A stretch of 64,000 nucleotides of DNA from Raillietiella orientalis (taxonomy: Eukaryota): positions 558,001-622,000 of the forward strand of contig JAYWIR010000030.1 of NCBI GenBank assembly GCA_036172245.1. Direction: 5' to 3'. The notes beneath the pieces are model-generated. The model saw only the letters and a list, made by a program, of their open reading frames with translations. It was not told the origin of the DNA and did no database searches. Made by a program: the position numbers and the translations under genes. Of the stretch, positions 1-64,000 are shown one piece after another (the stretch's first letter is position 1; the number at the start of each line of letters is the position of its first letter).

Positions 1-704
1 GCTCATCGCGGGGACCCGGACAAGGAGGTGCCGGAGCCGCAGCCGATGCCGGCTGTCGCGAAACTGACGAGATGGTGACTTCTTGAGTGCGTTTCCTTGT
101 CGGCAAAACACGTGCCAGAGCTCAGGGGCATCGGACAAGCGCTTTGCCGAAACACTCTCCGCTATCCCTTCGGGAGGGCTCCGGAACCCAAGTCTGTGGT
201 GGTGACGGCTCCAAACTCATCTCCCCCGCATCACCTCCAAAGAAAAAAAAAAAATGGAAGCGACAGCAGGAACTTTCAGCAAAGGCTTGCCAGATAGGGT
301 GCTTCGCTCACGAACGCGCAAGTCACGTGACACTTCCCTGCCTTCGTAGGTGTAGCTGCTGCTGTTGCTGCCCTTCTCGTCTGCGCACCGAAGGGTGCGG
401 TGGCCGTGGACACGAAAAAGGAAAGAAACAAAGAAACCCTTTCAGAAGGCGCCTGCCGTAGACATCTTCGCTCGCAGGAAAAATTCCCTCGAGGCATGGA
501 TGGTGTCAGAAGTGGCAACTGGCAGCAATGGTCGAGCGATTCGGAATAAAGGAAAGAAAAGTGAAAGTAACGAGAAAGGGGAAGTGAAGTGAACCAGGTA
601 ACGACTCGAACGCGAGCGGCCGTGTTAACCGGCACGGCGAGCCGGATTCCTGTGAGCTGCTCCCAGAGAAATGTGGTCTCGGAAACCGAGTCAGCTCGGT
701 TGCC

Positions 705-830
705 ATGACGCGAAAGCAGGCGCGCAAGTTCTTCATCTGCCGCCGGCATGGAGGGGAGGAGGGGCATCGGACGCAGGACTGCGAGCGGTCGGAGCGCCAG
801 CATTCAGCAGTGGAGAGGGCACGATCCGGA
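705..830 (+). mobile_element. decayed retroelement ORF1/gag zinc-knuckle fragment
   Basis: FFICRRHGGEEGHRTQDCER resembles a degenerate CX2CX4HX4C knuckle. Confidence 0.35.
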
Positions 831-1035
831 AAGGATGGGGTCGACTTCCCCCTCCCTTCCTCTACGGGGAAGAAGGAGGAGTTCTTTCTTCATGGTGTGA
901 GGCGACGCGATCAGCTGCTCTTGTTCTTCATCATCCTGACGTAGAAAGGGCGATCGTATCGGTGGGAAGGATGGACACGAGCCAAAGAAAGTTCCCGTAC
1001 CGCCCTCAGGAAAGAGCACGGAGCCACCGCTTGGC

Positions 1036-1560
1036 CCGCGTTGGCGGTCCCGTGGCTGGCGGTCTCCGCGCGCGTGGCACCGAGCGTCGCGGGTTCGAAT
1101 CCTCACGTGGAGGATTGACGTCAGAGAGAATGGGGGCGCGTCGTGGGTTTCGGGTTCTCCCCGCGCTGGTGGCCGGGAATTGACAACTGTTCCTCCGATG
1201 TCCTTCCATAAATCAAAGAGTCCTTCGGGGCTCACCCTCCGGTTGTGCAAACGGAGCCGTACCATGGCAACCAGCTCCATGGTACTCCATCTCGTACCAT
1301 GGAACTGACGGATCAATACCTCCGCAGAACTTCAAGAAGCGCGCTGCTCCCTTCGGGGAGAGACCCTTCAGAGAAATTGGGAAGCGTCCCTACGGAGTTC
1401 TCTTCAAAAGAGAGGCTCCCTCCGGGTAGTCCCTCTGGAGAGAACAAGGAAGAGGTGGTTTCCTTCGGGGTTCCAAGCGTAAGAGGGACGGACTCTTTCC
1501 TCCGAAACCTCTCTGGATTCACAGGGTGGTCTCCTCCTGGGGTACCCCTAACTTGAAGAG
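1036..1560 (+). mobile_element. tRNA-headed, UNCG-hairpin-rich SINE-like element, copy 1
   Basis: A-box-like TGGCTGGCGG (~1053) and B box GGTTCGAATCC (1092-1102). Hairpins GAGTCC-TTCG-GGGCTC (1218-1233) and CTCCC-TTCG-GGGAG (1347-1360). The 3' motif CTGGATTCACAGGGTGG...CCCCTAACTTGAAGA is shared with the other copies. Confidence 0.7.
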
Positions 1561-4500
1561 ACGGAAAGAAGAACTCCGTCCGATAAATCGACACTCCGGT
1601 TGCTTGGAGACGATCCTTGGCGTCCAAGAGATGTGCACTTCTGAGCAACGAGAGCGGACGGCACTGCTTGCTGTTCGATGTCATCGCAGGACGCGCTGCG
1701 CGGAGGTCGAAGGCGAGCTGCGTCAAGAAGGGCGGGGTAAGCGCGCCCGCCACCCGAGAAGCTGTGGCGTGGAAGCTGAACGGCAGGAGCGGCGGTGAAC
1801 ACCTCCCCCCTCGCGGCCTCCCACCAAAACCGCGCATCCATCTCCGAGGCGCTTGCTGACCTCCCGCGTCACGGGAGGGTGGTCAGCAGGCGCCTCGTAG
1901 TCGCGCCACAGGACGGAACAGACCGCGGAATTCTCCCCATTGCTGGACCGCTCGCCCGCTCGGGACCGAGTCATTCCTTCCTCCGCTTTGGCCCTTCCAG
2001 GGCTCTCAGGAGGTCGACGGTCACACTGACCTCTCCCAGACCGCGTCCAGGTCTTCCGGGGAAGCGGGCTCGGCTCTAAGCTGCGAGCACCCGCACTTCT
2101 GGGAAGCTCTCCAAGCCGACCCGGAGGCGGACGATCGCGGAAGCAGGAGAGGGCGGGACAGGGTCAGCGGATGCTGCACGCTGGGGTTCGTCCCGCCTCT
2201 CTGGCCTCAGCCTGAGGGCGGAGAGGGAGCGCAGGGGGACGCTGAGGTCACCAGCGGCGTCGAACGGCCGCGTCCTCCCGTTGTCAGGACATCTCCTCTA
2301 CGCCGCGAGGAACGGGGAGGGGAGAAAGGAAGAGGGGCCCGCTGACCAAGGCGATGCGACCTCCGGAAAGGGAAATCCTCGAGGGTAGGCCTGTCCATCA
2401 AAGCGGCTCAGCCTCGCACTCTGAGTGACCCGGGACACCTCCACCTCCATCCGCTGCTCACAAGGCGCGAAAGTCTCCTGAGTCGTACCGGAGTTCAGCG
2501 TCCGGATCTCGCGTCTTTCGGATGCGAGCTGCGGGATCACCCTCTCCGGCACCTACTTTTTGTAGGGCCGACAGCGGACTGTTTCCTTTGGAGTCCGGCG
2601 TCACTTGGGAAACCGGATGAAGCCTGCGTTGGGTGAGGTAGGGGTTGCTCACGGAAGAGGGGAACCGCAGGCAGTGGTCCGCCGCGACTCCACCCCCCTC
2701 TCGGGACATGCCCCGCACTCGTGGACCGCCTTTCTCCGCGTCCTCTCGACGGCCGCCTTCTCGCTCGTCAACCCGCGCGGAGTCGCGTTGCCAGGCTTGC
2801 ACTCAGGGTCGGACGTAGGGGACGTGCTTGGGACTGCTTCGGGCGGGAGCTCTGCGCTCCCTGGGGGAGTTTCCTCTTCCGGATGTTTCCGATTACTCCG
2901 GAGAGCTGGGTCTCCTTCGGAACCCGTCGCAGACCTCCTATGTCCTTCTTCCTGGGGTCGTTCGACTGGATCCTTTCCCTCCCCTTCCCTCCTCGTCGCG
3001 GAATGGTCCGGATGATTCGGGAAGCGCCGGTGTTTTTTTTTCCTCCTGCTTCTCCTCCCTGTTTTCACTCTTCATCGCCACCAGCCAACCAGATGAAGTG
3101 GACCTCAGCTCTCCCGCCGGCGCCGGCCACTGCCTCTTCGGCCTGGGCTCCAGGAAAGACCAGCGGGCTCTGAGCGAGAGAAGCACCAAGGGGAGAGGAG
3201 GAAGCGACCAGGTCCATTCCTCCCTTTCGCCTGCTGAGTGCGGCTCTGGGGAAGGTTGGTAGGAAGCGGGGGCAGGGGGATCGGCGTATATGCTCTGTTC
3301 CCCCCCCCCCTCCCAGCTGCAGTGGCGTGAGGAAAGGCATCGCTTCCCCTTTCCCTCCCTCCCGAGGAAGAGGGAGGGATGAGGGGGCTTCGCGGTCCCT
3401 TGTGGCCGACTGGGCGGCTTCGCACACGCGCACTCGCCGCCTCGGAGACCTCGCGCCGCTCTGTCGTCCGGCTTGCGCACGCGCACGCACGCTCTCTCTT
3501 CAGCCGCGGCTCGGAGCCGCGAAAACGATGACGGCGACAAGCGCCTGCCTCGGAGGGGGCGCGCGCCTCCTTGCCCGCGCGCGGCGCTTGGGGAGGAGGA
3601 GGAGGAAGAAAGGGGGGGGGTCCCCTGCTCCCCTTCGCCACTTCCGCCTGCGAGTCGCGCTCTTGCCTGACCGAGCCTCCTCCGAGGCGTCGCTGACCTA
3701 TAGCCGACGGCGAGCGTCGTGACGGAGGAGCGCTCGGTCCACGAGAGCTCCTCTCCCACCTTCCTCTTCTCCTTTGTGTTCTGCCTCGATGGCGTCCGCC
3801 GCTGCGCCTTCACGCGGGAGCCGCCTCCCTTCGCGCTGTCACAGTTTCGCTCGTGACTCCGGAGGGTGAGAGCGGGTGCACACGTGCCCCGCCCTCGGGA
3901 AAGAGCCGGGAGGGAAAGGAGAGAAGAGCAGGAGGACGTCGATCGCGCGCCCTTCCTCCCCTCCTCCGGAAGTGGAAGCTCCTATGACAGCGGTCCTTTC
4001 GTCCCTCCCTCATGGAGGGACGCGGGAAGGAATCCCCGGCTAGCGCGCGCGCGCCCCTATTCCTTCTCCCCGTCTCCCGGAGAGGCAGCGGGCTCCGCGC
4101 GCTCTGAGGAACGCCTCAGGGCCCAAACGACCCCAACGGACTGCACTTTCACGCGCGCGCGAGTAGCAGCAGCAGCAGCCGGGGCTCGGACATCGGCGGC
4201 TCCTCGCGTGACGCTTGCCCCGCGGGCTGTCCGCGTCCCGAGCCCTTCCCCGTCGGCCCCTCCTCCTGCGCGCCGCGCTGCTGCTGCCCCGCGCGCAGAG
4301 GGCTGCGACCAGCGACCGGCGGCAACGGTCCAAAAGAGGCCCTAGTCCACCGAAGCAAACGTTCTCTCCCCGGGCTCGACAATCCGCTCGCTCTCCCAAA
4401 GCTTCTTCCCAGTGCCGCTGGGTCGCGCCTTCCACCGATCCCTCCGCCGCAGGGCGCAGGGGCGCGCGTGCCTCGAGACCACCTTCCGTTCCTCCTGTTC

Positions 4501-4871
4501 CGGCGTCCTCCTTTCCGAGAGGGTCGCCCCGCGGAGTCGACGGTGACCATGGCGACCAACGCGGTCGCGAGAGAGAACGGAGCGCTCGCCCCAGCTCACC
4601 GAGGAGCCCGGGAAGGGCGGGTCATGGGGACCACCGGGGTCACCTCTTCCGAGAGAGCCCCCAACTCGCCTCTCAGGGGGCTTGCCTTAAGCAGCCCTCC
4701 AGGAAGTCCTCCTCACCAGCTCCCGCAAAGGTCATCCCTCCGGAAGCGCTGACCACCGATGCACCATCTTTGTTTTTCAGTTTGAATTGCTGGCGCGCGC
4801 CGTCGGCTGAGCCACTTTGCGTCTGCCTTGAGGGCTAAGTTTCTTCCAGGGATGCTCCTACCTCTTTCTCG

Positions 4872-4916
4872 GCCGTCCAAGATGGCGGAGGCTTCTCCGC
4901 CGCCATCTTGGAAGGC
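4872..4916. promoter_or_regulatory. inverted pair of YY1/Pho-type motifs forming a 17-bp inverted repeat
   Basis: GCCGTCCAAGATGGCGG-N11-CCGCCATCTTGGAAGGC (16/17 complementary); each arm contains CAAGATGGCGG. Confidence 0.5.
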
Positions 4917-7635
4917 GGACCTGCTGCTTCTCTCTCCCTGATCGGGGAGCCGGCTGCTCGGCCGCGGAGAAGCAGCTGCTGCTGCGCGTCGCCCCGCGAC
5001 ACCCAAAGATGGCAGGGAGAGGGATGCGCCCTGGCATCGGACCATCCGTCCCTTGGGAGTCCGGCAGCCGCAAGACGCACCTCCGTGACCCGTGGCGAGC
5101 CGCTTAGAATCGCACGCTGCCTCCGTGGCAGTCCTCAGGGAGGAAGGGCGTTCCCGTCGGACAGCGGGAGCAACGGTAAGACCTCGACCTCCGGCCTGCA
5201 AGACGCGGAAAAAGACAACTCCAAGGTTTTCATCGTCCCCCTCGTCCCTGTTCTCCCGGAGGCGGAGCCGAGGACCAGTGCTGACCCTGCCCGTATCCCA
5301 ATTCTTCGTACCTCCCATCCCCGCGCTTCCGTCCGGTGACCTGTTCCTTCCTCCCTAACTCCCTCTCCTTCCCCATCCTGGATTGATGATTCTCGCAGCT
5401 CTCTGGATTCCTCCGGGCATTGAGAGGGACGGAACCCAGCGGCCCATCCTCCTGGAAGGCGCCTTGCAATCCGACGAACGCGACTCCGCGGAGGGCCGCT
5501 CCCCTTTCTGTCTCCACGTGCCTGCCCACCGAGCGGACGAAAAGACGCCGAGCTCCGGAAGGCGGCATCAACGCCAGCTCGCAAGTCTGTCGTCCTGATC
5601 GGGGAACCCAGGCGCCCGTCGGTGGCGCGGAGGTCACAGCGACGTCGCCCTGCCAGCAGGTAGCGCTCCCACAAGGACGAGGCGAGGGAGGAGAAAAAAT
5701 AAGTGGGTGAGGAGACTGTTGACCCTTGTTAGGAGGATAGGACGTGAGTCCGAAAGTCACAGCTCCGTGCTTCCTCAGGGAGAAAGAAGGGAATGAGGTG
5801 GGGAAGATCGGTACTTGATGAATACTAGGGAAGTCTTCCTTTTTTCTTCGGTGGAGACAACTCCTTGGCTCACCGAACGCTTCCCACAGACCTAGGGTCA
5901 ACAGGCATCGATCTCGAGCAGTGGCTCGGTGATGGCCGCTTGCCGCACGGACTGCTCACGGACCCTCCTGGGTGTTTGTTTTACGAGACCTCCCCTTCCG
6001 CTCCGTGATAGTGAGCCATCCCTGCAGCTCCAGAAGCCTGCCGACTGCCAGTACGTCGGATGGGGCGCTCTTGCCGGCTACGATCTCAACTATATCCGAC
6101 GTCTTGAGCAAGGCAAGAGCTAGCCGCCCTCCCGGAAGGAAAGCGGAAGCAGCACTCCTTGATGCTCCAGCGAACAGATGGCAGGCCAATCGCGAGAGCG
6201 GTGTGCACAGCAGTCCTCTTTGCGGAGGCAAAAATGATAAGCGGAAGGAAAGGGAAATCCACTTCCCTAGTGGTATGCGTGTGCATGCGTGCATGTATTT
6301 AGGCGGAGGGAGGGTGAGAGGAGGGGGTGAGAAGGAGGGTGAGATATTGCACTTGATCAGACTTTCTGGGGTGGGGGTGGTCGGCACGGAGACGGAACCA
6401 TCCCGCCGGGAAGTTTGAGTGGCGTGACCACCCCATTCCACCCGAACTATAGCCCTACAGCTACGTTTGTTCGACATCGGTGGATTTCGACCAACCTCTT
6501 GCGTGGGAACGGGGTGACTCTTCCCATCCTGGAAACGATTCTTTTTGTAGAATGTGTACCTCCCGCAACTCCCTTCTTCGCTTTCCTTTTCGTTGAGAAG
6601 CGTTCTCCATGAGCAACAATCTACAGATGCAAAAAGGTCATTCCAGCTGATTCTCCTCCTCCTTCTCCCATCCTTCCCCTCCTTTCCATATTTCTTTCTC
6701 TTCCTCGTCACAGGGACTCCTGAAAGGCGGCGGTCTTTGCTGAGGCTCGCGCGTCCACCGGTCAGCAACACGGAACGCACCATGGTCTTCGCGCACTCTC
6801 TTCCCCACGCGCGCCGCGTCCGGAACATGCTGGGAATTGGGAGGTCAGAGAGAATCCACCTCCATCTTCGCCACCACCTCTCTCCTTGTCAGGGAGCTCC
6901 AGGTGTCTCTGAACATCGCCTACGGAGGCGGCCACCGAGTGCCTCAGTCCTTCCTCTTCAGGACGGGACGATTCGCTTTCTGAGACCACCATTATCGGAT
7001 CGCAAGAAGCTCCTCGTCAAAGAAACGACTTCCTCAAAGGAGCGGCGGAGAGAAGATCGCTCCTCGTTGCTAGGCAGGGCGAGCTGGCGAATCAAAGCCC
7101 TTCTTCGTGGTCCTCCTCGGGAACAAGACTCACGACAAACTTCTCCTGCCAGTGCCATCCTGGAGGGTGCTCCTGCGTAGACCGAGGAACTCAGTGAAAG
7201 GCGCTGACTTCGTCTCTGTCTCTCTCGAGCATCTTCCTCAACTGGGAAGCAGCAGCCTCTCTGTCTCTCTGGACAGGAAACAAACCACCGATAACAAAGG
7301 AGCCACTGACATGACCGCAGTCGGAGGGTCTGAGCACGGGAGGGTATGTGCTCCTGGAAGTGTCCGCGAAAAAGGAGCGGGTGCCTCTCCCCCATACAAT
7401 TCGTGGTCTCTGGTGGACGCTTCTAGCTCTCCCTGGACAATGGGCGCTGCTCTTTTCTTCCTCCGTTCCTTTCTGTTCCTCGCTAGAAGATCCAGCAGGT
7501 GTCTTCAGAAGCGATCGAGAAAGCTTCTTGGGTCGCAGCTCTCTCCTCCATCTTCGGTACCAGCTGTGTCCCCCGACGTTGGAATAGATGCCCTCTGTCT
7601 TGGCCAGCATAAAGGGAAAGACAACACCTAGAGCC

Positions 7636-8217
7636 ACTCTCCAAGATAGGGGATACCCCGAGAGGGGACCACCCTAAGAATCCAGGAAAGGCTCCGGAGA
7701 AGGGAGTGCGTTCCTCCCACGCCTGGGGAAGGATCCCGAAGGGAATCTCCTTCCTTATTGTCTCCGGAGGACCCCTGGAGGGGTCCGCTCCATTTTTGTT
7801 CTCCGAAGGGAACCCCGAAGGAATGCTTCCGAAGGGAGCAAATTTCTCAGAAAGGTGCTCCCCGAAGGGAGAGGCGCGCTTCTCTTCACTCTGGAGAGGT
7901 ACTACACAACTCCATGGGACCAGACCGAGGTTTCCCCTCGAAAAAGGGGTCCACTCCTTTGACAACCGGAAGGAAATTCCTACTCCTTGATTCCTGAGAG
8001 AAACCAGAGGTGGATTCCCAATCCCAGCCACCCATGGGAGACATCCAGTTTAAATCGCTACCGGCGCCGCACCGAATGCAGGCCAACCAGCGTCCTCTTG
8101 GGGGAGGAATTCGAACCCACGACTCCATCTCTCGGCATCGGTTCTTGCCGAGCGTTTGAACCCGCAACGCTTGGTGGCGCCGCGCGCGGAGATCGCAGCC
8201 ACACAGCCTCCGACGCG
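7636..8217 (-). mobile_element. tRNA-headed, UNCG-hairpin-rich SINE-like element, copy 2
   Basis: The reverse complement begins CGCGTCGGAGGCTGTGTGGCT...GCGGGTTCAAAC...GTGGGTTCGAATTCC and ends CCTGGATTCTTAGGGTGGTCCCC...CCCCTATCTTGGAGA. Five CCGAAGG (= CCTTCGG) motifs lie within 7735-7870. Confidence 0.7.
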
Positions 8218-8399
8218 AGCTCGGACGAACACTGGGGCAAACTAAAAGAGTTGACAGGATTCCCCTAGCAAGTGTATTCTGCTCGTTTTTACTCCTCCTC
8301 CTCTGCTGTCATCATCGTCGCCGTCATCGACACCATCTTAGTCGCTCCACCATCATTGCAGTCGTCAGTCATCGTTATGGGCATCATCAGCCGCTTCGC

Positions 8400-9420
8400 C
8401 ATCACCAGCTACGCGTAAGACTCTGTGAAGCTGCAACTGCCCCCTCGCGCTCGGTCGTCCCTGACCTGAAGGGGCCGGAGGTAGCACGGAATAGAGAAGA
8501 GCGCCGGAGACGAGGTGCTTCGGGCAGAGACGCAGGGTCGGCTGGGGGCAATCGAGAAGAGGGATGCCGGGGAGCAGCTCCAGCAGCTCTTCCACAGGCT
8601 GAGCGCCACTCGAAGGGCAAATCGTGGAGGCGGTAGGTTCGGTGGCCGCTGACCTCCTCAGTATCCTCAGAAAGATAGGGAGAGGTCAGGAAGCTGCTCT
8701 CTCAAGCCACCGCTTGCTCCTCGGGGCAGGTAAACGCAGAAAAGAGGCCGAGACCCCCCAGGAGGCGATCCTCTTTCCCTCTTCTTCTTTTCTTCTGGAA
8801 GGTACGCCTTCGTAGCTCGCGAAGACAGTGGAGTACTCTCCAGGGACTCATCCAAAGGAGCGGAAGACTCGAGCATGACGCGACCTCGACCTCGACCCAT
8901 CCTCAAGCTCCAGGTTGATGATGCGTCCCACTTGCCGATCATCGTTATCAATCGTGGTAACCATCACCAAGTATCATCATTATTATTGACAAAAAAGAAA
9001 AAACAACACCACCATCCTGATCATGAGCCATCATCTCCATCACCATCATCTCGATACAGCTCGCTCTCGTAGGGGCTGGAGAGAAAAGGGAAGTCTTGTC
9101 CGACGGAGCAAGCGACAGGTGAATGACTCGATGCGACCTCGACCTCGATCCCTCCTCAAGTTCCAGGCAGGCGCTGCGCGCTGCTTGCCGAAGATCGGAC
9201 TGTCCACAGGCGCTCCCTAGGGGACCTATTTGGGCAGGCGGTGCGGACGCCCGAATAGACCCGCCTGGGTCCACCGCGGACAGTGGTGGGTGGCGGCCGC
9301 CGCAGGGGCTCTGGAGGGGTCCTGGAGGCCTGTCGCGGAAGGGGATTCCGTCCGGGGCGTGGTGCAGTCGATGTCTTTGGCCCTCCTTGTGGGCGTAGGC
9401 GGCGAATCCTAGCACGAGGA
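8400..9420 (-). mobile_element. decayed L1/Tx1-type LINE, APE endonuclease fragments
   Basis: SDLRQAARSACLELEEGSRSRSHRVIHLSLAPSDKTSLF resembles the D..GR...L....R.I..YAP....FF segment; a downstream SGH...SLWKS (across frames) resembles SDH...WKLN. 8940-9375 is homologous to 46619-47032. Confidence 0.55.
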
Positions 9421-10039
9421 GGGAGGCACTGCCTCTGCATGGAGGTCCCAGCGGTCGTGGGGATTCTCAAGGGACGCCGACGGGAACCGGTCGTCACAGC
9501 CTCGCTCTCTGAAGAGGTCTCCTGTCCAGTAGAGCTCGCTGGAGGCGAACGACGAGCTCTGGACCAAAACGCGAGTGCGGCCACTGCAAGGGGATGCCAC
9601 GCCCCAGGAGCAGATATCAGCGTAATCTCCCAACCCATGCCTGGGATCCGCCGGTGCAGCTGCATGTTCTCCGTTCTTTCCACTCGCCGACTCTGTTCGT
9701 TTTTTTTGTCCATTTTTTTTTTGTCTTTCTGAGACAGCATCCTTCCTGGGTCACTCGTGCCGGAAGTTCCTGAAGAGTTTTCTAACAGATTTTTACAACG
9801 GGTGTCGTCTTGGAACAGAGGTGCAGATTTGTGGATGGCAGGAACGCGCGCTGGGAGATTCCATGTTCTTTCACTTCATCTATCAACGGCCATCATTCAC
9901 TAGAGCTGGCAAGGGATGCCACTGAGAGATGCCAGTGGGATGTTTCATGGAAGAAACCCATAGGCCAAAAATGTGTCCCTGGCAAACAGGCGGGAATTCC
10001 GCAATCGGAACCTGTGACGCTGGTGGCCGTGCGGCGTCC

Positions 10040-10660
10040 TTTAGCAGTACCAACCAAGCGTCGCGTGGCGAAAGAGAGTCCCTCCAGTCCTGCTCTTGGA
10101 TTGTGTGGCCCTCCGCTTCCTGCGGGAACGCTTTGCCGCGTCCCTGCGGATCTCCGAGGGCAATCCCAGAGCCGTTTTGAAGCGCCGCTTCCTCCGTGAC
10201 GCCTTCACGCCGGCTGCATCCCTAGCAGCACTCTGTTGCCTACACGGCGGGACAATGAGCGGCCATGAAGCAACGTAACAGGAAGCCAAGAAGAAAGGGA
10301 CGTCATCTATTTTGCTGTCCTCTTCATGAGGACAGCATCAAGATGATATCATCTGGGAGTTTTGAAACAAACTTTACTGCATCCGGAAAAGGATGCAGAG
10401 GAGTCCCTACAGCATCCGATGATTCCTCCTCGAATCCCCCCAATTTTTTGTAGATATTTTTTGTTTCTTTTTTCTTTTTTGTTGTTTCCCCTTCCCCTCT
10501 GCTGCCGAGGCGAACCTTGTCGGCCTACGTGCCGGTACTCGGCAGGTTCCCATGGTTATATTTGTAACGTGGTAGGACCAAGCGTCCTGCCACTGACTTG
10601 TGTGCTTATTGTATATAAATAAACTCCCAGGCGCATCCAAGTTAAAACCAAGCGTCGCGG
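10040..10660 (+). mobile_element. 3' end of an L1/Tx1-type LINE (zf-RVT remnant plus conserved 3'UTR)
   Basis: LLDCVALRFLRERFAASLRISEGNPRAVLKRRFLRDAFTPAASLAALCC, then a T-rich tract, CTGCTGCCGAGGCGAACC and AATAAAC. Homologous to the copies at 37.5-37.9, 45.0-45.7 and 50.0-50.6 kb. Confidence 0.7.
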
Positions 10661-13379
10661 ATTCAAACATCGCTCGAAAGAATTTTTCGTTCGGTGGCGC
10701 CGAGGCACCTATTAAGGAGAAACAGCCAACTTGGGGACCGAGTTCCCCGGGGCAGCGAAACGTTCATGGAGAAAGATCGCCGATACGCAGATCGGTCGCC
10801 GGGGAGGTCCGGAGCGGAAGGGAGGGGCGATGAATGAGCAGAAAGGGAGGGTAGGGACAGAGAAGGGAGTTATGGTCAGGATCTCTCCGTTCTTCCCGGA
10901 ACCGTCGCAGAATGCCGGTCAGTCACCTCCCTGGTGACTTCCTCCTCCCGGTGGGGCCGCAGCCGTCCTCGCGTAGGCGGCTGCGACGAGGGTGACCCCC
11001 CTTCGCTGCACCAAGAGATCGGATGCGCCCCACGAATCGGGACTGCGGCACGCGGTGCGGACGCATCAGGGCGCTGCGGCCACGGCGCCCGCCGCGCGCG
11101 GAGAATTGCCGCCGCAGATCGTTGGCGGTGTCCATCGTGTGCAGCAGCGCCGATGCCACAGTCCGTCGAGGGCACGGCAGTCCAATGAGAGGAGCGGGAA
11201 CGGCTCGATCCTCCCGCACCTCGGAGGATGCGGGGATGACCCCGGGGACGAGGTGGAGGCGCTGGTTGCACCGGTAACCCCGGTGCGAAAGCAGCACCGC
11301 TGCGTACTGCCACCCCAACAGGAACAAAGAGGTGTTCCAACGCAGAGGAGAGGCACCACGATGGCCTTCGAGACTCCGCCGCGGTTGTCCCTATGTGGAG
11401 GACGCAGACCAGGAAGAGCGAAAGACCCGGTCTGCCGGGCAGCTCGGGAACCTCGTCCTCGGATGGCCAGGGTCCGGGGAGAGGCACCACGACGCCTTCA
11501 GAGGTTCGAAGCAGCCTCTTCGCCTGGGAAAAAGGAGTAGCAGCTTCCAGCAGCTCGATCGTCCTCCATTGTCACTCCTGCCGTCCGGGAGCTTCTCAAC
11601 TCCCGTAGTGGTGCGAGAAGACTTTCTCCCCGCTGGTTAGCAGCTGCCTCTGCCTGCCCTTCGGGCAGATGGGGCTGTGTCAAGATTTGTGGGGGCCAGA
11701 CGGGTCCCCGTCTTCCTGTCCTGCAAGACCTGGTCCAAGGGATGGCTCAGGAGACATCTCAGAAGATCAAGTTCTCCCGAGCGCGTTTCCAGCCCAGGAC
11801 ACAACCGCCTCCTGCGGCCAGAATTCAGACTTCTACAGCAGGGAGGCAGGAGATCCATTGTTAGGCTTCTAGGAGATAGGAAAGTTGTCTCGGTGGAATC
11901 CTACATCCTATATCGAAAGCGTGGCAGCAACGGAAGCAGCCTTTTTCTGACGTGTCATCTCTGAGGGATGAGGTGTGCAGGTGCACAGCACGGGGAAGTC
12001 CACAGCTTAGCACAGAGAGCCAGTTGTCGGAACTGAACCTGCAGTGCAGCATCAGGATGCATCTTTTTCGGGGTCAGGATGGCCAAGACAGCATCCTGGA
12101 AAGGAGGCCTCATATCTTTAAGGCAGATCCTGGACCTTGCAGCTTCCCACAGGGATTTTCTTGGGAGAAATCGACGCCGAGTTGGGTGTATCAAGGGTTT
12201 CGAGTTCCCCCGCAAGAGGACACCCGGATCGCAACGCGTTTGGGGTGTGAATCGGCAAAACGCGCTCACTTCCTCGGACGGTGACTTGCTGGAAATTGGG
12301 AGTGGACCCTTCGGGACTCCTCCCGGGATAAGAGTGGTCGTTTGGGAGTTACTCCTCCCCGCTTTACGTGCACCTCGGGTCGCGTGGCAATGGAAGAGCC
12401 TTGTGAGCTCCCATGTGGCGATGTCGCCGAGCCGCTCCGACGTTTCCTTGGCATGAGGCAACAGTTCTTTAGTATTCAGCAAAGCAAAAGAAGAAGAAGA
12501 AAAAAAACGTTAAAAAAAATGAAAAGCTGGAAGGACGCGGAGGGCAGTAGAAAGAAATCAGAATTTCATCATCCTTGAGCCAATAACAACGATCTCCTAC
12601 TTGGCTTTTTTTTTTAAAAAAAAAAAAAAAAACTGATGAGAATTGACCTTTGGGCCATGTTTCGAATCGAAGTATGAAAGAATGAATTACGCATAGATTA
12701 AGCCCTAAAGGCACCTATCAACACTCCTGAATCCTGAAAACCAAAACACACACGTGCGCACACAGCTGCACGATTCGTGTCGAAAACCTGCCGCAGACGT
12801 CAGGAGAGTTTCACGAAAAACCCGTGACGCTTTCTTTCTCCCTGCCCCAAGTCCGAATTCCACCTGCCCCCGCCTCCGGTAGGCAGTCTGTCCCTACAAA
12901 ACGTCCGTTGGCCGTGTTCCTCATTGCAACACTCGAATTTCGAATCTTTCAGGCACCACAAGCACGAGTGTACGTAGTCGAATCTCCATCAATGCGTCGT
13001 TTCTACTGAGAAGGCGTACACAGAAAGGACGTACACAATGTCACCTTAGCGGAAATGCGCTCGCCCTACCCAAAAGGGCTACATCATCATTGTTCAAAGC
13101 GCTTCCTGTACTGGGGAGTGTTTCATCTTGGGTCCACCCTACTGCACTTTCACTTTGCTTCCCTCCTCATTCTTTTGGGATCAATTTCTCGAAATTGGCG
13201 TCCATTTTCATTGTGTTTCCAATCTGAATCGATGCCCGTTTCTATGCAGCTTCTAATATTGTCTGATGGTTGTCTCCATCCTAGCAGATGAAGGATTCCT
13301 CAGAATTTCCAAGCTGCAGTGTATATGTATTGGAAGAGGGGGGGGGAGGTACTGTATTGTACTGTGCATTGTTCATTGG

Positions 13380-13750
13380 GGTATGGGAATGTATCCTCGA
13401 ACTGCTCAAGTTGCAGGATTATCGAATCGTTTCAGCACCTGTTGTTGGACTGCTGTGCCCTCCAAGGACTGTGGTGGAAGCTGGCTTCATTGCTCCTGCA
13501 CCCGGAGGACACCCCCAAGGATTGCTGCGGCCATTCTTCCTTAGCGCCCAGCGGACTCCCAGCAAACGACGTGATCGCATGTTTTGTTGCATCCGCGCTC
13601 CATCGTGACCGCCCGGCACATGCTGAAGTTTCTGGCACGGCGACGGGAGAACACTCGCATCACAGCCTCTTCCCTGAGGACTGCAGCAATGGGGTCCATC
13701 TGTACGAAGATCAAGGAGATCGCTTGCAGCTTCCAGAGTGACGAGGTGTA
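13380..13750 (+). mobile_element. LINE C-terminal zinc-binding (zf-RVT) fragment
   Basis: NCSSCRIIESFQHLLLDCCALQGLWWKL fits the CxxC...E...HL...C......W pattern. Confidence 0.65.
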
Positions 13751-14919
13751 GGCGCTCATCACACTGCGACCAAAGAGCACACTTCGTGCTCCCACTTTGG
13801 AAGGAGCACCGAAGCGCCCAAACAGAGGGAAGAAACCATCGGTTCTTCGGAGAGGACACTCAGAAGTTCTCCGCTGGTCAAGTTGGTAAATGCCGCCACT
13901 CCACGAATTGGGGTGGCAGCGTCCACTAGCTCTCTCGTCTTCCAGCCATCTAGGACTGTGTTTTCTTCCGCAGTGATGCAGAGCTCTCACCTCTCCTATG
14001 GGAGAAGCTGTCGCTGCTTGCGCTGAACGCTGCAGTAAGAGGTGTGATTTCCAGACGGGACCACTTGGTCCAATTCTGCAGGATATCTTCCAGGGAATGA
14101 TTCAGGAAAGATCGCAAAGGAAGAATTTCCTCTGGGAGCACTTCCAGAGTTGCAGTGATCATGGCTGAGTTAAAGGGTGGTGAGCGGGAATTGCGGGAAT
14201 CTTAACTTCTGGTGTGGAGGCACCTCTTCCTGCGTTGCGACGTATAGAAAGGAGCGGGCAGAACGAGGGATTGTCCTTACCAAGTCCCGGATCCACAAAT
14301 CCGATGAACCACATGAGCTGCTGACTATGGTGGGATCGTTTAGAGTGTGGCAGTTTCGAATGGCGCAAAGAACGAGAAGTTTGACGAGTCATATAATTTG
14401 TCTGAACTCATCTCTAATTAATCCCGGAGAGGAAGCCAGGAAGCACCTGAACACCTTGGTTTTTTCGCCACGGCAAACCCTGCCATCCAAATTGGTTAAA
14501 CCCTTTAGAATTAATCCCAGGCTCCTCCACGAAATCCGAGACATAACACGTAGTGAACCTACTCCACGTGGTGAGGAAGGATCAATGAGCTGTCCCGACT
14601 TCCTGGTAACGTTTCTCATGAAACCGCACTTTGGCAGTCTTGAAAAGGCATTCGTTGTTCTGGACCACAGGGAAACTTCAATAAGAGTTTCACTTCATAG
14701 TGAAAGTGTCTGTTTCATAGTCCATAAAGTGTGGAGCTTTCTCTCTTCGGCTTTTGCGGCTTAAACACTTCAGCTGACTGCGGCTTGTTGCTGAAGCGTC
14801 CAGAGTGTCGAGTACGCTGCGCCAATAAGCAAAGATAAAAAGGACCTGTGAAGAAAGATGAAATGATCCTGAACTGCTAAAGGAAAGTGGTGATAAAGGG
14901 AAAACGAATGCTCTATTTT

Positions 14920-15790
14920 TGGTGAACTCCCAGACGAATGCAACAACGGGTTTCAAAGCAAAGAGTCAGTCGCCAGTAGGATGCCAACAAGCTGGGATCA
15001 AAGTCCTCGCGAAACGCTGAGCGTTAACGAAGAATGTATTTCGCAGGACCGTTACGAATGAAGGCTTGGTACAAGGCAAGGAAGAATGGAGAATGTGGAT
15101 GCTCGACGGGACAACGGCGAAGAGCTGCCTGGACTGTATGACGATGACGTAGCATGCCTAAGAAAGATGCACTCAAGAGGGCATCGCGGCTGTGTCGAAA
15201 GGGATGTTTCCATAGTAAATGAGAGCCAGTCGCCAGTTGATTCCAGTTAGTAAATTCGTATGCGCTAAGCTCTCTCGAAGACCAAATCGCTGCTGCGTGC
15301 TGAACACGAGGAAAGAACTTTCAAGGTTTATGAAAATCGCAGAAACTCGAGCACGTCCGAGAAGTGCAGATGCTGCATCTCTCCTCAGTGCGCAGACAAT
15401 GAAAAATGCTCGTCGACGTTAAACTCATTCGAATCCCAACTGAAACATCCTTATCAGTGTTTACCGGTAAGGGAATGAGAACCCTGATTTCCAGGACGAA
15501 AGCCAGTGAGTGGTGGAAGACCGGCTTACAAGGAGTGCAAGTCCTCCTGCAACAGGCAGGTAAGAGAATGATCAAATGTTTTAGAATTTTCCGGCTCGCG
15601 TGGACGACGATGACCCAATGTACCGAAGAGCTGCGAGCAGCCCTCAGTCATTTGATGATAGCTCGTCGAAAAGCAGGTAGGCGGAAAGAGCAAGCTGGAT
15701 GTCGGGCAATAGTTGGGATGAGAGACACAAATCATGAACAGACCCGTGTTCAGTTCAGTTTAGCAGTTCATCAAAAAGGGTTAGCATCGA
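14920..15790 (+). pseudogene. decayed, unidentified coding-like sequence
   Basis: One frame reads protein-like for ~200 codons (GELPDECNNGFQSKESVASRMPTSWDQSPRETLSVNEECISQDRYE*RLG...) with scattered stops, mostly TGA; no family recognised. Confidence 0.25.
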
Positions 15791-18035
15791 TGACTTGAGA
15801 AAAAATTGCAGATCACTAATTTCTCCGTTTCAGCGACAGAGACGGGTTATGACCTGCGTCAGGACATTTCATTTGTAGTGTTTCAGTCTGCTAGACTACT
15901 GTGGCTAGCGGTGCGATTTCCGTACAGAAAGTCTTATGGGGTCATGCCACTCCGATAGTCAACGTAGTTTCCTTGATTTGGGGAAATGCGACTTGATTTT
16001 ACCTCGATCCACACTTTGTGGAAGCAAAAATCTTTCCTTGCCTAGTTGATGCTGCGACCTATCATCAAGCTTTAGAGGTGTAGAATGAAGCTCACTGCCA
16101 GTTTATGATGATGACTAGCTGATGTTTACCTTTACAATGAATGTCCTTCGTTCTACTGTGAATTTCTCGAACTCATAAGAGAGAAACGATTCCTTCATTA
16201 GAAAATATTTGTACAAGAGCATTCAAAACTCATCTTTTCATATAGACTGAAAACCTTATAATCTGTCTCCTTATTCATTTCTGCGATAAACAGTGCTGCG
16301 AAAACATGATCGCAGCTTCGTGGTCATAAATGGGTTGTATTTCACCACGAATAATCGGTCGGTACATAAAACAAATGAACCCATGAGTTAATTATGATTC
16401 ATTGATTAAATCAGTGATGATCCTGTATATGCCTCCTTTCAGTTTTACATACATATTTTGCATGTCGTTTCTATTTATGCTAGCTCAGTTCCCAGTTGTT
16501 AGATAATAATCAACGAAACGTAAGCATTTATATCATCTTTAGCACCTAAACTCATGAGTAACACTGAGGAGATTGCGACTCCTGCATCTCTTAAAGATGC
16601 TGCTAAACTGGAAGAAATGAAGCAAAATCAATCCACCCTCCGAAGTGGCCGTTCAAATTTGTTGTTCTCTTCAATCCAATATTCGAAATTTGATGCAAGC
16701 AACACAGCTTTATAAGCATCCATAGCACGAAACAGAAGACGATGAGCAAAAACCTTATTTCGCAAAGAAGGGCAGCATCAAGTCTTGGAGACCAATATAC
16801 ACCAATTGACAGACTAATCTCATGAACTGCTGATCTCCGCATAGACGACGCTCTGAAAGTGGACCTACTTCCACAAGGATGCAAATGTTATCTTCGCAAG
16901 TTGCACGGAAAGGAGACTCTATCAACCACATTCAGATGGAAAACTAATCAGCATTCATCGAACACTCGAAAATGAAGATCATGCTCTAGAAGTTTTCTAG
17001 AACACCTCGAGAATGAAATTGTATTCGAGCTCAAGTAGCACAGCAATATTAAACTTTTCAACATACTTGTAATGGCTGACTGTGAGTCTCTATGGTACGA
17101 TCATCTTGCAATCGTTGGATAAGGTCAACAAGACATCAACATCTATAAGGATTTGTCAGTTCAGATTGTCATACATCCTATCCTATAAAAATGCCCTATA
17201 ACTACAAAATAAAAGAAAATACTCTGCAGGACAGACATGGAAGGACTAAAGGATTAACCGTGTGATTAGTTCTTGATCGAAGTTCAATGAATATGAATAA
17301 GTCTTCAATAATCATATAAAATGAAGGGAATTTTTTTGTAAGGCGTTTGAATTTTTGATGATCAGGACATACCGAAAAAGATCTGTAACAGTTACTATGC
17401 AGTCATTTTATATCAATCATGTATCTGTAGCATGGTTTCCACATTACGAATGCTTTAATATAACTTTGGGAATCATTCCTTTTAAGATCATGTTTGGATG
17501 AATATGCAAAACATAAATTAATGATTCAAAGTGAAACAAAATGGAAAATTCGAAATAATTTTGTTTCTCTTTAGAGGATTGAAAGCTAATAATAAACAAT
17601 AGACAGAAATATCAAAACCTCTATGGCTTCACAAGAATGCTCACAGTATTCGAATTACCAAAAGGTAAGATGAAAATTTTAGCTAATAAAAATGTATTTA
17701 AAGAAGAGCACACCAGGAATCGATAGTTTATCAGATACGAAAAAAAAAATTGGAATAGATCCACAAATTCAAAGGTCGTACTCAACTGTAAAACTGATGT
17801 TTTATCCCGTGATCGCCAAGTAAGATGTCAATCCACCTGAGATGTTTCTTTCAATGCTATTTTCTATGCTATTAAAGATCACTGAAAAAGCACTCACTAC
17901 GAGGAATTTTTTCTCAGTAGTAACGTGTCTTTGTGATCACACTCGATTATACGATGGGCACAAGATGTTCTTGAAAAGAATAACTTTGGTAATCTTACAA
18001 AACTGAGGTTTTTGAATAGGTATGTATGTGTAGAA

Positions 18036-18100
18036 ATTGAATGAATGTGTGAATGTTTGAAGAATGTGTGAAGAATGAATGAATGTGTGAAGTGAATGTT
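18036..18100. repeat. degenerate (TGAA/TGTG)n low-complexity repeat
   Basis: TGAATGAATGTGTGAATGTTTGAAGAATGTGTGAAGAATGAATGAATGTGTGAAGTGAATG. Confidence 0.8.
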
Positions 18101-18611
18101 CATTGTTTTAAGAAAGGAGATCACTACTCTAGTAAAGATGTTTCCTTCAGAGCCTCTTAATGGAAGCTCTCGTACGTTCTATGAGCTGCGATGATCATCT
18201 GAAAGTCATCTGCTCATACTTAACTTGAACTGTCTTGAAAATCTGCTATTTCAAAAACTTCTTTTTCGATGCGGTGTAGCCCAATATGGCTAAAAAAAAA
18301 AACACGTGATTAAAAAACCAATGAAAATTACATTGCTAGTAAATTTTTGAACACTCAGAACATCGAAACGCGAAAACTACTTTTTGTGAAGTGACTGGTA
18401 ATGATCACACTCCATTCTCAAAAATGTCAGCGAGCGTTTGCTGTGCAATCATACAGTGCAAGATCGTGAGCATACAAATGCATCCATGACTTTACACGCA
18501 AATAGTACTGATTTTGAGGGTCCGTGCCTCTAGAACCGAATTAGGTGGGAAAACATGGTTATTTGAAACTGAATTTATGCACGTAAATTACCTTAATTCA
18601 GAATATTAAAA

Positions 18612-20898
<2,287 letters not shown>

Positions 20899-21224
20899 GC
20901 TGACTTCAGTTGTTCTGTATCATGATGAAGGTGTTAACTGCATTTATGCAGCTCAGAATTAAAATGTTTTTCGAGGGGATCACACCCTTCATAAATATGC
21001 AAACTGTGAATTTTCTATAACATGCACTTATCTACCCATGTATCTTCATTTGCTATGGCAGTGAACACATCTAGAACTTTTGTGACTGACACACTGTGAG
21101 CCTCATGAAAGATGTATCATTTAACAGCACTTTATGCATGTTTCAGTAGCCATGGAGAAACAAACTGAAACAGCATTTTATCACTGCTTGGAGTAAGTTA
21201 AGGGAAATCTATACTCAGATTTTT

Positions 21225-21230
21225 AATAAA
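21225..21230 (+). promoter_or_regulatory. candidate polyadenylation signal (AATAAA) of CSN2
   Basis: AATAAA ~330 nt after the CSN2 stop codon; a variant ATTAAA also lies at ~20958. Confidence 0.4.
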
Positions 21231-21549
21231 CTGGTAATATTGCCCCTGCTTACAGGTAGAGGTTATGGCCATATTATCGATTAGCAAGGAAGTAACACCC
21301 TCTTGAACAAGTTATAATTGCTTCTTTTTCATGTTTAAAGTATGCAGATTACTGACGTTTTAAGCCCATTTTTACTTCGTTGTGGGATCAGACAGTGGAA
21401 CCGATACGACAGTAGTGCCCCTTGTTGTATCTTCCTTGTAACAAAAACTTTTTATTCTTAACTTTATTCTTGCAAAGGTTCTCTCACCTGTTCACTCTGA
21501 AGCGTTTATTTACAAAAAGTCGATAAGCATGTAACATAGGGGCGATTTC

Positions 21550-24000
21550 CTGGCATCAGACTCCAGGCTCCACGGCCTAGTTTGTCAGTTGCATCGAAGA
21601 CCGGTATGAAGGAGAAGAAATGGGAACATAGCGTTCTAGTTTACGCGCGCTATATCTTGCAATGCATGCCCTTCCTTGGGTGCCAACGCTGCTCCATGGT
21701 TTGATGATCAGTATTCGAATGCAGCATAGTATCACGATCGGATTTGCAACCTAGTCCAATGGGTAAAAAGCAACTCCATAGTAGCTCCTTCGGTACGGCC
21801 TCTGGGTGCATGCGGACTTTCCGATTAGGAGGAAACTACTGCTCAATGACAGGCGCTAAACGATTCGATCTCTCTGCATCCCGCTCATTTCGGATGCACT
21901 CTCTCCATGCAGCAGTGCTGGCGTTGACTGCACCAGAGCCCCCAAGGCAACAAGAGCATCTCCATGTGCCGGCAGCTCAGAAGTAGCAGTAACTGAAGGG
22001 TCCCTAGTCCCTCCGTTAGATGCTTAGGGGGAGCTCTGCCCACCATAGCGCACCTTGGATGCAATTACCACATATGGCCGTGTTGGCCAGCTGACCACCG
22101 ACCACCCTCTGGAAGCCTATTCTTTCCTGAGACTTAAGTAAGAACTTCCACTTTGCTTGTAAGTTGCCATACCCCTCACAAAGGGAGGACAGCTGTGAGG
22201 CTAGAGATGTGTCGGTGGATTGGGTTCATTTCCTCGTGTCCTGCTCGATCTCTTCCAGGAGGACTGCCAAGGTATGGAGCAGGGCGGAGCAACTATGGAC
22301 TGTGGTGAATGTCCAGATATCCACTGCCTCCTGTCCCCAGACACGGTGCTTGACGGAGCAGCGGGGATCCATGAGCGTTCTTTCCGATCCAAATGCCTCA
22401 ATAGGGAGCCTAAGGGTTTCTGTCGGATGAGGCTGTGGAAGAACGATATCAAATCCTCATAGCCAATAGCAGGCTAGAGGATTTTGCTTGCGGGAAAGTG
22501 ATAGACCAGCAGTGTGCGTCCCACTGCTAGTCTATCAGGACTAAGCTTTGAATTGGAGCTGAGGTTTCATCCTTTCCAGCATCAGGATTGCAGGTCCTTA
22601 ATGTCCTTGATGTAGGGACAACAAACAGACCTTAGGCCTTAGGATGCCCCACAGGATTTTACACAAGAGGTCCTCCGTTTGTCATTTCGCCTACAGGATT
22701 GAGATCAAACAGAAATCAGGAAGCAAAAGAGAGGAGACACAACGAAGATGTTCCATCCTGAGGACGGTTCTGGAAAAAAGAGATTGAAGTCTAGTAGAAG
22801 ATCCCATGTACTTTCCATCTTCTCAAGGTAGCCAGACTGAACTTGTGCTGCGCACAAATTATCCAGCGATAAGTCAGGCTAACTGGAGTCGTGGAAATCC
22901 CCCTGGGATCCAGTCCGATTGCCCCTTGCATGAAGGTTCTGCTGTGGCGACCGTGAACTTCCTGTTGATGAACAGGACCTCCTCGCAACGGATCCGCTCG
23001 ATGAACTATTCGAGAGATGCCACCACTAATGTGAACACGGACAGCAGGAAAAGCAGGTTTCCAGATCGAATTTCTACCTCTGACATGCAGTGGTAGACGT
23101 CGGTAGGTTGAAGATGGTTAATATACCAGACAGATGCGCGCTCAGAGATGACTCAAAGTAGATGCTGAACATCCCAGGACCTAAGACTGCTTCCTCGCTC
23201 GATTTCTCTCCTCAACAGCACATCTTACACGTGGCAGCCGCCGAAACAAATATTTATTAGAATATGGCATCAAAGCGGGCGACAATACTCCAAAGTGGAG
23301 GAAAGACTCTTCAGAAGGCACTCCAGAAGCTCCCAAAGGACTTCCTAATTAACTAAGTAGAGCTCTCTTCGCAGATCAACTTCAAAGGTCTCAGGATCCT
23401 TCAAAGGTCTCTCCCTATTTATGGCCTCTTTGTTCCAAACCCCTTTGGTAGCTCAACCTGATGTTATTGTCGAAGCCAGGTCTGTACAAAGAAGGTTGGA
23501 CTGTGTTTCGTCCAGGAAAAGCATAGGTCCGTTCCATTCGATCATGGAGCCCTCCACTCACCTAAGGAGTGTAGCGCACTGTTTGGAGGGCAGCTTGATG
23601 TCCGAAGTCGCTACGGTGATCGGTTACCAGTTTTCTCGGCTGCTCTGCTCTTCTCCTTTAAGAAGACATGCTCGACGACTGGAATAAGTGCTTTGCCTCT
23701 TCTCGGATCAGCTTAGCTAATTGCGACACTGGTAAGAGAAGTGCTCAGCTCTGTGGTGAGACATAGGCAAAGTTCCACGAGCAAGCCATCCTCTTCAGGA
23801 TCTGCTCACCTTTTGAGCTCTTTATCATGATTTCTTCCGCTGTGGAAGGCTCGTAGAGGGTTACGCCTAACCTTTCATCAATCAAGGCAGCCCTTTTCAA
23901 CAGAAGCCTCGTGAAAAGATTAGAACAAAGATTCCTGCATTCAAGCATAAATGCACAACTCTTACACCTGGAGTTACACCTTGAGTAGGATCGTGCAAAA
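21550..24000 (-). mobile_element. decayed L1/Tx1-type LINE ORF2 (reverse transcriptase region)
   Basis: GC-elevated block inside AT-rich DNA. The minus strand gives EPSTAEEIMIKS... and LLKGEEQSSRENW*PITVATSDIKLPSKQCATLLR..., followed after a frameshift by YAFPGRN, matching the RT motif K.G....NWRPI.L...DYK...K..A.RL...GF..GR. Many stops and frameshifts. Confidence 0.7.
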
Positions 24001-26970
24001 CTTTCGTTGATTATTCTTTGGGAGTGGGCAAATTGAAACTTAGAAGTGGAATTTCAGGTATCAGAGACTGTCCAGATATGATGACAATATTCAATACTTT
24101 CCAAATATTGAATAATTGCCGATTTTCAAATGTCAATGCCATTTTGGAGATAGCCGTGTACCGGATACCATAATTTACGGTAACACTGCAGGATTAGAAA
24201 AACGCACGTTTCTTCTGCAACTGCAGTGTATTTATTCAAAAAGAGTTGTAATTTCTATAGTGCTATTGATTGAGGTCAAGATTCTCAAGAGAGACATGCT
24301 ATATTTCAAAGTAACTTCATGTACAAAGCATTTAGTCGTTATTTTGTATACAATGCTAAGGAAGCATCTCGATTTCATTTGAATGAATGGAGATTCACTT
24401 TGCATTTATAAGGGCAATTTTATTTTTGTTGAAGAAGTGATCCAATTTGTTTCATGTTAGCATATCCATATGAGTAAACACACTGAAGTTCGTCGGATAA
24501 CTTTATGAAATACAAAAATACGCAGTTCTAATGGCAACACTGAAAAATTAATAACTGCAAAACGAGAAATATTCGTTATCAATAAAAAAAAAATTTCCTC
24601 TGCATTCGCGTTTTAAAACTTGAGCAAATAATTAGAGAATGCGGTGAAACTGAAATCAAGGGAGTTGCAAGCTAATCGAAATGAAAGAGAAATCAGCCTA
24701 AGATGAAACTGAATTTCATCACTATTTTCTGAAATTCTTCCCCCACAGCTTGAATATCTCATGTATTCAAATTGATATAAAGCAAACAAAAGAAGCCTAG
24801 GACTCCTTTATGAATTAGTTTAATCGAATATTCAATGAGTGCTTCACATGAGCGACTCGTTCCTGTGGACTCGAAAGTACTAGCCTAGGGGAATAAAGCA
24901 AGGTTTCCTCCGAATCGCGAATTTTAAGCGAATAGCGTAAAAGAACTGATGTAGGACATGCAACACTTCGAGAAGAGGTGAGACTTAAATCCAAACATTA
25001 CAAAATTATTATTATAGAGCATTATTTTATTTGTCATCACGAATGGGGGTCCAAGAATGTATTTTCATCTCCGTATTCAAGGATTTAAAAGCTATAAATG
25101 AGACGTATCAATAAAGCATTCTGAATGCAATAACTCCAAGTCTGACTAGCGATTCCCACATTATAAGAACATTACTATTATAAGAACACATCAATAAAAG
25201 GAGCAACATCACTGCTAAAGTTTTCAAGTAAACCACGGAAGTTTTCTTTTATTGAAATCATAATGTTGTCTGTTTTCGATCTATGCTCTGTCATATGCAA
25301 AATGCTTCCGCAGTCAAAACGAAAAGCAGAGATTCTTCTGAATTCATTGCTATTGAAGTGTTATTGCACCTCTCGGATTATTGGTGGGGAAATACGTCAG
25401 CTAATTAAGCAATTCCTTGCGATGACATCATCTTTTGCATTATGACCGCATTCTGATTATAGAATGTAACGGAATTCTACCACTGAGCTAGAGTAAGTGC
25501 ATCTACTTATCATAAGAAACAACAAATCATACTTCATGAGGATCTTTGAAGCATCACGAAACGAAAATTTGAAAATAGCAATAAAAGAAGGTGGAAAATT
25601 AAAGAATGGCAAAGAATTTCAGTAAAGTATGTCTTCTACAGCTCAGATACCGTGGTATTATCATAATCTCTTATTTCAAGCTGTATCATTGAAAAACTCA
25701 TACTTCGAATCTTGAATGCCTCCCTTCATCAACTATATAAAAATTCAGATGTCAGCTGCTTGTGGAAAGTCTCAAATGTCTTTGGGACCTCAGCGTGCTA
25801 GAGGAAAGAAAGTGCGAGGTGGTTTGCAGAACTTCACAGTCTGATGCTCTTCAACTTGACGTTTCTTCGGATTCGTCGAAAGTGGAAAGCAGCCATAACA
25901 GACGGATCGTTCAATGAGGAGAGAAATAGAATGAGGCATTGCAGTACACGGCACTTCTTGAACGGTTTGCAGATAAATTCTCCCAACCTCAAGTACCTAC
26001 TTCCACAGAGATTATTCCGACTAGAACTTTCATGGATGATCGTTGACTCAGTTTTTTTTCTAAAGATTAATGCAGTCGGGCACATAAGTGAAATCTGAAA
26101 ACATTGCAATTCATTATACTAAAAAAATTTTTCTTTGTAAAGGAATTACTAAGGATAATCATTTTGTGTAATCATTTTGTGTTCTGAATCCCACAGTTTT
26201 CAGTTGAATTAGACTGAAAAGTGTTTTGATCTTCTTTTCTTTTATAAACTCATTTATAAATAAGATAGCACAGTTGAACACACATATGTAAAATAGTCAT
26301 TAATACAATTATTTTTAAGCAGCTCACGATTTGCCATTAGCAGTTCTAAAAGCGAAAGCCTTTCAAAGTGAGATACTTGTGAGTCTATGCATTCGATGCT
26401 AAACAGCACATGTTTGCATCAATTCTTCAAGAGAAAAATAGAATATAAAGAGCGTTGCCATAAGAAATTATTATGACCAATTGAAAAGATAAAGCTGAAG
26501 TAACAAAGGTCTCAGCAGACGAATGGTAATGGTAAAAGAGAATATTACAAAATAAGTGCTTTAATAGTTGTCAGGAAGAACTAACGAGTGGATAAAAGTG
26601 TATGGGTGCTGAGTGCAGTTTTGCACACGGATGAGAAACAACAAAAAAGCAGTGTGCTTTTGCAAAAAAGCTGATCTTCCAAATGATTACAAAACTTTGA
26701 CCAACATATAAACAAAACTTTGACTTTGTTTGCACTGGTCGACATGCATACTAAAAATAATCTCTTTTGCTTGGTAGCGGGATTTTTATCCGTTCCAGCA
26801 CAGTATTTAGGAAGGAATGGAATCCATAAGTCAAATAGGTTGCAAAGAATCAAGATAAAATGATACATAGGATCAAACAAAACAATCAAATCTCTCCCCC
26901 ACCCCCACCCCATCGACTCGAAGGCGATGGGGTCGGGGGGGGAGGGGAGAGACAAAGGGATAGATGGATA

Positions 26971-26992
26971 GAGAGAGAGAGAGAGAGAGAGA
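26971..26992. repeat. (GA)11 microsatellite
   Basis: Read directly from the sequence. Confidence 0.95.
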
Positions 26993-27218
26993 CAGCTAAG
27001 TAAGGTTTCCCAACAAAAAGTGAAATGGAAATAAGGAGTATTATCCTTCAAATTCCGTGCAGAAAACTATTTTTTTTCCTCTAGATATAACTGTTTTAAA
27101 TTAATGTTTCATGAACTCTGAAGCTAAGTTAGGATTAATACTTGCATCAGTAGTCAAATCTCTTATGGTCTGCACAAATTTACATATCTAAACCACCATC
27201 CAAAAAAAAAAAAACGAA

Positions 27219-28096
27219 CCGCGTCGGAGGCTTTGTGATTAAGGCTTTCGCGTGTGGTACTATGCCTCGCGGGTTCGAATACTTCGGCAGGAACTGACGC
27301 CATTGAGTCCGTTGGGTTCCAGGTTTCTCCTGCAATGGCGCTGGTTGGCCGGGACATTCGGGCGTGGCACTGGTGGTCGTTTAAGCCGGAGGCCCCCGAT
27401 GAAGGCCGGAACAATGGGAGTCCGACCTTCGGGTCCTTCCAGGAATCAAGGAATGAGGAGTTCCCCCTTCTGTCGTACAACGGAGAGCGGCACCCCCCAC
27501 ACTGGAGAAAGGCCCCTTCCAGTTTCAAGATGGAGCAGGAGCCCTCACGGGAACCTCTCCTAGTTGTTTAATGGCAGCCGCGGACCCTCCCCCCTATTGC
27601 GGGAGGGACCCTCAAGTTGGCCGCCTCTCCAGAAGAGTTCAAGGAAGCAAGCGAGAGCGATCCCCCTGCGGGAAGCTGCAGCTCCCCTTCTGAATTTCGG
27701 AAGCGTCCCTTCGGGGTTCTCTTCAGAGGAGTGAACAGGAGCGGTTCCCTTGCGGGTTCCCTCCGGAGAAGAAATTCCTACTAGCGGATCCTTTCCGGGT
27801 TCTCTTGGGAGAAGATGAAACGGGAAATCTCCTTCCTCATTCCCCCCCACCAGAGAGAATGAGGAAGGAGATTCCCTTCGGGGTTCACCTTCGGAGACAA
27901 CTAGCGTGGGAGGTGCGATCCGGGGAGATCCTTCCCCAAGAGTGAGAGAAAAATAGACTCCGAGCCCTTCCTGGATTCATAGGGCGGACCCCGCCTTCCG
28001 GGTTGCCCCTATCTTGAAGAATTACACGCATCCTCCGCGGTGGCGTGGTGCTAAGAGCCGCGAGGCATGTGACCGGCTCTTGAGGTACTTAGCGAA
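27219..28096 (+). mobile_element. tRNA-headed, UNCG-hairpin-rich SINE-like element, copy 3 (longest, GC-rich insertion in AT-rich DNA)
   Basis: Head CGCGTCGGAGGC...GCGGGTTCGAATAC; hairpin GACC-TTCG-GGTC (27424-27435); 3' motif CCTGGATTCATAGGGCGG...CCCCTATCTTGAAGA (to ~28020). Flanked on both sides by CC-A-run-AACCGC-like direct repeats. Confidence 0.75.
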
Positions 28097-30031
28097 CCAA
28101 AAAAAAGAAAACCGCACATTCATCAGACAATAATCAGTTTTTCGTTCTTCAAAGGAATGTTGGATTGAATGGAGTTTTATTTTCTACCAAAATAAGCGAA
28201 GTCCCACATTTTGTTGATCCAGTAGGCTCTTTCCGTAAGAAATCAGTCTAAACAAAATGAATTACAATGTAAACTTCGGAAAATCATTTGTCTGGGGAGA
28301 CATTACATCTGAAGAACGCTAGGTACTTGCAATTCTCAATTCCAAAACAATGTAATTTGTTAAATATAAGTTGGCATTTAGACAAACACATTGCAGACAA
28401 TCTTGGCATGACAGGGAGCACAATCAAACTAACTGGAAGCTAAACAAGGAAACGTTGTTTTTGGCAACATTTAAGACCTGGATTTCAGTCTTATTCAAAG
28501 GGTCATTTTGGACAGTCTTCGAATAAAGTTGTGGTGGCTTCCTTTTCAAACTCTCACGAATGCTCCACATTACGCAGATGCAAGATTCCTGAGGAAATGT
28601 ACAAAATTTGAATGGTTTATTACTGATTATACTTGTGAAACATGATAATATGTTCAAAAGGATGTAGGTTAAAAATGTCAAAAAAATTGTCTTGTATTGA
28701 GAAACATAAAACAATAAATGATGGCTTAAGAATTATTGTAAATATACAGTTCTGATCTAGTTAACAGGAAAACCCTAGGATTAGATTCATTGCTTTATTC
28801 AAAAACCTTATCCCATGAAACTGCTTACTCCCACCTAGACAAAACCCAACAGACCTTTTGCTCACAGTATAGCCAAAATCAATTACAAAGAAATAAGATT
28901 CTGCACTAGGAAATGGTTTCATTTTTCTAGCAAGTTCAGGACATTTTTTTTGAAGTTACCTCTTTTAGGCTGTTACATACTGTCGTTTTCCTTCTTATCT
29001 AGGATTCAGTTGAGGATAAAGTCTCTTCTACATAGTATATATGGTATCATCCACAAGAAAACAATATTTGGAGCGATCTAGGTTGATTTATTATAGTCCA
29101 ATGAATTTGATTTTATTTCTTTGCTCCATATTTACTTTCAATGAAAAATGTTTCATCTTTTGAAAGAATTGCACAAATTATAAGCCAGTAATTAGTAATT
29201 GGGTTTTATTGTTCCATTATGAATTGATCTAACAATACGAGCTACAGATAGATTTACTGTCAAATTAATTTGATGTCTATTTTCATGAAAATTACTTAGC
29301 ACTCAATACTTTAGTGTCCGTTCAAAACATACTCATTTTATTTTGAGAGTATTCTGTGAATTCTATTGACACACACTTTACTTTGTAATAAAAAATTCCT
29401 TACGAAAAATTACTACGATAGAAAATGATATATGATTCTAAACGGTTTTGAAATTTTTCTGAACTGGTTGTTTTTTAGCAGTAATACTCAGTCTAATCGC
29501 ATTCGTAGGCCGAAAATCATTTTAAACCCTGCATTATGTTTTATTTTCAGATACAATGATTTGATGCAATCAATATTTAAGAAATTCAAATAAAGCAATT
29601 AGATCTTCATCATTACAGTTGCCCAAATGAATGAATAAGGGCACATCAAATACAAAGATTTCAAGAATTATATATTTTCCCATCAGATTTCTGCAATTAT
29701 TTAGTGACATAATTACTTATCGAAAATTTTCTGGTTATTGTTTCTTTTTTCTACATTTATTAGTGAATATTCTGGTTGTTTGTTTTAACTCTTAATGCAA
29801 CTAATGAGTAATTACTTCTTAATTACAGTTATTCATTCTTGTTAATTAAAGTCATTCTTTTTTAATAAATTTTAGTGCTGAGTAAGAAGTTTTCTTTTCG
29901 ATACTTTCATTGCACTTTTTTAGAAAAGTTTTCGTAACTTATTCGACAGCAAGAGCTTTTAATTTTTCATCTACAAATTATAATCGACTTTCCCAAAAAT
30001 ATTTTCAAAATTAGTTGGTAATCAATGGGAA

Positions 30032-30059
30032 ATATGCAATGCATGCATGCATTGCATAT
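30032..30059. repeat. perfect 28-bp palindrome upstream of ThrRS
   Basis: ATATGCAATGCATG|CATGCATTGCATAT is its own reverse complement. Confidence 0.9.
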
Positions 30060-30252
30060 CAAGGTAACGTAGTGATTACCGACTGAACGAATTGTGCGCG
30101 GAAATGAGCCGAGGTCCGTAGAAGCGAAGTTGTGAGGGGGCAAATAAAATTTTTGTAAATATGAGAAAGGATGAAAATTACGATTGAAGTAATTGAAAGT
30201 GTGCAGACTGAACTGTGAGGTTTACGTTACATATGTTAGTGCTTCCGCAGAA

Positions 30253-30327
30253 TTGGCTAACTCCAGTAAACTAATTTGCCTACGCCGGCTGTTCACAAGC
30301 ACACAAAGTTTGTGTACTTTTAAAAAA
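30253..30327 (+). CDS. putative upstream ThrRS exon encoding a mitochondrial targeting peptide (non-AUG start, TTG)
   Basis: TTG GCT AAC...AAA AAA|GTAAGG encodes (L/M)ANSSKLICLRRLFTSTQSLCTFKK. The phase-0 donor at 30328 matches the phase-0 acceptor TTTTAG|GTC at 30941/30942, which reads VVAAK into Met 30957. Confidence 0.5.
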
Positions 30328-30956
30328 GTAAGGTTTACTCACACAATTTGTTGTCACATATCTGTAGTGAGTACGCTACTATAGGCACTTAATTTGACAT
30401 CTAAAATACAGGGTTTTTTGTGTGCACCGTGCCTATGAGCAAAGCGTGACCACGAAGTTCGTTTTATAGTAAGAAATTAATGCAAATAGTTTAGTTCTTC
30501 GTGCTGGAAGACTTTGTGGTCATTCGATATTTCCAAGAAAAGACATTTGTAAACAAACTACCATTCTTTACTATTATTTTGTTGAATTGCAAACACCATT
30601 TAACATGGCATAATGATGGGTGAAGTTATTGGATTTCAGTTTCCTTTTCTTGCTATTTGAGCAAACCTGCATGGCTTGAGGGTTTTTTTTTAATTAATAG
30701 TTCTTCAGGTATTGCCTGCATCATACTTTTGTTTTCATAATGTCTGAAAGTTTTTTTTTCAACTGAGGTGATGAATATGAATTTGGCTCTTCAAAATAAT
30801 TTGGGTGGATTGTTTAGTGTTGTGTTGTGTTTTATCTGTTTGCATTAAATGTATTTATTTTAGTTCATGAAAGCATTATTCATTATTTTTATGACAATAC
30901 ATGCTCCATTCCATATCTACACAGATGATGACTTATTTTAGGTCGTAGCTGCAAAA

Positions 30957-33252
30957 ATGAAACAAAAGCCTGCATCAGAAGAAGAATGCTTGCTAGCAGA
31001 ACTGAACCCTCTGCCGTCGTTCATATCAGTAATACAGTATTTACTCAAATTCATTTTGCTATGCATGTATTTCAGGACCGTTTGCAACTTTGGGAGAGCT
31101 TGAGGAGACAGCAAGAACAAATATTACTATCACATGCTAGAGAAGTTATTGTTATTACTTTACCAGATGGAAAGGAAGTATTTGGCCACTCCTGGGAAAG
31201 TACCCCATATGATATAGCCAGAGAAATTAGGTAAGGGGAGTTTCTTGCTTGCATTCCACGCCTGTGACCAGTGTAGGCCTAGCAGATGCTTCTGTAGTAG
31301 CTAAAGTCAATGGCAAGTTGTGGGATTTAACACGACCATTGGAACAGTCATGTAGCTTGGAACTACTTAAATTTAGTGATGATGCAGGTGAATCAGCATG
31401 GTTTAATTTAAATTTATGTACCTGAATATCCAGCCAAACAGGTGTTCTGGCATTCATCTGCGCATATTTTGGGAGAGGCATTAGAACGGCTCTATGGAGG
31501 TTTTTTATGCCATGGGCCACCACTTGAGTCTGGTTTCTTTTATGACATGCAAATGGAAGGGCACCAAGTATCCTCTCAGGAATTTTCCTCTATTGAAAAA
31601 GTTGTGAACAATGTTATTGCAGAAGCACAACCTTTTGAGCGCCTTGAACTACCTGTTGAGGATTTGTTGCAACTGTTTGCATACAATCCTTTCAAAGTGC
31701 GAGTCCTACGTTCCCTTACAACTTCTACCACAACTGCATATCGCTGTGGATCACTAGTGGATCTGTGTCGAGGCCCTCACTTGCGCCATACTGGTCAACT
31801 GAAAGCTTTCAAAGTCACCAAGAACTCTTCTGCTTACTGGGAAGGACGTGCTACTGGAGAGTCACTACAGCGAGTGTATGCTATTTCGTTCCCAGATTGC
31901 AAGCAGCTGCGTGTATGGGAACAGCAACAGGAGGAAGCAGCTCGACGTAATCACCGCCGCATTGGCAGAGTGAGTTATGAGAACTTTGGGATTCATGAAT
32001 ACTATTTCGATATTTTAGGATCAGCAGCTATTTTTCTTTCATGAAATGAGTCCAGGATCGAGCTTTTTTCTGCCTAGAGGTGCCCATATTTATCGACGTT
32101 TAGAGGAATACATCAGATCGGAGTACTGGTCTCGAGGCTTCCAAGAAGTGATAACTCCAAATGTGTTCCGTTGTGAGCTCTGGCAAACTTCAGGCCATTG
32201 GGAGTTTTACCAAGATTCAATGTTTGGCTTCAAAGTGGAAGAGGAGCAGTATGCTCTAAAACCAATGAATTGTCCAGGACACTGCTTGGCTTTCAAGTTT
32301 CTTCAAAACAGCTGGAAAGAATTGCCTCTTCGTTTGGCAGATTTTGGTGTTCTACATCGCAATGAATTGTCTGGAGCACTGGGTGGACTCACACGTGTTC
32401 GGCGTTTCCAACAAGATGATGCCCACATCTTCTGTGCTTCTGAAGATGTAGGTACTGAGATCCGAGCAGCATTGGGTTTCTTGAAAGATGTGTACACCAC
32501 TTTGGGTTTTACTTTTACATTGGTACTGTCTACTCGACCAGAAAAATTCCTTGGTGATTTAGCAATCTGGAATGAAGCTGAGGATGCTCTGAAGAGTGCT
32601 CTGGATGCATTTGGTCAGCCTTGGAAGTTGAATCCTGGTGATGGAGCTTTCTATGGACCAAAAATAGATGTTACAGTTCAGGATGCACTGAAACGGCATC
32701 ACCAGTGTGCCACTGTTCAGTTAGATTTCCAACTACCAGAGCGTTTTGACTTGAGCTTTGTAGGCAAAACGGGTGAGAAACGCCGTCCAGTCATCATCCA
32801 TCGTGCCATCCTTGGCTCTTTTGAACGCATGATTGCCATTCTGACAGAATCTTTTGCTGGCAAATGGCCATTTTGGTTGTCCCCTCGTCAGGCAGTGGTT
32901 TTGCCTGTGGCTCCTTCTCATAAAGAATATGCGGATACTGTTCGCAAGAAATTGAGAAATGCTGGATACCAGTGTGATTTAGATGATGATGACAGTGATA
33001 CGCTCAAAAAGAAGATTCGCAATGCTCAGCTAGCACAGTACAACTTTATTTTAGGTTAGTCATAACTTACCATTCAGCAGCACTCCATCTTTAATTTCAG
33101 TGGTTGGTGACCAGGAAATGTCAGCAGACAGTGTAAATGTGCGTACACGTGCAAATTCATGTCAGTTGGGAGAGCGCTCGATAGAAGCATTGTTACAGCA
33201 TTTTGCCTATTTGACATCCAGCAGGGCACTTGACAGTGAACAACCATTTTAG
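30957..33252 (+). CDS. TARS1: threonine--tRNA ligase (cytosolic-type ThrRS), coding exons 30957-31028, 31076-31230, 31272-31387, 31434-31969, 32019-33054, 33101-33252 (~688 aa)
   Basis: Spliced frame contains the TGS domain (ITLPDGK...WESTPYDIA...[16 protein letters not shown]), the editing domain ([17 protein letters not shown]), the class II core ([74 protein letters not shown]) and the anticodon-binding domain. All introns are GT-AG with consistent phases. Confidence 0.98.
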
Positions 33253-36200
33253 TACAAATGAAATGTATTGCAAGTGCTGGATCATGGGGTTTAGCAAATG
33301 CTAACAGGGGGAGGAACTTAAATTATTTTACTGCATCTGGATTGAAGTTCAATCCGGACGGAATGGAATCAAGAGCGAATGGCTTCTTTAATAAAAAAAT
33401 GTTTTGTTGATTCTTTGAGGGACTGTTGTTGGCAAATCTGTAATGTACGGATTTTGCACATTTGTTCCTTATCGAGGATTTTATTAATTTATATGCATTG
33501 GTAGAAATAAATCTTGAACCGTTCTTTCCATAATTAGTTAAAGTTATCATTGTTCCAGAGCCAGGAGTTTGCCGCAAAGTGAAGAAGACCAGAAGTAGTG
33601 AAAGGAAACTAGAGATATATGCTCATAGCAGTTCCAGGTTTTCAGAACATAAATTTCGAAAAGAGATACAAACCTTCAAAGAAGTCAGGAATGGAAGGCA
33701 TTCATAAGGAAGGTTAAGAAAGATCGGAAAGATTGGGAGGGGAAAAAGTGAACCCAAGAGTTCTGCTAAGAAACATAGATGCAGGGAACAGTCCTAGACT
33801 GGAGATGACTACGAATTGTTTCTTGAGTTGCCTTTCATGCAAGAAAGCAATAACGAACAAAGGTTGGACAGGCCATATCGAAATGGAACAGTCAGCTCCT
33901 ATTTTCAGTACATGCGTTTCTGTTACGCCTTCTGATTGCTTTTCTTTCTTCTTTCTTTGGAATTTCCTTTCAGATTTCTTTCTTTCTTTCCTTTTATAGC
34001 TGGAGGGAATACTTGCTATCTGCTAATAACGAATAATCTGTTTACTATATCACGCATCTTGGCTGCAATAATTCCAGTAGTTTTTACGAATCTTTAGTGA
34101 TCACTACTTTTCTGATGTGTTACTTAATCACGAGTTTTCGGGATCCCCTGAAGTTGCAGGTAGTCCAGATCGGGAATACGGGACCAACGCCGAAGCCGTA
34201 TGCTTCGCTCCAGAATGCAGCTGGTCAACAGATGTTTGCATGGTCCTTGTTTCCAGATAATTGCTTTCTTCATAGCAGAAAGAATGCTAAAACAGCAGGG
34301 CGACTTTGCATCATTTCTTCATGCACGGTTTCGTCTCGCGGAGGAACTGCCTCTTCACGTGTTCAGGGTTTGATTTGGGAGCCACCGTTTGGTAGAGAGG
34401 GCAGAGCTGATCGGAGACACGTCCAGAAGCGGCGCAAAAGCCCGTCAACGAAAGTCACTGATGCTTTAGTACCCCTTGAAGTCTCCGTTTTCAAACTGCT
34501 GACAGTTTTCGAACATGTGCCGCGGCTGTCCCCATTCTAGATTCTCTGTGGTTCTCGGAGCGCTTATTGGTCGAGCCACGCTTCTTGGCTCGAAAAACAA
34601 ACCGGTCCATTAGAATCTCAGTCTTCCCTTGAGCGATGGGTCAACCCTCGAAGGTGGTTCTCCGGACAGCTGGAGGCGAGAGCTTGCGAAGCGAAGTCTG
34701 AGGATCGCCTCGCGGGACGGTCGGCGAATCGCTATTTGCGCCTTCTGCGGACGGCGGCGCTTCTCGTACAGGTCGCCCGTGGGCTGGCGCGATGGAAAGA
34801 ACGCCATAGCAGGAAGATGAATCGACGGTGCCAGTCCGCGTCGGGATGCAGCGGTAAGATCGGCTTTCCCTGCACAGCGTCGACGCGATCCAATTCCATC
34901 CTCCAGTGATGACTGGGAAGATTCCTTCATTTCTTCATTGGAACAAACTTTTTGTTGTTGGCGCTAACCTGTCGACATCGACTGACGGCGACCGACTGTC
35001 GCGGTCAGTCGTGCGAGACTGCCGTGGCTGCCAGCTCCTTATCAGGTCATCTCCCCTTACGGGTCCCGAGAGTTTTCAAGAATTCCACTCTGTGCCAGTT
35101 TCCCATGCTGTCCCACGGGGTGCTCTTCGGTGTCTACTCGCTCCCTCCTGCGCCCATCTCTGCGTTGTTTCGCTTCTGGGAGGAGGCTCCATGCACTGTG
35201 ATTGTCCCCCGAATACCAGGCCTCTGACGGGTGACAACGACTCGAGTGCTTTCCGTTAATCATGTCCTCCAGAGTCGGGTCTCGCCTGCGTCTCCGATGA
35301 AGGCTGAGCAAACCAGTTGTCCTCATCTGGAGTGAAGAGAAGAGATCCTTTCTCGCACAGACGGGAAAATGGGTTCCGGCTCACTTCGAGGGGTGAGACG
35401 ATCGCGACCCCAGGCGTACGGCCACGTTCCGGTTTCCTCTGGTTCAGCAGACTTAGAGTTTGCCACGGGAAGACGTCCCAATGGAGACAAAGTGTGAAGC
35501 TATCTCAGGGGTGAGAAGAGGAGCTGAGTGCACCCCAAGTTTCGAGACCTCATGTAGCTTCTTCTTTTGCTTTGGAATTTTGGGGTGCAGCCAAAAAATT
35601 CCAGTTGCCTACATGAGAAGTGCCTGACTTCCTTCCCGAGGCCTCATGGGACGCGTCGGACGGAATTAGGTGCCTGTGAGGGCGTCATCAGTCTGGGTAA
35701 GCTGTCAAATCCTGTCAAACGTCAAGAACAAGCTTCTTGAAAGCGATTCTCACATTTACACCCACCCTCTCTTTCATCCTCTCACTCCGTCTCTCTCAGT
35801 TTTCGATATCAGGGACGCCTTGCCGTTCCTACTGGAGGACAGAACAAGAGTCTCAGGAAAATCGTTTCACAAACAGCTGCAGAGAGAAGGGATTTCTTCT
35901 TCCTCCCAATCTCCCTTCTCCATCTCTTCGTGGAAAAGAACTTCGAAGTAGCCTGGAGACAACCAGTCTTCCTTTTTGTTGCTCACTAGCTCTTTGCCGT
36001 GTAATTCTCAACGCGCCAGTTCAGCCACCTCCCCGCCTCGTCCCTCCTGCTTCTTCCATGACTCTTCCGTAGGGTTCTCTTTGCCCTTCTGGTCCATGCA
36101 CGTGGGCTTCTGGACGTCGACGCAAGTCTTTCACGGGAGTTGCGCGGTTGATGGCCTGGAAAAAGCACTGCAAGGGGAAAACACTCTTGATCTGACCTCA

Positions 36201-37519
36201 CACTCACTAAATCACGCGACTTGTTCACTCTATGAGGACAGAGAAAATCCTTTCATTTTCTAAAAGGAATCCCCTTGGTGCAGCGAGAACACCATCCCTC
36301 TTCTTCTTCTGTTTTTTTGCACGGTGTGGTTGATCGCTCCAGGACGCAAAGAAACTGGTGGAAGCAGTTCAGTCATGGAGATCGAGGGACGGCGAGCGGA
36401 CCAACTAATAGCCTCGGGAGGTTCCAATCAGGGACCCGAAGCGTTCAGTTGCGAAGGTCCTTGTCGAGTCGAAAGAGAGAGGGTGGGGGAAGGAAGGAAG
36501 ATCCTGTTCCCTTGCTCACCTCTCCTCTCCTCAATGAGTTTGGAGATCCGACGGAGAAGAAAGAGAGATCCGACGAGAAGCGGCTATCTCCGAAGAGCAG
36601 GGTGCTCCGCAGCCATCCGGGGACGACGATGGGGCACCTCGCTTGTTAGTCTAGGGGAGGGGAACCCGTAGTCAATGAGGGAGTGAAGTTCGAGGGTTCG
36701 TGGGATTCGACGAATTCCGCTGGCTCCACTGTAATTTGTGAAGAGGGTTTTCTAGGAGAGGACCGTCGTTTTCTCTGCAGCCGAAATTCTCCCTCTGAGA
36801 TCTGGAAGAGAAGTTTCTCGTCTCAACTTGCATTTCCTTCCTTCCCTCCCCTTTTGAAAGAAAAGATGGGAGGAAAGGGGGTCATTCCTCTTGGAGTTCA
36901 AGAAGGGAATCACGAAGCGTGACTCACCACGATGGAAAAAGATCAGTAGGAAAAGATCCCGCTGGAATCTGTTTTTCTCTCGTCTTTCCCCTCCCCGCCT
37001 CCGTTCCTTCTCTCTCTCAAGGCATTGCCAGATTCAGAGAGATGGAAATCAGTCTCAATCCATCACGCTGGATCCCTTCCATCAATGAAAACACGTCCGG
37101 AGGGCCTCTCTTTGCCCCCCTCCCCCTTCCAACTCATACGGATAGGCTTCGGACTATACCGTAAGCAAGTTGATCCGATTGAGACTGATTGGAGGAAGCT
37201 ACGCACAAGCAATCCTATCCTTTCCGCCTCCCCACTTTTCTCCCTCCTTCAGTCCTCGCCGCTGGAGCGAGTTTGACTCTTCCCACCAATCTCGGGCGAA
37301 GAACTTCAGAGAAGGATATTCCTAGTTCAGAAGAGGAGAAGGCGGGAGAGGAACAGGTCATTTCTACGGAGCCTTCCTCACAATCGAGGTTCTTCCCCCC
37401 CTCTCCACCAAATGCGGAAGTCCTTAAGAAAGTAAAATGTTGCGTGCGAGCATCTTCCTTCAATACTCACCCTTGCAGCAATTTGCTGCCTCCGCGGGAT
37501 CGTGGTGGCGTAAAGCGAC

Positions 37520-37885
37520 GCCAACGGGGGAAGTAAAGACAGGGACGCCATCCACTTCGCTCTTCGCTTTCTGAGGATAGCGGCCAGATGGCCCCACTTG
37601 GACAAGCACGACTTTGCCGGCATCCTTCAAAGGATGCAGAGGGCCACCCTCGGCGGACAGAGATCCCTTCCCGCACTCCCGCTTCCTCCCGGAATTGTTT
37701 CATTGTTATTTTGTTTCTTTTTCTTTGGGTTTGATCCCTCTCCTCTGCTGCCGTGGTGGACCTCACCGTCTGCTAGCCAGCAAAGCGGCAGGTTAGATAC
37801 CAAAAGGACGTGGTTGGACCACTGGTCCAACCACACAAATTGTAAATGTTTATTTAATCTTTAAATAAACGCCCCGGCATACTCG
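37520..37885 (+). mobile_element. LINE 3'UTR fragment of the same family as 10040-10660
   Basis: GCATCCTTCAAAGGATGCAGAGG, a T-rich tract, CCTCTGCTGCCGTGG and AATAAACGCCCCGGC. Confidence 0.55.
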
Positions 37886-38169
37886 GGAGAGAACCTTCAA
37901 TCCTCAGCCCATCCTCTCTTGTTCCTTAGGCACCGTCTCTGCCACCGCCAGAACGTGTGCGCATACCATGGTGGTTTCCCCCTTTTTCACTTCCCCCTGG
38001 TCTCTGTCCCCTATCCTTCCCTTCGACAGCTTTTCACCTCTTCAGCAATCCCATAAGAAGAAGGAAAAGAAAAGTAATGCAACAGCCTCTCACGGTTGGA
38101 GAATTTCCAGATGCAGAGCAAAAAAGAAAAAAAAAAAGTGTTCCTTGGAGTCGTAGACCCGCATCATCA

Positions 38170-39696
38170 TCATCCAAACTCCGGGACATCTTCCAGCGAG
38201 CACCTGAACGCATTGGTCTGCCTGCGTTTGAAGCCCGCGGGACAACTCGCGATGGTCTCGGGAGAGCTGCAGCCTCCCCTCGCGTCCAGGACCAGCCCGG
38301 CTGGGCACGTGATCCTTGGCAGGGATGCGCTTCGGAGTGATCGGCGGAGGACCTGCTCGTAAGCCACTTTCTCGCGGCATTTCCAGTTGACGCTCCGCTT
38401 CGCCCCGGGCATGCAAGGATTCAGAGGCTTCGCGTCGAAGAGCACCACCTGCCGCTTGATGTTGCTGCTTCCCGTCGGGGAGGAGGACGAAGCGCTCTCT
38501 CCCCCTCGAGCCTCTTCGGACTCCAGGCACGTCAGGGAGAAGTTGGCGTGGTCCACGCCCAGCGTGCGGTTGCCCTCACAGGGATCTGGGCTGCCGAGCT
38601 GGTAGCAGCTTCCTTGGAAGTTCACCAAGGGCGCATCGCAGATCCGAGGGATGCATCCGGGTTTCCCTTTTTCGTCGACGGCCCACAGGGCGCCTTTCGG
38701 GCACGGACCCTCCGCGTACAGCTCGTGGCACTCTCCCTCGTCGTCCTGGAGGTGGCCTGGCAGGCAGTGGCACACCACGTCTCCGAAGAACGCGATGTAC
38801 GACCTCTGGTTGGCGCGGCTGCACACCCTCGTGTCGCGCACGTCGTAGCACCTCTGGAAGGCGGGTACTAAGAGCAGTCCATCATCGCACGGCTTGGGGA
38901 AGCACCGAGGGAGTCTGGTGGCAGGATCGCCCAGCAGCCACATACTCTCGCCACAGGAGGCACCGATCTCCAGGCACCTCCCGCCGTCGTTCCCCGACCT
39001 CATGCGGTCTCGAGAACACCCATCAGGAGGTTCGTCCATTCCGGGAAAGGGCAGTTTGATGTGGGAGAGACCCGCCACGAAGTACTCGCTGAGGCAACTA
39101 GGGCACCCTCCGGGCACGATCTCCAAGAACGGGAGCACGACGGAGTCGATCTTGGTCACGACCTGTGGAACATACACTGTCTGCCAGAAACCTGGGACCC
39201 ATGCCGGAGACAAGACCAGCTCCTGCCTCTGGACGTGCACCCTCCGCGGGGACTGAACAAGGTCCACCAGAATGCACGCGAAGGCGACCACCGCGGCCAG
39301 CTCTCCGATACTGCGCACTTCCTTGCCCAGGCTGCCCAGCACGGGTCCGCTTCCGAGGAAGGACGGATGGAGGGGGAAGGAAGAGGAGGAGGAGGGCGAG
39401 GGAGGGGAAGGGAAGGCGCTCCCGATGGTTGCGGAGCTTGCGGCCGGGTGGACGAGAGCTGTGCCGTCGCTCCCACGTGCGCCGGCAGCTGAACTCCGAA
39501 CCCGGCTTCCTTCTGCTGCCTGGTTCCCCTCCAGTACCCGGAACAGGCCGCGGAAGCTCCCGTAGTCTGGGCAAACCACGGCACTCATCTGAGCTGGCGG
39601 CTGGTCACTCTCTCGAGAAGGTGGTCGCGCGACTGACGCGAAGGGCGACTCGTCGGCACTGCCACCACTGCCACTGCCGCCGATTCTTTTGTCCAT
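38170..39696 (-). CDS. DUF4789-like cysteine-rich, probably secreted arthropod protein; the true coding part likely starts near 39318-39350 and the upstream ORF portion may be intronic
   Basis: Pattern VCHCLPGHLQDDEGECHELYAEGPCPKG...PGCIPRICD...FQGSCYQLGSPDPC...LTC...CMPGAKRSVNWKCR matches the recalled DUF4789 cysteine spacing. A hydrophobic signal-like stretch ELAAVVAFACILVDLVQS is present, and codons are GC3-rich. A pyrimidine tract on the minus strand at ~39360-39400 precedes the signal-like stretch. Confidence 0.8.
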   Translation of the reverse strand: MDKRIGGSGSGGSADESPFASVARPPSRESDQPPAQMSAVVCPDYGSFRGLFRVLEGNQAAEGSRVRSSAAGARGSDGTALVHPAASSATIGSAFPSPPSPSSSSSFPLHPSFLGSGPVLGSLGKEVRSIGELAAVVAFACILVDLVQSPRRVHVQRQELVLSPAWVPGFWQTVYVPQVVTKIDSVVLPFLEIVPGGCPSCLSEYFVAGLSHIKLPFPGMDEPPDGCSRDRMRSGNDGGRCLEIGASCGESMWLLGDPATRLPRCFPKPCDDGLLLVPAFQRCYDVRDTRVCSRANQRSYIAFFGDVVCHCLPGHLQDDEGECHELYAEGPCPKGALWAVDEKGKPGCIPRICDAPLVNFQGSCYQLGSPDPCEGNRTLGVDHANFSLTCLESEEARGGESASSSSPTGSSNIKRQVVLFDAKPLNPCMPGAKRSVNWKCREKVAYEQVLRRSLRSASLPRITCPAGLVLDARGGCSSPETIASCPAGFKRRQTNAFRCSLEDVPEFG

Positions 39697-42600
39697 GATT
39701 CAGCGATTCAGCTAGCTGATTCATCTTACTTCTTTTTTTTTTTTTTTTTTTTTTCTTTCCCCTTCTCCCTCTCTTTTTCTTTTTTCTCCATCCCCCCCCT
39801 TCCTCGTTTTATCGCTCTCTCCTCCCTTCAAGGTAAGTCCGCAGAGAGTCCCTTCGCGCGCGATTGGAACTGGAAAGCCGCCAAAGCCGGCAGGTATCCT
39901 CAGCGTCTGTTGACTGGAAGCAAAGCGGGAAGCGAGGCGACCGCGTCCATGGACGCGAGAAGCCTCTTCCAAGCAAAAGCCAAATTCCAACTCCGAAGAC
40001 CGAACTCCCACTTGCGATGTCGAAGGGAGCTGGAACTAGCCTGCCCATTGCCCCTTTTCCCACTCTTCTTCTCCCACTCCGGTTAAAGAAAGAGCAGCAA
40101 AGGAAGCGACTGAATCTAGCAGACCTTTTACCCAGGAAGCCTCTCGAAAATTTTGGAGGTGGGGCTGGGTTGGTTTCCGGGACACAACACTGGCGGGGAA
40201 CGATGGTCTCCCACAAAATGTGAGAAGGAACTCTGTTCCGCCTAGCAGACTCCAAGAAAATGTCCATATGGAGTGCTCCCTCTCCTCGAAGCCTCTCATC
40301 CTTCCTCCTCATCCTCATCTCTTCATCCACTGAGCTACTTGTCTGGATGTCGTGTCGCTTTCTAGATTCCCTGATCGGATCAATGAAACAGCGGTCGTTG
40401 CGCAAGACAGGAAGGAGAATGCAAAAAAACGAAAAGCAAACTCGTACCCTCCCGGGAAGAACTGAAACACAATCATGCTGATGCTTTGATCTCCTCCGCA
40501 GGCACGCTTCCTTGTGTTTCACCTCGAAGAACGACTTACTTTCGTCGCTGCGCTTGGTGGCACCTTCCTTGTCCACTCTTGAACTCGGGAAGGCCCTGCG
40601 TGGATCAACCTCTCTTTATCGTCTCGGACCCGCAGGGGGTCTCTCCTACCTGCTTCCCAACGGGAACTTCTAAGGGGGCAACCTGTATCGTGCTATACCC
40701 CACCAGGTACGCGGTCACGTTTTGCTACCACCACTCCAGTGATAAAGAAGATGCATAACCGAGATCGAATTCGTCCGCGCGGCAGAAAAGGGGGGAGGGG
40801 GAGATGCTAAGGCGGAGGAAAGGAGATGCAAGATCATCAGGATAGCTGAGAAACGTAAGGGTGTTTGCGAAAAGGTCGGAACTTACGACGGAGCAGGCAC
40901 ACCTGAACGTGCAGTCACACATAAGTCGAATGAGGGTGAAAATACCGAAATGAATGGAAAAAAACAAAAACAAAGCCGAACAGGAATAAAAAAACAAATA
41001 AACTGAGTGAGGATCTTAACTTTCACCGTGCATTAGAACACTGATTGATGAATTTATATGCATGGTTGAGGCGCTTAATTTCTTGAGAATGGAAACGAAA
41101 CTCATGCATTTCGTGTTTACATGCCGTTGCTAGGCAGCCGGCAACTCTTGTTTCAGACTCTTATCATACAGGAAATCAAAATGTTGCCAAAACAAACACG
41201 CTTGTTATTTGTGCATTTAATCTGAAATATTATCAGAGGAGTCGTAGGAAAGCAATCGACGTTATTGATCATTTTCTGTTTTCCAGGTCGAGGTTCATCC
41301 TTTTGAATCGCCAAATAAAGCTTGCTGTCCTCTTTACCTCATTTGTCAGAATTGTCCCAGTGCTTTGATGATTTAATTTTCTTTTTAAGTGGATGCGTGT
41401 TCTGAAAGACTATGCTGAGCAGAGAGCTGATTGTCTCTTCCCCTTCTTTTGCTCTCTCCTTTCCCTTCAATTATTCATGCTTACGTCTAACCATTTTTCT
41501 CAATAACCTTTACGTTTGATTTTTTCGTCTTGTCATTTCTCCTCTGATTCCTGGCACCAGTTGCTTCCGTTTTTCGGAAGTCATGGGCTTCTTTGTTTTT
41601 CGACCATGATTTTCAGGTGGCATCACAATTGAGCTTTTGTTTTCCTTTGCTTTGCTCGTCCTTTAAAGAGGACTGCACTTCTGAGTAAACGCATACACCG
41701 TACTGTATGCCACACATCGGAATTGCGTCTTCCTTTTGTAAACATGAGGCAAGAGAGTTGGTTCTTATGCAAAGACACATTTTTTGCATTGTATCCTGAG
41801 CAGGTGCACCAACGCATCTGATTCCTAAGAGCCTGGAGGGAACTACGTTAGCGCATGAGCTTTTCTAGAGAGTCCGGATTCCTGTAGAAGACTTCAGAGC
41901 TTCCTGTCTCGAAAACAAGATCCAGAAGGCAGCAGCTTCATCCTGAACTCGCTTTCTTCTCTCCAGGGATGGTTTTCGAGAAACTGAGTGACCTTCAGTT
42001 CTGTGGTCGGAATCACAGACTGGACCAGCTGCAAATTCAGCTCGCCTTTTCCCCCTTGAGTCACTAGTTTTCTTGTATGCTGATGGACAAATCTGTGTGA
42101 GCAACAGCAGTGCTGCCACCACATGCTCTCATTTGCTTGAATTAGATCTGGAACGCACGCCGAACCCTGCTCTGGGAAAGGCCTCTGATGAGACCAAATG
42201 GAGTCAATTAGGTCCAGGAAGCAGCAACGACCTTAGAGCCTTCCCAGCGAACAGTGAAAGATGTTTCGCTTCTGGTTCTCCAAGGAGGGATTATTTTTTT
42301 CATTTCTCAGAAAGGAGATGGTTTGACACTCAAGAAATGCCATCGCAGATGCTCTTGCACCACAAACATCATGTGAGATCGCACGGAGCATCCGTCATGA
42401 CTACGGGGTCACCTTCGCGCAAGAACTCGACCAGCACGTGCACTGAACTGCTATTCGTGGAAACAGAGAGAGCAGTACCTGGGGCAGCTCTCCATCTTTC
42501 GCCCTACTGAGGAGAGCCGTTTTCCAAGAAGAATGCTTTTTCGGACAACCAGGATGTCGTCTGGTGCATCCACGAGCCAAGAGATTCTTCCCCACTCCCT

Positions 42601-44649
42601 CTTCCTCGACTCCGCGACACGATGCGAGAGAGAAGCTGGCCTTCTGAATCTCTCAACTCTGACGGCTGTCTTGGCGGTTGCTAGACCTGCCGCGGGAGAG
42701 CTGGGAGAGTTTCTATTTCCTCTTCATCAGCCCCCTCCTCTCCCTCTCCAACTTCCTGTTTGTTCCTCCTGACGTCTGGTCGTGCTTCCCAGTTGCATGC
42801 CGATGGACTCTGTCCATCAGAAACCGATTGACGAGCCGGAGATCTTTCCCGAAAGCAACAAACACATCGATCCATCATGTACGATTTTGAAAGGTCCTCC
42901 TCTTCTTTTTTTGCTGTTGTTTGCTGATGTGAGAGATGCTGCGCTCTCGACCTCCGACGATCCGCCACGTCCAGGGGGGATCGAGCTCAGCCGGCAATGA
43001 ACGAGGAACGACAGAGGTGCAGCTCGATCCAGGAGGGCGCGGTACGAAAAAGATCCCAGGCAAATGAGGCCGGAGGGCCTGCAGATCCTTGGAAATGGAG
43101 AGGGTTGAAGTGTGCCTTGAGGGGGGAGAGGAGGGAGCTATGAAACGCACGTGAGGACTCCCCGCGGTTTCGCAGCCGAGAGCCTCTTCCGGCACTCTCG
43201 GCATACTCCCGCCACCGGATCCAAGGAATTGTGGGAGCGCGTGTTTGGCAGGCTCGCCCCCATTCTGTCCGTTCTCTCGAAAGCGGAGGGGGGGGGGGGG
43301 GGTCAGCCGACTGCTGCTCGTTGGCGCGAAGGGTTGTAACCAACAGAGGAAGCTGCGAGAACGACTGGCATCTTCCTTCTGGAACCTTCGTGGAAAAGCC
43401 AGCAGCAAGGGAGACCTCGAATTTCGAAAGCTCCCCAAGACCTGCGTGCTGAAAAGCCCGTTGATCTCCGGGAACGTCGCGTGGCGCAGGCGCAAAAGCA
43501 AAGAGAACAACGGTGCTCTCTGCTCCCGGATAGAAAAAGAAAGCGAATCTTTTGGAGGGAGGGTGTTGGAAATGCTCCGTAATCCGATCGAAAAAGAGAA
43601 GAAACGGCATGTTGATAATCTCTCCACCCCACCCACCCCTTTCTCACCGAAATTTAGGATTTTTTGTTTTTTTCTAATGCATTTCGCGCTGGTCACGTTG
43701 CCGACAACGTGACCAGCGCTGGACGGACGAATCCCTTCGGTTCGGTCGTGCAATTCCTCTCGAAAATACGCGCTCCCGGTATTTGACGTCTTTCTTTTTT
43801 CTTTTTACTCGGGCGGAAGCTCCTTCGGCTGTTGTATTGTCGTTCCCAAGGGATGGCCTCCTGGACTCGCGTCCGCTCGTCGCCCAGGGAAACGACAGGG
43901 AACTCGGAAGACTTTTGCTGAGACCGAAGAACGAACTCGTCAGAAGAGCGCGCGGCAGCGCAATGGCGCCAGGAGGAGAAGGGCAGGACCAGACTCCTCG
44001 TAGGTCTCAATCGGAACAGCAGTCCGTGAGGAGGCAGGGAAGGTGGAGCTGCCGCCGCGGGAGCAGTGGTGGAGCCAACAACGACGACCGAGGAACTCCA
44101 ACGGGGAAGCTCTGTGAGCCCAGGGGGTCGTGGCATCCCTTCCATGAAGTCCGGGAAGCCAGAGGTCATCCGAGTAGCGGCCAAAGATTGCCCAGGGCAA
44201 CACGGTTGCCAAAGGAAACCAAAAAAAAAAAAAAAACCCTGTCATTTTGATGATGCTTTCCTCTGTATGCTTTCCTCTTTCCAAAGGTCACTCGCTGCTA
44301 TTCTGCGCTCGGTCTTATCGTTACTCAGGGACACGCGATTTTTCTCTCCTGATCTTCATCGGCGCGCAGGAGACTGGAAAACCTGCTTATTGGCGGTCCG
44401 TCGGACCGATTCCGTGACGCCTCCTGAGGGAAAGGATGAGATAGCGTCACGACAGAGTGGGAGCCGGGATGCATCGTTTCCAGCCTCCCCTTCCGCCGGT
44501 GGGGCCTCGAATAATCAGGAAAGACGGACTTTGGCAACGAGACCGCCTGGAAACGGTCTTGCAACTCATTTCTTACTCTTACTCCTGACGTTCCGAGTTC
44601 TCGTTTCCTCCGCCACAGACTCATCCTTCCCCGAGACTAGGAGCTCGTG

Positions 44650-45000
44650 GACGCGCACACACGCCAGGAACAGGGCTCTCCGTAGCGGAGTGGCATTGGC
44701 CGTCGCGCAGGGCAACCGTGTGAAAGAGGAGGAAGGATCCCTATCCTCGGTGGAAAGCAGCAGGGATCTTTCCTTCCCTTTTGCATCCCTCCCGAATCCG
44801 CAGCTGATCACTGCTGGTGGCAGTGGTCCAGCCCTTCCCGTTGGACCGCTTTGGAAGCCGGAGTCTTCCGTCGACGGGGCAGACCGGTGGTGACGTCGAG
44901 CAGCCAGCAGATCGACCTCCCGGAAGGCGTTCTTCCCAGCCTCCAGCTCGCTTTGGGAATGTGAAGGCACCGTGAGGGAGAGGATCACGGCCTTTGGAGC
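44650..45000 (-). mobile_element. decayed LINE RT fragment
   Basis: SELEAGKNAFREVDLLAARRH...SGF resembles LD.EKAFD.VDH....L...GF. Confidence 0.4.
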
Positions 45001-45024
45001 TTCCTGGTTATTCTACCACTGCCC

Positions 45025-46100
45025 GGCGTCTCGCGGTTTATCAATCGGTCACGCCGGAGCGTTTATTATAAAAAAACAATGAACATACATGCATAGGGCC
45101 ATTGGTCCTACATCGCTCGAAAATGTTCGGTACCTGCGAGTAACCGGCACGCAGGTCGGCGAGGTTCGCCTCGTCAGCAAAGAAGGGGAGGAGCAAACAA
45201 AAATAAAAATAAATAAAAGTCAATAATGAAAAAAAAATACTGGGGGTACGGGAAGGGGTCACTGACCACTGAAGGGCGTTCTCTCCATTGTTTCCAGGGT
45301 GCCGAAAAGTTCCATCCGAGTGTGTCCCAGGTAGGGCCATCTAGTTGCCGTCCTCATGGAGCTCAGGGCGAAGCAGGTGGCGTCCCTGTCGTGCCGTCCT
45401 CCTCTCGCATAGTTTTACAATCCCGAATAGTCAGCAAAGAGCTGCTAGGAATGCGGCAGGCGAAGGGGTATCGCGCACGAAGAAGCGCTTCCTCACGTCC
45501 GTGGGATTGTCCGTCTTTGCACCAAGGGCCGTTGCGTAACGCAACCATACGGACCGGAGGGCAACACAGTCTACAAGCAGGTGCAGGAGCGATTCCCGTT
45601 CCTCTCACCTGCAACAGTCGGAATCCACAGCCCCCGGGTCCAGTGAGACCAGAGGGAGTTGCAAGGGATATCCCCGTGCATCAGGGCCGACTCCTGCCAC
45701 TTCAATGGGAGGGTGTGCCTATCCAAAAACGCTGAAAGCAACTGCAGATCTTCCGCCGGAACTCCCAGTAGCTCGCCTTAGTGCAATAGCCCTCTTGATG
45801 ATGCACTTGGGATCGCAGAGTCCGTGAGCTGGCCCGTGGTCCAACCACCTAATTCCTTCGTCCGAAGACCTATTTCGCAACTGACCTCCCATTTGACAGG
45901 CTGGTTACTGCCCAGGTGCTCCCTGAGGGAAGGCAGCGCCGCAACAAGGGAAGTTCTTTGCTCGCACGCACAAGTGGTGGGCTGCACGATAACGTCTTGC
46001 AACGGACGTTGTAGTATTTGTTGTAGAAGGAGTGCAGCAGTCGCTGCCACAGCTTCAGACCCGCTTCTTTGTTCTTGGCCCATGTGCGAAAGGTTTCCTG
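45025..46100 (-). mobile_element. 3' portion of an L1/Tx1-type LINE (post-RT region, zf-RVT, 3'UTR)
   Basis: KWEVSCEIGLRTKELGGW (cf. ..PK..GGLG), LLHLLVDCVALRSVW...NPTDVRKRFFVRD...AAFLAALC, and the family 3'UTR ending AATAAACGCTCCGGCG. Confidence 0.7.
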
Positions 46101-46618
46101 CAGTCAGGCACTACCATTCGCGGTCCGGCAGAAGATCCAGTTGTTGGTCCCGGTCCGTTTGAGCACTTGCTGGAGCTCCAATCAGCAGCAGGACTGGTTG
46201 CGTCTGCGCCGCCGCTCCAGGAACGCCGTGCGTGGTGCACCGGCAGCATCTTCACGGTCGCTGCAGCACGCCTGACGAGCGGACAAACGGTGGCCGGACT
46301 GACAGGCGCTGCTCTGCTCGCGGATGCCGACGTCCTCGTTCTCGTGCTCTGCTACAGAAAGCGTCGTTCCTCATTAGTTGCAGAATAAAAGGAGGAACGA
46401 ATGAAAAATGGCGTTTGGGGAGGGCACTGACGATGGAAACCCTGACGGAGATCTGTAGCGATTCTGACGTGCGAGTCGGCCATAAGAGAGGGATGCGGGA
46501 CGGATAGCGGATGCTCTGCTTTCATCTGCAGTTTCCTTGCCTTTCTTCCTCTTCGTCATCATTGCGAACAACAATCACGGGCGTCAGCTTCAGAGTCGGT
46601 GACACTATCACGTTCCAC

Positions 46619-47080
46619 CATCATTATCAATCGTGGTAACCATCATGAAGCATCATTATTATCGACGAAAAAAGGAAAGAAAACACCATCATCGTCATCA
46701 TGAGTCATCATCTCCATCACCACCGTCATCTCGGGATAGCTTGCGCTCGTAGGGGTTAGGGAGAAAAGGGAAGTCGTGTCCGAAGAAGCAGGTGACAGGC
46801 TATTGACTCGATGCGACTTCGACTTCGATCCCACCTCAAGCTCCAGGCGGGTGCTGCGCGCTGCTTGCCGAAGATCGGGCTGTCCGCGGGCGCCCCCTAG
46901 CGGACCTATTTGAGCGTATGGTGCGGGCTGAATCCGCCGAGTACAGTGATGGGTGGTGGCCTGGAGGAGTGCTGGAGACCTGGTGCGGAAGCAAATTCCG
47001 TCCGGGTAGCCTTTGGGCATGGTGCAGTCGATCCCTGGTCGTCGAGGAACAAGACTCTGTGAGCATCTGGCGGTGCACTC
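46619..47080 (-). mobile_element. LINE endonuclease fragment plus (CAT)n-rich segment, paralog of 8940-9375
   Basis: Colinear nucleotide similarity to 8940-9375 in the same orientation, e.g. ATCAATCGTGGTAACCATCA and GCTGCGCGCTGCTTGCCGAAGATCGG in both. Confidence 0.75.
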
Positions 47081-47899
47081 GCAGGGGGAAGAACGGTTGC
47101 CCGGAAGTAGTTCGACAGCAGGTCGAGGAAAAGGGTCGCTTCCTTCGGGTTCCTTCTTTCGGGAGTCATCTTCCTACCGAAAGGCAGTTCGAATTGGAAA
47201 GACGACGATCCACCAATCTGATGATCCTTCTACGGTGGAGGAAGTGGCGTCCTTCCTTCCCGAAGTGAGCGAAGCCTTCCAGGTTTCCCGAGGAGAAGCA
47301 GACCGGAAGCCTCAAACATGGACAGCCTTTGGAACACCTTCAGGACTGGATCCGGGAGCAAGGTGCAGAGGAACCGAAGAGAAAGATAGTTCGGGATGGA
47401 CCGTCTCCTTATCTCCTCGCGCGATGGGAGTCTGCCTCACGCTTTCCGGCTGGAAAAGGGATGAGTTCGCTGACCCTCTCTATCTCCCCCTTTTCCCTTT
47501 GAGAAATTCAGCTCCACGTCCTACGCACTGCCGCGTGAGGTGCGCTCAAGAAGGGCCAGGCGGAACTTGAACGTCTGACCTGCCACCTCCTGCATCTGCA
47601 CCCGGCAGCCTGTCGGGCATTGGGAATGCGGTCCGCAGGCTGTTGGCCCGCTCGACAGCTACTCCCTTCATCGCAGCGGCATCCCCTGCTCCCGAGATTC
47701 ATGACGTCAGCACATCAGCAAGGGGAGGGATCTCGGGTCTCAGAACCCTCCCTTTGTGGCTGGAGTGCTCGCCAGCCCGCTGGCGCAGCAACACCAACGA
47801 CTCCTTCTCTGGAGTGAGCTCTTCGGAATCCGGAGAGGGCGTGCTAAAGGTGCCCCCTTGATGATGGCGGACAGATCGTTGCTTCTCCCCCCCCCCCCT

Positions 47900-48140
47900 C
47901 AGATGGCATCAGTTGGCGCCGCTGATGCTGCACTGGGGTATCCGTGCAACACGCGGCCACTGCTGGACGAGGGGGAATGTCGCGTGCCCGGTGGTGTGGA
48001 GAAAAGGGGCCTTCCCTCGCCTGCTAGTGCACGTTCTATTGCCCACTAGGCATCGCGACAACGTTTGTCCGCTACCCTCCCGGTGGACGACCCCAGGAAC
48101 GTTCTTTAGTCCTTGTTTGCGAGGGATGCCACGTCGCCCG
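47900..48140 (+). mobile_element. LINE zf-RVT-like fragment
   Basis: VWRKGAFPRLLVHVLLPTRHRDNVCPLPSRW...FFSPC resembles W......H..LPT..R....C..C.....H.F..C. Confidence 0.4.
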
Positions 48141-49149
48141 CAACCGCAATCGCGGCGATCTGACGCGTGCTCGTGGTCGTCACAGAGAAGTGCGAGGCCG
48201 CCTCTCGGCCTCGACGACAAGGAATCCTGTTCCTCAGGATTGTGTCGAGACGTTCCCCTCTGGTCTGGCTGCCACGAGGAGCTCGCTGACATGCTGCGAT
48301 GGGTGCAGAGGAATCAACGTCACATCCCTTCCCTTTCCCTTCCGCATTTTTGGAACCGCGAAGAGTCCTTTTTGCTTTTTCTTCTTCTTCCCGTTCCCCT
48401 CAGAGCTCGTTGTGGGGCAATGCCTTCTAAGAACTGCGTGACTCAATGGAAGGCTGCTCCATCACTGTTTCTTGCATGTTAAGTTTTTTCTTTTTTTTTT
48501 CAATAAATGAGAGGTCCGGCGCAACTGGTTGAAAAATCGGCAGGTAATTGCACGGTGGGTCGCCCCCGGGGCTCTTGGATCCGCCCCAATGGCACTCCAT
48601 AGAAAAGTTCTGGTTCCCACCTCCGGCTGGAGGGAGGTTTAACTGCATGTTGCCCAGAGACCTGCTCCGTCCGGTTGTTCTTTCGGCACCGCGACCGGGG
48701 CGGACCTGGAAGCGTCGATATTCGAGTGGGACGCAGCAGAACCTCGCTCGGAGTCGACGCATGCGCTCGTCGAAGATCCGCGCTGGTCATGCTCCGTCCT
48801 CCAGTGATCGGTGATCCTTAGGGGGTGCATCTTCAGGGTCGCATTCCTCTCGATCTCCAAGGCAACGAAGCTGCACCTCTCCCCGCAGGGGCAGGGCTTC
48901 GGACCGGACGCAACTTTTATGGGAGTTTGGCGGCCGCTATCCTAGTTGCCACACTCAACCGTTCATCGCTGCAAGATCTCGAAGAAGATAGAGAGATAGA
49001 AAGCTCTCTGCTTTGTCCCGCCCCCTCTTCTGCTCCCAAATAAGACCTTTTTTTTTTTTTCTATGGACGCAATCCGTGATCGCTTTGCCTTACGAATAGC
49101 CAGCACGTGACCATCATGCAGTGCGATGAGCCGGTTGCATTCGGCTCTG

Positions 49150-49950
49150 GATGAGGCTGATGCGTGGACACTAAAACAGAATGAGTAATGGGTCGCCGCG
49201 AATTGGAACATCAGCCTGTCGTCCAGACCACTTACGCTTTCCAGGAAGCGCATCTCTGACTCGTAGGGAAGCACCCAAACCGAGGAGAGGCTGCGTGAGA
49301 GGAGAGACAGCATCTTGCGACGAGAGTATCCGAGGTTTTCCGACGATCCGTTCTTTCATGCGTTGTGACCCGATACACCGCGTGTGCAAATGCAGCGTCT
49401 CATATGTATCGTGTGTACGAATGTTATGCGTGTCGACAGCACCGCTAGCCGGGAGGGGTAGGTGAGGACTGGATGTGGAGGAGGTGTGAGTCGTGCAAGG
49501 AGCCTCTCTGACATCCTCCATCTCTGCATCAACAAGTTCAACCGGATTACCTTAAAACATCTAGTGATCGGGGTCAAGGGGGTGGCTGCCTGGTGTATTC
49601 GAATCAGCCGGCAACCTAAACAGACCCGATGTCCTGATCTTGTTTTTTTTCACATGGTGAGGAGCAGGGGAGCCAATAATCGACGTTCGCAGGGGAATCG
49701 AACGCAGAGGCAAGTGACGTTGCCTTGCATTCCCTACTTCTCTTCAGAGGACTCCAAGACAGGTTTGAGAGCTTCAAGATAGCCCAAGGAGAGCAAACGA
49801 CGAGTACTGTTTCTTCCTTCCTCCTCCTCACGAGTGCCCGAGTCAGAGTAACCATGCGTCGTGCATCCTTTGGAGCTCGGGTTCCAAGGAGCCACCAAGG
49901 GACGATGGGGCACTTAAGGAGCTGAAAAGACTCTCCCGGGATCCAAGAGG
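49150..49950 (-). mobile_element. decayed LINE RT fragment
   Basis: GMQGNVTCLCVRFPCERRLLAPLL (cf. G.RQG.PLSPLLF.L..E.L) and RIVGKPRILSSQDAVSPL (cf. LS..GK..L......S.L). Confidence 0.4.
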
Positions 49951-49999
49951 AGGAAAAAGGGAGGGAGTTCCGACATCCGAAATTTCCGTGGAGTATGCT

Positions 50000-51000
50000 G
50001 GATTGACATCCGGTTGCGCCGGGATGTTTATTTTTATACAATAAACACACAAGTCAGTCGCAGGATGCAACCCGTCCTGCCACATTACAAGTGTAACCAT
50101 TGGAACCCGACGAGAATCGGCGCGCAGGCTGGCGAAGTTTGCCTCGGCAGCAGAGGAGAAGGGGAAAAACAAAAAGGAAAATAAAACAAAGAATATATGC
50201 AAAAAAATTGGTAGACTTTGGGAAGGGATCACCGGATTCTGGAGGGAGTCCTCTGCATCCTTTCCAAAATGCTGGCAAGTTCCATCTGAGTGTATGTCCC
50301 AGGTGGGGCCATCTTGCTGCGTCCTCAGGAAGCACCAGGTGAAGCAGATGGCGTACCTGTCGTGCCGTCCTCCTCTCGCGTAGCTCCAGGACGCCACGAT
50401 CCCGCGTAGGCAGCAGCAAAGAGCTGCTGGGGATGCGGCAGGAAGAGGCGCTTCAGAACCTCTCTGGGGTTGCCCTCGGGGTTCTGCAGGGACGCAGCAA
50501 AGCGTTCCCACATGGAAAGGAGAGCAACACAATCCATGAGCAGCTGCGGGAGAGTCTCCTTCTCCACGCACTTGTCGCATTCTGCACCTACCCTCTCCCC
50601 TGTCTCGTGGTGAGGTCACGCTTTGCATGGGATTCCCCAATGCACGAAGAACAGCAGCCCCAACGTCTGCCACTTGAGGAAAAAGGTGCCACCATGGGGG
50701 CCGCTTTATCTCATCGGGAAATCGTAGCAGGAATTTGTAGCAGCTCTCCCCAGCGTAGCAGTCCTTTGGATGGGACACTCAGCTGCCGAGTTGTCCGCGC
50801 ATCCAGATGTTTTTTCTTGTTACGCACGTCACCTTTTACCGCTGTCCCTTGCTTCCCATAGAGAGGGCAGTACTGGAGCGAAAGGGGGTGGACGACGTCC
50901 AAAGCAGATTCCCGGTGTCATTCAGGATCTCCCAAGGCGACCGACGAGCGTATCTCCTGGTAAGTGCTCTGGATGGAATCGGCCGAGAGAGACACGGTCC
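50000..51000 (-). mobile_element. 3' portion of an L1/Tx1-type LINE (zf-RVT plus 3'UTR)
   Basis: ECDKCVEKETLPQLLMDCVALLSMWERFAASLQNPEGNPREVLKRLFL, then the family 3'UTR ending AATAAACATCCCGGCG. Confidence 0.75.
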
Positions 51001-54000
51001 CGTCCAGAGGCCTGGATAGGGAGCATAGTCCCGTGGTGGAATAGGGTTCGTCCTTCTTCGTCCCTTCTTAAACCCCTATCAGCGCACCGGGGAATGGCAC
51101 ATCCCACACAGTTGTACGGGTAAACCGAAAATGGCAACCCTCGCCTCAGCTCGTCCAGCTCGTCCTTGTTAGGATGTGCAAGTCATTTCTGGGATGCCAG
51201 ATCCAAGAGACGAATGGGAGGAGGGGGGGTTTCAAGGGTAAGAGCTCCGCCGAAGAGCCGGCACACGCGGCGAATGGGAAGGGGAGGCATCCCACAACCA
51301 TCCCACGGGAAACTCGGACCGCGGGTTCGAGGTGATCGTGCAATAAGAATCCGCTCGGTGCAAACCCGTGCCGGGATGACCGCCTCATCGCGGACCGGAG
51401 TCCCTCGAGCGTCACGAATCCTCTGAGAAACCGAACCGGAATGGCGGCTCTGTGAGCGTCCGAGGTGATCGATCACAGGTGAAAGTCTCCCCGCTGAAAG
51501 TTCTCGTTTAGCCAGCAGGCGTCCGAGCACGGAAGCGGGTGACCCCTTCGAGAGCACGCGGGACCTTCCTCGACCCGCGCGCACGCAACTGCGCATCGGC
51601 GCATCTCCCCTCCTCCCCGTTCCCCTCCGAAGCAAGGAGCAGAGAGGAAGCATCCTCTCGGAGGATGTTCTCGCCGGCCTCCCGAGAAAAGGGAATCCAG
51701 CACCGTTCGAGCGGAAATGCCCTTGGAGGTGGCTGGAGCGAAGCCGAAGGCGCTGCCAGCACCACCTGCTCTTCCACCCCACCCCCCTCCTCCCTTTCTG
51801 AGGAAGCCTTCTCACGAGAGATCACCGCGAAGCTCCCTGGAAAAAAGCGCGAAGAGGACAAAGGTCCTCCGACTCAGCTTGCGGCTGGAGGTGCGCTCGG
51901 AGATCCGGGGGCTCAGGAGAGGTGCCATCATCGCACGAAACTCATCCTAGTCCTCGCAGCCTCTGACCTTTCTCATATTGCACTCGTCCATGTCACGCGC
52001 GCATCTAGCTCGGGACCTTTCTTTTGCAAGAGCCAGCTAGAAAGGCCGATCCCCATCCATGGGAAGGCTTGCGCCTGGCTGGACCTGGCCGGTCATCTGA
52101 AGGGATAACCGATGGCCGGAGTGTCCAGCGTCGAGTCGGTGGACGCTCGCCTAAAAGACCTGCCATTTTTGGGAAGGAGGCAGAGTTTCCGCTTCCAGCT
52201 GCTTCTCTCCGCGCTCCTCGAAGTCCCTCCCGTCCTGTCCTCCCTTCCCGTTACCCCATCTCGAGCGCCCCTCGGACCGGTCAGCCGGCGGGAGGCGACG
52301 TCGGGAAGGCCGATGGATGACTTTGTCGGATTTCCGCTTCGAACCGTTTTGTTTGAGCTGGTAATTGCCCTTGGATGGTGGAAACAAAAGGACCAGCGAG
52401 CGAGAGAGCTGCTGCAACTCTCTGTAGCTCATCCGTCCCCGTCGCTCCCATGAAGATTCCCTCTGCACTTCAATCCCTCTCAACGGTCCTTTTTTTTCTT
52501 TCTTTCCCAGCTCCGGCATCCATGTTGCTCGGTCACTCCAGTCTGCCCCTTCCTTCCCGAGGAACCTGCATGGAGACTCCCTTTCCTCTGGGGAGATGGC
52601 GCCCGTTGAACCCTCCGTTCTCCGCGAATCCTGTCGCTAACCTTGCGAGATTGCTCCTGACCCACGTTCCTAGTTGGAGGAGCTTGGCGTTCTGGAGCCA
52701 GCGGGCCTGCCTCCCCTTCCTTGAGACTCTTCTTTCTGGGACCTCGCCTCGGCTGATTGATCCGCGGGTGGAACGGGCGAGTGCGCTCGTAAGAAAGTGG
52801 GTGGGATCTGAAAAAGGGTAGGAAAGGGTGAAACCCCCGTAGTGTACGGGGCCCCAGGGGCGGGCGCGCGCGGGAAACGCGCGGTCATTAAGGGAGAGCC
52901 AAAGGGCTGACTCCTTCGTGGGTCCGGTGTGTGAGAAAGGACAGCGGCGAAGCGAAGAAGCCGGTCGACGTGGACATCGGCTCACGCGAGCCGCCGCTCT
53001 CGGCTCTACCACCGGAGGGTCCTTACGTTCGATTCCCGATCTGCATTGGCCGCTGCCTTTACTTTCCTTCGGGCTCTCGAAGGTCTCCGTGTGGGCGGAG
53101 CTGATGCACCACACCAGAAAGAATATGCCTGCTCGTTTTCCTCCTTGACCCACTTGGAAGGATAGGAGGGGAGGGGAAGGAGGGGGGGAGAAACAAAAAT
53201 ATATATATATATATTCTTGATTTGCAGCGTGGAATTCATCCATCCCAAACTGGGTTCTTGGGAAGTAAACTTTTGTTTATTTATTTATTTTAACCCGGTG
53301 TTCCTTCCGTGAGAGGAGCACTCCATGGGGAGTGATCCACATCGCAGCCGGGACTCCGACGCGCTTGTTGAGCTAACGAAAGAGGAGGGTGGGTCGGCGG
53401 ATGCCAGCGAGTTCCCTGCACCACCTCCGCATCCCATTTCCTGGCAGCAAGGGTGTGCTTCCAGGCATAGGAGATTCCAGGGTCTTCTTCCTTCGACGCG
53501 GGTTCCCCTGGGAGAGGCGCCCCCACCTGTCTTGTTCTTCCAACTTCTCCCTCCCCCCCGGATGCTCATGCTTCAGGTCTGGTCGACCGAGAGAAAAGGA
53601 CAACTGCGATGAAGGAAGGAAGGGGGGACGCCTCCGTCGGCGTAACCGCGCACGCCCCGCCGGACGTTTTTGTCTCCCTCTCCGGGCTCCACTTGTGATA
53701 CTTCCGAAAGCAAAGCATCGGCGCATCCCGTCTGGAAATACCTCCTTGATTCCCGGTGGATGACCCCCTTCATTCATCGCCGATCCCTCCACCCTCCCCT
53801 CAGCAGATGCCCTTTGCCGTCGCCTGTCTCCCTTTGGCGAGACCTTTCTCCTCGCCCAGCAGCGCTGCCGCGAGGCACGTCCGGACCGCGGTTCCGCCGT
53901 CCGCTTCGAGCAGGAGGTTTTGCGGTGCTTCTTCTTCTTCTCTCGACTCCTCCGGAGCCCGGTTCGCCCCACTGCATCCCAGTTACTGCCTGGCGCCGGA

Positions 54001-55263
54001 CAGGGCTAAGGAGACCCACTCGAAGGCCGTCTCCCTCCTCAAACCTTGCGGCAGGGTCCGGGGCGCTTCAGCTCGCACCGGAGTTCCTCCATAGGGTGGG
54101 AGTTCCCAGGACAATCGGTGAAGAGATGATCGGATTTGGATGGGATCAGAGCCAACAGCCAGCCCGAGGCGCCGCTTCCGGGCTGCTTGCTTCGCGCGCC
54201 TCATCGCTCGACCGGCTCCTTGGCTTCAACCCAGCAAAGATCAACTTCCTCCGCCCGATCCAACCTGATGCCCGGCTTCCTGGGCGCGTGGTGGAGCGAA
54301 GGAAAAGCCACGCAGGCGCGTTCGCGCATGCTGTGGATGCCACTTGCAGCACGTTGCCTAGAGACGGTCCGAAGATCGACGCGTTCCGCCGTTCTTTCAG
54401 TGGCCCGCCGCAGCTGCCATCCCCGGCAGAGCCGCGCGGCTCGATTTTCCTTTCTCTCCCTCCTCTCGGAAAAATGGAGTCCTACCTCGAAACACCGGAA
54501 GAACACCTCCGGCATTGGCCTTGGAAGGAGGAAACGGTCTGGGAGCTGGGAAGCGTCCTGGTCGTCGGAGGCGCCCTCGTTCCAGGCTCGCTGGAAGCGA
54601 GGTGGGTGTGGCGGGAGTCGCGCGCGCCGGTTGACGTGGCAACTCGTCCGGGATGGTCACTCGGGATTTTTCTTTTCACCCCAGGCTTCTAGAGCTCGGA
54701 AAGCGGTGAGGACCCGAAAGGCTCCTCGGGATCATCTTCTACGGACTCCGCTTCCGTTCCTGGATCCCGACTGTCCCCCAAGAGCCGAGGGGTCACCTCC
54801 AGAGAGCTCCCTTCGGTCCTGAAGTCGTGAGAGTGCGCTGCCTTCTCGGAGGGGGCACTGCCCCACCGTCGGCTGCCGTTCCGACTTCCGACTCCGGGAG
54901 CGTTGCCCGCTCCCAGATGCTGTGCCTCATATTCTCCCTGTTGGCATCGCGCTCGCAGGAGACGAAAGGCGCCAGCGGAGCGCGCGCCTCTCCCTCCTCG
55001 CTTTCTCCTGGTCGTGCCGTGTCCTCGGAGGGGGGGGAGAGGTTAGCGGCAGCTCGCGCAGAGGTTTCGAAACCTCGTCTCCTGGTCAGTTGCGAGAGAT
55101 CATTACGCTTGCTCCCCCCCTCCCTTTCCCAGTCTCCTCCGAAGAACCGGATTCCTTCACCTCGCTTTTTTTGACGCGCCAAAACGACTGCAAGAGAAAG
55201 TGAGGGGCTCAGAGTTGCTCAGCATCCCCACCTGCAAAGATCGTCCGCCGAGGAAGAGCAGCC

Positions 55264-55374
55264 ATGAGAACTCTCGCCTGTGAAGCGTTTCTCCTGTCTC
55301 TGATGTTCCACGATCTCGTAGCCGCGAGTTCCGGAGCCCCCGGCGGAGAGGACTTTGCTTCGGGAGGAACCCTG
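55264..55374 (+). CDS. exon 1 (signal peptide) of a putative secreted cystatin-fold protein
   Basis: GCAGCC-ATG context; encodes MRTLACEAFLLSLMFHDLVAASSGAPGGEDFASGGTL, followed by a consensus donor CTG|GTGAGT in phase 0. Confidence 0.6.
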
Positions 55375-58136
55375 GTGAGTTTACCCCTCCGTGTGGCTGC
55401 TCGCGGCCTCGGGGTGCGCGTAGAGGTCGGCAAAGTGCTGCTCAGGGGATACCCCGACTGCACTCGCTGAGTGGCGTTGGTCGGATGGACCAATCACAAG
55501 ATCTGAATGTGTTCCTCCATCTTTATTCTCCATGCCCCTCCCTCCTCACCCTTCCATCAGACTGCCCCACCGCGGAAGCTGCCTTCACCTCCAAGTGATG
55601 GCAGAACGCGAGCTCTCAGAGCAGCGTCCCCTCTCCTCCGTGCAGGCGTCTCCAAGATCCACCTGGAACCCCTTTCCGGTCCTTCCTTCTCAGGACCGTT
55701 CCACATCCCTGTTCCAGCTGGTTCCCTTCCGGTTCGAGGTGCCTTCGGCTCCCACTCTTTTCCTTCAGTAGCCTTGAAGCGTTCCGGAAGCTGCTTCAGC
55801 CGTTGCCTAGGGAGATCGCGTTTCTCAGTGGAACATGATCTACAGCACTCGAGTGTCTGCAGAGATGTGGCAAGTGCCGGTACTCTCGTCCAAGGTCCAC
55901 CTTCTTTCCCGAACGATCCGTGAGCGCTCGTCCGCGGAACAGACGTCGCGCGTCTCCGTCGCTGATGCGAGGGAGTTCCTCCCGGCGGTGACGTCACTCG
56001 TGGTGAGGGAAGTGTGGAGGAGGCGTGGGGATGCTGCTCGCCTGCAAGTAAGGAGACGCTGGCTTCTTGGAATTAGGGGGGGGGAGAGACCTGAGGCAAA
56101 GAGCCGACGCAAGACACAGTGGCATTCCTTCGTGGTACAGCGCATGTTGCCCGGACAGCAAAGAGTTCCTCATCAACGAGTAGTTCAGTTTATACTCTTT
56201 GCCTCCACAGCATTCAGTGCGCGTCACGTAATGTTGGTCAGCTGGATGCAATGATGCCGACCTCAGGGTTCCCTAGGTGACCACTTCTTCCCTGCGCTGC
56301 TGAAGGTTCCCGGAAGCAAAAAACCGCGCCCCTATCGGTCCGTCAGTGGTGATCTTCAAGCCGGAGATAGACGGATAGTCCTGAAGGAGCGCTTTAGGGA
56401 CTCCTGCATGCTGGGATCTTTGTCTCCGGAAGCTTCCGTCCGTCGCGCACGTCGAAGCAGTGCGCGCGACGGGAGGAAGCGCCGGGTGGCGTGCATCCTT
56501 CCGTCCGAAGTCCCTTTCTTTCCCCAGATCTTCCCTTTTGATTTACCCGCCGCGGGAGAAGTTTGACAACCCCAGGCGGCGAACCCTTTCGTTCTTCTGG
56601 AGGCTTCGAGGGATTCGGACCATCCCCTCCCGGGAGCTGAGCTTCCTGGTCTCCTTGGTGCTCACCGAGGAACCCAGGGAGCGTGCCGTCCATTTCGTGG
56701 GAAGATCTGGGGAGGGAAGGAAGGTGGAAAGGAGTTACAGTTCTTCCTCAAGATGTTGGAGGGAGATGTGGACCTCCTGAGAGTGAGAGGACGACGGTGT
56801 CACCTCCCACGCTGGACTGAGGTCCCCCAGCTCCACCATATCCTGCAATCTGGACATTCCCTGCCGAAAGAGGTCGCCGGAGATGGGCAGCTTGTGGAGG
56901 AGATTTTCTCACCTGCAGCGGTTCCCGGGCTTATTGATGGACACCACAAAAACCACTGCCGTGGGGCCTACCCGTGGCCACCGCGAGCCAGGGGTCTTCC
57001 TTTCATCCTCGATGAGCGCTCCGCCAGCTTTCCGAGAAGTCCTTGCTGCGACTCAAAGACTCGCCAGTGGGGCTCGAACTCCTTCTCTTGGACACGGGTG
57101 CTAGGGTCCCCCTGGGCGGGATCGAGCGCGAAGTGCCAGGAAGAGGCGTGGTGGGAATGAGGGGAAGGGGAGACACGCTTCTCTCGAAGGAAGGGCAGAG
57201 AGCCAAGGGGGCGGCTACCGGACCTGGGAGGTTCTGGAATCTGCGGGAAGAGGACTCTGCCACTCGGATCGAGGGATGTAGCGCTGGGAAACGACGGCTG
57301 TCGTCCGCTCGAACTTGCACCGCCCTCTAAAAGAACAGAGGGTCCCCCGTAGATCATAGTGCCGGAGGCGAGGGTCAGACAAGAGCAAGAAAGAGCCTTC
57401 CCGGGATCGCGAGTCGCCTCGACGAACCAGGCGGCGGATTAGCAGAGACCATGGAGGCGGTGCTTCCTTGGCAGGCGAGAAGGTCCTTGGCAGGAGAGGG
57501 AGGTCAAAAATCCCCGGTGAGGCAGGCAGCACGTCCGGTGACAGGGAGACCATAGGGTAGGGCGATGTGAGTCGTTTTTCACCCTGGTCCCGCCGAAAAG
57601 TTCCGATGTTCGGGGGGGACGCCGAGGCGGCGCCTGTCCACAAGAAGAAAAAGGCACCCACTAGCGGCTCTGCCTTCCCGAGGGGCAAGCGTGGGCCTTC
57701 CGCCCGCCTGGGAAACGAAAGGAGGAAGGACGCGCTCCGAGGGCTGCCTTGGAAATGTGAAATGATCAGGGGAAGGAAGAGCAAAGGGAATCAGGAGCGA
57801 TCGGGATGCGTTCCTATTACTATATTCCCCGCGCCACACTCTTCTGGAAGACTCTCTCCCAGGAGGAGGGAGGAAGGAGGTGGTCGCGGTGCACTTTATC
57901 CTCGAAGGAGGCTGGGATCTGATCTCGTGCGAATTTCGAAAAGCAGCCTGCCCGGGGGGTATGGGACATTCTGCCCTCGAGCGAGTATCATACCGATCTT
58001 CCCTCCCCCTCCCCCCCTCCCAACTAGGGGACACCAGAAGTGATCGCTTGGTTCGTTTTTTTTCCCTGGCTGAAGTGGTCGTTTTTTCTCCGCCCTTTCC
58101 CCGTCTCTCTCTCTCCTCCTTTACTCCATCTTCCAG

Positions 58137-58436
58137 ACGAAGAGGCAGGCCGCCGTCGCTCTAACCAGGGAGCAGAACCCGAAGGAGTACGAGAAGGCTG
58201 GGCAGCTCCTGCAGGACGTGCTCCTCTCCCTGTCGGGGCACGATGAAGGGTGTACACCCGACGAGATCACGGATCTGAAGATAGGCAGCGGCTTCCTGGG
58301 GGAGAAGTACATCTTCCAGGCATCCTTCAAATGCCCTGACGGGTCCTCACGGCAGTGCGACCTAACGGTCTACCCGAAAGGGCCTCACGGCCGTCCCAAG
58401 CTGACCAGCGCAGGGTGCGTCAACACACGCCAGTAA
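58137..58436 (+). CDS. terminal exon of a putative secreted cystatin-fold protein
   Basis: Long polypyrimidine tract ending TTCCAG|, phase 0. GC3-biased 99-codon frame TKRQAAVALTREQNPKEYEKAGQLLQDVLLSLSGHDEGCTPDEITDLKIGSGFLGEKYIFQASFKCPDGSSRQCDLTVYPKGPHGRPKLTSAGCVNTRQ*. The helix, KY strand and Cys pattern resemble arthropod cystatin domains. Confidence 0.65.
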   Translation, partial: TKRQAAVALTREQNPKEYEKAGQLLQDVLLSLSGHDEGCTPDEITDLKIGSGFLGEKYIFQASFKCPDGSSRQCDLTVYPKGPHGRPKLTSAGCVNTRQ

Positions 58437-59249
58437 TGAAAAGAGATGTGGCGTCGAGTAGGCAGGTGTGCCCTCTCGGCCTTCTTACCTGCGCCACCGC
58501 CGCAGACAGCGGCATCCTCGGATCAGAAGGAAGAAACAGGAATCAAAACTAAAAAAAAAAAAAATAAAAGACCGAAAAAAGGAAGGGAGAGAGGCGCAAT
58601 TTCTTGGGTTGGATTTCGAGACTATCCTTTCCCTTCCTCTCCCTTCCTCTCTCTCCCACTTCCGTTTCTCTTTCCCATGTGACTTCTCCTGAAAAGGAAA
58701 ATAGGGCTGGGCGGGAATCGAGCCACGCAACGTGACCATCATCCTCGTGGAAGGGCTATCTCGAGGGCTCGAGGGCTGTTGATGACCCTTTGGCGAAAAA
58801 TACTTACAGTGCGGATCCTTCCTTATCTACCAAAGAGGGGTACCGGATATCCAGTGCCAACCTGCAGCATCGAACGAAACGATGATGAACGAAACCCTTT
58901 TCTTGATGAAGGAAAAACAAACCAAAACAAAAAACAAAAATGGAAGACAGTGGCAACCCTGCTTGCAAAGATTCTGGTTCCTGTAAGATGGCCACCTCTT
59001 TTTTCCCCCATCGCCTCTTTGTCTTCCTCGATCTCAGCTCACCGGCTTTCCTGGAATCCACAGGTGGCAGCTAGCAGATAACGCCGCCCACTCGAGGAAA
59101 GCAGAACGCACCTGAAGGGAGCAGAAAATGAGCACAGCAATGAGAGAGGATTCCTTTCTTCCTACAGGATCCTTCCTCCTCAAGGCGACACCGTAGAGGA
59201 GAGGTGCCCTCCTATCTTCATGGGAGAAGGCGCAAATCCAAGCGGTGAG

Positions 59250-60650
59250 TTCCTCTCGGCTTGGCATTACGAGCCGCCATATTAGGAATGGAGCAGAACA
59301 AAATGGTGGGTCTTGGGTGTTCCCAGCTATTGCATGCTGACATGTACGTGCACACGGAGAAAAAGGAGCCCCTGCTTTTTTCAAGACTATTTCCGTGCTG
59401 CGCCTCGGACCAGTGTGTTTTGGTTCGAGAGAATCTTGGACTTGTTTCAAGAGGACATGTCCTCTTCTGCTTCCTCGCTTTCGAGTTACCAGATAGACAG
59501 GGTTCTCCTCTTACAAAGACGGACAACTACAGCATCCTGGTGAAGGGAGGGGATGCCTACTTGGAGGCGAATTGACCCGAGTGAAGCTTCTGCAGATCAT
59601 TGCTCTTGAACAGGTTGTGGAGAGAACTAGAGGTTGCCTATCATCTAATTCGAGAGAAAATAGCCTCTCCATCTCAGGGAGGTCACTTCTTGATCCACTA
59701 TGGTTTAGTAGTCCTCATTATCCAGTCAGAACATACTACCAGGAAAATACGGAAAGAGGAACTTTAGTTCTTATGAAGCATCTATCCAACCAGAAGATGG
59801 CCAACTGCTTTTAGGTCATAATCATAAATTCTTGTCCTCTCAACATCCATGTCTGTCGTCCTGCTAGAGGTATCGTAGGCGAATCCAATTTCGCTGGATT
59901 TCCTGTACTATACCTTCCATGTGACTGACTTTTTGGACGATACCCAAACGCGAGTCTCTTCCCACTGGAGTAGGGAGCACAACTGCTGTGATCTTGGGAC
60001 AAGCGTCAGTAATTTGCTGCCGTCATCTAGAGCAGGAATCTATGGCTTGCAGTGCCCACCGCAATTCACAAGGATGCAACCCACCTAGTGAGCTCAAACC
60101 AGAGCGCAGTCACTACGAAACGCTAAGTTATGGAGAATTCAGTCTCTTAGAAGATGCCGCTACCAGCGATGTTTCTCACGCATAGTTGGATCCTTGTGGA
60201 AGAGCCAGGACATTCCGAGAGACCAAGTTCTCGAACATTCCAGAAGCTTTAGCGACGTAAAATTTTTCAAGGCTCCAGTCTGCAGACGATTTCGGTCCTT
60301 GTTTTTCCTATAAAAGAGGGAAGGACTGACAGATGCACCATCAGGCTGCACTGGATGTGCCGAGCTTCAAGACTGATCCTTTCTCATTTTGCACCGCATA
60401 GAAGCTCCTTGCCTTCCGCACTTTGTGACGGCATCTGTCTGGCGAGACGAGGTCCGGCCCCATGTGAGAACGTCTTGATTTCTCTGATTCCATCTAATGT
60501 GCACCCGTGCAAAGAGATAGAGTCTCTTCAGCTGCAACCTTCTTTGCATCCTGAGAAAGATGCTCACGCAACAGCCGGCAAGGAGCTGAGCGCAGAGTCT
60601 ACATATCTCATGGTGCACGTGAAGCTAGTGGCTCACAACTAACCTAGACC
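59250..60650 (+). mobile_element. decayed LINE endonuclease-to-RT region
   Basis: LRAAILGMEQ...ADMYVHTEKKEPLLFSRL (cf. GR....L.....N.YAP....FF..L) and SYQIDRVLL (cf. SRIDR), with many disruptions. Confidence 0.4.
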
Positions 60651-61599
60651 TAAGGTTGACTTTCTCCCAAACCTAGATCCACAAGACGGAAGGAGAGTGG
60701 TCCCATGGATGTTTCCTGTCCCTTAGAAAGCTCCCCGACGGCTTTGAATGAAGGAAGACAAACAAAAGAAATCGAATGGTGAAAATTTCCTCTCCACTTT
60801 CCGTCATCCCTACTCCCAGAGTCGGTAAGGGCACTGTCATGGAGTCCTCAAGGGTGCTGCCGAATAGAGAAAGTACATGTCTCGATTTAGGACTCAGTAG
60901 GAAAGGAATGATCTGGTGCAACTGCCAGCTTCATCGCTATATCTGCTCGAAGCATCGAGTGGTTCATCGCCCAAGAAGCAGTGGAAGAAAGAAACATTTC
61001 CCAGACACTAAAGACCTTCCCTGGTTATCAAATCCAAAAACCGTCAAATGATTCAATGTCGTAACAAACGGCCGCAAGGGAACCTCACCTCCAAGAAGTC
61101 GCCATAGAGATCACCAGCACACAGGGCCAACCCTAGAAAGGAAGTATTGGCAAAAAACAAGGACCCCCTGCCCTTACCTTTCCTTTTTTTTTTATATTCT
61201 CCACTATCCCCTCCCTCTCACTCCGAACTTCCCTAAAAGTCGGACTGCTTTGATTCCGATTTGGTTCGACTTTGCTCCCTCACCGCCGCATCCGTGTAAA
61301 GTTTTCCACCCTATAACTCTGGAAGCTGATTCAATGAAAACAAACCAGCTTGGAACACGCTGGTTCCCAACCGGAGGCGAACGAAGTTCAGGGAGAGGGC
61401 CCACCGACATGCAGGTCGGAATTCCTAAGTGTCCGAAACGGGAAGGAGTAGACGACAAATGAATATGGGAATAGGGGAAAGATGGGACAAGGGTCTTTGA
61501 TGTCACTCCTTTCCGATGGATAAAAAAATCCAGAAGAGGTCCAGAGCGAAAGGGAGAGGGCAATCGGAAACGAAATAAATAAAGGGAGGGTGGGGACGA

Positions 61600-62030
61600 G
61601 GGTCACCGGTGTCGGTCGCTCCTTCTCCTCGGAACCGGCGCTGGATGCCGGTGATCTCCGCCTTCACCTCCGCTTCAAGATGAGGCTACTGAGCAGCCGC
61701 CCTTACTTAGACAACTGCCATGCGGGTGACTCCCCGCTTTGGAGCTCGCCTCCGCAACACATGGTGGGTCGTAACCAAGGGTGCACATGAAACGCATTGC
61801 CGTGATCACCGCGCCAGTCGAAAGTCCGCTGCGCGCCAAGAACCGTCGCAGCGAGTCAATCTGCCGCCGACCCACTCCTGGCGCTATTCGGAGGATGCGT
61901 CTGTGCAAAGCAGGAATGCGGCCCTGCCCTGTACTATACCTAAGCTCTGGATGCTCTGAGCTCTGAGTGCTGTTCGCTGCCATGTCCCGTGAGCTCCTCG
62001 CTCCCTCCCTGCAGGCGCGGAAACTTCGAT
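61600..62030 (+). mobile_element. decayed LINE RT fragment
   Basis: AIRRMRLCKAGMRPCPVLY / AKQECGPALYY resembles F...RG.RQGC.L.P.L[FY]. Confidence 0.4.
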
Positions 62031-62048
62031 TCCTTTCTCGTCTATCAG

Positions 62049-62553
62049 ATCAAACTGGAAAGCAGCACATCTGCACAGGCTGCACGAGGCGCAGCAGCAG
62101 CTGCGGCAGCGACTTCCGCCGCCCACGGCGCACCGGCCGCAGCACGCTGTCACCTGTGAGAAGGAGCTGCCCGAGTCCATCGCGGACAACGCCAGCGATT
62201 CTCTGCGAGTGAATGGAGTCCTTCTGCCCTTCAAACGGCTGCGAAAGCCACTGACCAGCCCTTCCATCCCCACGTCTCTGAAGGAGCGGAAGCGGGAGAG
62301 CAGCGCAGAGGATGGCGGCGCCTCGCTAGTCGGAGTCAGCGCGGAGCAACCCGACTCCCGCGAAGAGAGGAAGCAGCAGCATCAGCAGGGACAGGCGAAG
62401 ACAACCAAGCCGAACATGGGCAAAAGAAAGAAACTCCTCGAGAAGCAGAAGAGGATCAGTAACTACGTCCTGGTGATGGACATGTCCAGCATTGTCGTCA
62501 TGGTCGTCGAGAACGAGCTGTCCAGAGCGAGCGTCTACAGCGGGCACATCAAG
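62049..62553 (+). pseudogene. SK: divergent or decayed exon of a small-conductance Ca2+-activated K+ channel (SK/KCNN): N-terminal region plus S1
   Basis: Acceptor TTCCTTTCTCGTCTATCAG|, then an open frame ...DNASDSLRVNGVLLPFKRLRKPLTSPSIP...EDGGASLVGV...KPNMGKRKKLLEKQKRISNYVLVMDMSSIVVMVVENELSRASVY...K|GT. Compare the recalled insect SK sequence [50 protein letters not shown]. Confidence 0.8.
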
Positions 62554-62739
62554 GTGGCGTTCACTAGCTTCTCTTGTCTGTGTGCTCTCCCCTGGTCACA
62601 GTTATCCCTCTCTCTTCTCGCTTTCGCCTCCTTCCGAAGCTTATCCCGTTCCAGAGACTGCAGAGGGCCTTCTTTGGTGGGCGTCCAGGCACCAGAGTGG
62701 TAGTCCACGCCCACGCTTCACATTGGTTGTGCAGTGAGA

Positions 62740-63060
62740 TTCCTTCAGTGAAATTCCCTTGAGCCCCATAGTGAACCCGAACTGTCACAAGTGCGGAGAG
62801 AGAGAATCCCTCCTGCACCTGCTTGTGGACTGTGTTGCCCTCTGGCCTCTATGGGAACGTTTAACCACGACCATAAACATCTCGGTTGGCAACCCCAGGG
62901 ACGTGTTCATACTCCTCCTCGTGAGAGATGCACTGCGGCCGGCTGCTTCCTTAGCAGCTCTTTTCTGCACTCGCGGGATTGCGGCGGTCTGGAGCGGAGC
63001 GGATAGAGGACGGGATGGAAGGGACCCATGCAATTTGCTATCAGCTTTCTGCGTATAGCA
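62740..63060 (+). mobile_element. LINE zf-RVT fragment
   Basis: NPNCHKCGERESLLHLLVDCVALWPLWERL...GNPRDVF...RDALRPAASLAALFC; same family as the 10.1, 45.5 and 50.5 kb copies. Confidence 0.75.
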
Positions 63061-63607
63061 GCCAGATTGACCACCTGACGAGCATGCAGATGGGACTTGC
63101 CAGCAAACTAGAAAGGATGGAGGACACCTCCAGACAGACTGTGATCCCATCCCGTGCATCCCTGAGTTTTTCTCCCTATTTATACGTATTAAGTCCTTTT
63201 TAGTTGCTTTGGGATTTTCACTTGTTCTCTACTCCCTCTGCTATTGAGACGGACCTCGCTGGTCTGCTCACTGGCACCTTTGCAGGTTTCTTTCTCATAT
63301 AGATGAGCGTGGTAGGACCACGTGTCTCATCACAACTTCTGCTACCTTTCTGCGTTTGCAGCGAACGCTACAGAGTGACTGGGTGGCAGTGAGCCCTACC
63401 GATCGCTGTAGGACGCTCAAGCTGGAGGGCAGCATTAGACATCGCTGCGGACACCGGCCAAGTTGAGCCATCGGAGTGGCAACAGATTCGCCACCTTGGA
63501 TGGGAGTGGAGTTTTCTCTTTTTCTGGTTCGCAAAGTACTCAGGAACATCCTTAAAAGAGTCACAAAACTTTCTGACATTGTCCACGTTCCCCGAGTGCG
63601 CGTGTGA

Positions 63608-64000
63608 ATTCTCAGGCTGGGAAGCAACTTCGTAGGGACCACCCTATGAATCCAGGAAGATTCGGTGAAGGAGTCTGTTCCTCTTACTCTTAATAGGGAA
63701 CCCCAAAGGGGAACTCTTCCCTATTTCCTCCTGGGATCTTTGGTATCTTCGGAGGAAGTCACTCCTTATTTCTTCTCCGTGGTGAAACCGCAAGGGATCC
63801 GCTTCTCGTTTCCTCCTCTGAAGAGAATCCCGAAGGGACGCTTCTAAATTTCTCTGAAGGACTCTCCACGAAGAGAGCAAAGCACTTCTTGACACTCTAG
63901 AGAGTATCAATCCACCAGCTTCATGGTACGAGACAGAGTATCATGGAGTTGGTAGACATATTACGGCTCCATTCACACAACCGGAGGGGAACCCTGAATG
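63608..64000 (-). mobile_element. tRNA-headed, UNCG-hairpin-rich SINE-like element, copy 4 (5' part beyond the window end)
   Basis: GACCACCCTATGAATCCAGGAA is the reverse complement of the family 3' motif. The hairpin ACCAGCTTCATGGTAC...GTATCATGGAGTTGGT (63914-63953) is homologous to ~1270-1307 in copy 1. Confidence 0.65.

Follow-up and report, generated by a model that had tools for sequence, protein, structure and literature searches.

Four related stretches of DNA are scattered over the 64,000 nucleotides analyzed here (the window), and one of their strands is rich in the UNCG motif. The c(UNCG)g loops represent an extra-stable family of RNA tetraloops. The question raised by this locus is whether these stretches derive from a long, multi-branched structured RNA that was mobilized as a retroposon, as the original prediction held, or from a mobile element of a common kind. 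The best reading is the latter, a relic of an ordinary mobile element as opposed to a new structured RNA. Probably, these stretches are old copies, in neutral decay, of a non-autonomous, non-coding interspersed repeat family, most likely a SINE-type retroposon.

Copies of the Repeat and Their Ends

In total, four related copies of one repeat, referred to as copies 1–4, were found in the window, and blastn revealed no further copy there. Local identities between the copies are 67–92% (67–85% for alignments of at least 40 nt), and the copies are therefore considered old. The copies are dispersed, have discrete ends, and are 0.5–0.9 kb each in length:

1034–1560, + strand: copy 1, short form, with the head, a middle module as in copy 4, tandem units, and the 3′ motif, lacking the long tail
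7637–8220, − strand: copy 2, also of the short form, in the orientation opposite to copy 1
27215–28113, + strand: copy 3, the sole intact long-form copy, ~0.9 kb, with homology limits at 27220 and 28112
63511–64000, − strand: copy 4, 3′ part of the long form, with the 5′ end cut off by the window edge

The relatedness of four diverged copies had been proposed earlier, and the blastn comparison of the window and flanks agrees with it. The common 5′ end is located at positions 1034, 8220, and 27220 of copies 1, 2, and 3, respectively. The 3′ end of the short form is located at 1560 (copy 1) and 7637 (copy 2), and that of the long form at 28112 (copy 3) and 63511 (copy 4). No homology past these shared termini was found by blastn in flanks of at least 1 kb, taken on the sides lying within the window. 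Copies 3 and 4 extend further than originally proposed: copy 3 reaches ~28113 instead of 28096, and copy 4 continues down to 63511 instead of 63608.

In the GC profile, copy 3 is a sharp 58%-GC block of ~0.9 kb within AT-rich (35%-GC) DNA. The observed-to-expected ratio of CpG (CpG o/e) is 0.65–0.90 in the repeat copies vs. 0.39–0.48 in the flanks of copy 3. The most decayed one is copy 4 (48% GC, CpG o/e 0.65). Copies 1 and 2 are inverted, with their heads outward, around ~6 kb of DNA with 56–68% GC. This intervening DNA contains long ORFs having no Pfam match, namely of 347 aa (2938–3981, − strand) and 310 aa (5956–6888, − strand); it may be a gene, part of a composite element, or simply GC-rich sequence with open frames.

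Modular Organization

The repeat family is modular; a head is followed by middle modules that vary, the array of ~42-nt units, a conserved 3′ block, and the 3′ extension of the long form. In copy 3, the following features were distinguished:

27221–27300, + strand: head, in which GCGTCGG (27221–27227) can pair with CTGACGC (27294–27300)
27272–27282, + strand: B-box-like motif GGTTCGAATAC, found by a B-box scan; the A-box-like match is weak
27698–27900, + strand: degenerate tandem array of the ~42-nt unit, GCG.TCCCTTCGGGGTTC.YCTYNRGAGAAG
27698–27733, 27738–27773, 27781–27816, and 27865–27900, + strand: array units U1, U2, U3, and U4
27819–27880, no strand assigned: inverted repeat of ~25 bp forming a long hairpin, private to copy 3 and inserted between units U3 and U4
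27971–28020, + strand: best-conserved block, CTGGATTC..TAGGG..CCCTA..CTTGAAGA, with invariant alignment columns
28021–28113, + strand: 3′ module of the long form, ending with GTACTTAGCGAACC and then the A-rich tail A8GA4CC, common to copy 4 only

The middle modules are mosaic. Thus, positions 1224–1412 of copy 1 match positions 63998–63813 of copy 4 with 78% identity, and positions 8217–7972 of copy 2 match positions 27220–27465 of copy 3 with 68% identity (both by blastn). A conserved 3′ motif common to all four copies, as claimed originally, was recovered, with CTGGATTC..AGGG..CCCT..CTTGAAGA as invariant columns. The block carrying this motif terminates the short form on the 3′ side and is predicted to fold into a nested stem-loop. 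In copies 3 and 4, it is followed by the additional module of ~90 nt, which in the alignment ends with GTACTT(A/T)GCGAACC and the A-rich tail; the terminal regions 28085–28112 and 63539–63511 are 90% identical (blastn). The A-rich tail shares its strand with the B-box-like motif and the UUCG loops. Copies 1 and 2 have no such tail.

The flanks of copy 3 (27202–27220 and 28093–28113) contain A13 plus CGAACC on the left and CGAACC plus A8GA4CC on the right. These flanks fit either a degenerate 15-nt duplication (12 of 15 positions) or a duplication of the A-run with terminal CGAACC as a 6-nt direct repeat. Copy 4 likewise carries the 3′ CGAACC, and in copy 2 the sequence CGAGCTC is located just before the shared 5′ end. 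The inverted repeat of copy 3 looks perfect and was also detected as a self-match in inverted orientation by blastn (27823–27876). Its region has sub-threshold miRNA-like Rfam matches on both strands (best score 28.8 bits vs. a gathering score of 90), and it is probably just a long hairpin.

UNCG Motifs and the Tandem Unit

The CTNCGG motif was found at 22 sites on the sense strand of the copies (6, 7, 7, and 2 in copies 1–4) vs. 6 sites on the antisense strand (1, 2, 2, and 1), and ~4.2 sites summed over the copies are expected from dinucleotide shuffles. The observed counts were attained by at most 1 of 1000 shuffles for copies 1–3 and by 41 of 1000 for copy 4. In the other 61,622 nt of the window, 73 sites on the + strand and 87 on the − strand were found, which corresponds to ~1.3 sites per kb per strand. 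Thus, the strand-specific excess of UNCG motifs reported in the original prediction is real.

Stems of at least 3 bp are possible at 9 of the sense sites (3, 3, 3, and 0 per copy) vs. 2 antisense sites. In shuffles, 0.72 ± 0.86 such sites were found, and none of 300 shuffles attained 9. With stems of at least 4 bp, there are 4 sense sites vs. 1 antisense site. The body of the element had been described as densely packed with hairpins; this description is correct as to the enrichment but overstated as to the density, with about three proper c(UNCG)g hairpins in each of copies 1–3 and none in copy 4. Small tetraloop hairpins of all kinds show a modest excess on both strands (201 and 195 vs. 162 ± 13 in shuffles).

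The aligned stretches contain 23 motif sites, 22 in the element and one beyond copy 1, and these sites form 17 column groups. Only 4 of the 17 groups are common to at least two copies, and many sites are near-variants of CTTC(A/G)G found in one copy only. Variation had been thought to fall often at the N position of UNCG, but mostly it is not variation of one site: a single homologous site reads UACG in copy 1 vs. UUCG elsewhere. Most of the UCCG cases belong to another motif (CTCCGGAG-like).

When as many as 3 mismatches are tolerated, the 14-mer TCCCTTCGGGGTTC has 24 matches in the window vs. 8.9 ± 3.0 expected. Within the copies lie 15 of these matches (4, 4, 4, and 3), all in the sense orientation. 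In copy 3, they are located at 27706, 27746, 27789, and 27873, with spacings of 40, 43, and 84 nt. The four units of copy 3, compared over 36 nt without gaps, are identical at 19–27 positions (53–75%), vs. 9.2 ± 2.8 for random pairs taken from the same copy.

An nhmmer profile built from these four units detected 2–4 units in each copy at E < 0.1 and no match better than E 0.75 elsewhere in the window. The matches were found in copy 1 at 1381–1413 (E 0.0018) and 1454–1474 (E 0.084), in copy 2 at 7830–7797 (E 3e-6) and 7751–7730 (E 0.028), and in copy 4 at 63844–63813, 63803–63771, and 63717–63694. Additionally, blastn yields matches that are offset by one unit, and more diverged unit-like stretches can be seen by eye in copy 3 around 27660 and 27424. 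Tandem Repeats Finder, applied to positions 27150–28150, did not call the array; the units have diverged too far for it.

In the unit, TTCG stands between a run of pyrimidines and a run of purines (TCCCTTCGGGG), which gives a mini-hairpin of 3 bp. The greater part of the CTNCGG excess goes back to the degenerate array of the ~42-nt unit. The excess of c(UUCG)g mini-hairpins is attributed to several duplications of this TTCG-bearing unit in a master copy. As most UUCG instances descend from one unit, the excess reflects few events and not independent ones. The locus illustrates that tandem duplication of one unit can produce a conspicuous excess of a "special" RNA motif, with no need for selection.

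Coding Capacity

No open frame extends throughout any of the copies. Stops interrupt all six frames of every copy, with 1–10 stops per forward frame, and the absence of an ORF noted in the original prediction is thereby borne out. Additionally, no reverse-transcriptase, transposase, or integrase domains were found in the 12 + 57 window ORF translations scanned, as expected of a non-autonomous element.

Short peptide strings do recur in the translations, the unit giving strings like PFGV.. and SLRGSL.., and the copies could be imagined to be exons of related genes that encode a peptide of repetitive sequence. This explanation is effectively refuted by the stops in every frame and by the strings themselves, which shift frame among copies and units. 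The unit spacings in copy 3 are not all multiples of 3, and the copies are located on both strands in unrelated contexts.

RNA Structure

If the c(UNCG)g hairpins were kept by selection, the repeat could be a long multi-branched structured RNA and a member of an undescribed family of non-coding or mobile RNAs. The excess of motifs and of stemmed sites described above agrees with this explanation, as does the orientation of the UUCG loops, which is that of the B-box-like motif and the A-rich tail. Some UUCG hairpins are located outside the clear unit array and have differing stems, namely GACC/GGUC at 27424–27435 and GAGUCC/GGGCUC at 1218–1233. In the inner stem of the 3′ block, one U-A pair is swapped to A-U. 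The whole of copy 3 folds with a z-score of −3.11 on the sense strand, but the antisense strand reaches −2.81 (20 shuffles each); as both strands fold equally well, folding marks no strand.

The smaller parts of the element do not fold better than shuffles. For single units, two isolated UUCG hairpins, and the 3′ block, z-scores range from +0.84 to −1.52, and for the 3′ block, which has a similar fold in copies 1–3, from +0.09 to −0.88. The sense units are 1–2 kcal/mol more stable than their complements, as UUCG bonuses and G-U pairs would lead one to expect.

Covariation of the proposed stems was assessed with RNAalifold. For the shared body of the four sequences, where the alignment is imperfect, the covariation term is +0.31, which gives no credit to the consensus. 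Double changes were found in 5 of the 46 consensus pairs, and most mini-hairpins were not picked; with n = 4 sequences, the power of this comparison is very low. In three orthologous UUCG hairpins, two wobble-preserving changes (C to T, in the 5′ arm), four pair-breaking changes, and no compensatory change were found in the stems, which is the pattern of neutral transitions. Two further changes lie in the loops of the same hairpins, and one of them abolishes UNCG at its CpG. Stem mutations thus break pairs as often as neutral transitions would, although four copies give this comparison very little power.

Rfam 15 has no match in the whole window at gathering thresholds. At E ≤ 10, only sub-threshold hairpin (miRNA-like) matches were found on the copies, on both strands. 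In summary of these tests, the covariation expected for the proposed stems received no support from the four copies, and neither did the multi-branched structured RNA itself: the motif excess comes largely from internal tandem duplication, and folding is unremarkable. As the data come from four dead copies, this lack of support amounts to weak evidence of absence and does not refute selection on the structure. Selection on the hairpins as the explanation of this locus is very improbable, most motif instances being attributable to one duplicated unit. The decay of the copies is considered neutral because of the lack of compensatory changes in the orthologous hairpins together with the local identities reported above. 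The mini-hairpins could form in RNA, and the copies show no sign of selection or of function in the genome.

The structure might also have mattered elsewhere than in the copies studied. A master copy could have produced a Pol III-type transcript of ~0.9 kb in which the hairpin array and the nested 3′ stem-loop were functional, with the four copies as dead relics of an undescribed SINE superfamily. The modules could then, for example, act as nuclease-resistant clamps or as repeated sites that recruit a host protein or the reverse transcriptase of the partner. Selection on the hairpin array in master copies would make this a SINE body of a new type, but we regard such a case as very improbable.

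Head and Pol III Signals

About 50 nt from the 5′ end, the B-box consensus is matched at 11 of 11 positions in copy 1 and, at the corresponding site, at 10 of 11 in copy 3. The equivalent site of copy 2 matches at 8 of 11 positions, and a second site of that copy at 10 of 11. Exact GGTTCGAAT has three matches in the window, all of them within the heads. The one in copy 2 (8109–8117) does not correspond in position to the other two; at the site homologous to those of copies 1 and 3, the sequence of copy 2 is GGTTCAAAC. In all three heads, pairing of 7 bp is possible between the first 7 nt and a stretch ~75 nt downstream, if G-U pairs are used.

Other signals of Pol III transcription are at the chance level. 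The A box has 2–3 mismatches, as expected by chance, and window-wide A-box matches (223 vs. 262 expected) are uninformative. B-box matches with at most one mismatch are not enriched in the window (7 vs. 5.4 expected), and a B-box look-alike arises by chance more easily here, because the tandem unit itself contains GGGTTC. Copies 1 and 3 have no T4 run in the sense orientation, but A4 runs are just as scarce there. Two exact A-box matches, at 25480 and 40327, were compared as candidates for further tRNA-derived repeats and rejected, being unrelated to each other.

No tRNA was found in the window by ARAGORN with default settings. Rfam models of tRNA, 5S, 7SL, and snRNA have no match at E ≤ 10 in stretches of 1–7.5 kb or in head slices of 116–151 nt. 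At 95% thresholds, ARAGORN makes one call in the window, at 1024–1114 in copy 1; this call starts upstream of the shared homology, and its register is not common to the other copies. Copy 2 is called only at 80% thresholds, at which ARAGORN gives 47 result lines over the whole window. The tRNA- or Pol III-like head of the original prediction thus holds as regards the conserved B-box-like motif and the shared 5′ end, but not as regards a tRNA recognizable by ARAGORN defaults or Rfam.

Nature of the Mobile Element

The assignment to SINE-type retroposons is based on the discrete shared termini, the GC-rich insert, the A-rich tail on the sense strand, GGTTCGAAT in the heads, and the absence of ORFs. 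The retroposon-like layout proposed originally is supported, as the element is discrete, dispersed, and non-coding, has defined ends, and carries the B-box-like motif and the A-rich tail on one strand. From these features, we infer an RNA intermediate, Pol III transcription, and dependence on a LINE. Transcription of the master copy would have run in the sense of the B-box-like motif, with RNA polymerase III as a possible enzyme, and would have yielded an RNA ending in the A-rich tail. The reverse transcriptase of some LINE would have copied this RNA back into the genome, perhaps recognizing the conserved 3′ stem-loop block. Several duplications of the tandem unit in the master copy would have produced the c(UUCG)g mini-hairpins; modular subfamilies would have arisen, and the copies would then have decayed neutrally.

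Some observations do not agree with this assignment. The head is recognized as a tRNA neither by ARAGORN with default settings nor, at E ≤ 10, by Rfam models of tRNA, 5S, and 7SL, which counts against a SINE-type element. The length of ~0.9 kb, the tailless short form, and the ambiguous flanks of copy 3 do not fit easily. Copies 1 and 2 keep the 5′ end and lack the long 3′ tail, which is the opposite of the usual 5′ truncation, and a separate short subfamily is therefore needed.

The same observations could point to a mobile element, or a fragment of one, belonging to another class: a solo LTR or a non-autonomous LTR element with a small-RNA-like piece, a derivative of a Helitron or DNA transposon, or the untranslated end of a LINE. 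The tRNA origin of the head is unproven, the element is longer than known SINE families, two copies have no 3′ tail, and the 6-mer CGAACC is found at both ends of copy 3. Moreover, non-autonomous LTR elements with small-RNA-like sequences are reported in the literature (PMC10886601). Against such an origin, copy 3 has neither terminal inverted repeats nor TG..CA ends, as judged by eye, and there is no direct LTR-like pair, copies 1 and 2 being inverted and only 71–78% alike. Homology stops at the termini, the window ORF translations gave no transposase, reverse-transcriptase, or integrase domain, and the A-rich tail better fits target-primed reverse transcription. We therefore consider another class of element rather unlikely. 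Candidate assignments as an LTR pair, a TIR element, or a Helitron were rejected, since the terminal repeats are only a 6-mer and no TG..CA or CTRR ends were found in copies 2 and 3.

Comparison With Known Systems

The SINE-type assignment can be compared with SINEBase (Vassetzky and Kramerov, 2013; PMC3531059). SINEBase comprises 175 families of 75–662 nt, tail not included; SINEs are short interspersed repeats of <1 kb, given as "<700 bp" in the narrative. A head is assigned by at least 60% identity to tRNA, 5S rRNA, or 7SL RNA over at least 60 nt, and A and B boxes are taken as an indication and not as proof. According to the same source, tandem repeats inside the element and a modular build of head, body, and tail are common among SINEs.

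Like the tRNA-related SINEs of that source (PMC3531059), the present family is interspersed, non-coding, and <1 kb long and has a head, a body, and a tail. The B-box-like motif ~50 nt from the 5′ end, the A-rich degenerate tail, and subfamilies differing by modules and by internal duplications or deletions are further similarities. Unlike these SINEs, the family has a head that is not detectably tRNA-like (ARAGORN, Rfam), and two of its copies are tailless. Copy 3, with ~0.9 kb, exceeds both the "<700 bp" of the narrative definition and the largest (662 nt) of the 175 SINEBase families (PMC3531059). A short tandem motif in the body with a variable number of repeats is also described there for the cetartiodactyl CHR-type SINEs (CHRS, CHR-2, and CHRL; PMC3531059). 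The present unit differs in being ~42 nt long and hairpin-forming, and the likeness is one of layout.

In stringent-type LINE/SINE pairs, common 3′ stem-loops are reported to be recognized by the LINE reverse transcriptase (PMC5135761, PMC6510757). Likewise, the most conserved block of the present family (27971–28020), which lies at the 3′ end or close to it, is predicted to form a nested stem-loop. It differs in that its fold is no better than that of shuffles and in that the long form adds a 90-nt module to it.

The element resembles c(UNCG)g tetraloops in the C-UUCG-G loop with its closing pair, repeated on the presumed RNA strand. It differs in that the stems are mostly of 3 bp and give no sign of selection or of a structural role, and in copy 4 a loop decays at its CpG.

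Full-text literature searches revealed no description of a UUCG-rich SINE, and the motif strings matched only unrelated primers. The repeat family may already be catalogued in Dfam, Repbase, or SINEBase. Scans for conserved motifs of the family yielded one locus in metagenome contigs, four in genome contigs, and none in viral contigs. These five loci were rejected as relatives, since each of them resembles the element nowhere but at the pattern, and they are attributed to chance.

Genomic Context

The window is eukaryotic and arthropod-like. It contains a gene for threonyl-tRNA synthetase (ThrRS), whose best matches are arthropod proteins at ~65–73% identity. Additionally, the domain scan revealed an ORF with DUF4789, which we take to be mainly an arthropod domain, as well as a PCI-domain exon and an SK-channel exon. 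A protein atlas search with the DUF4789 ORF gave no usable match. The main value of the present analysis lies in annotation, namely of a GC- and CpG-rich repeat family near genes (ThrRS and the SK-channel exon) in a compositionally patchy genome.

GC content varies from 27% to 68% per kb across the window. It is 27–35% around 16–20, 24–26.9, and 28–31 kb vs. 55–68% elsewhere, and CpG o/e per kb varies from 0.31 to 1.13.

Two other repeat families were found in the window. The first, referred to as R1, is unrelated to the family described above and is represented by 8940–9390 and 46615–47040, both on the + strand and ~82% identical over ~450 nt. R1 has an internal direct repeat of 68 nt (8877–8944 and 9130–9197). 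The second family, R2, has four diverged copies: 10090–10640 and 37480–37780 on the + strand and 49990–50570 and 45100–45640 on the − strand. The R2 copies have a mean column identity of 66% and a T-rich internal tract, and no coding domain was found in them.
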